Positions 1-64,000 of a stretch of DNA of 64,000 nt are shown here, one piece after another. Both the position numbers and the translations under genes were made by a program. How positions within the stretch are numbered: position 1 is the stretch's first letter; the number at the start of each line of letters is the position of its first letter. This DNA comes from Leucoraja erinacea (Eukaryota): assembly GCF_028641065.1 (NCBI RefSeq), contig NC_073377.1:108066001-108130000 (forward strand), in the 5' to 3' direction. Under the pieces are notes generated by a model. That model had not been told where the DNA came from. It worked only from the letters and a program-made list of their open reading frames with translations, and did no database searches.

Positions 1-242
1 CTCATTCTGAGCTTGTCTTAAGAGTTCCGAGATGGATAGTTCTTGGTCTTTGGATTGTGTCCTAGCCTGTGGGCTGGCTTCTTGAGGCTTTCCACAACTG
101 ATGGAGCTATCTTCCTCCAACACAAGAGGGGGCTGTGCTCCCTCGGCATGTCGTTCTCTTGGGCTGGAATGCTCTTTAGAAATTTGGTGTCCCAGTCGTG
201 TGATCTTTGGACTGCACAGATCATCAGAAAGTGCAGAGAAAC
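1..242 (-). CDS. ANK2: ANK2 exon, start of C-terminal regulatory domain (runs off window start)
   Basis: Acceptor ttttctgtttctag| at 243-244; phase-1 open frame GFSALSDDLCSPK...QPPLVLEED, resembling human GFSVLQEELC...HPPIVSEED; phase matches the upstream exon. Confidence 0.85.
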
Positions 243-584
243 CTAGAAACAGAAAAAGTTAAGTGTTTTTCCAGAGCTCTTACTAATAAAGCCTCGGAGG
301 TGGGGCTGAGTCCACAAGCCGTGCTGAGTGAGCCCGCAAGAGTGTAGTCGGGGAGGCCGCTGAGTGGAGTCGGGGAACTGTTGAGTGCAGCTGGGAGGTG
401 CTGTGTGGTGCCGCTGGCCGCTGAGTGGAACCTCCCCCCCCCCCCCCCCCCCACACCCCCCCCTCCACACACCCACACCCCCCTTCCCCCCACCCCCCCC
501 TCCCCCCATACACCCACACTCCCCCTTTACCCCTCCCCGTTCCTCCCCCCTTCCCCCACGCACACAACCCTCCCACACCACCCC

Positions 585-728
585 NNNNNNNNNNNNNNNN
601 NNNNNNNNNNNNNNNNNNNNNNNNNNNNNNNNNNNNNNNNNNNNNNNNNNNNNNNNNNNNNNNNNNNNNNNNNNNNNNNNNNNNNNNNNNNNNNNNNNNN
701 NNNNNNNNNNNNNNNNNNNNNNNNNNNN
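585..728. other. Assembly gap (144 N), preceded by a C-rich low-complexity tract at 435-584
   Basis: Run of N directly visible. Confidence 0.99.
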
Positions 729-1352
729 CCCCTAACTGGGGTCCCATCACCGAGCCTTCCGGTACCCCAATAGTCACTGCCTGTGATTCTGAAAAGGACC
801 CATTAATTCCTACTCTTTGCTTCCTGTCTGCCAACCAGTTCTCTATCCAGGGTAGACACAAAATGCTGGGGTAACTCAGCGGGACAGACAGCATCTCTGG
901 AGGTAAGGAATGGGTGACGTTTTGGGTCGAGATCCTTCTTCAGTCTGAACCTTTAATATTACATCTTTAATAATCGACTCAAGCATCTTCCCCACTACTG
1001 ATGTAAGGCTAACTAGTCTATAATTCCCCATTTTCTCTCTCCCTCCTTTCTTAAAAGGTGGAGTTACCTTAGCTACACTCCAGTCCATAGGAACTGATCC
1101 AGAGTCTATAGAACATTGGAAAATGATCACTAATGCATCCACGCTTTCTAGAGCCACCTCCTTGAGTACTCTGGGATGCAGACCATCAGAACCTGGGGAT
1201 TTATCTGGCTTCAGTCCTGACAGTTTACCTAACACCATTGCCTGACTAATGTGGATTCTCTTCAGTTCCTCCCTCCCACTGGAACCTCGGTCCCCTAGTA
1301 TTTCCGGGAGATTGTTTGTGTATTCCTTAGTGAAGACAGAACCAAAGTACTC

Positions 1353-2590
1353 CCCAGGTACCTTCCCCTGCAACCGCAGAAGGTGCAACACCTGTCCCTA
1401 TACCTCCTCCCTTGACTACCTCCAGGAACCCCGACAGTCCTTTCAGGTTAGGCAGAGGTTCACTTGCACTATATCCTATATCCGTTGTTCAAGATGTGGA
1501 CTCTTATACATCGGCAAGACCAAACGCAGATTGGGCGATCGTTTAGCTGAACACCTCCGCTCAGCCCACCTGAACCAACCTGATCTCCCGGTTGCTGGAC
1601 ACTTTAATTCTCCTTCCTATTCCTATACAGACCTTACTGTCCTAGGTCTCCTCCATTATCAGAGTGAGGCTGAATGCAAATTCTCCCCGTTGGATTGCAA
1701 CCTTGTCGTGGTCGGGGAGCTTGTGTGTCTCAGTGATCCTTAGAGCTATGCCAGCGGGAGACTCGTCTCCTGTTAGGGTCTCCCATGCTGGACAGGTCAA
1801 AGGGTAGAGGCGAGACAAAGAGCGATCCACTGGTCCTCCAGGTTGGAGGTTGAGCACAGGGCTAACAACTGTCTCATAAAACACATATGTTACAGTAACA
1901 GCAACTGAAGGAATCAACAAGGAGTGGAGGACCTCCATTGCTGCCCTACATGCCAGGAGGCAAAATAGGCAAAGATGCTAAACGCAAATTGGAGGAACAG
2001 TATATCATATGTCGCTTGGGCAGCTTACAGCCCAGTGATATGAATATTGATTTCTCTCACTTCAGGTAGCCCCGGCTCTTTATCCATCCCGCACCCAAGC
2101 CACACTAGCTTCTCATTTTCACCCTACAAACAGCTGACAATGGCCTGTTTCCTTTATCATTGTTACTTTTTTGCACATATTTCATTCATTGTTCTTTATC
2201 TCTCCACCACTGTCTATATCTCTCATTTCCCTTATCCCTAACCAGTCTGAGGAAGGGTCTTGACGTGAAATGTCACCCATTCCTTCTCTTCAGAAATGCT
2301 GCCTGGCCCGCTGAGTTACTCCAGCTTTTTGTGTCTATTCCCAGCTAACAATGTACTATTCTACATTTTCCTTGAACTTCATTCCCTTTGACCTATTTTC
2401 ACACCTTACATTTCCTTATCTATCTCCCACTCCCCTTACATCAGTCTGAAGAAGAGTCGAGACCTGAAATGTCACCCATTCCTTTTCTCCAGAGATGCTA
2501 GCTGTCCCGGTATTGTATTGGTATTGTATTGTACTCCAGCTTTTTGTGTCTATCTTTGGTTTAAACCAGCATCTGAAGTTCCTTCTTACA
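1353..2590 (+). mobile_element. Penelope-like element 3' part (GIY-YIG endonuclease plus tandem pseudo-LTR)
   Basis: PCNRRRCNTC...YIRCSRCGLLYIGKTKRRLGDRLAEH; TSD caaagtactc (1343-1352) / caaagtcctc (2591-2600); two degenerate hammerhead motifs near 2247 and 2446. Confidence 0.88.
1683..1976 (+). mobile_element. Short bipartite RTE-derived non-autonomous element
   Basis: RTE-like 5'UTR (ccttgtcgtgg...gagctatgcc...ggacaggtc) joined to an RTE-like 3' end (WRTSIAALHARR); 14-bp TSD gctgaatgcaaatt / gctaaacgcaaatt. Confidence 0.65.
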
Positions 2591-3252
2591 CAAAGTCCTC
2601 ACTTAACTGCTCTGCCATCTCTTTGTTTCCCATTATAAATTCACCTGTCTCTGATTGTAAGGAACCTACATTTGTCTTCACTAATCTTTTACTTTTTACA
2701 TATCTAAAGAAGCTTTTGCAGTCAGTTTTTATATTCCCCGCAGGCTTTCTTTCATGCTCTTTTTCCTCCCTCCTAATTAACCCCTGTGTGCTCCTCTGTT
2801 GAGTTCTAAATTTCTCCTAGTCCTCCGATTTGTTGCTTCCTCTGGCCAATTTATATGCCTCTTCCATGGATTTAACACTATCCTTGATTTCCCTCGTCAG
2901 CCACGGTTGAGCCGCCTTCCCAGTTTTATTTTTTCGCCAGTCAGGGATGACCAATTTTGGAATTCATCCATGCGGTCTTTAAATCTTTGCCATTGCATCT
3001 CCACCGTCAACACTTTAAGTGTAATTTGCCAGTCTAGAATTTAGGGTAGAATTTAGAACTAAGGAAGATGGGATCTGTTTGGTGGGATCATATTAGAGGC
3101 CCCCAATAGTCACCAGAGATTAGAGAAGCAAAGATGGAGGGAAATCACATGGGAATAATGGGGTTGAAATAATTGGTGATTTTAACTTTCCAAATATTAA
3201 CTGGGACTGCCAGAATCATAGGGGATTAGATGGGATAGAACTTAAGTGTGTC

Positions 3253-3527
3253 TTTAGTTTAGTTTAGTTTAGAGATACAGCGCGGAAACAGGCCCTTCGG
3301 CCCATCGAGTCCGCACTGGTCAGTGATCCCCGCATATTAACACTATCCTACGCATACTAGGGACAATTTACATTTATACCAAGCCAATTAACCCACAAAC
3401 CTGTATGTGTTTGGAGTGTGGAAGGAAACCGAAGAACTCGGAGAAAACCCAAGCTTTCATGGGGAGAACGTACAAACTCCGTACAGGCAGCACCCATAAT
3501 CAGGATTGAAATTGTGTCTCTGGTGCT
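3253..3527 (-). mobile_element. V-SINE (HE1/MER6-like)
   Basis: V-domain and (ACTAA)n tail on the minus strand; matches other copies in the window. Confidence 0.8.
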
Positions 3528-4017
3528 GCCTATATCCAGGAATGTTTTCTGAAGAAATATGTAAATTCTCCAACTACAGAAAGAGCTACAAAACCTCTTA
3601 GGGAGCACATGTGTCAGATGTGTCAGTGGCGGATGAGTAACCACAATTCTATCAGTTTTTAAATAGTTATGGAGAAAGTTAGACTGGTTCACCAATATGG
3701 GCAAGGTGATTTTTGATGGCATTAAACCGGGACTTGCAAAGGTGATTTAAGAAGGGCTGCAAGGACAAAGCAAGGAACCAGTAAACCTTACAGAAGTGTG
3801 GGAAAGTTTTTGGAGATGAAACAGAATTTATTTGCTTTTGTAATGGCAAGAACCGAATATGGTTTGTCAGCTTGGCTTTGTGTGGAAAATCGTGTCTCAT
3901 GAATTTGAATGAGTTTTAGAACAGGTGACAAAGAGGATTGACAGGGGCAAGGCACAGACTTTACCAAGGCCTTTGCAAGGTTCTGCATGGTTTGCTGGTC
4001 CAGAAGGTTAGAACATG

Positions 4018-5201
4018 TGAAGGCTTTCGACAAGGTCCCACATAAGAGATTAGAATACAAACTTAAAGCACACGGCATTGGGGGTTCAGTATTGATGTGG
4101 ATAGAGAACTGGCTGGCAAACAGGAAGCAAAGAGTAGGAGTAAACGGGTCCTTTTCACAATGGCAGGCAGTGACTAGTGGGGTACCACAAGGCTCAGTGC
4201 TGGGACCCCAGCTATTTACAATATATATTAATGATCTGGATGAGGGAATTGAAGGCAATATCTCCAAGTTTGCGGATGACACTAAGCTGGGGGGCAGTGT
4301 TAGCTGTGAGGAGGATGCTAGGAGACTGCAAGGTGACTTGGATAGGCTGAGTGAGTAGGCAAATGTTTGGCAGATGCAGTACAATGTGGATAAATGTGAG
4401 GTTATCCACTTTGGTGGCAAAAACAGGAAAGCAGACTGTTATCTAAATGGTGGCCGATTAGGAAAAGGGGAGATGCAACGAGACCTTGGTGTCATGGTAC
4501 ACCAGTCATTGAAAGTAGGCATGCAAGTGCAGCAGGCAGTGAAGAAAGCAAATTGTATGTTAGCTTTCATAGCAAAAGGATGTGAGTATAGGAGCAGGGA
4601 GGTTCTACTGCAGTTGTACAGGGTCTTGGTGAGGCCACACCTGGAGTATTGCGTACAGCTTTGGTTTCCAAATCTGAGGAAGGACATTATTGCCATAGAG
4701 GGAGTGCAGAGAAGGTTCTTGATTCCTGGGATGTCAGGACTTTCATATGAAGAAAGACTGGATAGACTCAGCTTATATTCGTTAGAATTTAGGAGATTGA
4801 GGGGGGATCTTATAGAAATGTACAAAATTCTTAAGGGGTTGGACAGGCTAGATGCAGGAAGATTGTTCCCGATGTTGGGGAAGTCCAGGACAAGGGGTCA
4901 CAGCTTAAGGATAAGGGGGAAATCCTTTAAGACCGAGATGAGAAAAACATTTTTCACACAGAGAGTGGTGAATCTCTGGAACTCTCTGCCACAGAGGGTA
5001 GTTGAGGCCAGTTCATTGGCTATATTTAAGAGGGAGTTAGATGTGGCCCTTGTGGCTAAAGGGATCAGGGGGTATGGAGAGAAGGCAGGTACGGGATACT
5101 GAGTTGGATGATCAGCCATGATCATATTGAATGGCGGTGCAGGCTCAAAGGGCCAAATGGCCTACTGCTGCACCTATTTTCTATGTATCTATATATCTAT
5201 G
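4018..5201 (+). mobile_element. Young CR1 3' fragment (RT C-terminus, 3'UTR, ctatgt tail)
   Basis: KAFDKVPH...[10 protein letters not shown]...FADD...; nearly identical to 10580-11762; premature TAG at 4356-4358. Confidence 0.95.
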
Positions 5202-5689
5202 TGGAATCCAGCGTGAGCTAACCAATTGGATACAAAGTTGGCTCCTTGGTAGGAGGTAGAGGATGATAGTGGAAGGTTATTTTTTCAGAGGAGACCGCTG
5301 AGCAGTGTTGTGCTGCAGGGATCAGGGCCGAACCCCTGTTATTTGTCATCTATTTTAACAATTTGGAGGAGAATGGAGGTGGATATTATTAATAACTTTT
5401 GTGGAAGACCCCAAATGTTTTGTGGACAGTGAAGAAGGTTGTCTAAGGTTACAACAGGATCCAAATCAAATGGAAAAGTGGGCAAAGGAATGGCTGATGA
5501 ATAATTACCTCAGACAAATGTGACGTGATGCATTTTGTTAAACCAGGCCACGACATACGCAGTGAATGGCAGGACCCTGGGAAAGTTTATCCAAGGGGCA
5601 AGATTTTCACACAGAGGGCGGTGCTTGTATGGAACAAGCTCCAGAGGAAGTAGCACAATTACAACATTTAAAAATTATCTGGACATGTT

Positions 5690-6050
5690 GAGGTTGAGAA
5701 CAAGTTCTGCCAGTCAGAGGAGAGGGTTAGAAGAGGGAAATTGATTTGGTCTCTGTTCAAGGAACAACCGAAGGGCCTTGAGACTTTCATGGCCGGAGGT
5801 GGAGGTGTAAAGGGACTGGACGTCCATGGTAAAGATGAGGCAACGGGGCCTTAGCAGTTGAGGAGTCGAAGCGTGTGAAGTGTTTTGGATTTCGGTAAGA
5901 AGGGACTGGAAAAGGGGGTGCTATGATGGAGTCAAGATCTTTGGAGATGAATTCTGTGAGGCAAAAGCAGGGGGAAACAATGGGTCTGCCAGGGTAGTCC
6001 TGTTTGTGAATTTTGGGTAGAAGATTGAAGCAGGCAGTGTAGTGCCTGAT
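5690..6050 (-). mobile_element. Penelope-like RT fragment
   Basis: LLPKIHKQDYPGRPIVS motif typical of PLE reverse transcriptase. Confidence 0.75.
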
Positions 6051-6428
6051 CTGGAAGGGTCCCAACCTCAAACATCACCTACCTATGTTCTCCATAGATG
6101 CTACATGATCAGCTGAGTTACTCCAGCACTATGTGTCTATTTTCTTGGCTCTACTGTTTAAATTAAGCAGCCACTCTATTGATCCCATCAAACTAGATAG
6201 GGTACCATATCTCAATATTTAATTGTAGTCAAAACAAATTTCACTGATATCTTTATCACTCGGAAAACGGTTCCTAATTTCTAAAATGGCAGGAAATCAA
6301 TGATTGCAGTTTGAACTCGTCTTAATTACCTACACCAGTCCCCACAGTACATGCTCCAGCTTGGAATGACATTTGAGTGATTTATTTTTATGGATTTTTT
6401 ATCATTTTATTGTGAGATAGGTTTTTAC

Positions 6429-6575
6429 CTTCACTGTGATCTAGAGCCATTGTCTGCTCAATCTCTGCATAGGTTCGGGAAATATGGTCTCTACTGGGTG
6501 AAGTTTGTGTGGTTTCTAGTAGGTTGATAATATCCATTCGATTGATTTTGTTCAATATCTGCATTAGTTTTTCAT
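6429..6575 (-). CDS. ANK2: ANK2 exon, end of death domain (147 nt, phase 1-1)
   Basis: ttcccag|...|gtaaaa; encodes (D)[20 protein letters not shown]...[18 protein letters not shown](G), cf. human KINRMDIVHLME...SYAEIEQTITLDHSEG. Confidence 0.95.
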
Positions 6576-7002
6576 CTGGGAATGAAAGCAGAAAAAGTAT
6601 TTAACAAATCACCATTCAGCAGAATTAAAATAAGTCTAGTTTGACAGAATGTATTTCTGTATTCCAAGCTAAAATTTCAAACTTATTAAGTTCTAGAGCT
6701 CACACCACCATGACATTCCTGTATGTCAGGAAATTAAGTACATTCTCACAGATATTTTCTAAACCTAGCAGGATGAAATGAAGACAATGAATCAAGTGTT
6801 GTATATATTTCAGTATTCAAACAAGCAAATAAAGAAAATACAAAGAATTACAGATGTTGGTTTACAAAAGAAGACAAAAGCACTGCAGTAACTCAGTGGA
6901 TCTGTCAGCATCTCTGGAAAACATGAATAGGTGACGTTTCAGATCAGGACCATCTTTAGTCTGACGAGACCTGTGATTAGTGGTGTGTCTATTGTCATTT
7001 GT

Positions 7003-7925
7003 CATAGAAACATAGAAAATAGGTGCAAGAGTAGGCCATTCGGCCCTTCGAGCCTGCACCGCCATTCGATATGATCATGGCTGATCATCCAACTCAGTAT
7101 CCCATCCCTGCCTTCTCTCCATACCCCCTGATCCCTTTAGCCACAAGGGCCACATCTAACTCCCTCTTAAATATAGCCAATGAACTGGCCTCAACTACCT
7201 TCTGTGGCAGAGAATTCCACAGATTCACCACTCTCTGTGTAAAGAATGATTTTCTCGTTGCATCTCCCCTTTTCCTAATCAGCCACCATTTAGATAATAG
7301 TCTACTTTCCTGTTTTTGACATCAAAGTGGATAACCTCACATTTATCTACATTATACTGCATCTGCCATGCATTTGCCCACTCACCCAACCTATCCAAGT
7401 CACCTTGCAGCCTCCTAGCATCCTCCTCACAGCTAACACTGCCCCCCAGCTTTGTGTCATCCGCAAACTTGGAGATGTTGCATTCAATTCCCTCATCCAG
7501 ATCATTAATATATATTGTAAATAGCTGGGGTCCCAGCACTGAGCCACGCGGTAGCCCACTAGTCACTGCCTGCCATTCTGAAAGGACCCGTTTACTCCTA
7601 CTCTTTGCTTCCTGTCTGCCAGTCAGTTCTCTATGCACATCAATACTGAACCCCCAATACCGTGTGCTTTAAGTTTGTATACTAATCTCTTATGTGGGAC
7701 CTTGTCGAAAGCCTTCTGAAAGTCCAGATATAACACATCCACTGGTTCTTCCTTATTCACTCTACTAGTTACATCCTCGAAAAATTCTATAAGATTCGTC
7801 AGACATGATTTACCTTTCATAAATCCATGCTGACTTTGTCCAATGAATTCACCACTTTCCAAATGTGCTGCTATCCCATCTTTAATAACTGACTCCAGAA
7901 TTTTCCCCACCACCGATGTTAGACT
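7003..7925 (-). mobile_element. CR1 3' part (host element, continues at 11765-12555)
   Basis: Reverse complement of CR1 RT and 3'UTR; internal deletion near 7257. Confidence 0.93.
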
Positions 7926-10900
7926 GTAGACACGTACAGTGAGTTGGTCACACCGCAGGTAAAAGGTAAGAGGACGGAAGGGGAACGGGTGGCCAATAGT
8001 CAGCAAAGCAGTAGGCAGGTAGTGCAGGAGTCCCCTGCGGTCATCTCCCTCCTAAACAGGTATACCATTTTGGAAACTGTTGAGGGAGATTGCTCATCAG
8101 GGGAATGCAGCAGCAGCCAAGTTCATGGCACCATGGGTGGCTCTGCGGCACATGAGGGGGGGAAAAAGAGTGGAAGGGCAATAGTAATAGGGGATTCAAT
8201 TGTCAGGGGAATAGATAGGCGTTTCTGCCGCCGCAAAAGAGACTCCAGGATGGTATGTTGCCTCCCTGGTGCAAGGGTCAGGGATGTCACTGAACGGCTG
8301 CAGAACATTCTGGAGGGGGAGGGTGAACAGCCAGTTGTCGTGGTGCATATTGGCACCAACGATATAGGTAAAAAAAGGGATGAGGTCCTAAAGGATGAAT
8401 TTAGGGAGCTAGGAGATAAGCTTAAAAGTAGGACCTCAAAGGTAATAATCTCTGGATTACTACCAGTACCACGGGCCAGTCAGAGCAGAAATAGGAGGAT
8501 ATTGCAGATGAATACGTGGCTTGAAAAATGGTGCAAGGGGGAGGGATTCAAATTTTTAGGGCATTGGAACCAGTTCTGGGGGAGGTGGGACCAGTACAAA
8601 CAGGACGGTCTGCACCTGGGCTGGAATGGAACCAATGTCCTTGGGGGGGTGTTTGCTACTGCTGTCGGGGAGGATTTAAACTAATGTGGCAGGGGGATGG
8701 GTACAAGAGCAGAGGGGCAGGGGGGTGTAAAATGAAGGTAGAAGCAATAGGTAGCAAGGTGAAAAGTAAAAGTGGCAGGCAGACAAAACCAGGGCAAAAA
8801 TCAAAAAGGGCCACTTTTCAACATAATTGTATAAGGGGTAAGAGCGTTGTAAAAACAAGCCTGAAGGCTTTGTGTCTCAATGCAAGGAGTATTCGTAATA
8901 AGGTGGATGAGTTGAACGTGCAGATAGCCATTAATGATTATGATATAGTTGGGATCACGGAGACATGGCTCCAGGGTGACCAAGGCTGGGAGCTGAACAT
9001 CCCGGGATATTCAATATTCAGGAGGGATAGAGAGAAAGGAAAAGGAGGTGGGGTAGTGTTGCTGGTTAGAGAGGAGATTAACGCAATGGAAAGGAAGGAC
9101 ATTAGTTTGGAGGATGTGGAATCTGTATGGGTAGAGCTGCGAAACAATAAGGGGCAGAAAACGCTGGTGGGTGTTGTGTACAGGCCACCTAACAGTAGTA
9201 GTGAAGTTGGGGATGGCATCAAACAGGAAATTAGAAATGCTTGCGACAAAGGCAAAGCAGTTATAATGGGTGACTTCAATCTACATATAGATTGGGTGAA
9301 TCAAACTGGCAGGGGTGCTGAGGAAGAGGATTTCTTGGAATGTATACGGGATAGTTATCTAAACCAACATGTAGAGGAACCAACGAGAGAGCTGGCTATT
9401 TTAGACTGGGTATTGAGTAATGAGGAAGGGTTAGTTAGTAGTCTTGTTGTGCGTGGCCCCTTGGGCAAGAGTGACCATAATATGGTTGAGTTCTTCATTA
9501 GGATGGAGAGTGACATTGTTAATTCAGAAACAATGGTTTTGAACTTAAAGAAAGGTAACTTTGAGGGTATGAGACGTGAATTGGCCAAGATTGACTGGCA
9601 ATTAATTCTAAAAGGGTTGACGGTGGATATGCAATGGAAGGCATTTAAAGACTGCATGGATGAACTACAAAAATTGTTCATCCCAGTTTGGCAAAAGAAT
9701 AAATCAGGGAAGGTAGTGCATCCATGGATAACAAGGGAAATCAGGGATAGTATCAAAGCAAAGGATGATGCGTACAAACTAGCCAGAAAAAGCAGCATAC
9801 CGGAGGACTGGGAGAAATTCAGAGACCAGCAGAGGAGGACGAAGGGCTTAATTAGAAAAGGAAAAATGGATTATGAAAGAAAACTGGCAGTGAACATAAA
9901 ATCTGACTGCAAAAGTTTTTATAGATATGTGAAAAGAAAGAGATTAGTTAAAACAAATGTAGGTCCCTTGCAGTCAGAAACAGGTGAGTTGATCATGGGG
10001 AACCAGGATATGGCGGACCAATTGAATAACTACTTTGGTTCCGTCTTCACTAAGGAAGACATAAATGATCTGCCGGAAATAGCAGGGGCCCGCGGGTCAA
10101 AGGAGGTGGAGGAATTGAGTGAAATCCAGGTTAGTCGGGAAGTGGTGTTGGGTAAATTGAATGGATTAAAGGCCGATAAATCCCCAGGGCCAGATAGGCT
10201 GCATCCCAGAGTACTTAAGGAAGTAGCTCCAGAAATAGTGGATGCATTAGTAATAATCTTTCAAAACTCCTTAGATTCTGGAGTAGTTCCAGAGGATTGG
10301 CGGGTAGCAAACGTAACCCCACTTTTTAAGAAGGGAGGGAGAGAGAAAACGGGGAATTACAGACCAGTTAGCCTAACATCGGTAGTGGGGAAACTGCTAG
10401 AGTCAGTTATTAAAGATGGGATAGCAGCACATTTAGAAAGTGGTGAAATCATTGGACAAAGTCAGCATGGATTTACGAAAGGTAAATCATGTCTGACGAA
10501 TCTTATAGAATTTTTCGAGGATGTAACTAGTAGTAGCGTGGATAGGGGAGAACCAGTGGATGTGGTGTATCTGGACTTCCAGAAGGCTTTCGACAAGGTC
10601 CCACATAAGAGATTAGTATACAAACTTAAAGCACATGGCATTGGGGGTTCAGTATTGATGTGGATAGAGAACTGGCTGGCAAACAGGAAGCAAAGAGTAG
10701 GAGTAAAACGGGTCCTTTTCACAATGGCAGGCAGTGACTAGTGGGGTACAGCAAGGCTCAGTACTGGGACCCCAGCTATTTACAATATATATTAATGATC
10801 TGGATGAGGGAATTGAAGGCAATATCTCCAAGTTTGCGGATGACACTAAGCTGGGGGGCAGTGTTAGGTGTGAGGAGGATGCTAGGAGACTGCAAGGTGA

Positions 10901-11762
10901 CTTGGATAGGCTGGGTGAGTGGGCAAATGTTTGGCAGATGCAGTTTAATGTGGATAAATGTGAGGTTATCCATTTTGGTGGCAAAAACGGGAAAGCAGAT
11001 TATTATCTAAACGGTGGCCGATTGGGAAAGGGGGAGATGCAGCGAGACCTGGGTGTCATGGTACACCAGTCATTGAAGGTAGGCATGCAGGTGCAGCAGG
11101 CAGTAAAGAAAGCGAATGGCATGTTGGCTTTCATAGCAAGAGGATTTGAGTATAGGAGCAGGGAGGTTCTACTGCAGTTGTATAGGGTCTTGGTGAGACC
11201 ACACCTGGAGTATTGCGTGCAGTTTTGGTCTCCAAATCTGAGGAAGGACATTATTGCCATAGAGGGAGTGCAGAGAAGGTTCACCAGACTGATTCCTGGG
11301 ATGTCAGGACTGTCTTATGAAGAAAGACTGGATAGACTTGGTTTATACTCTCTAGAGTTTAGGAGATTGAGAGGGGATCTTATAGAAACTTACAAAATTC
11401 TTAAGGGGTTGGACAGGCTAGATGCAGGAAGATTGTTTCCGATGTTGGGGAAGTCCAGGACAAGGGGTTACAGCTTAAGGATAAGGGGGAAATCCTTTAA
11501 AACCGAGATGAGGAGAACTTTTTTCACACAGAGAGTGGTGAATCTCTGGAACTCTCTGCCACAGAGGGTAGTTGAGGCCAGTTCATTGGCTATATTTAAG
11601 AGGGAGTTAGATGTGGCCCTTGTGGCCAAGGGGATCAGAGGGTATGGAGAAAAGGCAGGTACGGGATACTGAGTTGGATGATCAGCCATGATCATATTAA
11701 ATGGCGGTGCAGGCTCGAAGGGCCGAATGGCCTACTCCTGCACCTAATTTCTATGTTTCTTT
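7926..11762 (+). mobile_element. 5'-truncated young CR1 LINE: ORF1 SGNH-esterase part (to 8684) and ORF2 APE+RT (8684-11672, one +1 frameshift near 10705)
   Basis: ORF1 GDSIVRG/HIGTND/DGLHL; ORF2 GITETW, GDFN, SDH, QHGF, FADD; ttctatgt tail. Confidence 0.97.
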
Positions 11763-11764
11763 GT

Positions 11765-12555
11765 TTCCCCGTTTTCTCTCTCCCTCCCTTTTTAAAAAGT
11801 GGGGTTACATTAGCTACCCTCCAGTCCTCAGGAACTACTCCAGAATCTAAAGAGTTTTGAAAAATGATCACTAATGCATCCACTATTTCTGCGGCTACTT
11901 CCTTAAGTACTCTGGGATGCAACTTATCTGGCCCTGGGGATTTATCGGCCTTTAATCCATTCAATTTACTTAACACCACTTTCTGGCTAACCTGGATTTC
12001 ACTCAGTTCCTCCATCTCATTTAACTCCCGGTCCCTTGCTATTTCCGGCAAATTATTTATGTCTTCCTTAGTGAAGACAGAACCAAAGTAGTTATTCAAT
12101 TGGTCTGCCATGTCCTTGTTCCCCATGATCAATTTGCCTGTTTCTGACTGCAAGGGACCTACATTTGTTTTAACTAATCTTTTCCTCTTCACATATCCAT
12201 AAAAAACATTTGCAGTCAGTTTTTATGTTCCCTGCCAGTTTTCTTTCATAATCTATATCCCCTTTCCTAATTAAGCCTTTTGTCCTCCTCTGCTGGACTG
12301 AATTTCTCCCAGTCCTCTGGTAGGCTGCTTTTTCTGGCTAATTTGTACGCTTCGCCTTTTGTCGATACTATTCCTGATTTCCCTTGTTATCCACAGATGC
12401 ACCACCTTCCCTGATTTATTCTTTTGCCAAACTGGGATGAACAATTGTTGTAGATCAACCATGCAGTTTTTAAATGCCTTCCATTGCATATCCACCGTCA
12501 ACCCTTTAAGAATCATTTGCCAGTCTATCTTGGTCAATTCACGTCTCATACCCTC
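11765..12555 (-). mobile_element. CR1 ORF2 mid-section (upstream half of the 7003-7925 host element)
   Basis: KTNVGPLQSETG...VTPLFKKGGREKTG; collinear with 7003-7925. Confidence 0.92.
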
Positions 12556-13099
12556 TATATTATACCATCTCATACCATCTATCTTTATGATTTGGATGAG
12601 AATGTACAAGGCATTATTAGTAAGTTTGGATATGACACTAAAATAAATGATATTGTACACAGTGAAAATGGTTGTTAAGAATTACAGCAAGATCTTGATC
12701 AAATGGTAAGTGGTCCGAGGAATAGCAGATGGAGTTTAAATCAGATAAGTGCGTTGCTGTATTTTGGAAAGCCAAACCAGAACAGATCCTTGACAGTGAA
12801 TGTTAGGTCCCTGTGTAGCATTGGAGAGCAGAGGAATCTGGCATAGAAATTAGGACATTATGTTAGCGAGGCTGCACTTGAAGTATTGTCTTCAGTTTTG
12901 GTCAATCCAGCAGAAAGATGTAATTATGCCGGAAAGAGTGCGGAGAACGTTTACAAGGCTGTTGCCAGGTCCCGATGGCCTGTTAGGAGAGTGGCTGTGC
13001 TGAGATGAATTGCTTTTTCAAGGGTAAGTGTGAGGCTTTGAATCAAGAGGCTGAACAAAGGAAACAATATGTTTTTTCTTGTGTGCGATTGCTGTGCTT

Positions 13100-14350
13100 T
13101 TTTCTCTCTTGGTTTTAGTGTGGTAGTGATGCAGATAGAATGATGAAATGCTCCTCCTGCAGGATGTAGAAAGTTAGGAGAACTGCTGGTATTCAGGGTG
13201 ACCACATATGTGGGAAGTGTGCCCATGTGCAGCTTCTTACAGACAGCGTTAGGAACTGCATTAGGATCTTCCGGGAGAAGAGAGCTTCATAGAGAGGAGT
13301 TATAGTGAGGTGGTTATGCCTAAGAAACAAGAAGAGCGTAGATGGGTGACCATAAGGAAATGGAGTAGAGAGAGAGTGCGTGTGAGTTCTGAGGCCATTC
13401 TCCTCCAAAACAGGTACACCATTTTAATACTGTTGAGGGGATGACTTGTCAGGAGTGAGGAGCAGCAGCAGCAGCAGCAGTCAGGTCTGTGGCACCAAAC
13501 CTGGCTCTGAGACACAGTGGGGAAGAATGGCAGGCAGTGCCATAGTGGTCGGAGACTGATTAGTTGGGGGACTGACAGGAGATTATATGGCATCAATAAA
13601 GACTCCAACGTTGTGTGTTGTCTCACTGGTCCCAGGGTCCAGAGTGTCTTGGATCAGCTGCATGACATTCGCAAGGGGAAGGTTGAATAGCCAGAAATCT
13701 TTGTGCATGTTGGCATGAGTGACATAGGTAGAAAAAGTGATGAGGTCCTGTGAAGTGAATATCAGGAGGTAGGCAAATGATTAAAAAGCAGGACCTCAAG
13801 GATAGTGATCTCCAGACTACAACTGGTGATGGTAGGAACAGGAAGATAGGTCGTGTGGCTGAGGAGTTTGTGCAGGCAGCAGGGATTCAGATTTTTGGCC
13901 CATTGGGATCTCTCTGGGGCAGAAGGGACTTGTACAGGAGAAACATGTTGCACCTGAACCAGAGGGCAACCAATGTCCTGGCAGGCAGGCAGGTTCGTTA
14001 GTGCTTCAGATGGGTTTAAACCAGATTAGCAGGGCGCGGGATCCAATGGATGACTGAGGCAGGTGAGAGGCTGGAAGTTGATATGGAAGATAATGAAAGA
14101 AAGTTTAGTGGACAGGATAGGCAGGAGCACGGCAGGGAGCAAGAGAGGACTGTTAGATTGAATTGCATTTATTTTAATGGGAAAGGCCTGATGGGTAAGG
14201 CGGATGAATTTGGGGCTTAGATAGGTACATGCGACGTTGCAGCAGTTAAGGAAACCTGACTAAGGGAGGAACAGAACTGGCAGCTAGAGTACATGTGCTA
14301 GTGGTGGGGGTATTGTGGCAAGGGGTGTTGCCAACTTGATCAAGGAAAAT
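13100..14350 (+). mobile_element. Old CR1 ORF1 (zinc finger plus esterase) and ORF2 start, heavily decayed
   Basis: CSSC...ICGKC motif and degenerate similarity to 7944-9050. Confidence 0.7.
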
Positions 14351-14982
14351 GATCCAAGTGAGGGTACAATAAAGACATGGCAGAAAATCACAACTTGATT
14401 TCCAACAGCGCCGATATATTTACATTCTCAAAAAGTATGGAAATGAACCAAGGAGGGGAATAACAATCTTCAAGGTGATAGATGAAGTGGGAATTGATAG
14501 TGTCTGCAAAATTTAACACAGAAATGTTCAGGTGATACATTTTATTTGGAAGAATGAAGAGCACCAATGCAAGTCAAAAGTTAATATTAAAAGTGTTTTA
14601 AGCACATAGCTTGTTTGTACAGAAATCTTTTAAGGTGGAATGACTAGTTAAAAAAAACAATGAATACAGGATATGGGATCATGGGCTTCATAAATGGAGT
14701 TATTAAGTTCAAGAGCAAAATGTAAACTAACCACCTAAAATGCATTACTAGTTTGGGCAATTCTAATATCGCAATGTGAGCAGATTGAATTCCACCAACT
14801 CCTCCATAACACAACTTAGAACCCACTGTTGCTATAGGAGTACCCCACGGTTTGGGAGACAGGTCAAGCATACTTGTGCCAGGAAGAATAGTTGTATTCC
14901 TCATAACACTCTTGCCACCTAATAACTCCCCCTCCCTCATGCCAGATGCTACCGAACTGGATATGCCTTCTGCCCTCTGCCA

Positions 14983-16882
14983 TTGACTTACCTTCTCAAT
15001 CATTTCTACAACAAACCCATTGATTCCCACGGCTATCTGGACTACACCTCTTCCCACCCTGCTTCCTGTAAGGACTCTATCCCCCTACTCCCAATTCCTC
15101 CGTCTACGCTGCATCTGCACCCAGGATGTGGTGTTCCAAACAAGGGCATCGGAGCTGTCCTCATTCGACTATAGATGAGGCTCTCACCAGGGTCTCTGCT
15201 ATATCCTGTAGCTCCGCTCTCACTCCATATCCCCCCCACTCGTAACAAGGTCAGAGTCCCACTTGTCCTCGCCTTCCATCCTACCAGCCGTCACATACAA
15301 CAGATAATCCTCTGACATTTTCACCACCTCCAACGGGATCCCACCACTGGCCACATCTTCCCATCTCCTCCCTTTCGGCTTTCCATAAAGACCACTCCCT
15401 CTGTAACTGCCTGGTCAATTCATTCCTTCCCACCCAAACCACCCCCTACCCTGGTACTTTCCCTTGCAATCGCAGGAAATGCTACATTTGTTGCTTTACC
15501 TCCCCCCTCGACTCCATCCAAGGACCCAAGCAATTGGTCCAGTTGAGGCAGAGGTTCACCTGCACCTCCTCCAACCTCATTTATTGCAACCGCTGCTCAA
15601 GGTGTCAACTGCTCTACATTGGTGAGACCAAGCACAGGCTTGGCGATCGCTTCGCCCAACACCTCTGCACAGTTCGCATTAACCGACCTGATCTCCCGGT
15701 GGCTCAGCACTTCAACTCCCCCTCCCATTCTGAATCCGACCTTTCTGTCCTGGGCCTCCTCCATGGCCAGAGTCAGTCCCACCGCAAATTGGAGGAGCAG
15801 CACCTCATATTTCGCTTGGGTAATTTACACCCCAGCGGTATGAACATTGACTGCTCCAATTTCAGGTAGTCCTTGCTTTCTCCCTCCTTCCCCTTCCCTT
15901 CCCAGCTCTCCCACTGCCCCGGGGGTTCCCCCCCCATTTTTTGTAATCCAGATTTTAAAACCCGGTGAAATCTCCGCTTTCCGCGAGACAGTGGGGGTGG
16001 GACTGCTGATCGAGGGCGCCGATTGGACGAGAGAGACGTTGGTCAGCAGGCAATGGGGGCGGAACATGATGATTCAGTGCGATGATTGGAAGAAGGAGGT
16101 TTCAGTCAGAGGCAGAAGTACGGGGGTGGGACTGGGGATAGAGCGCGGTGATTGGAGGAGGGAGTCGTCCTGGAGCAAAGATCATGGAGCAGAGCTTGAA
16201 TTGCATGCCCAGGTCATGGGGTCAGCCCTGGACACAGATCTGCGCCTCATCCGCAGCCAGGATCGATCCCGGCTCTCCGGTGCTGCAATCTCTGCCCAAC
16301 GGCCACTGGACCATCCCCGTCTCTACCCGAGTGCCCCCCACCTCCACGCCCGGGGATGGCCAGAGACGTCGGGAGTCAGACGGGAGCAGTGCCCCTAGGC
16401 CCACAGCCAGCGCAGAGAAGCAGCGCTAAACCCAGCTTAACTCTGCCTGTCCCGCCAGGTTAACCTACAGCCCTGCCTGGACTTACGGGAACGACAACCC
16501 AGTCTTACAGCCAGCGCAGTGATGCAGCGCTAGCTCCATGGCTACGGACTGCTGTCCCGTCAGTCCAGGCAGGGCTGTAGGTTAACCCGGTGAGACAGGC
16601 AGAGTTGAGCTGGATTTGGGCCCACAGCTGAAGCCTCCGAAGCCTCGCGTGAGTGTGCGCATGCGCGCGCGGCCGCCTAGAAATTGTGCCCCCCAGTCCC
16701 CCCCCCATGTTTTGATAGCGATTTCCGTGCCTGCAGCTGCCTACTGTCTGCCTCTTCCTTTCTTCTTCCCGCCCCCTCCACATCAGTCTGAAGAAGGGTC
16801 TCGACCCGAAATGTCACCTATTCCTTTGCTCCATAGATGCTGCCTCACCCGCTGAGTTTCTCCAGCATTTTTGTCTACCTTC
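14983..16882 (+). mobile_element. Penelope-like element 3' part with pseudo-LTR, interrupted by a GC-rich insertion (~15917-16735)
   Basis: FYNKPIDSHGYLDYTSSHP; SSNLIYCNRCSRCQLLYIGETKHRLGDRF (GIY-YIG); hammerhead motif at 16788. Confidence 0.88.
16788..16815 (+). ncRNA. Minimal type-I hammerhead ribozyme motif
   Basis: CTGAAGA-A-GGGTC-TC-GACCC-GAAA-TGTC. Confidence 0.6.
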
Positions 16883-17278
16883 TCAATTAGATGGTCAATT
16901 AAGTGCGGTTGGCACCGAGCACGACAGGTACTAAGAAATAATATTAAGAATGTTTTTGAAATTGTCAAGCGTGGTTGGATCATTGTGCTCTTTATGTGAT
17001 ATTCATTCCACAAGTTTCTCAGAAATAGCATCCTGTCGTGATTTGCTTACTACTGGACGTATGCTTTATGTTCTGTATTGTGCTCCTCAAAGGAAAATCA
17101 ATGCAAATTCTTTGATTTGATGGATTGAAGCACTACACCATTGCTGAGCCTACTCAAATGTTTCCAGTACCTTATAGCGGGCATAATATAAGATAAAATA
17201 CCAGAAGGTTGCATTGCCACATAAAAAACTGTGGCAAAGCCCATGGAGAGCTTGCAAATTGACTGCCATGGAACATCC

Positions 17279-17844
17279 AGTTGGTTCAGAATGCTGCTGC
17301 TTGCCTTTTAACAGGGTCTCGAAAGAGGGAGCACATATCGCCAATTCTGGCCTCCCTACACTGGCTCCCGGTGCACTTTCGAGTTCATTTTAAGATACTG
17401 TTATTTGTTTTTAAATCTCTGAATGGGCTCGCCCCGCCTTACCTCTCTGAGCTGCTCCACCCATACGCTCCTGCCCGGTCCCTCAGGTCAGCTGGTCAGC
17501 TGCTCCTGGAGGTACCGAGGTCTAGTCGGAGGCTCAGAGGGGATAGAGCCTTCTCTGTTGCTGCTCCGGCACTCTGGAACACCCTGCCGTTGCACATCAG
17601 ACAGGCCCCCTCACTGTCCATCTTCAAATCCAGTGTTAAAACACATTTGTACTCCCTGGCTTTTGACCATGCCTGAGGCTTTGCTTCTGTTTGTGGTGTT
17701 TTTGATGTTTCTTTATTTTACATGTCTTTTCCTACAATTTCTTTTGATTGTTGTTTTTGGTGTGTATTAACTTTTTTGTCAATGATTAGTGATGTACAGC
17801 ACTTTGTTGCAGCTATGTTTGTTTTTAAAATGCTCTATAAATAC

Positions 17845-17878
<34 letters not shown>
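17279..17878 (+). mobile_element. L2 LINE 3' end with (TAT)n tail
   Basis: VQNAAACLLTG...HISPILASLHWLPV...GDRAFSVAAPALWNTLP; tail at 17843-17878. Confidence 0.92.
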
Positions 17879-17880
<2 letters not shown>

Positions 17881-17923
17881 CTTATCACTGACTACAACAA
17901 TATTCAAAGAGTGAAAGGCTTAC

Positions 17924-18055
17924 CTGAGGCACAGTTGCCATCCCTTTCCATCCAATATTTCAAGAGTGCCTGACTCTGATCCACTAATGAATTAGGATTT
18001 TCAATTCTGATCTGATGAATCTGTTCCTCACTGAAGTCCAGTTCTCTGGCCAGCT
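17924..18055 (-). CDS. ANK2: ANK2 death-domain exon (132 nt)
   Basis: tttgtcag|...|gtaag; (E)[39 protein letters not shown]. Confidence 0.96.
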
Positions 18056-18547
18056 CTGACAAATAAACCAATCATATTTACAAATGGTATCATTAATTTA
18101 TTTTCGAAGAATCACAAAACACTTTTGATTTGAGTTTTTAAATATCAGATTATTCATGGATCCAGAATTCAATGCCCGAGAGTGTGGTGGCCTGAATGTC
18201 TACCCTTGATCTACAACTTTAGGCTGTGCACGCCATACGCAAGAAGAAGAAGGTGGAAGCAGAACTGATAAAATCATTTAGGAAATGTCTAGATGAGCCT
18301 AGCACAGAAAGCTATGGGTCATGTGCTGAATGGTGGGATTAATACTGCTGGGTGCTCACCAACTGGCAGTTGGTGAGCAGTTGTGTCAAATGGCCGGTTT
18401 CCATGCTGTATGTTTCTACGACTATGACTCTGCTGTGAGGATATTTGTTTGTGCTGAGGAAATAAATTTATACAAGACAAAGCATGTTCACAAATGGACC
18501 AAATGATGTAGACTGCAATTAGCATCAATTGGTTAATAAAGCGGTTA

Positions 18548-19057
18548 AGGGGCTGTCCCATTTGGGCGATCTGATTGGCGAGTTCAGATGAATTTGAAAA
18601 AATGACATGTTGAAGACCTCGTTCGACTATGTAGAAGACTTCCTTCGACCTCCTTCGACTATGTTAAAGACCAGCTTCGACTAACTTCGGGAAAATTGGA
18701 CACCGAATAGTGGAGAGTGAAGACGACCTCCTTCGACCTCCCTTCGACTATGATGAAGACTATCTACGTCTACCTTCGACTACCCTCGATTACCTATGGC
18801 TAACATGCCGACCTACTACGATCTACTACGACTAAAAAAAGTATCGATTTTTTCCATGGCGATCTTTTTTTACTCGCGGGCATTTTTTTAACATATTGAA
18901 AACAATGTTGCGACCTAGCTGAGGCCTCAAGTACTCTCGAGCATGAAGGTGAGTTACGAAGACCTCCAACGACCTCGTGTCGACCATGCTGCGAGTATGA
19001 GTCGAGGGCAAACTCGCCAGAACTCGCGGATTAGGTCGGTCAAGTGGGACAGCCCCT
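18548..19057. mobile_element. MITE, probably PIF/Harbinger type
   Basis: TIR aggggctgtccca..ttg / caagtgggacagcccct; TNA flanks; internal cgac-rich short repeats. Confidence 0.75.
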
Positions 19058-19949
19058 TCAGGGTGAGGATTTGTTACTAAGGATTGATGGAGAGAGGATT
19101 GTAGTGGTGATTATACTCAGTCCAGAATAATGTGTTTTGCAGTCAGGGTGTGTGTCAATAATTAAAAGGGACAAAGTTGTCAAGGGGATGGGAAGTTATG
19201 GGGCACTGGGTTGATAGGTTGGGAGTTAGTGGTCAGGGGTGATTTCACATAAGGTGAGATGCCATTCAGGATGGATCAGTTCATTTTGGCAGGTTAGCAA
19301 ATTATGGTTTGTGTTTGTGTCAGGCATGGTTTGTGAGCTTTGAGGTGGGGTAGTGGAAGGGAACTTTGATGTTAATGCATCAGAACAAAAAAATCAACTT
19401 TGCTTCCTGACTAAACCCTTCGCACTTAGTTCTTGATTTTCACTTTCACTTCAGGAATATTTCTACAAAAACAAATTAAAATTTTACACTGCTGTTTTTG
19501 TAGCATGAAGCTTTTTTAAAACCAGGAATTGAAAATCTGACACGTGAAGATCAATGATAAACTATCTGTTGCTGCTTAGAAGACGACCTCGACATTGTCA
19601 GCTTTATTCCAAATTAATGATGCATTTTGTATAATTGTTTACATTATCAAGTTAATTCCTGAATATTTTTCCCCCTGCATGTCATTACACTTCATCAAGT
19701 TTTTATTTAATCGACTTTAAGGTATAGAAATATAACAACATAGATTCTTCACAAAATAACGATTTGAGATTATTTGAGACATGCAACGCTTGTAATTTGT
19801 GATTGGTACAAAACCAGTTAGTTTGGATAGATACATTTGAGGGGAGATCCATCTTCAGGCCAGATTTCAATTTACCTTTCATGTGCTCATATTATTTCTA
19901 ACCCTAACTTTTAGAGAATAACGCCTCCATATCCCCCATTGTTGTAGCG

Positions 19950-21600
19950 CAGAAGGGTCCAGGAGTACATAATTCCCTGAAAGTGGAGTACAGGTAGATA
20001 GGATAGTCAAGAGGCTTTTGTACATTGGCCTTCATCAGTCACAGTATTGAGTAGATAAATTGAGATGCTATGTTACAGTTGTACTAGACTTTGGTGAGGC
20101 AACATTTGGAGAGTATTGTGTTCAGTTTTGGTTACCCTGCTATAGGAAGGATGTTACCATGAAGATTTATCAGTTTGTTGGCAGGACTTGAGGGGCTGAG
20201 GTATAGGGTACATGGAATGGTGCTAAGGAATGTTGGTGAACAGAAGAATATTGGGGTGCAAGTTCATTGTTCCGTGAAAGTTGCAACACAGGTAGATCGG
20301 GCAGCAAAGAAGGGATGTTACAAAGAGTAGGGGAATCAAGAGCCGGAGGACACAGGTTCAAGGTGAGGGGGGGGAAGATTTAATAGGAACATGAACTTTT
20401 TTTACACAAAGGGTGATGGGTATATGGAACAAGCTGCCAGTGGTGGTAATTAAGGTAGGCACTATCAGAATGTTTAAATACCATTTGGACAGTAACATGG
20501 ATAGAGGTTTGGAAGGGTATGGGCCAAACTCAGGCAGGTGGGAAGTGTAGATGGGGCATGTTGATCGACGTGGGGAAGCTGTGCTGAAGGGCCTGTTTCC
20601 ACGCTCTATGATTGTGACACAGAATATAAAAGTTGAGACATAATTTTGCAACTTATACTGGTTAGACTGACCTCAAAGTGTTGTGTGCAGGTCTAGTCGG
20701 CACATGATAGGAAAGATATGGTTGTGTTGGAGATATAAATTCACCTGTTTTTTACCTGGTTTGGAGGACATTGGTTGTGGGAAGAGATTGGATAGGTTGG
20801 GCTTATTTTCCATGGAATATGGGTGACTATGGAATCAGTTGACAGAGGTATATGAAATTTTAAGAGTTATACTCAGAATTCCACCCCCCCCCCCCTTGTG
20901 GTACAGGTATCAAAAACAAGAGGGCAAAGGTTTAAAGTGATGGGAAGGAATGTTAAAGGGCATTTCTTCACAGACAATAATGGAAACTTGCGGCCAGAGG
21001 AGAAGGTAGAGTCTGATACCAATCAGTCCTTATAAGAAACATTTAGGCAGGCACACAAGTAGACGAAGCACAGAAGGATATGGGCCCAATATGAGCAATT
21101 TTGATTAAGCTAGATGGGCGAATAGACTGCCCTGGATGTGATGGGCCAATGGTCCCATTTCTGAGCTGTTCAATTCTGTGACTCCTTGAGAGAGGCTAAG
21201 CATTGTCTGTAGATGAAAATAATCGTTGTACTTGCAGCCATTATAAATCTGATGCACCTTCAGTTGCATATGTCAAGTTGCAACTTTATAATACATTGGT
21301 TAAGTGGTATCTGGAGTATTGTGTGTAGTTCTGGCTACCCTTCTACAGGAAAGATGTAGAGGGCGCAGAAGAGGTTTACCAAATGCTGCCTGGAATAGAG
21401 AGGATTAGCTATAAGGGAGAGGGTGGCATAGTGGTAGAGTTGCTGCCGAATAGTGAGTGAATAGTACACTGCCACAGAGAGTGAATAGTACACTGACATG
21501 TCTGGTGGTGGAAAGAGAGGAGTTTTTAAGATGCTGTCAGGTAGGCACATGGAATGCAGGGATATGGACTGTGTGCAGGCAGATGAGATGAGTTTTTAAG
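19950..21600 (+). mobile_element. Cluster of old CR1 3' fragments
   Basis: Degenerate gagtattgtg..cagttttgg, cacaggtt..aggtgag and tttttcacaca motifs. Confidence 0.7.
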
Positions 21601-21871
21601 AAGGAACTGCAGATGCTGGAAAATCGAAGTTAGACAAAAGTGCTGGAGAAACTCAGCGGGTGCAGCAGCATCTATGGAGCGAAGGAAATAGGCGACGTTT
21701 CGGGCGTTGTTGAATAGGAGTTGCTTGTGCATCAGGACAAGCTATGTGACAAATGCTGGATAGGTCACTGATAGGTATTGTTTAAAAACTAACTGTTCTA
21801 TTTTGGCCCTTCGTTACTGTGAATAAACTCCATCTTGAAGAGGAATTATTGAGAGGAACAAGATGACACAG

Positions 21872-22070
21872 CTTGAGACAAAGGTTCACGTGCACCCACT
21901 CTAACCTCATCTACAGCATCTGTTTTTTCCAGTGCAGCCTCCTGTACATCAGTGAGATCAAGCGCAGACTCACCGATCATTTCCCCGAACACTGGCGTTC
22001 GGTTCGCATTGGCTACCGGATCTCCTGGTTGCTAACCATTTTACCTTCCCTTTCCATTCAAATGCTGACT
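21872..22070 (+). mobile_element. Penelope GIY-YIG fragment
   Basis: RQRFTCTHSNLIYSICFFQCSLLYISEIKRRLTDHF. Confidence 0.75.
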
Positions 22071-22483
22071 ATTATTGTATCTCCCTCAACCCCCTCAACT
22101 GGCAATGTGTTCCTGGCATTCACCACCCTCTGTGTACAAATGTTCGATAAATTTGCCTCACAAAATGTCTTTTACATTTTGCCATCTGACTTTTCCATCT
22201 TGGCTAAAAGGTTCTGATTGTCTACTCTATCTATGCCTCTCATTATTTTATATTCAATCGGGTATCCCTGCAACCTTCAGTGTTCCAGAGAAAACAATCC
22301 AAGTCTGTTCTACCTCTCCCTGTAGCTAATACTCCCTAATCCAGGCATCATTCTGGTAAACCTCCACTGTACCATTTCCAAAGCCTCCACATCCTTTCAT
22401 TAATGGGGCAACCAGAATTGCACGCAATGCTTCAAATAATGCTCATGACTTAATGCATAGGGTAACTGAGTTTAAATTCTTAC

Positions 22484-22564
22484 CTGTCCAGCTGAAACCA
22501 AGGTGGTCAGCAATAAGATAGAGTCGTTGCTCAGCTCTTTCAGAGTCCTCCTGAGCATCCACGG
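22484..22564 (-). CDS. ANK2: ANK2 exon, start of death domain (81 nt)
   Basis: atttaag|...|gtaag; VDAQEDSERAEQRLYLIADHLGFSWT(E). Confidence 0.95.
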
Positions 22565-25500
22565 CTTAAATTAAACAAACAAGGAACAGCAAAGGCATGT
22601 GTATACAATTATGGCAAAACAGTTTATCCATACCAAAGATAATAATCCCATCACTATTGTTAGCAAGGTGCAATACTAAACAAACTCTTTGAAAACTCTT
22701 TGGAAAGTTAATGTCACTGACAAGCCAGTTTGGAGTGAAAGAGGACTAAACTCACTCCTGCCTTTATAATTTTGGAAAGGTCTTCCCATTTTCAGAATTT
22801 TTTATTCTTTAACTTATCTGACTACCATTTGAAAAGAATGCTATTACGATGCTGTTGTCAGTAGACTGCACATCCAATAACCTTCCTGAGATGTTTGAAG
22901 CATAAAAAAAAATTGCACGAGATATTTGAAATAAACATTCAGACAGGGAAACCTGCCACAAGGAGATATTCCAATAACCTGAATGTCAACTAACCACCAA
23001 CCAGGAATACAGCAGACATATTCAACAGTATAAAAAAAGCATGAAAATAATAATTACTTGATGTGAATAATGTTTTTATAACTATTTTTATTTTTGATGC
23101 GAATCTGCATCTTTTTTTACAATCTGAAAATTTTTTTTGGTAAGATTTCAAGGATGATTTGGGAAAAAAATATTGGAATGTTCCATGTCTGAACGACATA
23201 ATTGAAACAGCTTAGATTATATTAAGTCCCGTAACACTCGAGGCAGGGTCGGGAGCAGAAAGTTTATTGAACATATGAACAAATTTTAAAGAAGGTATAT
23301 TAAAAGTATTTCTCTTAAACTGTATATTTACCAATAGAAAGGAAAAAATCCAGGAACATTATCTAAATTAAGTTATGGGAATAAAGCAAAAGAGTTTTAT
23401 CTGAAATGTTAATGTTTGTTCCCTCCACTGACATTGACTAATCTGTTTTGTGTTTTATTTCATATTTCTAGCATCTGCAATATTTAATTTTGTAATTATT
23501 TGCTTGCCTTGTGCATTGTTGTAGGTCTTCGCTAAACTGACAAAATCCCAAACTCTGTCGGCAGCACTGCGATACTGTGTGCAGTTCTGGCCACAGCATT
23601 AAAGGAAGGCATTGGAGAGGTCACAAAACAGATTCAGCAGGATGTTGCTGTGCTTGGAGATTATTAGCTATGGGAGAGGTTAGTCAAACTTGGTTGTTTT
23701 CTCTGCTGAGGCTGAAGAGTGACATAATAGGAATATATAAAATACTGAAAGGCATAGATTAGGGAGATTCTCTCAATCACAGGGTGGAAATGGCATGCAC
23801 CAGAGGACATAGCTTTAAGGTGAAAGGAGGAAAGTTCAAAGGAGATTTATGAGATTAATTTTTTTGACAGAGAGAATGATAGGTGCCTGAAATGCGTTGC
23901 CAAGAAAAGTGATGGAAGAGTGTTTAAAAGGCATTTGGTCAGCACATGAATAGGCTGGAAATGGATGGATATAAACAGGCAGATAAGATTACTTAAAATT
24001 GCCATAACGGGTGACAGACATTGTGGGCCGAAGAGCCTGCTCCTGTTTAATGTTCTATGATTACTCCTGCACAATGTATAGATATTCAAATATAAGTTCA
24101 GAATATCTCAAATAGACATGCAGTGAGCTTCTGCAAGGGAATTCACACTCCAAGTGAAAACCTAAAACAACTTAGGTAGCGATATTTAGATGATTTCTCT
24201 GGGTTTCTGGTGTTCTTCCAATGTTGTTATTGTAGATGGGAGGGCACATTCTCATGACAATCCACTTCCTATATGTGATTATAGCTTTTAGTCTCAGCAT
24301 AACATTATAAACTGGTGCTTACAGTCACATGCTTTGAGGAATTCCAGCCAGAAGACTCCAAGCATCATTTTAGAGTTTTACTTTCACCAATCATTTACTG
24401 CAAAGTGTAAATTAAAATGTGTTAATCCTATTTCATTGGCAGGATAGTTAAGATTTAATTATGTAGCTCTCTTTACACTTGGTCTTCATAGATGACAGTG
24501 TGACCAGTTCTGTTTTGGAAAACTAAAATATCTGCACTCTTCATCTTTGATTTTTATTTCTACTCTGGAGATGTGGGAAATGATGACAAGACAATACTTA
24601 ATCCTTGGCTCGAGTTTCCCCGACACCTTCAGATCAAATTCACACATGGAATTGGAATTATGTACAGATAACGTCACTTTTCCGATAAACAACCTGGTCT
24701 TTGCAGAAATTCTACAGGATTTTTCCAAATTCTGGTTCCACTGTGCAACTACTAGGCTTATTACAATCAGTTTTACAACTTGCCATGCTGGGATTTTAAC
24801 TCATAATCACCAAGTTAAATCTTCTTGGATATAATGGATGCTAGTTGAAGCTATCATACCTATTTTATATATAAAAACCTTCCATCTCTATACATATGGT
24901 GAAAGAAAGTGGCAAATCCTATCACTCACAATGAATAGTATAATGGGGGGGGGGGGGGGCTTTTTTTTTTTAAAAAAAAATCTCACATTAACATACAAAT
25001 GTTTATACAGGAAGAGTATCGGCAATTTGTTTGGAAAGCCAGTATGAAAAATCCATAAACCTTAAAAATGTATCTGTTTTATGATTAACCGTCCCCAAAC
25101 TTTCAATGAAATGATTCCTTCCACTCACATCAGTGCTGAAGTCTAATAAAACTGCTGCTCTTTGTGCTTGTGAGAAACCAATAATCCCCTTGGCCTGGGG
25201 CAGATCATGCAGATATATTACCAAAACCAGAGGTCTAAAACATATCCTTCTAAAACATATCCTTCCTAAAACAAAAGGAGTTTATTTATCTTTTTCACTC
25301 CAAACTGGTAGTGTAGGTGTAATTGAAGCCTTGGTCTCCATATTATATATGAAGCTGGATTTGCAGTGGTATATCTTTTTGAATTTCAATTTTCCCAGTC
25401 TAAACAAGCAAATGTTATGAAGCCAGATGAACATTATATAAAGTAAATGTATTATTTCTCATGTTGTTGAACATTTAAAATGTTTTATGTAAATAATGTT

Positions 25501-25978
25501 TTTATGTTGCATACTATTTGTTTAAAATCACATTAAATATTATGATCAATGCAAATAGACGGAAAATTAAAGTCAGATATAATCCCTTAATTATGTCCAA
25601 ATCTGTATAATTTTTAAAACCATTTATCAATAATGCTAGTTTTGGAGTATCTACCTAGTGTCATAATACTTGTTGTATAAAGTGGGAAAATCAAATTCAA
25701 AATAGTCAAAGGTTTCTAGTTGCCAATGCTAGTTCCCATTGGTGTTTTACTATTGCTTTTCTATGCTTCTGCTTCAGATAGTCTCTTTTTGCCTTTCTAG
25801 CTTGCCAATCTTGAGATCAGTCAAGTAGCACATTACAAAACATAGAAATCATAAAGCCACAACACAAACTCTCACAAGACCACATGAACAACCACAAAAA
25901 CTTTAACCGAATGAACTGCAAAGCTAACTACAAATTCTGCAGCGCAATAGCACAATGAATCCAGTAGATGGCTGGTAC

Positions 25979-28900
25979 CTTCAAAATGATCATGGCCATT
26001 TTCTTCAGGAATTCTTTCAATTTGGGTTTCAACAGATTCGTCCCAGATTGGCCTCACATCAAACAGGTCTTCTGGAAGAGGCTGGTGTACTTCACTGGGC
26101 TGCTCAGTTTCTATAATAGAACTATCTACAGCACTGCTATCATCATCTGATAACACTTCATGTTCTCGCTCTTCCTCTGTCAAACGATCCACCAACTTTG
26201 AAGCCTCATCACTTATTTCTTCAAAAAATTCAATTGAATGTTTATAAAGTTCTAAAAATGTATCTTTGCTGCCCTTAGTATAACCAGTAGCAGCTTGTGA
26301 ACTATAACTAGATTTGGTCTTCACTGGAAGTCTTGATTGGAATGATTTTGGTTTATTACTTTCAGATGTTTCTGATCCAATGAAAAATTGGGACACAGGT
26401 TCTTTTGCATCAGGTTCGGTATCACAGCTCTTCCCCTTATTAAGAAGTTTACTTCTCATCTCAGCAGAATTACTGGCATCTGACTCAGACTTGCTCCGTG
26501 GTTCCTGTCTTACTGGCAACCTAGATTTAACCTCATGGATTTTAATGGTCTCTGAAGTCTTTTTCATGTCTGGTAACATTGGTGACGAATGGTGGTCTAT
26601 TCTGTGTGCAACGGCCTTAACAGGAATTCTAGATTTTGATTTTACTACATCATCTGTAGATCCTTCCTGAACACTGGCAGAAGATGAAGATGCCTTATCT
26701 ACGGGTGCAGTTGGTACACGAGGAATTGCAGTTACAACTGCAGTATGTCTGACAGGTAACTTTGATTTTGCCTCTGTCTGGTAGGTTTGTTGAATAATTG
26801 CAGTAGGAATTTCAATAACTGAACGTTGCTCTTCAGGTGATGAGTCTGATGAATCATCGTCACTCCTAACAGCCTGTTGTGAAGATATTGTCACTGTAGA
26901 AAAGTCCAACTGGACATTATTCGCAGATGCCTTGGGAGCAACAATATCTACTTCATCATTTAAGATGAAAGGTTTTACTTCAGCCACTTCAGGTGCTGCA
27001 GTGTCTTTTTTTGAAGATTTGGCAGATGCAGAAATGCCCATTTTGATTGGAATTCTCGATTTTTGCTCATTTTTTGTGGCTATTTGTTCATCAGTGCAAC
27101 TAAACTCAATAGGGGATTGAAGAGCTGCATCAATAGTGGGTGGTGAATCTGACATTGAAGCAGATTGAATCTCAGTCTGAGAAAGGTTGAGTACTCCATC
27201 AGTCACGCTCTCAGTTTCAAGAGACTTCACCTCATCCTCACTTCCTTCCATTTTTGACGCTTCAATTAAAGCCTCAGCATCCTGATCTTCTCCAATTTGG
27301 AAAAAATGGAAGCCGTCATCTCCATAGCTCCTTTTGCTCATATCAATGGCACCACTTCTGGTCATTTCAAACAATTTTCCCTCTTGAAATAGGAATGGGT
27401 TTTGTTCATTGGTTGGTGTACCATCCTCAATCGGAGTTCTTGCTGGTGTGGTATCAGGAGTTGTACCACGAGATTGTCTGTCAACCATTAGGCCAAATAT
27501 TTTCTGCTCTTCCTCTTTAAGACGAGCTGCAAATACGTCATCATCTTCTCTGATTGTATTCCAAGCATCAAGCTCCGGCTTTGTCTCAGTTATTATTATT
27601 TCGCTACGCTGTTCCTCAGCTACTTTTTTTGAATGCATGTCACTTAATGCAGATTCGTCAGCAGGAGCTGCTTTATATTCCACACAGTCAATTACAGGTG
27701 ATGAAGATTTTTCGATCATTCCATCCTGGCCCTCATGCCTCTGGTCATGTGCTTTTGCTTGATATTCTTCAGATCTGCTATCGACCCACAGTTCATCTCG
27801 CTTTTCTGCAGCTTGCTCAAGACGCTGTACATCTTCCTCAGTAAGAATATCTTCCTCTTGCAGCTCAGGCACAAAAGCTGGTGCTTCTGAAGAAACTGGC
27901 TCTTCAATAGACTCACCAGTGGCTGTAAAAGAATGAACTGCAGAGGAATGATGAGTTTCAACATTGTCACAAGGCACTGCTTCAGAAACCTGTGAATCAA
28001 TTGAAACACCGCAATCTTTGTCCACGCTTCTGTTTTCTACTGTTATGCCACTATCACCTGTTTGTTCACTTGATTCTTTCTCGTGATCTATTATCTTAAA
28101 GGTGTAGTTTTTGTCCGGTATGGGAGGAAATTCTGCATCCTCAGGACTAGAAACAGGGAGGAGTGGAGAAGGAGGCTTAACTCGAATAACTGGTTCCATG
28201 AGCAGTCCACTTTCAGCCTCTTTGCTTAGTTGAGTTAGTTCTGGCTCACTTTCTGAAGAAGAGGAGCTCATTCTATGCTCGGCATGAGATATAACTATAA
28301 CTTCTGCATCTTCTACATTGGATATAGCAGGGGTTGACGACATATCACAATACTTCTGCTCCTTTTTACCATCACGTTTTAATCTAGCATCCTCCTCTAG
28401 TTCATCAAATGTTTTGATCTTGGCTGCCATTTTAAACATCTCCTCTTCTGGTGTAAATCTTTTCTTTGATTCACTGTCTGGAGGGGAATCATCATCAATT
28501 TCCTCTTGGATTTCTGGAATCACAATTGGCTTGTCAGCAACTGAGAGTATATGCGTGTCAGGTGTTTTAGGTGTGACTTCATAACTGATCTCCTCAGAGC
28601 TCGGAGTTTCAGGTGAAAGAGGGCTCTTTCCTGAACTTTCCATTTGAGACACTTGGTCCAAACTATCTTCCTCTGTGCTCCCATCAGGTGACATAAGCTT
28701 CCTTGCTTCTCTGCTTATGGGTCCTTCTCCTCGCATTTCTCTGAGAATTCTACTCCTGGCTGATGTAGAATCCAAAGAAATATCAGTTTTGTCACTTTTT
28801 TTCTCAGTGATCACGATAGGAGCCACTTTTTCACTCTTCAGTGCCATGGAGATTGCTGTACTTAACCTTTGCTCCACTGGGCTACTTTCGAGAGAATCTG

Positions 28901-31567
28901 GACATGGAGATTCTTTTAAGGGGCTTGGCTCCAGTGAATCTGGGGATTTGTGTGAAGTTGTATCAATATCATCCTGTGTGGGACTACCCTCCAGAGAATC
29001 CTTATGGCTGATCAAAGATTCATCTGCCATTGGACTAAGATTATCAGTATCAAGTGAAACTCCGGTGAGACACAAATCCAATAGTTGACTTCTTGGTGTG
29101 GCCTCTGGTGAAATGGAAGTTACAACTGGTGAAGCATTTTTTTGATCAGTTTCCTTCACTGCAGTATCTGGGGCTAATAACGCTCCTGGTTTTCCATCCG
29201 ACATTGACACACAAATGCTTCTCTCCTTGCCTTTGAATCCACTCTCCAAAGAATCATCATGCCCATCATGAAGGAACAAAGATTCTGATTCCTCCTGCAT
29301 AAAAGCATCTTTTTCACTGGTATCATCTGTAGCTTTAAGGGCAGAGACAGATTCACTTGTGCTCTGCTCATCTACTTCATCTACGAGAGATGTGGCTTGA
29401 GTTATTTCTGTCAATTGCAATTCATCATAATCAACACAACCCGAATCTGCAGTTAGTTCTGCATCAGTGGCATCTAAATATTCCTTTGTTACCTTTAAGT
29501 CAGAAATTTCTTCAGTTGAGATTACATTTTCATACTGTGCAGAAGGTGTGCTTTTCTGAAAACTTTGGTCCTCGTTGTCTATTTTGACAGGATCTCCAGC
29601 ATCTTGCTTTTCTGACGTTTCCTGATCATTTTTCTTTGGTGAGAGGGAGAGACTTTCAGGGCTCGTCTCAGGAGTTTCTGCAAGACCTTCATGTTTATAG
29701 CTCTCCTCTGAGCTGATTTGAGGAGTACCATCACCTAAGCTAAAGCTCGGAGAGTCGGCAATGCCTTCATGCTTTAGGCTTTCTGAACTGTCATCAAGGG
29801 CACCATTTTGTAATGTTACATCTGGTGTAAATCCATTTTTCACATACTGTGGTGGAAAACTAATGTTCAGGTGATGATGAACTGGGCTTGTCACTACCTG
29901 TTCAAGGTAAAGTTCAGCATCTGGAGTATCTGAGGTTTTCCTAAATTGTTGATATTTGTCGTTATCTTCTAATTCCGCTTTAATGACATCAGTGAAATCA
30001 GTGGATGTCTTCCTGTCTGGACTGATCTGTAAATCGCTAGTCACAGTAATTCTGCTGCTGTGTATCTCAGTTTGCTTCTCATGATCTTCGGCAAAAACTG
30101 ACTCAAAGTTTTCTGATGTTTCAGAACTTGCATCACCTCTTTCAATTGTGAGTACCTTCTTATCTTTGCTTGATGGTATTCTTTTCCTTTCCCTACTAAT
30201 TTCCCTCGTGCCTTGTGTTACTGAACTAATTGCAGCTATTCCATTCTGATCTATACGCAATGTATCCTGTGAAAGCCCTTGTGGCTTGAACTTTCCTACA
30301 TCATCTGCTTTTGCTTCTATGAGTACATCATGAGACACTTCTGGTTTTGTTAATTCTTCTAAAGTTTGCTTTTCTGCTTGTGAAGCATCAGATGCATGTT
30401 GGAAGAGTCGAGTCATCTTCTTGGATGGATCTTGTCCTGACTGAAATGCTTTCATCAGTTCACGCACTGACATTGTTTCTTCAAGCCTTTCTGTAACAGC
30501 GGAAGTAGGAGCCTCTGTGCATGATACTCGTTTAGTAACCGGTATGCAAATCTCTTCCTTCACTGCTGATTTTACTTGTTTTCGTTGTCCTTCCTCTGCC
30601 TCCACACGCTTCTGGAGAGCTTTGACTTTCTCTTTTATTGAACCAATGGGAGTTTCTTCTACCACAGGTGAGGTAGATTCTGCAATGGTTGGAGGCACTA
30701 ATGTTATTTCTTCCTTGGTGGAATCAGATTCAGTGTAAATATTCTGCTGTACTTTTTTAAGCTCCATTGTTGATTCTTTCGTTTGGGATTGAAATGCAGG
30801 ATCCTTAAAATACACTGCGGTATTTTCTGCCTTGAATCTCTGAAACACTGGCTTTGTCTTTCCCATATCAAGTTTACTTTGGTCTTTTGCTTTGTGCAAT
30901 TCCTCTTGTTCACTGAGCTCCTCAGATCTTGAAGGTTTGTAAATCATCTGATCAGTTCCTTTTTTAATATCTTTGGTAATGAATGTTGCTTCAAAACTTT
31001 CTTGGACGATATTCATTTGACAAGTGGCTGGAGGTCCTGTCGCTACTTCCTTTAAATATGTGTCCAGGTCATTTTCTAAATAGCCCAACATTCCATTCAT
31101 ATCTTTCACAACCTTTTCTCGGGGCCCTCTGTCAATTCTGTGCTCCACAAACAAAGATTCAGTGACCTCTGCTGGTACTTCTCGTTTGACTTCATCAATT
31201 TCTTCGTCGCTGATAATTACCCAGCTTTCTTCGAGTTCTTCACCAAAGGCCTCTTGTAGAGATTCGTCACCCGTGTATGTTCCGCTTCTTAAAATCTGAC
31301 TCACTTTTTCCAAGTCTTCTTTCACTTTCCCTACAATTTCAAAAGGCTCACCTGGTTCATCTTCAGTTCCTTTTGCTAATTCTTTCACCTCTATTGGGCT
31401 TCCTTTACTTCCTGATGTTTTTAAGATCTTAGTGACCTTGATCAAGTCTTGTTTCATGTCAGATACATCTGAAAGCAAGTCTGGGCTGGCCAGCACAGGA
31501 ACATCATGGACAAGATGGGATTTTATGGCTGAAGAAATCTCAGCAGATTCAGTCTCCTCCTCTTCAT
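25979..31567 (-). CDS. ANK2: ANK2 giant neuronal exon (5589 nt, 1863 codons, phase 1-1; 440-kDa-type ankyrin-B)
   Basis: Lies within the 1952-aa ORF. AnkB-diagnostic blocks: VPVLASPDLLSDVSDMKQDLIK, EETPIGSIKEKVKALQKRVE, EETMSVRELMKAFQSGQDPSK, KLFEMTRSGAIDMSKR, ENGHDH. Donor gaag|gtacc at 25978; acceptor cgaag|atgaag gives an in-frame join. Confidence 0.96.
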
Positions 31568-34500
31568 CTTCGTTTTGACAGAAATGTTTCAATTTAAAAC
31601 AAAAATGGGTCAAGAAAGAAATTGGAAAATGTGATTTGGGTGACACAATACAGATTCTGAAGGGATGGGTCAAAGTAAGAGATGGATTGAATGGCAGATG
31701 GATATCCACAAGGTCTGCAGGTGGGTACAATTGCGAAGCAAAGCCAACTCAAAATTGGGAAGTAACAGGCAGGAAATAACTTGCTTTATTTTCACCAGAA
31801 CACATCCACACCACTTACAACACCAAAGCAATAACAAATCGAATCGAAACCAAGACACCAACAAACTGAAATAAATAGGAGCAGTGCATTCGCACAGAGA
31901 TAGGAATCTCAAGATTGTTTAGATGTAACAGATTCACGTCTAAAGAAAAAAAGATCAGAAACCACAGATAACTGATTTCCTCTTAAAGAAAGCCAGTACT
32001 AGCAAACTGTCAGAACAACATTTGTTGTCTTCTATTTCAAAAATAAATTTTAAACAAAAGCTTACTTTTTTAGGAACTAGAACTAAAAAAACACATTGAA
32101 CATCATATTATTTAAACCAGCTGCAAACCGGCAAAGAATCTCAAATCTAAATGCACATAGTATAAAGAAAAAGCTACTGAAATGAAGTGAGATCCTTTCC
32201 TTGGAACATCCTAGTTGTTCTGACAACTAAACAAAAAAAAAACCTTTGCAAATACGAAAACACAAATTAAGAAGAAGGGCAAACCAAACGAGGATCTACT
32301 GAAAGAGATCAAAAATATAACCAGTGGATGAAGTCAGAAAACAAAATATGGTGGATAGAGCAAAATTAAAAATTTGCAACACTCACACACACAGAACGCT
32401 TAAGCCAAGTTATTTCCATGCAAAACTAGAGTTCTGACAGCATGAGGCATGCAGCCATATGTAAGCACTAATTAACATAGACATTTTGCTTTAGTTAGGT
32501 GGCATTGTGGTGAAGTACAGTGGTTGATGTAGGTTACTTAAAAGCAGGAAAGACTTTTCCTAGAATGGCATATTTGTTCAAACATAACAATAATATCCAG
32601 CATTAAATAGTTTCCACTTTTAAGGAAAGAACATTTCATCGGCTATCTAAACAGTTTTCAAATTTAAATAAAATTTACGATCATTTTGTGTTTTATTGTT
32701 ATGTTCTGAAATAGGCACTGGGTTATTCAGTTATAATTCAATGTTAGCCAATAATTTTGTGTTCAAAATATCTGAGCTAAATGGTGGCAAGATCTTTATT
32801 ACATTTCATTTTATGGGCAGCATTTTCTTTTCCTCAGCTCGCACCTCAATATAACAAATAATAACCACTAAAATGACTAAAGAAAGAGGAGCAATGTAAT
32901 GTAGCAAACTCTTCTCAATTATCCAATACAATTTTTCAACTTTGCTCATTCAATTTTTATACATCTATGTGCAATATATTCCAATGGAGATGCCAACAAA
33001 TGGAAATAAAATAATTTGTATTATTTATAGTTTATAGAGATGTGAATTGGTGTATACAGTAAAAATCCTGTTTGAAAATCAACATCTATGGTATGTGTAT
33101 TGCTCATTTAACTCCACACCAAAATATAATGTCATCCGCTTTATCCAGTTTACCTTTGTTAAACATAGAACACAAAGCATAGTACAGGACAGGAACAAGT
33201 CCTTCAGCCTACAATGTCTAGTCCCTGCTGACAGCACTTCTTCTTCTTGCGTATGGCGTGCACAGCAAGTTGGACAACTTGTTCTATTTGATTGTGCACG
33301 CCGGGTTGATTGCATTCGTCGAAATAGGGCGGACCACGTGAAGGTTGCAATCTCCCACCCCTAACAGCACTTGATCCATTTTCATCATATCCATATCCCT
33401 CTCTAAATAGCCCCTATTGTTTCTGCTTCCACCACCACCCCTGGCAGCATATCCCAGGCACTCGCAACTCTCTGTGTAAATAAACTTGCTCCACATCAAT
33501 CTTTTCCCCATCACCTTAAAGCTATGCCCTCTAATATTTCAATCCTGGTAGAAAAGATTCCGAAACCCTTCTGATAATTTATAAACTTCCTCAGTCTCCA
33601 AAGCTCCAGAGAAAATATCTTCAATATGTCCAACCTCTCTTTATAGCTAATACCCTCCAAGGTTGTAGGTTAATTGGCTTCAGTAAGAATTGTAAATTGT
33701 CCCTCAGTGAGCTGAAGGGCCTGTTTCCACGCTGCATCTCTAAGCTAAACTATCCAACTTTTTAGCATGGTTCTATTAAAGAACAATCTTACACATTGTA
33801 GCACAATCTTACACGCCCTCAATGCTAGTTAGTGTTAAATATCCTACAGAGTGACCAGGACAGGTTACAGACCATTGGCAACCTCAAGAAACTTTGGAAT
33901 CGTATTAGTCAATGTCATTCTCTATATAATTGCAAGATTAGTATAAATCATTATTGAAGTCATACACTGAACAGGATAGTTTTCCACGCAAATAAATGTG
34001 GAAAGCTGTTTTTGTATGGATTTTGGAAAACACTACACATGTGTAAAACTGTAATGATTAAAATGCAATGAATACATTTGATAGTATGACACATTACAAA
34101 TTTATCACCAGCAATATCCACAAACAAAATAATTCATAAATTATTGTTAGGTATTGTTATTTCATTTTTGGGTTTAATCTTTGGTACAAAAGTCTGAACT
34201 GTACTTCACCACAGTATTTGCCATTCTGATGTAGGAGCATTTTAAAAATCGTATGGACAAAATGTCAAGTGTGACATGGAGCAGGCATGCTCTCCGCTCT
34301 TCAAGGAGCATGAAATTTAACAAGATAAATATGAAAAATAGAAATAATTTAATGATAATGCCACAGGCACCAGCAGGACCATAAGGGATGTTAAAGGAAA
34401 GTGGATGCTTAAATGATCATTTAGTTATTAATCTATATGAATTTAGTTTAACACTAGTAAACTATTAATCAAGTTAACAATTATTAAACATAATTACTGT

Positions 34501-34603
34501 TATCTCATCAAGCATTAGTAACAAGCTGTTAAATTATTTTAAATATTTTATACTGTCATGCTGTCATAATACATTTTGTTGTACAGATCGGAAACATTCT
34601 TAC

Positions 34604-34625
34604 ATTTATCTTGATTTCCAGTCAC
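34604..34625 (-). CDS. ANK2: ANK2 22-nt microexon (VTGNQDK+1)
   Basis: ttttattgttcacag|22 nt|gtaaga; converts phase 0 to 1 as the giant and death-domain exons require; same size as the human IDMTSEK exon as I recall it. Confidence 0.82.
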
Positions 34626-35514
34626 CTGTGAACAATAAAAAGTACAAAATAAGTATAAGATGCACTGCATCAATTAGAGTCATTTGTTTTTAAGAGTATT
34701 GTTTCGTATAGCTAGTATAATTTATTGGAAATAGTGTGGCAGCAACAGCAATCTTAATCACAATCTTCCAAGATTTCAAATCCCCAACCTCATTACACTA
34801 CAAATATTGAAAGGAGTTACATTGTGCTTGCGACAGTGTACACTTTGTCCATTGGCCCAAGGCTAATATTATTATTTCAGTCATTTTTTTGGATTTAATG
34901 TTTTTGGTTACATATATATATACAGACAAACACACAGGTAAATATATGTATGCACAATGATACTTTTAATACCAGACAATAATAAACCAAACCTGAACAC
35001 AAATGTTATTTTCAGTACACCTTTTAAATAAATTCCTAGCAATAACAACACATAAAATCATTAAAAAAAATTAAATGCTAATATTAATACAAGGCCAGGA
35101 AATATTCCATTTTGTATTGTTCAAAAGAGAATGGCATCGGAAAATGTTTTACTATGTCAAAGGCACTATATAAATGCCAGTGGTACTTATCTGGTATCTC
35201 ATCAATTTCTTTATTTTATACTTTATTGCACAATAATGTATGCAATAGCATAGGAATGTTTGATCCTGACTACAGGTGCTGTCTGTATGGAGTTTGCTTG
35301 TTCCCCCTGTGACCGCGTGGGTTTTCCACATTCCAAAGATGTGCAGGTTTCTGGGTTAATTGGCCTCTGTAAAAATTTCCCCTGGTGTGTAGTGTACGGG
35401 TGAAGATGGTCGGTGCAGACTCGGTGGACTGAAAGGCTTGTTTCTATGCCATATCTTTAAACTAAACTAAAACAAAACTTTGTGAATAAAGTATTTTAGG
35501 AATAAAGTATTTTA

Positions 35515-35823
35515 GGTCATGGTGGCACAGCGGTAGAGTTGCTGTCTTACAGCGAATGCAGCGCCGGAGACCCGGGTACGATCCTGACTACGTGGGCTCT
35601 CTGTACGGAGTCTGTACGTTCTTCCCGCGATCTGCGATCTCAGAGATCTTCGGTTTCCTCCCACACTCCAAAGAGGCACAGTTTGTAGGTTAATTGGCTT
35701 GGTAAATGTAAAAAAAGATGCTAGTGGGTGTAGGATGGTGTTAATGCGCAGGGATCGCTGGTCGGCGCAGACCCGGTGGGCTGAAGGGCCTGTATCGGTG
35801 CTGCATCTCTAAACTAAACTAAA
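35515..35823 (+). mobile_element. Full-length tRNA-derived V-SINE (other copies near 35256-35477, 38800-38992, 41392-41665, 45098-45630, 56122-56805, 63300-63372)
   Basis: A box tggcacagcgg, B-box-like ggtacgatcc, V domain, taaactaaac tail. Confidence 0.82.
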
Positions 35824-36472
35824 CGAATACCTTTCCACTGCATACTCTCTACTTTCCAGCCATGAAATGCTTAAGCACTTCATTACAAATTTAGTGTCTT
35901 CAATTTTAACAATCATAAAATAATTCAGTATTACAAAACGGAACCAGTCCCCTTGCACACCATATCTATGATGACCATCGTGCCTGTCGATCCTACTAAT
36001 CCAACTTGCCTGCATTAATTCCATACCTCGCTATCCCTTGGTCATTTAAGATGCCTCTTAAATGTTATTGCTATTTTTGCCTCCGCCACCTCCTCTGGCA
36101 GCTCTTACAGATACCAACCACTTGTTGCATGGAAATCCTTCCCCTCAGTTCCCCTTTAAATGGGACTAGTGCAGAAGGGAATAACCAATGATTTGTAAAA
36201 CTGTTACATGATGTCCCACCACATCAATGTACCCAATGCCTCTGTTGAAGGAGGAATGCATGCCATACCCCTTCTCTATCAGGGATCTATATATACTTCT
36301 ATTCTTTGGTCTCTCTGTTCAAAAGCACTTCCCAGAACACTGCCTTTCACTGCCTAGGTCCTGCCCGGTTTAATTTCCCAAATGCATAATGTTGCACCTA
36401 AAGAGCCAGACAGCTCGAAAACAGGCCCTTTGGTCCAACTCGTCCATGCAGACCAAGATGCTCTATCTAAAC

Positions 36473-36970
36473 CAGGGGATTCTAAACTATGACCTGCGGG
36501 CAACATCCGGCCCGCCATGAGATTTTATCCGGCCCGCAGCAAGCTCTTAACACGTTCCTTGCAGTGGGCTATTAAGCGGGTCTGGAGGCGGGCAAGCTTG
36601 TGATCCTTGGTAGAGTCCATGAAGGCGAGGAAGCGTTTGTTGAGGGTGTGGATCTGGCTTTGAATGAAGTAGAGTTGTGGTCCATTGCAGGTGTGAATGT
36701 GTGAGTGAGTGAATGAGTGAGTGAGTGAATCAGTGAGTGAGTGGGTGTGTGGATGTTTGAGTGTGTGCGAGTGGATGTCAGTGTGTGCGGGTGGGTGAGT
36801 GTGTAAGGTGTGCGAGTGTGTGTATGAGTGGGTGGGTGAATGAGTGGGTGGGTGAGTGAGTGAGTGTATGTGTGAGTGGGTATGAGTGTGGGTGGTTGAG
36901 TGAGTGAATGTGTGTGAGAGTGAGTGAGTGAGTGTGGGTATGAGTGTGTGCGGGTGGGTGAGTGTGTAAG

Positions 36971-37004
<34 letters not shown>

Positions 37005-37414
37005 AAGTGAGTGGGTGGGTGAATGGGTGAGTGAGCGAGGGAGTGTATGTGTGAGTGGGTGTGTGTGTGGGTGAGCCGGTGAATGGGTGAGTGAGCGAGG
37101 GAGTGTATGTGTGAGTGGGTGAATGGGTGAGTGAGTGAGTGAGTGTGTGGTGTATGTGGGTGTGTGAGTGTGTGAATGAATTTTGAAATCAATAAAGCAG
37201 TTCCATCCTTCCCAATAATGTGGTTGCATAAAACTTTATGATTTTGTTGGTTAACCTTAATTGATGGCTACAAGTTTTGTTTTGAATTTTTTCCATTTGT
37301 TTTAAAGTTCTTTTTTGAGTTCATTAAATTTATAAAACTGGCATTTCTTTATTTTTTCCTACGGCCCGCAAAAATGTGCCAAATATATAATGCTGAAATG
37401 TTTGGAGGCCCCTG
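36473..37414. mobile_element. hAT/Charlie-type MITE containing a GT/GTGA microsatellite (36690-37180)
   Basis: CAGGGG...CCCCTG ends, ggcccgc subterminal motifs, imperfect 8-bp flanks atctaaac / actaaaac. Confidence 0.7.
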
Positions 37415-37486
37415 ACTAAAACTAATCCAACTGCCCGCATTTGGCCCATATCCCTCTTAACATTTCCTATCCATGTACCCTGCCTA

Positions 37487-37863
37487 GTGAAACTTACAAA
37501 ATTCTTAAGGGGTTGGACAGGCTAGATGCAGGAAGATTGTTCCCGATGTTGGGGAAGTCCAGGACAAGGGGTCACAATTTAAGGATAAGGGGGAAATCTT
37601 TGGGACCGAGATGAGAAAAGCATTTTTCACAGAGAGAGTGGTGAATCTCTGGAATTCTCTGCCACAGAAGGTAGTTGAGGCCAGTTCATTGGCTATATTT
37701 AAGAGGGAGTTAGATGTGGCCCTTGTGGCTAAAAGGATCAGGGGATATGGAGAGAAGGCAGGTACACGATACTGAGTTGGATGATCAACCAAGATCATAT
37801 TGAATGGCGGTGCAGGCTCGAAAGGCCGAATGCCTACTCCTGCAGCTATTTTTCTATGTTTCT
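37487..37863 (+). mobile_element. Young CR1 3' end, followed by a decayed CR1 ORF1 piece (to ~38390)
   Basis: Near-identical to 11386-11760. Confidence 0.9.
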
Positions 37864-39357
37864 ACCCATCCAAGTGTTGGGATCAGCTATTGGAATTTCC
37901 CTGCGAGAATGGGAGCAAGTTAAATAGACAAGTCTCACAGTTGCTGGTCTCAGCTATCAGGATTTCCCCACAAGAATGTGAGCAAGGCAAGGCAAGTCTC
38001 ACAGCTTGGTCGGCACAGTGGCCCTGAGGCAGAGCAGGGTAGGATGAGGTCAGGCAGAGCGATAGTGATAGGAGACTTGATAATTAGGGGACAGGCAGGA
38101 GATTTTGTGGCAGCAAACGGGACTCCAGGATGGCCTGCTGCCTCCCCGGCACCAGGGTCCTGAATGCAAAACATTCTCAAGGGGGAGTAGGAAGTCGTGG
38201 TGCACATCAGAACAAATGACATAGCTAGGAAAAAAGATGACGCCCTGCGGAGTGAATATAGGGCAAAATTCTAAAATGCAGGAACTCGAGGGTGGTAATC
38301 TCCAGATTCCTACTGGTGCCATGTGCCAGTGAGAGCAGCAATAGGAAGATCGGGCAGATGATTACATGTCTGAGGAGTTGGTGCAGGGGAAATCATATCT
38401 GCCTTTACTTCCAATCCTAGCAGCATGTACCAGGCACCCAACACCATCTGTATAAAAAAGACTTGCTCAAAAGAGCTCTCCCTTGATCCTATGTGATTTC
38501 TGTAGCTGATCTCCATCCAGCTGTATACTTTTGACAGTCCTCCTCACAGCCCACAACTCCAGCAATCTTGGTATCATCTGCAAACTTACTAACCAACCCA
38601 TCTACACGTACGTCCAAGGTATTTATTATATATATATAACACAAACAACAGAGGTCCCAGCACAAATTCCTGCGGAACTCCACTGATCATTGATCTTCTG
38701 GCTGAAACCTAGGTCTTCGATCAGTAAACCAGTTATAAAACTCATACGATGAAGTCATTATGTATCTCGACAAACTTAATCTTTTCGATCAGTCTACTAT
38801 GGTTTTCCCCAGGTGCTCGGGTTTCCTCCCACATTCCAAAGACGTACTGATTTGTAGGTTAATTGGCTTCGGTACAAATTGTAAATTGTCCATAGCGTGT
38901 AGGGTGCTGTTAGTGTACGGGATCGCTGGTCAGCGTAGACTCGGTGGGCTGAAGGGCCTGTTTCTGTGCTGTGTCCTTAAACAAAACTAAATAAATTGTA
39001 GCTATTAAAAAGACCCTTATTTTTAATATAAACATTTTAATAGAAAAGAATAGTTGCGAGTCTGAAATTCTCTAGCCCTTAGCCCCATTTCCACATGGAC
39101 AAAATTGTTCTTATAACCTGATTATCTATAATGCAATGTTTCTTAGTTGTCTTATAGAATTGTCGTGTTATAGAAGAACTACCTGTACTTCCTCACAACA
39201 ATGCAGAGGGAAACTATTCATCTCATTAACTGTAGGTCAGCCCCTAGCTGAAAAATCCCATTAACTCCCATTCTTGTTCACTGTACCCCAGCAATCTGCT
39301 TTCTTAGACTTGCAAGTCAATTGCTCTTTCGTTGTTTTCTCACTGACTCTATCCTCA

Positions 39358-40145
39358 TGGGCCTGTCCCACTTAGGCGATTTTTCAGGTGACACTGACAC
39401 ACTGACACACAGAGCCACACACACACACAGATATACGCACACACACACACAGACACACACACACACAGACACACACACACAGAGACACACACACACACAC
39501 ACCAAAGGCCAGGGCAAGCGGGGGGAGCGCTGTCTGAAATTCACACGGTGCAAAGCCAAGGTGATACAGACACACACCGCGATGAACAGGAAGATTGGCG
39601 CTGTAATTAAGACAGCTAGCACAGTGTACGGTAAGTCCTTTAAAAGGGGGGGGGGGGGTTAGGAAGGGGAGAGAAGGAGGGAGAAGGAGTGGAGACAACA
39701 GTTAAGAAGCCTGACAACATTTAAGAAGTCAGAGATACACGGCTGTGAAGTTCGGCGGACATTTAACATTACCGGACGGTTATCCTTGGTTCTGAAAACT
39801 ACTACTTACGTATTTTTTCCCCAATGAGCCAGAGAAATTCACCAGTCAGCACCGGCTGCAGCCTACGAGAACCTAAGAGAACCCTCGACCTCCCGGTGAC
39901 CCACCTACTTCTCGAGAATTCTCGCTACTCTCCATGGCGGCTTCATTCCAGTCTCTGCTAATTTTTCAACCTGTTGAAAAATTCTCGGCGACCATAACGA
40001 GGCCACGACTAGTTCCCAGAATGTGGGAACTCCTCACGACCACGAAGGCGACTCCCGGCAACCACCCGTGAACATGTGGTGACCATATGGCGACTGCAAA
40101 GTCTCCTGCAGTTGCCTAAAAAGTCGCCTAAGTGGGACAGGCTCA
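39358..40145 (+). mobile_element. Harbinger-type MITE with (CA)n tract
   Basis: TIR tgggcctgtcccacttaggcga / tcgcctaagtgggacaggctca; TNA flanks. Confidence 0.78.
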
Positions 40146-40679
40146 TAAGAAATGCTGGAGTAACTCAGTGGGTCAGGCAGCATCTCTGGAGAAAATGGAT
40201 ACATGACGTTTTGGGTTGGGACGCTTCTTCAGACTGATTGCGGGTAGGGGCAGAGGATGGGGAAAAAAAGCTGGAAGAAAGGAGAAGCAGGACAAAGTAC
40301 GGTCAGTAATAGATGAACACAGGCAAGGGTTTATTTAAAGATAAACCCAAAATGCTGGGACAGGCAGCATCTCTGGAGAGAAGGAATGGGTGACGTTTCC
40401 GGTCAAGACCCTTCTTCAGACTCATCAAGGGTTTTTTTTGATAGACAGAGGCCACAGGCCAGAGGAGAAAAAAACAGGAGCGACCTGTGAAGGTAAAGAG
40501 TTGCGATTGTAAAGCTTGTGGATGGAAGAGTTGCGAATTGTTTAACTGGAGGAAGGAATGTAGGTGGAAGGGGGAGAGGGCCGGGAAGTAATCGGTGCAA
40601 GGTCATTCAGGGTAGGGGGAGTGAGGGTGGAGGAGGGGTTGAAAGGAAAGGGGGTGGGGTTGGGGGTGAAAGGGGAGCA

Positions 40680-41195
40680 TCTAGTCGCGGCCTTATTATG
40701 GTCGACGCAAACTTTTCAACATGTTGAAAAATTAGCCGCGACCAGAATGAAGCCGCCATGGAGAGTAACGTGAATTCTCGTGCCGTAGGTGGGTCGCCAG
40801 GAGGTTGAAGGTTCTCGTAGGTTCTCGTAGGTTGTAGCCGGTGCTGACCGGTGAATTTCATTGGCTCATTGGGAAAAATGAACATAAGCAGTAGTTTTCA
40901 GAACCAAGGATAACCGACCGCTAATGTTAATATCTGCCGAGCTTCACAGCCGTGTATCTCTGGCTTCTTAAAAGTTGTCTCCACTCCTTCTCCCCATCTC
41001 TTTTAAATGACTTACCGTACACTGTGCTTAGCTGTCTTAATTACAACTACCGTCTTAATAACAGCGCCAACCTTCCTGTTCATTGCGGTGTGTGTCTGTA
41101 TCACATTGGCTTTGCACCGTGTGAATTTCACTAAGACAGCAATCCCCCCACTTGCCCTGTCCCCCGCCTGCATAACGGGCTGCTGAAGGAAGCGA

Positions 41196-41227
<32 letters not shown>

Positions 41228-41336
41228 CGTGTTCCACTCTGACAGTCGCCATTCCAGTTGCCGGTTTTTCAGGTGACTGCCAGCAACGACAGTCGCCGAC
41301 AGTCACCTGAAAAATCGTCTAAGTGGGACAGGCCCA
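40680..41336 (-). mobile_element. Truncated inverted copy of the 39358-40145 MITE
   Basis: Reverse complement of ~39358-40012; TIR aagtgggacaggccca at the right end. Confidence 0.8.
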
Positions 41337-42181
41337 TTAGGAAGATCATTTGATTAGTTTTCATGTTTGAGCTGATTCAGTTCATTCATTACGGTGGTAC
41401 AGTTGCTGCCTTACAGAACCAAAGATCCGGGTTAGATTCTGACTACGGGTGTTGCCGGTATGAAGTTTGTATGTTCTCCCTGTGACGATGTGGGTTTTCT
41501 CCGGGTGCTCTAGTTTTTTCCCACACTCTAAAGCCGGACAGGTTTGTAGGTTAATATTGGTAAAATTGTAAATTGTCCCTAGTGTGTTGGACAGTGCTGG
41601 TGTATGGGAATCGCTGGTCGGCGCAGATTCTGTGGGCCAAAGGACCTGTTTCTCTCTTTAGTTTAAAGACTCGGCCATATCTGTAAGTGACCTCAGGAAT
41701 CTTAACCTGGGGAGTATAAATTCAGCAAGGATTCAGATTCTGCATGTACGTCTGTGGCCTCTGCTAGAGCATTTGTCAAGGGCAAGATTGTGAAAAGCTT
41801 AACAGTCAAATGAAAGTTGGCAAATGAATAATGTCTGCTTGAATAGGAACCTCCAGGTTGTTCAAATTGCATTCCAGTAAGTCTAGGATACAACCAGAAA
41901 ACAAAGAACATGTTGATGGAATTATGTCGGAATTATCATGGTCTCTGAAGTGATTACTGCTCATTGTGTGCAGTTTGCTGCCAGGAATTGCCCAGAAATC
42001 TGCAGGATTCATTTCATTCTAATCGAATTCTAATTCACCTCAACTGAAATGACCCTGGAATTGAGAAACTCAGAGCTCAGTAAAACAATTAGAATTACAT
42101 TTTGGAATCAATTCCAGGCCTTGTTAGAGTATAAGTTGTTACCTACTAAAGTAAGATTGGAATACTACTTGTTAAAATTAC

Positions 42182-42214
42182 CTCTTCCTCTTGCTCCTGA
42201 TCTGAATCTGACTC
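42182..42214 (-). CDS. ANK2: ANK2 33-nt microexon (ESDSDQEQEEE)
   Basis: Matches human ESESDQEQEEE; gaag| acceptor, |gtaat donor. Confidence 0.92.
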
Positions 42215-43250
42215 CTTCTCATCCAAAGTTGACAAGAGGCAAAAGAAGAATAGGTAGAGCATGGAATAATCAGACAAGATTGCAGTAGGAATAAAAATAA
42301 AAGAGCACAAATGAGGTAAAGCTCATCAGCATGACAAATTATTCCACATGGTCAATATGAAAAACAAAAGCAAGCAGCATCTGTATTAATGACACAAAGA
42401 AAGTATAAAAAGATTGAATGCATTCTATACATACAGCGCAAAGTAACGTACAAGATTTTAGTTCTAATGGGGTTATTTAGTAAAAAGCTTGTACGGCTCT
42501 GAACAATGAAAGAGCAATGCATAGATCAGGCCCTCATAGAAGGATATAAAATACATTATCAGTAGATAGTAACACTTGTTAATCATTGATTAAGCCTAAC
42601 TGTTACTTTCTAATTACCACAGATGTTCTTATATTTCAATTACATGTGTGAAGATGGTACCTTTAAATATGTTGCACACGATCAAGATATAGTTGTACTC
42701 TCAGGTGAATACTATGAAGTAATGGCAAATATCTGGCAAATGATACTTGAATGTTCACCCACCTAAATTTGCCAAAATTAAAGAGACTATCTTCGGAGAT
42801 ATTTCTAGGAATTAAATATCAGGAGAGATGTTCAGCAAGGCTCTAAACCTCTATATTTCAGTTAAGCATCAAGTTGTAATTTCCTCCTTCACTTAATTTG
42901 ATAATTAGCGCCTGCAAAAACTTGCAAAATACTATTTTCTGCTTAGATTGAATCAATACCTTTACTTGAAATGAAGGTTTATATTTCAACCGTAAAGAGT
43001 CAGGTTAAAAGTCTGCCTTCCCTGCACACATAGTTGGTAACAGAAAAGTCAAACAATTAAGGAAGCCTTGTTGCGAAAAGGGGAATAGAGATCACAGTAG
43101 AAAATGTTTACAGTCATGTGGTAAGTGTCAATGTGATGTGTGACCTTTAAATATCAGAGAAACAGAGCTCCACCATCTTCAATAAGCTAAATGTAAAAGT
43201 CAACAGGAAATGCAGAGGTGAGACAAGAGGTAGATACATTTTAAGAGATA

Positions 43251-44871
43251 CAGTGCCCACCATAATGTTTTGGACAAAGACCCATCATTTATTTATTTGC
43301 CTCTGTACTCCACAATTTGAAATTTGTAATAGAAAACATCACATGTGGTTAAAGTGCACATTGTCAGATTTTTATTAAAAGCCATGTTTATACATTTTGG
43401 TTTCACCATGTAGAAATTACAACTGTGTTTATACATAGTCCCCCCCATTTCAGGGCATCATAATGTTTGGGACACATGGCTTCACAGGTGTTTGTAATTG
43501 CTCAGGTGTGTTTAATTGCCTCAATGCAGATATAAGAGAGCTCTCAGCACCTAGTCTTTCCATCACCTTTGGAAACTTTTATTGCTGTTATCAACACGAG
43601 GACCAAAGTTGTGCCAATGAGAGTCAAAGAAGCCATTATGGGACTGAGAAACAAGAGTAAAACTGTTTGAGACATCAGCCAAACCTTAGGCTTAACAAAA
43701 TCAACTGTTTGGAACATCATGAAGAAGAAAGAGAGCACTGGTGAGCTCACTAATCGCAAAGGGACTGGCAGTCCAAGGAAGACCTCCACAGCCGATGACA
43801 GAAGCACTCTCTATTATAAAGAAAAATACCCATACAACTGTCCGACAGATCAGAAAAACTCTTCAGGAGTCGTGTGGATTTGTCAATGACCACTGTCCAC
43901 AGAAGACTTCATGAACAGAAATACAGAGATTACACTGCAAGATGCAAACCACTGGTTAGCCGCAAAAATAGGATGGCCGGGTTACAGTTTGCCAAGTACT
44001 TAAAAGAGCAACCACAGTTTTGGAAAAAGGTCTTGTGGACAGATGAGACAAAGATTAACATATCAGAATGATGGCAAGAGCAAAGTATGGAGGAGAGAAG
44101 GAAATGCCCAAGATCCAAAGCATGCCACTTCATCTGTGAACCGGTGGGGGCTTTATGGCCTGGGCATGTATGGCTGCTGAAGGTACTGGCTCACTTATCT
44201 TAACTAATGATACAACTGCTGATGGGAGTAGCATAATGAATTCTGAAGTGTACAGACACATCCTATCTGCTCAAGTTCAAACAAATGCCTCAAAACTCAT
44301 TGGCCGGCGGTTCATTCTGCAGCAAGACAGTGATCCCAAACATACTGCTAAAGCAACAAAGGAGTTTTTTTAAAGTAAAAAAATGGTAAATTCTTGAGTG
44401 GCCAAGTCAATCACCTGATCTGAACCCAATTGAGCAAGCCTTTTATATGCTGAAGAGAAAACCGATGGGAACTAGCCCCCAAAACAAGCATAAGCTAAAG
44501 ATGGCTACAATACAGGCCAGACAAAGCATCACCAGAGAAGACACCCAGCAACTGGTGATGTCCATGAATTGCAGACTTCAAGCAGTCATTGCATGCAAAG
44601 GATATGCAACACAATACTAAACTTGACTACTTTCATTTAAATGACATTGCAGTGTCCCAAACATTATGGGGCCCTGAAATGGGGGAATGTGTATAAACAC
44701 AGCTGTAATTTCTACATTGAAACCAAAACATATAAAAATGGCTTTTATTAAAATCAGACAATGTACACTTTAACCACATGTGATTTTTTCTATTACAAAT
44801 CTGAAATTGTGGAGTACAGAAGCAAATAAATAAATTATGGGTCTTTGTCCCAAACATTATGGAGGGCACTG
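43251..44871 (+). mobile_element. Full-length Tc1 transposon (IR/DR type), transposase inactivated
   Basis: TA|CAGTG...CACTG|TA; ~220-bp TIRs with repeated cataatgtttgggaca; WTDETK, QQDSDPKH and SPDLNPIE motifs; stops and frameshifts. Confidence 0.95.
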
Positions 44872-45267
44872 TACAGCAAGAATACAATTGTTAGAAGGAG
44901 CATATACAAGAGGTGCCAACACTCATATGAAAGGAAGTAGTTATGTCATCTAGTAGAACCTAAAAAAACCCCGAGGACTCCACTGCCATGTTGAAATAAG
45001 TATAATGACCGTATCATGCTAACAAAGATAAAAGAACATTCAAGTGTGGGCAAGTTGGGCCAAGGGCCCGTTTCCACACTGTATCACTCTACGATTTGTC
45101 ACGTTGGCGCAGCAGTAGATTTGCTGCCGTACAACGCCAGAGACCCGGGTTCAATCCTGACTGTGGGCGCTGTCTGTCCGGAGTATGTACGTTCTCCCCG
45201 TGACGTGGGTTTTCTCCGGGATCTCCAGTTTCGGCCCACACTCCAAAGTTGTATAGGTTTGTAGGTT

Positions 45268-45487
45268 GACAAAAATGCTGGAGAAACTCAGCGGGTGAGG
45301 CAGCATCTATGGAGCGAAGGAAATAGGCAACGTTTCGGGTCGAAACCCTTCTTCAGACTGAAGAAGGGTTTCGACCCAAAACGGTGCCTATTTCCTTCGC
45401 TCCATAGATGCTGCCTCACCTGCTGTGTTTCTCCAGCATTTTTGTCCACCTTTGATTTTCCAGCATCTGCAGTTCCTTCTTAAACAT
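45268..45487. mobile_element. Fold-back Penelope-LTR mini-element with two opposed hammerhead cores
   Basis: Palindrome 45263-45451 centred on 45357; 14-bp TSD taggtttgtaggtt. Confidence 0.85.
45329..45356 (-). ncRNA. Minimal hammerhead ribozyme motif (ANK2 pre-mRNA sense)
   Basis: CTGAAGA-A-GGGT-TTCG-ACCC-GAAA-CGTT. Confidence 0.62.
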
Positions 45488-45711
45488 TAGGTTTGTAGGT
45501 TAATTGGCTTGGTAAGATTGTAAATTGTTCATAGTGTGTGTAGGACAGTGTTCGTGTGCGGGGGTTGCTGGTCGGCGCAGACTGGGTGGGTCGACGGACC
45601 TGTTTCATTGCTGCATCTCTAAACTCTAAATGTGGTGAACAGGGAAGTAAGACTCAAATAGCAGTGTAATTTTTCCCAGGCACAAGAGACAAATAGCATC
45701 CTTTGGATTAT

Positions 45712-45938
45712 AGAAACAAAATGCTGGAGTAACTCAGTGGGATATTCAGCATCTCTGGAAAGATGGAATGGGTGATGTTTCGGGTCGAGACTCTTCTTCA
45801 GATTTCAGTCTGAAGAAGGGTCTCGACCCGAAACATCATCCGTTCCTTCTCTCCAGAGTTGCTGTCTGTCCCGCTTGGTTACTCCAGCATTTTGTGTGTA
45901 TCTTTGGTTTGAACCAGCATCTGCAGTTCCTTCCAACA
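45712..45938. mobile_element. Second fold-back Penelope-LTR mini-element
   Basis: Inverted arms around ~45805; TSD catcctttggattat / catcctttgggttat. Confidence 0.82.
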
Positions 45939-47496
45939 CATCCTTTGGGTTATTTTTGATGTAATATTCCTTGCTTAGAAACAAAGCAAGAAAGCTCTTT
46001 TTTTTCTGGTGACATCAGCAGATTAAAAATTCAGCCTTTGATGTCTTATTTCAGAAATTATATTACATCTCCATGAGGTCGGATTGATTATCACTGCAGA
46101 ATTTAGAGCATGAAACATCCAGTTATAACTACTGCATTCCTTTTGCACAAGAGACTACACAATACCATGGAATACCAGGCCACAGGGCAGAAGCAACATA
46201 ATAATTGATTTAGATTCCAGCTCGCTTGTAGGGAATGGAGAGGGAGTGTACCCTCATTGGCTTTATGAGAAGTTAATTATGACACTAAATGTTCTTCAAT
46301 CTCTCCAAAATTCATAGTTTCTTCCTAAGATACCCACGAAGTAGCTGATTATGTTAAATGAGATCAAGGACCAAGCTTCCAGTGATTGAAATGGGATGCA
46401 GCTAAGGTTTTTATGAAGAAAGCATATAATGCAATCATCGATAACTTTTTCAATTGCTGACATGCTTTTCTATTCAGAAAAGATGAAAACAAATGAAAAC
46501 TGAGAATTAGAGTCATGTGCAGATGTGGAATCTGATGCAATTGATTGGAAGCTTAAGATGCATTAACATCTGGTTGGAACAGACGATGTTGCTTCTGGTG
46601 AGGAGAAAAACCAAATACTGGGGTCGCACACATTAATGTTTCTTGCAGCCTCTTCCACAATGAGTGACAAATGATTGTGATCGTGGTGTGGCAGCAAAGA
46701 AACAATGCAGCTCATTTCAGGACAGGTTTCAGAATGAACAAAGCTGCAATGTTCCTTTAATATTGATCAGCCAGAAATCTACATTGCGAAGCAAAATGCT
46801 ATCAGCTTGGAGGGATTTTCCGTTAAAGAATGAGTGACAATTTGAATTCTGTGAGACCCACACCACTGGAATAAAAGAATATGTTGTTAGTGTTAGATGA
46901 AGCCTGCTGAGGAAAAGGCCGGTGTAGAGCACTATCATTAGTATGGATAGTTAGTTTTCTCCTGCTGTTTCTATCCTGCCTCTTCTTTATTGTTACATTC
47001 TTCTAACTTGATAAATGGATCTCATCAAATGGACCCTTTTAAATAATGTGGCATCCCGGTCATTCCCTCATTTCTCCTCTCTTGTTGGGCAGAAGATACA
47101 AAAGTTTGAAAGCACGTACCACCAAATTCAGGAAAGCTTCTTCCCCATGTTATCAGAACAATCTTCTCATAAGCTGAGGATCTTCCAACTTACCTCATTC
47201 CGTATGTGGACCTTTCCCTCTGTAAATTGTAACGCTATAATGCTGTGACACTATATTATGCATTCCAATAGTTTTCACTGTGTTGTTACATGTGACAATA
47301 GTAAACCAATACCAACTCCATTTAGGTGCTGCTTCTTCATAATCATTGATCGTATGGAATTAGAAGCCTGGATTAAAGTTAATGAAACCTTGTCCTTACT
47401 AAAATTGCTTTGCTTCATAGAACACGTAATTGCCAAATGACAGTATCTTCATGATAGGAAATTTTTGAGTCTGCAGTTTGAACAAACAAAAGCCTA

Positions 47497-50400
47497 TAGA
47501 CCGTGGATCGAGATGCCTTTTCGTTTCATTTCGTGACCCAAATCACATATCTACCTGTATTTATAACATATTGTGTAAAAATATTATAGAAATCATACCT
47601 GAAACTCGTCAAGAACAAAACCTGCACATATTTTTAAAATATGAGAAAAACCTCAAATTTTCCGAGTAGTAATTGTCCAATCAAAGCACGTTTGACATCG
47701 AGTCAGACGCCAATTGACCAATCACGCGCTTTGTTTCAGGCTAGCTAGGCAGGGAGCCCACATGATGGCAGAGAGTATTTCTACTGATGCTAGTGTTACT
47801 GGAGATTCCGATGAAGGTTCTTTGGTCTTCTGTGGAATACATGTCGGCGAAACTCACAGCAAGGTAATTGAATTTAGTGAGAAAAGCATTATGAAGTGTG
47901 AAGAGTGTGCAGCTAAGTGGATAGAAGTGGAAGAAAGTCTGGAAAGCAAAGTCGCTGCTAAGGTGCTGCAACACAAAGAGGGCAGCCAAGTCATGAAACC
48001 AGTGAAACATTGTGAAGCAACTGGAAGGCAAGATCTACAGTCAGAATTTATGAAAATTAACCTGCGAGGACTTTAATTAATTAAATTTCAACCTCTTATA
48101 ATGTGAGATATGAGATCTTGAGGCTGAAGTTGAGGACTTGAACTTTGTCTTTCTTGAACAAATTACATTAAAAGTTGTCACTAAATGTCAGCTTGTTGAA
48201 GTCAAAGAAGAGTCTTCTTTAACATTTAATCGCGGATTTGCCTGCGATCATTTGCCGAGAAGAAGTGCTCCGACCGCGGGGCCTATGTACTTAACATAGT
48301 AAGAAGCGGCCGCTTCGGGAACTCGGAGCTGCGAGTGTGTTTGTATCATCTCGACGGGGAGGCCTGTAAATCGTGCCGTCCGTAGCGGCGACTGCAGAGG
48401 GTTCAAGGCCCCAACCATGGGTGAACAAAGGAGGAAGATTGACTGCACTTTATTGCCTTCCATCACAGTGAGAAATTGTGGATGTTAATGTTAAATGCAA
48501 TTGGTGCATGTGAATGAACTTGAACTAACTTATCTACGGTAGTAATTTACAGTGGAAGTCTAATTAACATCAAGAAGATGTGGGCATTTTATTAATTGAA
48601 GTCCATGCAGACTTAAGTACTATGAGATGTTCTTTTCTGCAGCTATTCTGTAGCTGATGCCATCCAATCAATCTGGACATGAGACATGTATATTGCTCCA
48701 TTGATATGTTGATTTTGTCTTACATAATATAAAACATGAAAAGAGGTAAAATACTCCCTTACACATTTTATCTTCTATTATTAGGCGGCAGCAGTGTATC
48801 CCTGGTTATCAGGCTGAGTGCTTTCGCCACTTCTGCAACATTACAATAATAAATCGAGCTATAGCAAGGTCTCGAAGGAAGAAAGGTAATGACAGGACTC
48901 AAACAACATTTCTTAGTATTTATGGTCATATTATGTTACTTTGAACAATGAAAATATATATTTGAGGATGTTGATTTATTTTACTTTTCTTTCCTTTTCT
49001 GTTTTCATTTTCCTCTTTTAATTTAGTTCAATCCACAGACGCTGAAAAACCTAAAGCAGGTGAATCACCTCGAGAGGCAGTTCCTGATGGCGAAGCAGAT
49101 GAGCCAGCCCCAAAGAGACTGCTTCTGTCCATGACAAGTGATGGTCAACAAACAGCTGCTGTCTTACTACAAAAGATTTAAAATCTGATGAAGAATATTC
49201 AGATGAAGAGTAGATAGATGGAATGTAAACCAAAAGATTGGTAAAATTAATGATTATATAAAGTCTACTTTTAGTGTTTTACTGTTTATTGTGTCGTATT
49301 ATTTAAACAATGAGTGAATGGCTTATGATTATGGCATACTGGTAAATAACATGATGTGCTGCTATTGTGCTGGCTGTTAAAAATGTGAGTGTGTTTGTGC
49401 GTGTACGTGTGCGCGTAGGTGTGAGCGTGTGTGAGCGTGTGTGCTGGTGTGGCCATAACTGTAAGGAGGGGAGGGTAATAAGGGGCAGGTGATATTTTGG
49501 ACATGTCGGACCATATTGTTATTATCATGCACACATCTACACAAGTGTGCATAATATACACGTTTGACAGGTCCACACAGACACATACAACACATACACA
49601 AAAAATGCAACACTTTTTGGGTTATTTTAGGTTAAAGGTAGTAGCTCTCATTTGCAAGGCACCATGGGGGATCTCGAACATAAATATAGGCTCATTGTAT
49701 CTTAAAATGAATACTCGTCGAGTAAACTCGATTCTTGGTCATAATGTGGCATTTACATCAGAAATAAGACGTTTTCCTCTTAAAAAGACTGGAAGATGCC
49801 TTACAAGTCTGTCCCCCAGCCTGGCACACTGGCAGAGTGGGGGTCACGGCCCTAGTGGGGTTCAGTGGGGTTCAGTAAATAGGGGAACGCACAGGAACTG
49901 CCCTGACCCATTAATTAGGCGAGTTCAGGAACCAGTGAAACCCGGGACCTCTGCGACAGTCTCAATCAACATACATCTCTAGTCGGACTCACAATTATAT
50001 TCATTATAGCATATGAGAAACAGTGTGCTATTGTTAGCATGAAAATGTCAAGCCAGCCATTCAGCTCACTTTTGACCTGCACAGAACTACACCATAATGC
50101 TAGATCGCTTAACTCCACGAGGGGCACTTTGTCTCAGAATGCAAATAATTTGTCATTTTAAACTGCCGAGCTGCCGAGCAGTGCCGAGCTCTGGCTGTAC
50201 CGCATGCTGCGCAAAGCCGCCGGCAAGGCCGCGCACCTTCTGTGTCTGGGCTTCACTGTTAGGATTGGGGATGTCAATAGGCCGGGGACGAGTGAGTGTG
50301 TGTATTTGAGCCACCGCTTTCAGGACAGAGCCGAGGCAATGATCCATAGGTTCGCCATGTTCGTGAGCGCCCGTAACTAATAACTAGGGGGCAGTGCTCC

Positions 50401-50799
50401 GGGTAGCGTCCTCGAAGGGGCGGAATCTATGTGAACACGTGATTTGATGCCTGCCATCCGGGGAGGGATGGGGGCGAGATCATGTGATAAATGTGGCCTG
50501 CCATCTGCTCAGACATGCGTCCGGCCCCTATGCAGAACAAGGTTGCTGACCCCTGGTTTAAATAGACCGCAGCACGGAATTAGGCACCCCATGGAGTAAT
50601 ATGAGCATTGAGCACACGGGGGCGCTGTTACTTTTTCGATCTAATTTTCGAATCATCTTAATTAATGTTCAACATTTGGCACTGACGAGTTAGGAATTCC
50701 TTCTCAATTATATTTTGTCTAAATCTGTGCCAAAATTCAAGTAGGTATAGCAAACATGGGTCACAAAAGTTAAATTGTCGATGCTCGGCCCACGGCCTA
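47497..50799 (+). mobile_element. Academ-like DNA transposon derivative with spliced gene relic and nested insertions
   Basis: TAG...CTA termini; TIR tagaccgtggatcgag vs reverse complement taggccgtgggccgag; exact 3-bp TSD CTA; matching subterminal gtgaccca and aactcgtca motifs. Confidence 0.68.
49300..50555. mobile_element. Probable hAT MITE nested in the Academ-like element (only the right end is clear)
   Basis: Right end aaggttgctgacccctg is Charlie-like; left end not resolved. Confidence 0.4.
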
Positions 50800-51381
50800 C
50801 TAAGTTGATTCAGCTTTTACCACTGCTATATCCCACTCTGAGCTCATGCATGACACTCTTTTTAATCTGTAAAAGGTTTAATATGTCATAATCATGAACT
50901 TGCATGTCACTCACTTGGTAAAAAGGGCAAGGCAATTTGCAAACACAATCAATCACTTTGGCAGTGTCTCTGCAAGTCCATCACGGAATGGCTAAAGTGT
51001 GAGATAAAGAGTAGGCCGAATTTAATATGGTAATCAAAGACTGGAATACATGGGACTACTAATTATGACATGTGTGCAGCTGAACGTGGCCTGTGTAGAT
51101 TCTGACCAGCATCAGGTATCAATCCAACTGAAGAGAACCCATGAATTGATTTCACTTGAGCCGGTAGAAACAGGATTTCTAGTCTCCACTAACCCATCCT
51201 GGGTCATTATTTCTCTGGTGTTCTCATCTAGTTCACCGACATTCTAATCAAATCTAGGCCTGTATGATATTTTGCTATTAATAGTGATAATATTCAAACA
51301 TTTCTCCTTTCTACATTATGAATATTAGACCATTATCTCTATGATATAAATGTTTGCAAAGGCTGAAAAAAACTTCATTAC

Positions 51382-51504
51382 CTTGTTGTATAGGGGTAGC
51401 GTGATATTTAGGTTGCAAATAGCATGCTGTACAAGACCTCTTGCTGACTTTGGTTCTTTTATGAAGGATAATCTTCCACAAGGTTCCTGAGTTGTATCTC
51501 GTAC
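51382..51504 (-). CDS. ANK2: ANK2 UPA-domain exon (123 nt)
   Basis: [41 protein letters not shown]; AG/GT boundaries. Confidence 0.96.
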
Positions 51505-51856
51505 CTGTTAACACATGGTTCAGAATATGAGTTTTGCTCATACACAAGGAAAGCAACAAGATCCATTAAGAAAAGAGAGAGTGAAACTAGTGAGGCATAT
51601 ACTCTTTAAATGGCCATTTATTACAACATAACTAAAAATAGGTTGATTGAACAATTTGAATATCTGCAGTTGATTGCAGAGATTGTGGGGTTAAAGAAGG
51701 AAAGTATGTTTTACCTGATGAAGCTGACAGAAGCTTTAAACATACACCAGGATAAAGAACATGTGAATGTTTATTGTTCTGACTGCTCCAGTAACTGCTA
51801 AGTTACTCCGGCACCTTGCGTCCTTTTGAATATATATTAATGTTAATTACAGTATA

Positions 51857-52710
51857 TACAGGTTGAACACCGAATTCCTGGCACCTTCAGTTCCAGACCC
51901 TTTCTGGATTGTTAGTTCTTCTGTACCAACAGAACTCACATGATAATGAAACGACAATACATCTCTCCTGTGTCTCTAAAGCACCATGGAAAGCCAGAAA
52001 CTTTAGTAAAACAAATATAAAATGTAAACCGAATGTGGATGGAATAATCTGCCGAACCATCCCCAGCTCCCACCATCTCCCTGGCCATTTCGAGGTCCGG
52101 CTTCCGACCCCACTCCTGACTCAAGGTGCACCAGCAAGCCCTTCTTCCCTCACTGCATGCTCAGGTGACACGGTTGTTGTAGCCTCTGGGGACAACGTTT
52201 CCTTCGTGCTACCGACAGAATGTGCTTGGTTACCATGGGGCTCTCTCCCCTCTCACCTGCTATCGTTTCCAAAGTGGAGCATATCAGAGACTCCGGGGGA
52301 GGAGGAGCAGGCAGTGGTGATGGGGGGAATTAAGGAAGGGGAGGAAAAGGCCAGTTAGACAGAGCAAAGGGGGGAGGAGGCAGCAGTAGTCCAGCGCGGA
52401 GTGGAAAAAGGCACCGCAAACAGCAGAAGGTGGGAGGAGAGGGAACCCCACGGTGACCAGGCATGTTCTGTTGGGGGTGGTGGGTGGTGGCCTGAAGAAA
52501 GCGCTGTTCCCAGGGGCTACAATGCGAGCCGCAACAACAGCCGTGTGACCGGACCGTGCGGTGGGTGAAGAAGGGTGAGTCAGGAATTGGGTCGGATGCC
52601 GGAGCTCTAAACGGCCGGGGATATGGTGGGAGCCGAGGATGGGTTGGCAGGTCATTTTACTATATCCAAAATTTGTTATAAAAGGCTCAGGAAAATGAGG
52701 GTTTACTGTA
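51857..52710. mobile_element. Tigger/pogo-like fold-back MITE
   Basis: ta|cagg... and ...actg|ta ends; long imperfect inverted arms 52045-52270 and 52420-52655. Confidence 0.5.
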
Positions 52711-53348
52711 TTGTCTTTGCGGAACAGTTAAGAGAGAAGATTGAGAGCTTAGTTGAAAGGAGATTTTGGCAAGCAGCCTTTTAAAGGTGCCCAGTAAATT
52801 AGAGAAGGCTTGACAGGCAGTTCAGAATTCCAGAGGGCAAGAAGAAACTGAACAGAATGGTGGGGTCCAGGCCGAGTTGAAACACAAAAAACCTAAACAT
52901 AGAGCAGCAGAGACAGAATTAGACAAGGCCAAGGAGGGATTTCAATGTTAAGATGTAAACAAACAACTCTTTCACGATGGAGGAAATCAACGTGAGATGA
53001 AGTGAGAGAGTGAATCTAGTGAGTCATAGATAATAATGGCCATTTATTATCACAATGGAGGACATGGCCGGAAAGAGCGCTTGCCACTCGCAATGCCACT
53101 TGTGGCCGCTCGGGGAATTTCAACTGGGCTCTTATACTTTCGTCCGGATTAAAGGCGTGGGCGGATCATCAGTTGTCGGAAAATCTGTTCAACCTGTAAT
53201 TTTTACCAAAAAAGCCCCAAAACTTTTGATAAAGATATATTTAAGCTGGAAAAATTGCAGACGATTTATGAGGATGTTGCCAGGACTTGTGGCCCTGAGC
53301 TAAATATGGATATAAATAAGTTCTGATATAAATATTGATATACTGTAC

Positions 53349-53474
53349 CTTGACAAACAATGCAAGTCTATTTTCTTTAAAAGCATAGAAACTGAATAGG
53401 TGGTGCTGTCCACTCTTTGTAAGAGGCACAAGGTTGCCAAAACAGTCAGCATAAATTGGCTTGCCTTCCAATAC
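53349..53474 (-). CDS. ANK2: ANK2 UPA-domain exon (126 nt)
   Basis: [42 protein letters not shown]; AG/GT boundaries. Confidence 0.96.
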
Positions 53475-54162
53475 CTAGAGGAACACAGTCACGTTAGGTG
53501 AAAAGATTCTCGTCTAAATTAATAAAGTGTGCCTATTATATTAATTATTTTTTCCATAAGCTTCTTCTGTGTGGATGTAAATGAAGGAGGAAAGGGTAAG
53601 AGGAGAGAGGGGAGTGGGAAGTGTGAGAAATAACTTGGCTGATTTCAGCTAACATTTTTCGTCAAAATAAATACATTAAAAGGTTGTCCGAAATCAGAGG
53701 GAACGGATCCAAATCTTGGAAAATTTGTGGAATTCAACATTTAAAGCAATTTAGTAATACCCTTTACAAAATAAAGAATAACTATGGTTTATTTTGCAAA
53801 ATAAAACTATTGGGCATAGCTTTAAGGTGAAAGGGGCAAAGTTGATGTTAGTAAGATGTTGTGGGCAAATGTTTTTGTTACACAGATGGTGGCAAGTGCC
53901 TAGAATGAACTGCATGAGGTGATGGAGAAGACAGGTATGATAGTGGCTTAATAGACTTAATAGGCACATGGATATGCAGGAATGGAGGGATATGGTTGGC
54001 ATCATGTTCGGCACAGTTGGCATCATGTTTGGCGCTGATCCTGTGCTGTACTGTTCTATGTTTTAAAATGATGTCCCCGAGCAAAATGTCCTTAGTTTTA
54101 GTGCTTTAGTTTAGTAAATCACCTGGGCACAGTGAACAATGAAAATCTGCAAAATGTGATAC

Positions 54163-54391
54163 CTCAACGTCTCTGCTCCTAGCAACCTCTGTGAAATTTT
54201 CCTGCTGTTCCAATGTTTTGTCCACCTTGTCATCTGTCATGCAGAAGCATCTCAATCGTGCCTCAATTGGATCAAGTGATTTGGCAAAAACTACAAATTT
54301 GGCCATGTATGGTACACATATAATTTCTCTGTACACTTGTGTGGCAAAGTTCACAGATTCTTGGATTTGCCGACAGTCTATGAGCCAGAAC
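54163..54391 (-). CDS. ANK2: ANK2 ZU5B/UPA exon (229 nt)
   Basis: (R)[13 protein letters not shown]...[13 protein letters not shown]...[22 protein letters not shown]...SRDVE. Confidence 0.97.
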
Positions 54392-54464
54392 CTGTACACA
54401 AGCAGAAAAAAACCAGACATTTTATTTGTCTCGACAATTGTTTGCTAAATCATAAGTTGGTAAG

Positions 54465-55700
54465 ACATAGGAGCAGAATGAGGCTATTTGGCCCATCCAA
54501 TCTGCTCAGCCCTTCAATCATGGCTGATCCATTTTTCTCTCTGAACCCCATTCTGTCTTCTCCCACTTACCTTTGGCTCCCTTACTAATCAATAATCTAT
54601 CAATCTCTGCTATAAAAATACCCAATATCGTGGCCTCCACCCCTATCTGTGGCAATAAATTTCACAAATTCACCAACCTCTGGCTAAAGACATTCCCATC
54701 ATCTCCATTTTAAAGATACGTAATTCTGTGGCTGTGCCCTCTGGTCCTAGACTCTTCCACAACTGGAAATGTCCTCCCCACATCTATTCTATCATTTTTT
54801 CATTATTTGCTAGGGTTCAATGAGATCCCTCTCATCCTTCTAAACTCCAGCGAGTACAGGCCCAGAGCTATCAAGCACTCCTCGTACGTTAACCCAATAA
54901 TACCTGGGGTCTGAAGAAGGGTTTCGGCCCGAAACGTTGCCTATTTCCTTCGCTCCATAGATGCTGCTGCACCCGCTGAGTTTCTCCAGCTTTTTTGTGT
55001 AACCTTCGATTCTCCAGCATCTGCAGTTCCCTCTTAAATACCTGGGGTCATTCTTGTAAGCCTCCTCTGGACCTCCCCAATGCCAACACATACTTCCTCA
55101 GATATGGGGCCCAAAACTGCTCACAATATCCCTAATGTGGTCGAACCAGTGCCTTACAAAGCCTCAGCATTACATCCTTGCTTTTATATTCTAGTTCTCT
55201 CATAATGAATGCTAACATTGCATTTGCCTTCTGTACTACTGACTCAACCTGCAAATTAACCTTTTGGGAATCCTGCACCAGCACCTCCAAGTGTCTTTGC
55301 ACCTTCTATTTCTGAATCCACTCCCCACAGAAATTAGTTCATGCCTTTATTCCTTCTACCAAAGTGCATGAATGTACACTTTGCTATGCTGTACTCCACA
55401 ACCACTTCTTTCTCCACACTCCCAAATTGAGCAAATCTGGTTCATTACAGAACAAATCCAGAATTGATTTTCCCTGTCAACCCTCATATTGAAATCCCCC
55501 ATGATCACTGTGACATTCCCTTTCTTTCATATGATTTCTATTGCTTGTTGTAATTGGTACCCTACATCCTGGCTGCTATTCGGAGGACTATTTATTACTC
55601 CCAACAGGGTATTTTTACCCTTGCAGTTTCTTAACTGCAAGGATGAAAGGATTCTACATCTTCTGCTCCTGTCGTTTCTTGCCAATGATTGGATTCCATT
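54465..55700 (-). mobile_element. Old CR1 fragments
   Basis: Reverse complement of CR1 3'UTR/RT end and APE pieces. Confidence 0.8.
54911..54938 (+). ncRNA. Minimal hammerhead ribozyme motif at the 5' edge of a TSD-flanked mini-element (54912-55036)
   Basis: CTGAAGA-A-GGGT-TTCG-GCCC-GAAA-CGTT; possible helix I GGGT/GCCT; TSD aatacctggggtc. Confidence 0.65.
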
Positions 55701-56189
55701 CCCTACCAGAGCGACCCACCCCTCTGCCATCCCAGCTCGGTTCCTCTTTCAGCCTCTATCCCCACAATCACCATACCCGCCAATTTCCAACTGCGCTATA
55801 AGTTTCTTATACTGTGTGCAGTCAGATATACAGTAACACCTTCAGTTCTGTATTTACAACACCTCTTCTCAAATTTGGCCCCATGTTGACTGACGTTAGA
55901 CTCTTATCCCTTTCTAAACTTTCTGTCCTATTTCTTATTCTGGAGACTTCAGTAAACTCTCCTGCTTTCTCCTTATCTTTATCTTTATCTATATTTGTTA
56001 AGAGTAATAATGAAAAACTGCACAAAGAGAATTATATATCGAGTGTGGCAATTCATAAATAGGGTATTCAACTCATTAAACATGATCTACCTTTCACTTA
56101 GAGAACTGTATCTCACTTCCATAGTGGTGCAGCGACAGAGCTGCTGCCTTATTTATAGCACCAGAGACTCGGATTCTCTCCCGACTACA

Positions 56190-56572
56190 TCGGGACAGAG
56201 CTACCAGCCTTGGAGGGCATCTACCACGCACGGTGCCTCAGGAAGGCCGTCAGCATCCATAAAGACTCATCACACCCCTGTAACGGACTGTTTGAACTAC
56301 TTCCCTCCGGCAGACGTTACAAGGCCTTCTACGCCCGAACCTCCAGACTCAGAAACAGCTTTATTCCAAGAGCTATAGCGGCTCTGAACCGGCCCTGCTG
56401 AGTGCCCCCCACCCCCCCCTGGACTGTCTCCCTCGGATGGTCACGACACACACAGCTTATTTATTTATTTTACTTTTCTTTTTCATCGGTTGGAGCTGCA
56501 TACTAAATCTCGTTGCACTGACGTGCAATGACAATAAAATATATTATTATTATTATTATTATATTATTATTA
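56190..56572 (+). mobile_element. Rex1/Babar LINE 3' end with (TAT)n tail, inserted in a V-SINE
   Basis: RCLRKAVSIHKDSSHP...LFELLPSGRRY...RTSRLRNSFIPRAI. Confidence 0.88.
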
Positions 56573-57848
56573 CATGTGATGTCTGTACAGAGTTTGCACG
56601 TTCTCCCTGTGACCACGTGGGTTTTTCCCTGGTGCTCCAGTTTCCTCATACATCCCAAAGATATCCACGTTTGTAGGTTAATTAGCTTCTGTAAATTGTT
56701 CCTAGTATGTAGGATAAAACTAGTGTACAAGTGCTTGTTGATCGGTGGGGACTTGGTGGGTCGAAGGTCCTGTTTCCATGCTGTATATTTAAACTAAACT
56801 AAACTCCACTTAGCTGTTAAGTGTCTATATCCCTTAATATCCTTTCCTTACTAAATTTATCAAGCTCAATTTTCTAATTTGGTCTCAGCAGAGGGAAGTG
56901 TTCGAATACCATTTTATGTGAAGAAGTTTGAGCTGATAACATACCTGGAAAGCGTTCCTCTAATTTAATACGTTCTTGATCTAGATTTGTGTGCAAGCAG
57001 ACCCTTCAACCCACCCATTCACTAGTTCTATGTTAACCTACCTTTGCATCCACACCCTACTCACTATCGGCAATTTACAGTGGCCAGTTAACCTAGAAAC
57101 AGGCCTGTCTTTGGGATGTGGGAGGAAATCGAAACACCTGGAGGAAACTCTCACTGTCACACGGAGAATGTACAAATTCTACACAAACAGCACCCTCGGT
57201 CAGGATACAACTCGGATCTATCAAATTCCTGAATGATTTATACTCTTCAATAATATAAACCCTTAATCTCTATATTTGGGGACAGTGATATGAGTTTGTA
57301 TCTAAACATTTTAGCCCTTTTATCAGCCCCTTTATAACATTGAAATTGTGCTGCATTCATCCCATGAGGAATATATCCTTCCTGATCTGAAGTGCTCACA
57401 GTTAAAGCTCTAGATTAAATGTATCCAGGCAAATGTACAAGCATATGCAAAGCTTCGAACCCTTTGTAAATTACCCACTTTTTTTTTAATGGGTTTTTAA
57501 TGATTTTGTTTTCTATCTGTCAACTGGTTCTCACTATTTTCTGCACTTGGTTACTCAATTTCCCATGGTCACCCACCTTTCCTAAATTTTCACCGTTTGG
57601 AAAAGATGCAGAAATATCTTTACCGAAAAAGGATGGCCTCCTATTTCCCATTGTAAATTCCATTTGCCATCACCTTGCCGAGTTGTTTAAATCTCAGGAG
57701 ATTCTCAGCAACCTTCTTATTATATCCTTGTTAATTATTGCAGCATATAACTTAGGGTAATTATAGTTAAGTTTGCAAACTTTCTACAATCAGATGCATA
57801 TTAAAAAAATCATTGTTGCACAGCTCTCATCTTTTCTATGATCCATAC

Positions 57849-57945
57849 CTAGCAGACACATTTGTTGTGAAAGAAACACATTCATTGACAAATGACAACG
57901 GAGTTGTTCCAGTTATGTCTTCCCATTGTGCTGGTGTTGTTCCGC
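57849..57945 (-). CDS. ANK2: ANK2 ZU5B exon (97 nt)
   Basis: (G)[31 protein letters not shown](R); AG/GT boundaries. Confidence 0.96.
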
Positions 57946-59192
57946 CTGGAAAAATAAGAGAAAGGCAAAACCAAAAATTGTCATTCCAATACTACAATGT
58001 GGGTATTTCAGTCCAATGGCAAAATAAGAAAATGAAGAGTGGGTTTTCTGTGCATTATATCTGCACATTGTAAGCACGAAGAAGGAAAGCAGTCAAGGAA
58101 CACTATAACGTAAATAAGACTGCATTCACATTATGTAAGTTTGGATAGGTGTCAGTGAGACCACACAGAACACTGTGCAGGTCTGGTTGCTCAGCTATAG
58201 GAAGGATCTCATTAGATTGGAAAGGGTGCATAAGCGATTCACCAGGGTGTTACCTAGATTTGCAGACTTATGTTACAGGGAGAGATTGAATAGGCTATTA
58301 CTTTTTGCTTTGGAGCATAGGCTTAGGGGAGACTTTATTGAAATGTACAACAAGATCATGAGAAGCATGGATAAAGTGAACAATTCTTTGCAAAACTAGA
58401 GAGCAAAAACTTAAGGTAAGATTTACAAAGGACCACAGCGGGAAGCTTTTCACTCAGCGAGTAGTTTGTATCTGGATGAACTGTCAGAAGAAGCTAGAAA
58501 GCATCCAGAGAACCTGCCTGAGGCTGGGGAAGCTAGAGAAGTAGATACAATTATGATTTTTGGACAGCTATATGAATCAGAGGGTTTAGAGGGCTAGCAT
58601 CCAAATACAGGCAAATTATGCAAATATAATATAATAAAAATAATCATTAATTTAGTGGTTTCTGTCAATTAATAAACTAGTGGAATTAAATATAATTAAA
58701 ACCTAAAACTCTCAAATCAGCATAAAAGCTATATCTTTTACATGTATTCATTAAAAGGAAATGGGATAGGGTGGGTGGTTTGGTTTTGGCTTTGGGGAAG
58801 GAGGGTACGGAGGAAATTGGGATTCTCAGTCAATCACAGGGGTAAAATAATACAAAACAAGCTTGATGAGCATCCTTATTTCTATTAACACACAAGCAGT
58901 GCTCAACAAGCTTCTAAATCTGGCCCTCAACACTGCCAGAAAATCTGGCAGCAGATATTAAAAATAATGGGAGGTCAAGCAAGAACGCAACTGAAATTGA
59001 ATACAGCACACACAATGCCAAATTAAATGAATTCCTTCTGCCTGCAAGTGATTTTTATCACTCCATTCCCTGCCTATCATTGTACCAATCTAAAAGTGCC
59101 ACTATCATATTTGCTTCCACCACCACCTGTGGCAGCATCTTCTAAGCAGTTATCACTGTAAAAAAATAACTTGCCCCACACATCATATCATA

Positions 59193-59900
59193 TCTATATT
59201 ACTAAAAGTCTGATCTTGACCACTTCCTGTTGTTCTGTATATTGATTTTAGAAAAAACTATACTACTCACGGATGTGATTTTCTGTCATCTTACTCGGAG
59301 ACCCCCTCCGCTGCGCAGGACAAGAGGATTTTCCCCATTGATTAAAAATAAAAGAGCTATTAGTGTTTAAAAAATGTTGAGATTATCTCTCGTAAAACCC
59401 GGAAGTGCTGAGGGCCTCAGTCCATCTCTGCAAGATGGGGGAGCGAGAGGGTCACATCTCTCAGTCTGAGCTGTGAATAACACTGCACACATGTCTACTA
59501 AACTGTGAGTGGTTTTACTGACCTGTCAGTGCCCTTAATGTGGTTTGAAAATATAGTTTGGAAATGCTAAAGCTGTGTTGCCTTTGGTTTGGAAGTGCTA
59601 GAGCTGTGTTGCCTTTGGATTGGAAATGCTAAAGCTGTGTTGCCTTTGGTTTGGAAATGTTAAAGCTGTGTTGCCTAATTAAAGTTGGCTTGCCTAATTA
59701 AAGTTGTCTTGCCTAATTAAAGTTGGCTTGCCTAATTAAAGTTGTCTTGCCTAATTAAAGTTGGCTTGCCTAATTAAAGTTGGCTTGCCTAATTAAAGTT
59801 GGCTTGCCTTCTATATAATTAAAAGTCTCATCTTGACCATTTCCTGTTTGCGCTTTATATTGATTTTAGAAAAACGCCACCACGTACAGCTGTGGAAATT
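59193..59900 (+). mobile_element. Helitron-like non-autonomous element with duplicated 5' terminus and minisatellites
   Basis: A|TCTATATTACTAAAAG start, repeated at 59810; 3' CTRR end not seen. Confidence 0.5.
59560..59809. repeat. 31-bp x ~3.7 and 19-bp x 7 tandem repeats
   Basis: ggaaatgctaaagctgtgttgcctttggttt; ttgcctaattaaagttggc. Confidence 0.95.
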
Positions 59901-60742
59901 TTACATAGATACATAGATAGAATTATTTCTATTTCTATATATAATTTCACAACAATTCACCCTAATTTCATTCTCCATCACTCCTCTCTGCATTAACCAA
60001 TAAGCACCCATTTTTATATTAATCTTATGTAACCCACTAATCCTATGTAACACACTCCAGAACCAGGGCCACAGTTTAAGAATAAGGGGTAAGCCATAAG
60101 AACGGAGACGAGGAAACACTTTTCTCACAGAGTGGTGAGTCTATGGAATTCTCAGCCTCAGGCAGGTTCTCTGGATGCTTTCAAGAGAGAGCTAGATAGG
60201 GCTCTTAAAATAGTGGAGACAGGGGATATGGGGAGAAGGCAGGAACGGGGTACTGATTGGGGATGATCAGCCATGATCACATTGAATGGCGGTGCTGGCT
60301 CGAAAGGCCGAATGGCCTACTCCTGCACCTATTGTCTATTTGTCTATTGTCCCCACATTCCCATCAACACCCGCAGATTCTACCACTCACCTCTACACGA
60401 GGGCTTATTTACAATGGTCAAATAACCTACACACCCATACATTTTTAGCATCCAGGAGGAACTTGGAGCACCTGGAGAAAACCCAAGCAAGCATAAGACA
60501 ACATTTCAACTGTAGCACAAAAGTTCAGGATTGAACCCGCCTGAGCTTGGGATAAAACTCTGACTCTGTCACCCAGTGAGGTTAATCCCAGGAGTAAATA
60601 AAACAGGTTTATGATTGTTTCCACATCAGCTTTCATGCAAATTTACGAACGCCAATAATCACTCTAGCAGATTATCACCATGTAGTGAAGCAGAAGTCAG
60701 TGCCTTTGATTCACCATTTAAAATCAGGTATGGATTTCTTAC

Positions 60743-60947
60743 CTGTTATACTGCAAAGTAACCTGAGAGTTGGGGTGTCTCCACCATAACCATTCATTAA
60801 TCCGTCAGTAGAGGACTTTGGAATGGGAATTGTCATCGTGATAGGTTTATGGAATTTCCTTCTTCTCGGCTCAAGAGTGACTATTGGACTAAAAGTCGCT
60901 TTATTGCCCAGGATTTTCTTGACTAATTCAACATGCATGGGTTGGGC
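60743..60947 (-). CDS. ANK2: ANK2 ZU5B exon (205 nt)
   Basis: [41 protein letters not shown]...LRLLCSIT(G). Confidence 0.97.
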
Positions 60948-61085
60948 CTGGACATTAATTAGAAAAAAATGAAATCGCATTTAGTAGATTAACTCCATTA
61001 AACATGTAGTGATATTCCTCATTGTCATTGGAATAAACATGTTCTAGGTTTGGTGTGTTATTGAAAACATTGAAAAAACAGTCAC

Positions 61086-61297
61086 CTGGAGTCCAACTCG
61101 AATCCTCTTGGTTAAAGCTCCTTCAGGGAAGACAGCTTGAACCTGTGGAACCACAGTGCTGCTCAGCACACCTCCTTCTGGTCCAATCAGGTTACTGTCC
61201 TGTCTGACTCTGGACACTACTGCAAAGTATTGTGGGAAGTCCCTGGTAACGATACGGCAAATACGTTTTCTGTCAAGTTCCTCTAGACTATCAAGTA
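61086..61297 (-). CDS. ANK2: ANK2 ZU5A/ZU5B exon (212 nt)
   Basis: (V)[29 protein letters not shown]...[33 protein letters not shown]. Confidence 0.97.
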
Positions 61298-62199
61298 CTG
61301 TAAAAATAAAGAAAACATATCCATTGGAGATTTTCTATTTAAATTAAATATTTTTTATCATAAATTTACATACCACTAATTTAGCCAAGAGAATTTATTG
61401 TCATGTGTCCCAGATAGGACAATGAAATCAAATTTCTGTTTGAACTGAAAACAAGTTACAAAAAGCCTCATACGTCTAAACAGTACTCAACCATTAAATT
61501 GCAAAAATATATTTTCCGAATACATCCAAGATGGTTATTTTCAATCCATTAAGTCAAAATGTTTTTCTTTATTGGCATGTCTGCAGCTTACCTTCAGATT
61601 TCAATGCGAAAGATGAAGTCATTTGCATTCTTTACTCTCAACCAATAATAGATGCCAATAAATTGATTGCCCAGTATCTGTTTTAGTAGTACTACAACTT
61701 TTAACTACATCCAAAGTAGATTGTACTGGAGATCACTGTCGGTGAAATCACGTTAGGCATGAAATGGGACCAAGCGCTTCAGTGTGCAGTTAACATTAAT
61801 GCTTGAAGAAGGTCCCGACCCAAAACATTGCCTATTCATGTCCTCCAGAGATGCTGCATGACCCACTGAGTTATTCCAGCACTTTGTGTTTTACTCAAGA
61901 TTCACCACTTGTGGTTCCATGTCTCTCTATTTGTGCTTTTTATGTTTTCGCATAGAAGAAAAGTCACAGAAGAATAAGGAGCACGTTTGTTGTTTATTTT
62001 GCCTTTTAAAGGTTACTCTGCTGACACCAGGCAAACTGCATGGATTATTTCAAAAGTCTATAGAGTGTATAAAATGAAGAGGCAATGGTTTCTCCAGGAT
62101 TCAGCTGCTGAGATACTGGAAGCCCCAGAAATGAGAGCAAACAATTACCATAAATATATTTTACCCAATTGTTAGCCACTTGAGATGGTCAGAAACCTC

Positions 62200-63200
62200 A
62201 GGGCAGGAGGCAAAGACATGCCCGTTTATTCAAAGTCTTCACAAAGATGCCACATCCTATTTGTACCTATGTGATGAGCATTATATTTGGAATGCTGTCA
62301 TCACTGAGCTACATCAAATGCTGCTCCGACCTGCTCTTGTGCCTGAACTGCTCTCTCCACGGAGTTCACGGTGACCTGGGCCCTCAATACCCACATCACG
62401 GGATCTCTACAAGTGCCAAAGAAGCTCTCTGCAATGTCTCCCAGTTTCCTATTCACTTAATTGACAGAGTGATTACCCAAACACATGAGGCATATGATTT
62501 CAGTGAGAAATAGTTTCATCTCAGATGCAAGGATTTGCAGGCATTGACCACTTTCTTGTGCCCATAAAGGGTCCATTAACCCCAAACCTTTTATGAATAA
62601 AAAGGGTTTCCATGACATCAAAGTGCAGGTGGTTGTACATCACAAGAATATCCTCATGGTGAATGCCACGTTACTGAGATATATCCACCATCCAGAAGGA
62701 AAACACACTGCTGGACATTTTTGACTGCTGGCACTAGCTGGAAGGATGAGTCCTGGAGGTCAAGGAATATTCTTAATTCTTCAGTCTGAAGAAGGGTCTC
62801 GACTCGAAACGTCACCCACTCCTTTTCTCCATAGATGCTGCCTCACCCGCAGAGTTTCTCCAGCATTTTTATCTACTTTCTTAATTTCACCAGTTAGTGA
62901 TCCAATTACAGCAGTTGCAAACAAACACTCCAAGAGCAATGAAATGATTAGATAGCAACAGCTACATTGCTAGATGCTTGAGGGAACCTGCATCGTTTCA
63001 ATTTGTGATGGGATTGGAGCACACGGCAATCAGATGGGGGAGATCTATTCCTGCTGTATAGTGTAACTTGCAGGCTGCCAGAGGTAGTGCGGCAAGATCT
63101 ACAACCTGAAGAACATGGTGGAGTCGGGGAGCAACAGGAGAAGGAGGAGGAAGAGAGAAAGAGTTACTAGGAGTTGTCCTTGCTGAGCGTCCATTACCTC
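62200..63200 (+). pseudogene. Decayed PIF/Harbinger transposase
   Basis: LCNVSQFPIH, GIDHFLVPIKGP, FMNKKGFHDIKVQVV, *VLEVKEYS (cf. WLLGDKGYP) and PVSDPITA motifs in collinear order. Confidence 0.72.
62786..62813 (+). ncRNA. Minimal hammerhead ribozyme motif in a TSD-flanked mini-element (62779-62877)
   Basis: CTGAAGA-A-GGGTC-TC-GACTC-GAAA-CGTC; TSD ttcttaatt. Confidence 0.62.
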
Positions 63201-63559
63201 ATCATTCAGCTCAGTGGAAAAGGCAATACTGGCTGCACAGGACCTCTCAAGAAGGACTCTTTGATACCACACTCAGCCACATAGAGTGCAGATTTAAATG
63301 GGTTTTCTGCGGGATCTCCAGTTTCCTCCCACACTCCAAAGACGTCCAGGTTTGTAGGTTAATTGGCTTGGTATAATTGAGATACAGCATTGAAACAGAT
63401 GCATTGGCCCACCAAGTTATGGCAACCATCGATCACCCATTCACACTAGTTCTATGTTATTCCACTTTCTCATCAACTTCTTCATCAACAGAGATCAATT
63501 AACCCACAAACTTGCACATCTTTTAGTTTAGTTTACTTTAATTTAATTTATTTATCATT

Positions 63560-64000
63560 GTCACATATACCGAGGTAGTGAAAAGCTTTTTGTTGCATGC
63601 TACCCAGTCTGCAAAAAGACTATACATGATTAAAGTCAAGCCGTCCACAATGTTACAGATACGGGATAAAGGGTATAACATTTATATAAAGTACAATAAA
63701 GTCTGATTAAAGATAGTTCGAAGGTCTCCAATGAGGTAGATGGGAGGCCAGGATTGCTCTCTTGCTGGTGAGAGGTTGGCTCGGTCGCCTGATCATAGCT
63801 GGGAAGAAACTGTCCCTGAATCTGGAGGTATGTAGTTTCAAACTTCTGTGCCTCTTGTCTGATGGGAGAGGGGAGAAGAGGGAGTGACTAGGGTGAAACT
63901 GGTCCTTGGTTATGTCAAGGCAGCATGAAGTGTAGATGGAGTAAAGGAAGGGAGAGTTCATGATGGTCTGTCTATGTCCACATCTCTCTGTAATTTCTTG
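63560..64000 (-). mobile_element. Rex1/Babar LINE 3' fragment (another decayed copy near 47060-47300, +)
   Basis: ITKDQFHPSHSLFSPLPSDKRHRSLKLHTSRFRDSFFPA. Confidence 0.8.

Follow-up and report, generated by a model that had tools for sequence, protein, structure and literature searches.

A giant ankyrin-B exon of the skate Leucoraja erinacea in which a short spacer precedes an intact BG-box, the likely ancestral vertebrate state at the site of the mammalian repeat array

The ANK2 giant exon and its locus

The window analysed here is a stretch of 64,000 nucleotides from Leucoraja erinacea (NCBI RefSeq assembly GCF_028641065.1, contig NC_073377.1, positions 108,066,001 to 108,130,000 of the forward strand), and it bears on its minus strand the giant (neurospecific) exon of ANK2 (25979..31567). 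This exon of 5589 nt, i.e., 1863 codons, is in phase 1 at both ends, is bounded by an AG acceptor (31567) and a GT donor (25979), and lies within an open frame spanning 25872..31748 on the same strand. Its translation is present letter for letter in three full-length database proteins, and the database gene models include it, a point of annotation rather than of measurement. Over 1868 aa, the exon shares 97.8% identity with ankyrin-2 of Amblyraja radiata, and nine flanking pieces spread across the window match the same protein with their order kept (residues 1168-1498 upstream and 3380-3580 downstream of the exon). The organization is that of a giant ankyrin exon, namely a single multi-kilobase coding exon preceded by the spectrin-binding region and followed by the death domain.

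The exon DNA is present as a single copy in the genome. In a tree built from 27 local regions, the window falls inside chondrichthyan ANK2 (99/100) and apart from an ANK3 clade (100/99) that is anchored by named ANK3 proteins from rat, Lacerta, and Amia. The one paralog in the skate genome, an ANK3 giant exon on a different contig (C15:38941500-38951400; 2626-aa open frame), falls inside this latter clade (100/99), and contains a 40-aa spacer at the site considered below, a BG-box, and five SxIP-like motifs. The identity to the named ankyrin-2, the tree, and the separate ANK3-type locus establish that the window gene is ANK2 rather than ANK3, as had been recognized from the sequence alone. One raw RNA run, from another organism and sampled to about 6 in 100 of its content, yielded 0 reads on the stretch, a result that carries no weight for or against transcription.

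The introns in the window contain frames with endonuclease- and reverse transcriptase-like retrotransposon ORFs (876-1397, 4359-5102, 7923-11672, and 11692-12222), which are presumably of the CR1/LINE type; a near full-length copy at ~7900-11700 is split among several frames. At window positions 59556-59809, two minisatellites lie side by side in an intron (31 bp x3.9 and 19 bp x7.9, 92-94% identity).

The skate spacer and the BG-box

The microtubule-binding motif of mammalian giant ankyrin-B (440 kDa) has been described as bipartite, being made up of 15 repeats of 12 aa each plus a BG-box, in a region characterized as disordered (Chen et al., 2020; PMC7401806). According to the accessible part of that paper, the BG-box by itself binds microtubules and bundles them very weakly, bundling increases with the number of repeats, and binding is abolished by mutation of positions 3, 5, and 9 of the unit but not of positions 11-12 (PMC7401806). 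In the skate exon, the upstream anchor KVKALQKRVE (30600..30629, minus strand; read from the exon translation) and the downstream anchor TERLEETMSVREL (30494..30456, minus strand) are separated by exactly 35 residues (30599..30495), in agreement with the "about 35" on which the sequence-only reading had based its claim that the array is absent. The interval it had given, 30485-30620, marks the right site but overlaps slightly with both anchors, the spacer proper being 30495..30599. This non-repetitive spacer on the minus strand lies where mammals have the 12-aa array, has a net charge of +1, and terminates in a degenerate stretch with proline but without the lysine found at position 9 of the repeat unit.

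The accompanying statement that there is no tandem repeat anywhere in the exon also held when examined by three approaches, viz., TRF, protein self-similarity, and a 12-mer profile, none of which detected a tandem 12-aa array. TRF (minimum score 30) run on the whole exon returned two trivial two-copy matches alone (13 bp x2.0 at 26317 and 9 bp x2.2 at 29984). The self-similarity of the exon protein is at the level of chance, with a best value of 13/48 matches against a mean of 11.3 and a maximum of 15 in 100 shuffles; the hyena protein attains 29 at lag 12. Likewise, a profile built from 71 therian units (median score of the training units 32.8 bits) peaks at -1.0 bits in the exon, which is no better than chance (100 shuffles gave a mean best of -1.1). 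A search of PDB sequences found no structure for the array or the BG-box; a match to CsoR (E 0.52) in the same search was treated as chance.

What serves as the downstream anchor is in fact the BG-box (34 aa; 30393..30494, minus strand), the other half of the microtubule-binding motif, and in the skate it is intact. It is 28/34 identical to the hyena and rabbit versions and 29/34 to those of opossum and platypus; across five mammals the range is 27-29/34, with 24-25 of the first 25 residues identical and differences at 4-5 of the last 9 positions. Some microtubule-binding sequence therefore remains in the exon, a point missed by the sequence-only reading, which was otherwise right on the ANK2 identity, the absent array, and the contribution of that absence to exon length.

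Other motifs in the exon

Closer to the N-terminus, a conserved block (31278..31499, minus strand) matches the ankyrin-2 chain of PDB 6KZJ (E 1e-22), which we take to be the Ndel1-binding segment, and a second block (31158..31235, minus strand) matches the ankyrin-2 peptide of PDB 5YIR (E 0.007), presumably the GABARAP-binding LIR. A further element (30834..30863, minus strand), with the sequence GKTKPVFQRF, is the diverged counterpart of the ASAP1-SH3-binding motif, which reads IKKPVRRK in most bony vertebrates. The available text on this ligand motif gives its consensus as hydrophobic-[K/R]-K-P-x-R-[K/R] and calls it highly conserved in vertebrates (PMC11490884). We find the consensus in 52/56 bony-vertebrate ANK2 rows, the misses being three birds and one anole, and in none of 16 chondrichthyans and the single hagfish; all three birds checked deviate from it at one position.

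The tail of the exon (26325..27059, minus strand) contains five SxIP-like motifs (SRIP, SKLP, SRIP, SRLP, and SRLP), which are predicted EB-protein sites and are five in number in all 16 cartilaginous fishes. Giant ankyrin-G is reported, in the part of the source available, to couple to microtubules via SxIP motifs and EB proteins (PMC6839619), and by analogy the skate motifs may provide an indirect microtubule link through EB proteins. A further SxIP-like motif, SKLP(V/I), occurs just before the array site in 35/35 amniote rows and 0/38 non-amniote ANK2 rows, at a position homologous to window 30570-30599, where the spacer begins. Beyond the spacer, the remainder of the exon (25979-30494, minus strand) comprises 1475-1505 residues in skates and most rays and 1532-1565 in sharks and the chimaera, and is thus ~50-80 residues shorter in the former.

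Spacer lengths across vertebrates

For comparison, we used a panel of 78 rows chosen from 423 proteins, mostly one per species, which included the window and three ANK3 proteins; tuatara, crocodilian, lamprey, and human proteins were absent among the named matches listed. Spacer length and charge were measured on the ANK2 rows with an anchor match, the 6/75 without one being five teleosts and Xenopus laevis L, and profile and lag scoring covered all but 5/78 rows (Scleropages, Xenopus laevis L, Anolis carolinensis, Erythrolamprus, and rat ANK3). Some lineages have duplicated blocks beside the array site rather than the unit: the upstream anchor block is repeated about five times in Xenopus and is also repeated in Scleropages, and some teleost-like proteins show 3-4 BG-box-like matches.

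The spacer is of 32-37 residues in 16/16 cartilaginous fishes, i.e., the window and 15 named skates, rays, sharks, and a chimaera. It measures 33 residues in hagfish, 39-40 in non-teleost ray-finned fishes (8 rows), 39-44 in the four measurable teleosts, 38 in coelacanth and lungfish, 39-41 in amphibians (7 rows), 46 in turtles (4 rows), and 47 in birds (3 rows), and the ANK3 spacers are of comparable size (40 in the skate, 39 in a lizard and in bowfin). Long spacers are confined in the panel to squamates (124-159; 21 rows), monotremes (124; 2 rows), and therians (179-220; 6 rows). In the full set, which is isoform-rich and rank-biased, both anchors are found in 378/423 proteins, with 335 having a spacer of 60 residues or less and 43 a longer one, these being 27 squamate, 7 monotreme, 8 therian, and 1 snake-like proteins. 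The comparison that the sequence-only reading had proposed, across sharks, skates, chimaera, gar, coelacanth, and tetrapods, thus places all cartilaginous fishes measured at 32-37 residues and gar and coelacanth at 38-40, and none of these chondrichthyans has an array at the site.

At the site of the single unit, amphibians, turtles, and birds reach 17.9-36.1 bits with the 12-mer profile, and the skate -2.5, with the proviso that the profile is ungapped and a shortened ancestral unit would score low by construction. No fish row exceeds 10.7 bits, and the 2/16 chondrichthyans above 10 bits, both Mobula, reach this value via a low-complexity stretch. The spacers of all 16 chondrichthyans are also devoid of P.S...[KR] motifs, i.e., of the combination of P3, S5, and K9. 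By these scores, not a single canonical unit is present in cartilaginous fishes, and the first appears in tetrapods; the PVSSTV-TER sequence of sharks may represent a shortened proto-unit.

That the array is missing outside mammals is already known, and the sequence-only reading had missed that its question is answered in the very paper behind its background statement: the accessible part of the paper states that the 15-repeat module is missing from non-mammals, which nonetheless preserve the BG-box, that the giant ankyrin-B of birds, amphibians, and fish has one such repeat only, and that monotremes are without the repeat module (PMC7401806). Sharks have 0 occurrences in that part of its text. 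The same source delimits the human giant segment as aa 1477-3561, i.e., 2085 residues (PMC7401806), which together with the 5589 nt measured here bears out the comparison of 1863 codons with ~2085 in human. The absent array was held to account for much of the shorter exon, and in the part of the panel covered by our decomposition of exon spans it explains ~73-75% of the difference to the three therians measured (166/225 residues for hyena, 153/203 for rabbit, and 185/254 for opossum).

Direction of change at the array site

We propose that the skate giant ankyrin-B exon, with its short spacer and intact BG-box, represents the likely ancestral vertebrate state that preceded the array, a reading to which we assign a probability of about 0.93. 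The short spacer is likely ancestral because every outgroup measured is short, and the polarity furnished by these outgroups points to gain rather than loss as the likely direction of change. The hagfish branch is long (2.18) and its orthology to ANK2 unsure; nonetheless, be it ANK2 or an outgroup, its sequence would support the short-first direction just the same. The sequence-only reading had left the choice between a later innovation and a loss in this lineage undecided, and the outgroups resolve it in favour of the former.

Repeat arrays can contract through unequal crossover, and this general process gives formal standing to the reverse scenario, in which the jawed-vertebrate ancestor already had the array and cartilaginous fishes later lost it. 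Chondrichthyans, ray-finned fishes, coelacanth, lungfish, amphibians, turtles, and birds would then each have to have lost it in parallel, and the spacers of hagfish and ANK3 are short too; these outgroups effectively refute loss, and we consider it highly improbable. A collapse of a tandem array during assembly of the skate genome is a separate concern, given that its absence in this individual is judged from contigs of relatives rather than from its own reads. Against such an artefact, 15/15 other named chondrichthyan proteins have 32-37 residues at the site, contigs of three related organisms span the spacer in one piece with substitutions alone and no gap, indel, or joint, the reading frame is uninterrupted, and no repeat remnant is seen in the spacer; the probability of a collapse is negligible. 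Judged through its relatives, the short skate spacer is neither a collapse nor a lineage-specific loss.

Starting from this ancestral short spacer, the sequence comparisons are compatible with a stepwise elaboration of the site. The first stage would be a short spacer followed by the BG-box, common to ANK3 and hagfish; next, tetrapods would have fixed one canonical unit (xPPVSPSSK-TER); finally, this unit would have been tandemly duplicated as a 12-mer in mammals, to 8 units in monotremes and up to 16 in marsupials, and, probably in a separate event, as a 9-mer in squamates. The skate protein would make a weak microtubule contact through its BG-box, and possibly also through EB proteins, and is predicted not to bundle microtubules like its mammalian counterpart, a prediction drawn from the fragment data in the available text of PMC7401806.

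Arrays in monotremes and squamates

Platypus and echidna ANK2 contain 8 twelve-residue units (lag 12, z 13-15), and 12 is the best lag in 8/8 mammals. The monotreme count contradicts the wording in the accessible part of PMC7401806, in that it is fewer than 15 and yet not none, and it suggests that the mammalian 12-mer expansion likely began before the monotreme-therian split.

In squamates, an array is present at the site homologous to window 30495-30599 in 21/21 rows (snakes, lizards, an amphisbaenian, and geckos), with 9 as the best lag in the 19/19 scored (z 7.3-12.8, from 300 shuffles). It is of the KPPVSPTTK type, with 5-8 SPxx[KR] units and an upstream block of related units, its unit spacings equal 9 in 110/119 cases, and its net charge is +20 to +27. 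A TER-type triplet follows 0/119 internal units in squamates as against 65/66 in mammals. Proline 3, the sole free test since the counting pattern itself requires serine 5 and lysine 9, is present in 59/140 squamate versus 51/61 therian units; its scarcity weakens the functional parallel with mammals.

Because the ends of the squamate and mammalian units differ, we favour two gains, and the squamate array is likely an expansion independent of the mammalian one. The fuller proposition, that a microtubule-binding array arose at the site on two occasions, built of 12-mers in mammals and of 9-mers in squamates, with the skate retaining the ground state, is offered tentatively, at slightly under even odds. 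By this account the squamate unit would keep the serine and lysine shown to matter and drop two dispensable end residues, and the array would attain a net charge equal to the mammalian one (+20 to +27 against +20 to +22). An array could instead have originated once in the amniote ancestor, with squamates remodelling it to 9-mers and turtles and birds losing it, and this would be as parsimonious, at one gain and one loss, as two gains on the array-free tree; the same core also lies behind both arrays. The duplicated segments, nevertheless, have different periods (lag 9 in 19/19 squamates and 12 in 8/8 mammals) and, by the distribution of the TER-type triplet, different ends, and turtles and birds match the one-unit state of amphibians. 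The local tree that includes the array does weakly join squamates and mammals (85/69), but a tree of 19 rows from which the array was left out places squamates with turtles and birds, the standard grouping (SH-aLRT 99), and we rejected the former grouping as an effect that likely stems from the arrays aligning together. On balance we regard the single amniote origin as unlikely.

Were two gains to be true, direct control of axon branching by giant ankyrin-B would have evolved convergently in mammals and in lizards and snakes, and fishes, amphibians, turtles, and birds would be without it. The squamate array, the 8 units of monotremes, and the unit-free cartilaginous fishes were not found in the literature searched, which mostly excluded subscription journals; Fig. 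S2A of PMC7401806, a paper accessible in part, may show some squamate or monotreme taxa.

The squamate array is a lead worth testing, and the absence of an array in the skate is ordinary by itself. As a cartilaginous-fish data point the skate is minor alone, and its import is in fixing the direction of the published pattern as gain; the wider comparison revises the published range, with monotremes having 8 units and squamates an array of their own. Nature thus offers a graded set with 0, 1, 8, or 15 units of twelve residues, along with a nine-residue variant, which can be used to test directly repeat number versus charge versus unit sequence as the driver of bundling and of branch suppression, in an isoform that is autism-linked.

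Comparison with known giant ankyrins

The skate exon is orthologous to the giant exon of mammalian ankyrin-B, with which it shares the same anchors, a BG-box with 27-29/34 identities, and N-terminal blocks matching 6KZJ and 5YIR. It differs from the mammalian version in having no repeat unit, in a spacer of 35 rather than 179-220 aa (therians) with a net charge of +1 rather than +20 to +22, in its diverged ASAP1 motif, and in the absence of the amniote SKLP(V/I) at the start of the spacer. The published non-mammalian giant ankyrin-B of birds, amphibians, and fish resembles that of the skate in its short spacer, intact BG-box, and lack of an array; however, one repeat is ascribed to it, whereas in our panel the canonical unit is seen only in tetrapods, the skate scoring -2.5 bits. 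Giant ankyrin-G (ANK3) is also akin to skate ANK2 in possessing a BG-box, a short spacer (39-40 aa), and several SxIP-like motifs in the exon tail, but it is a paralog in a distinct clade, encoded in the skate at the separate C15 locus, and the EB sites of skate ANK2 are predicted ones.
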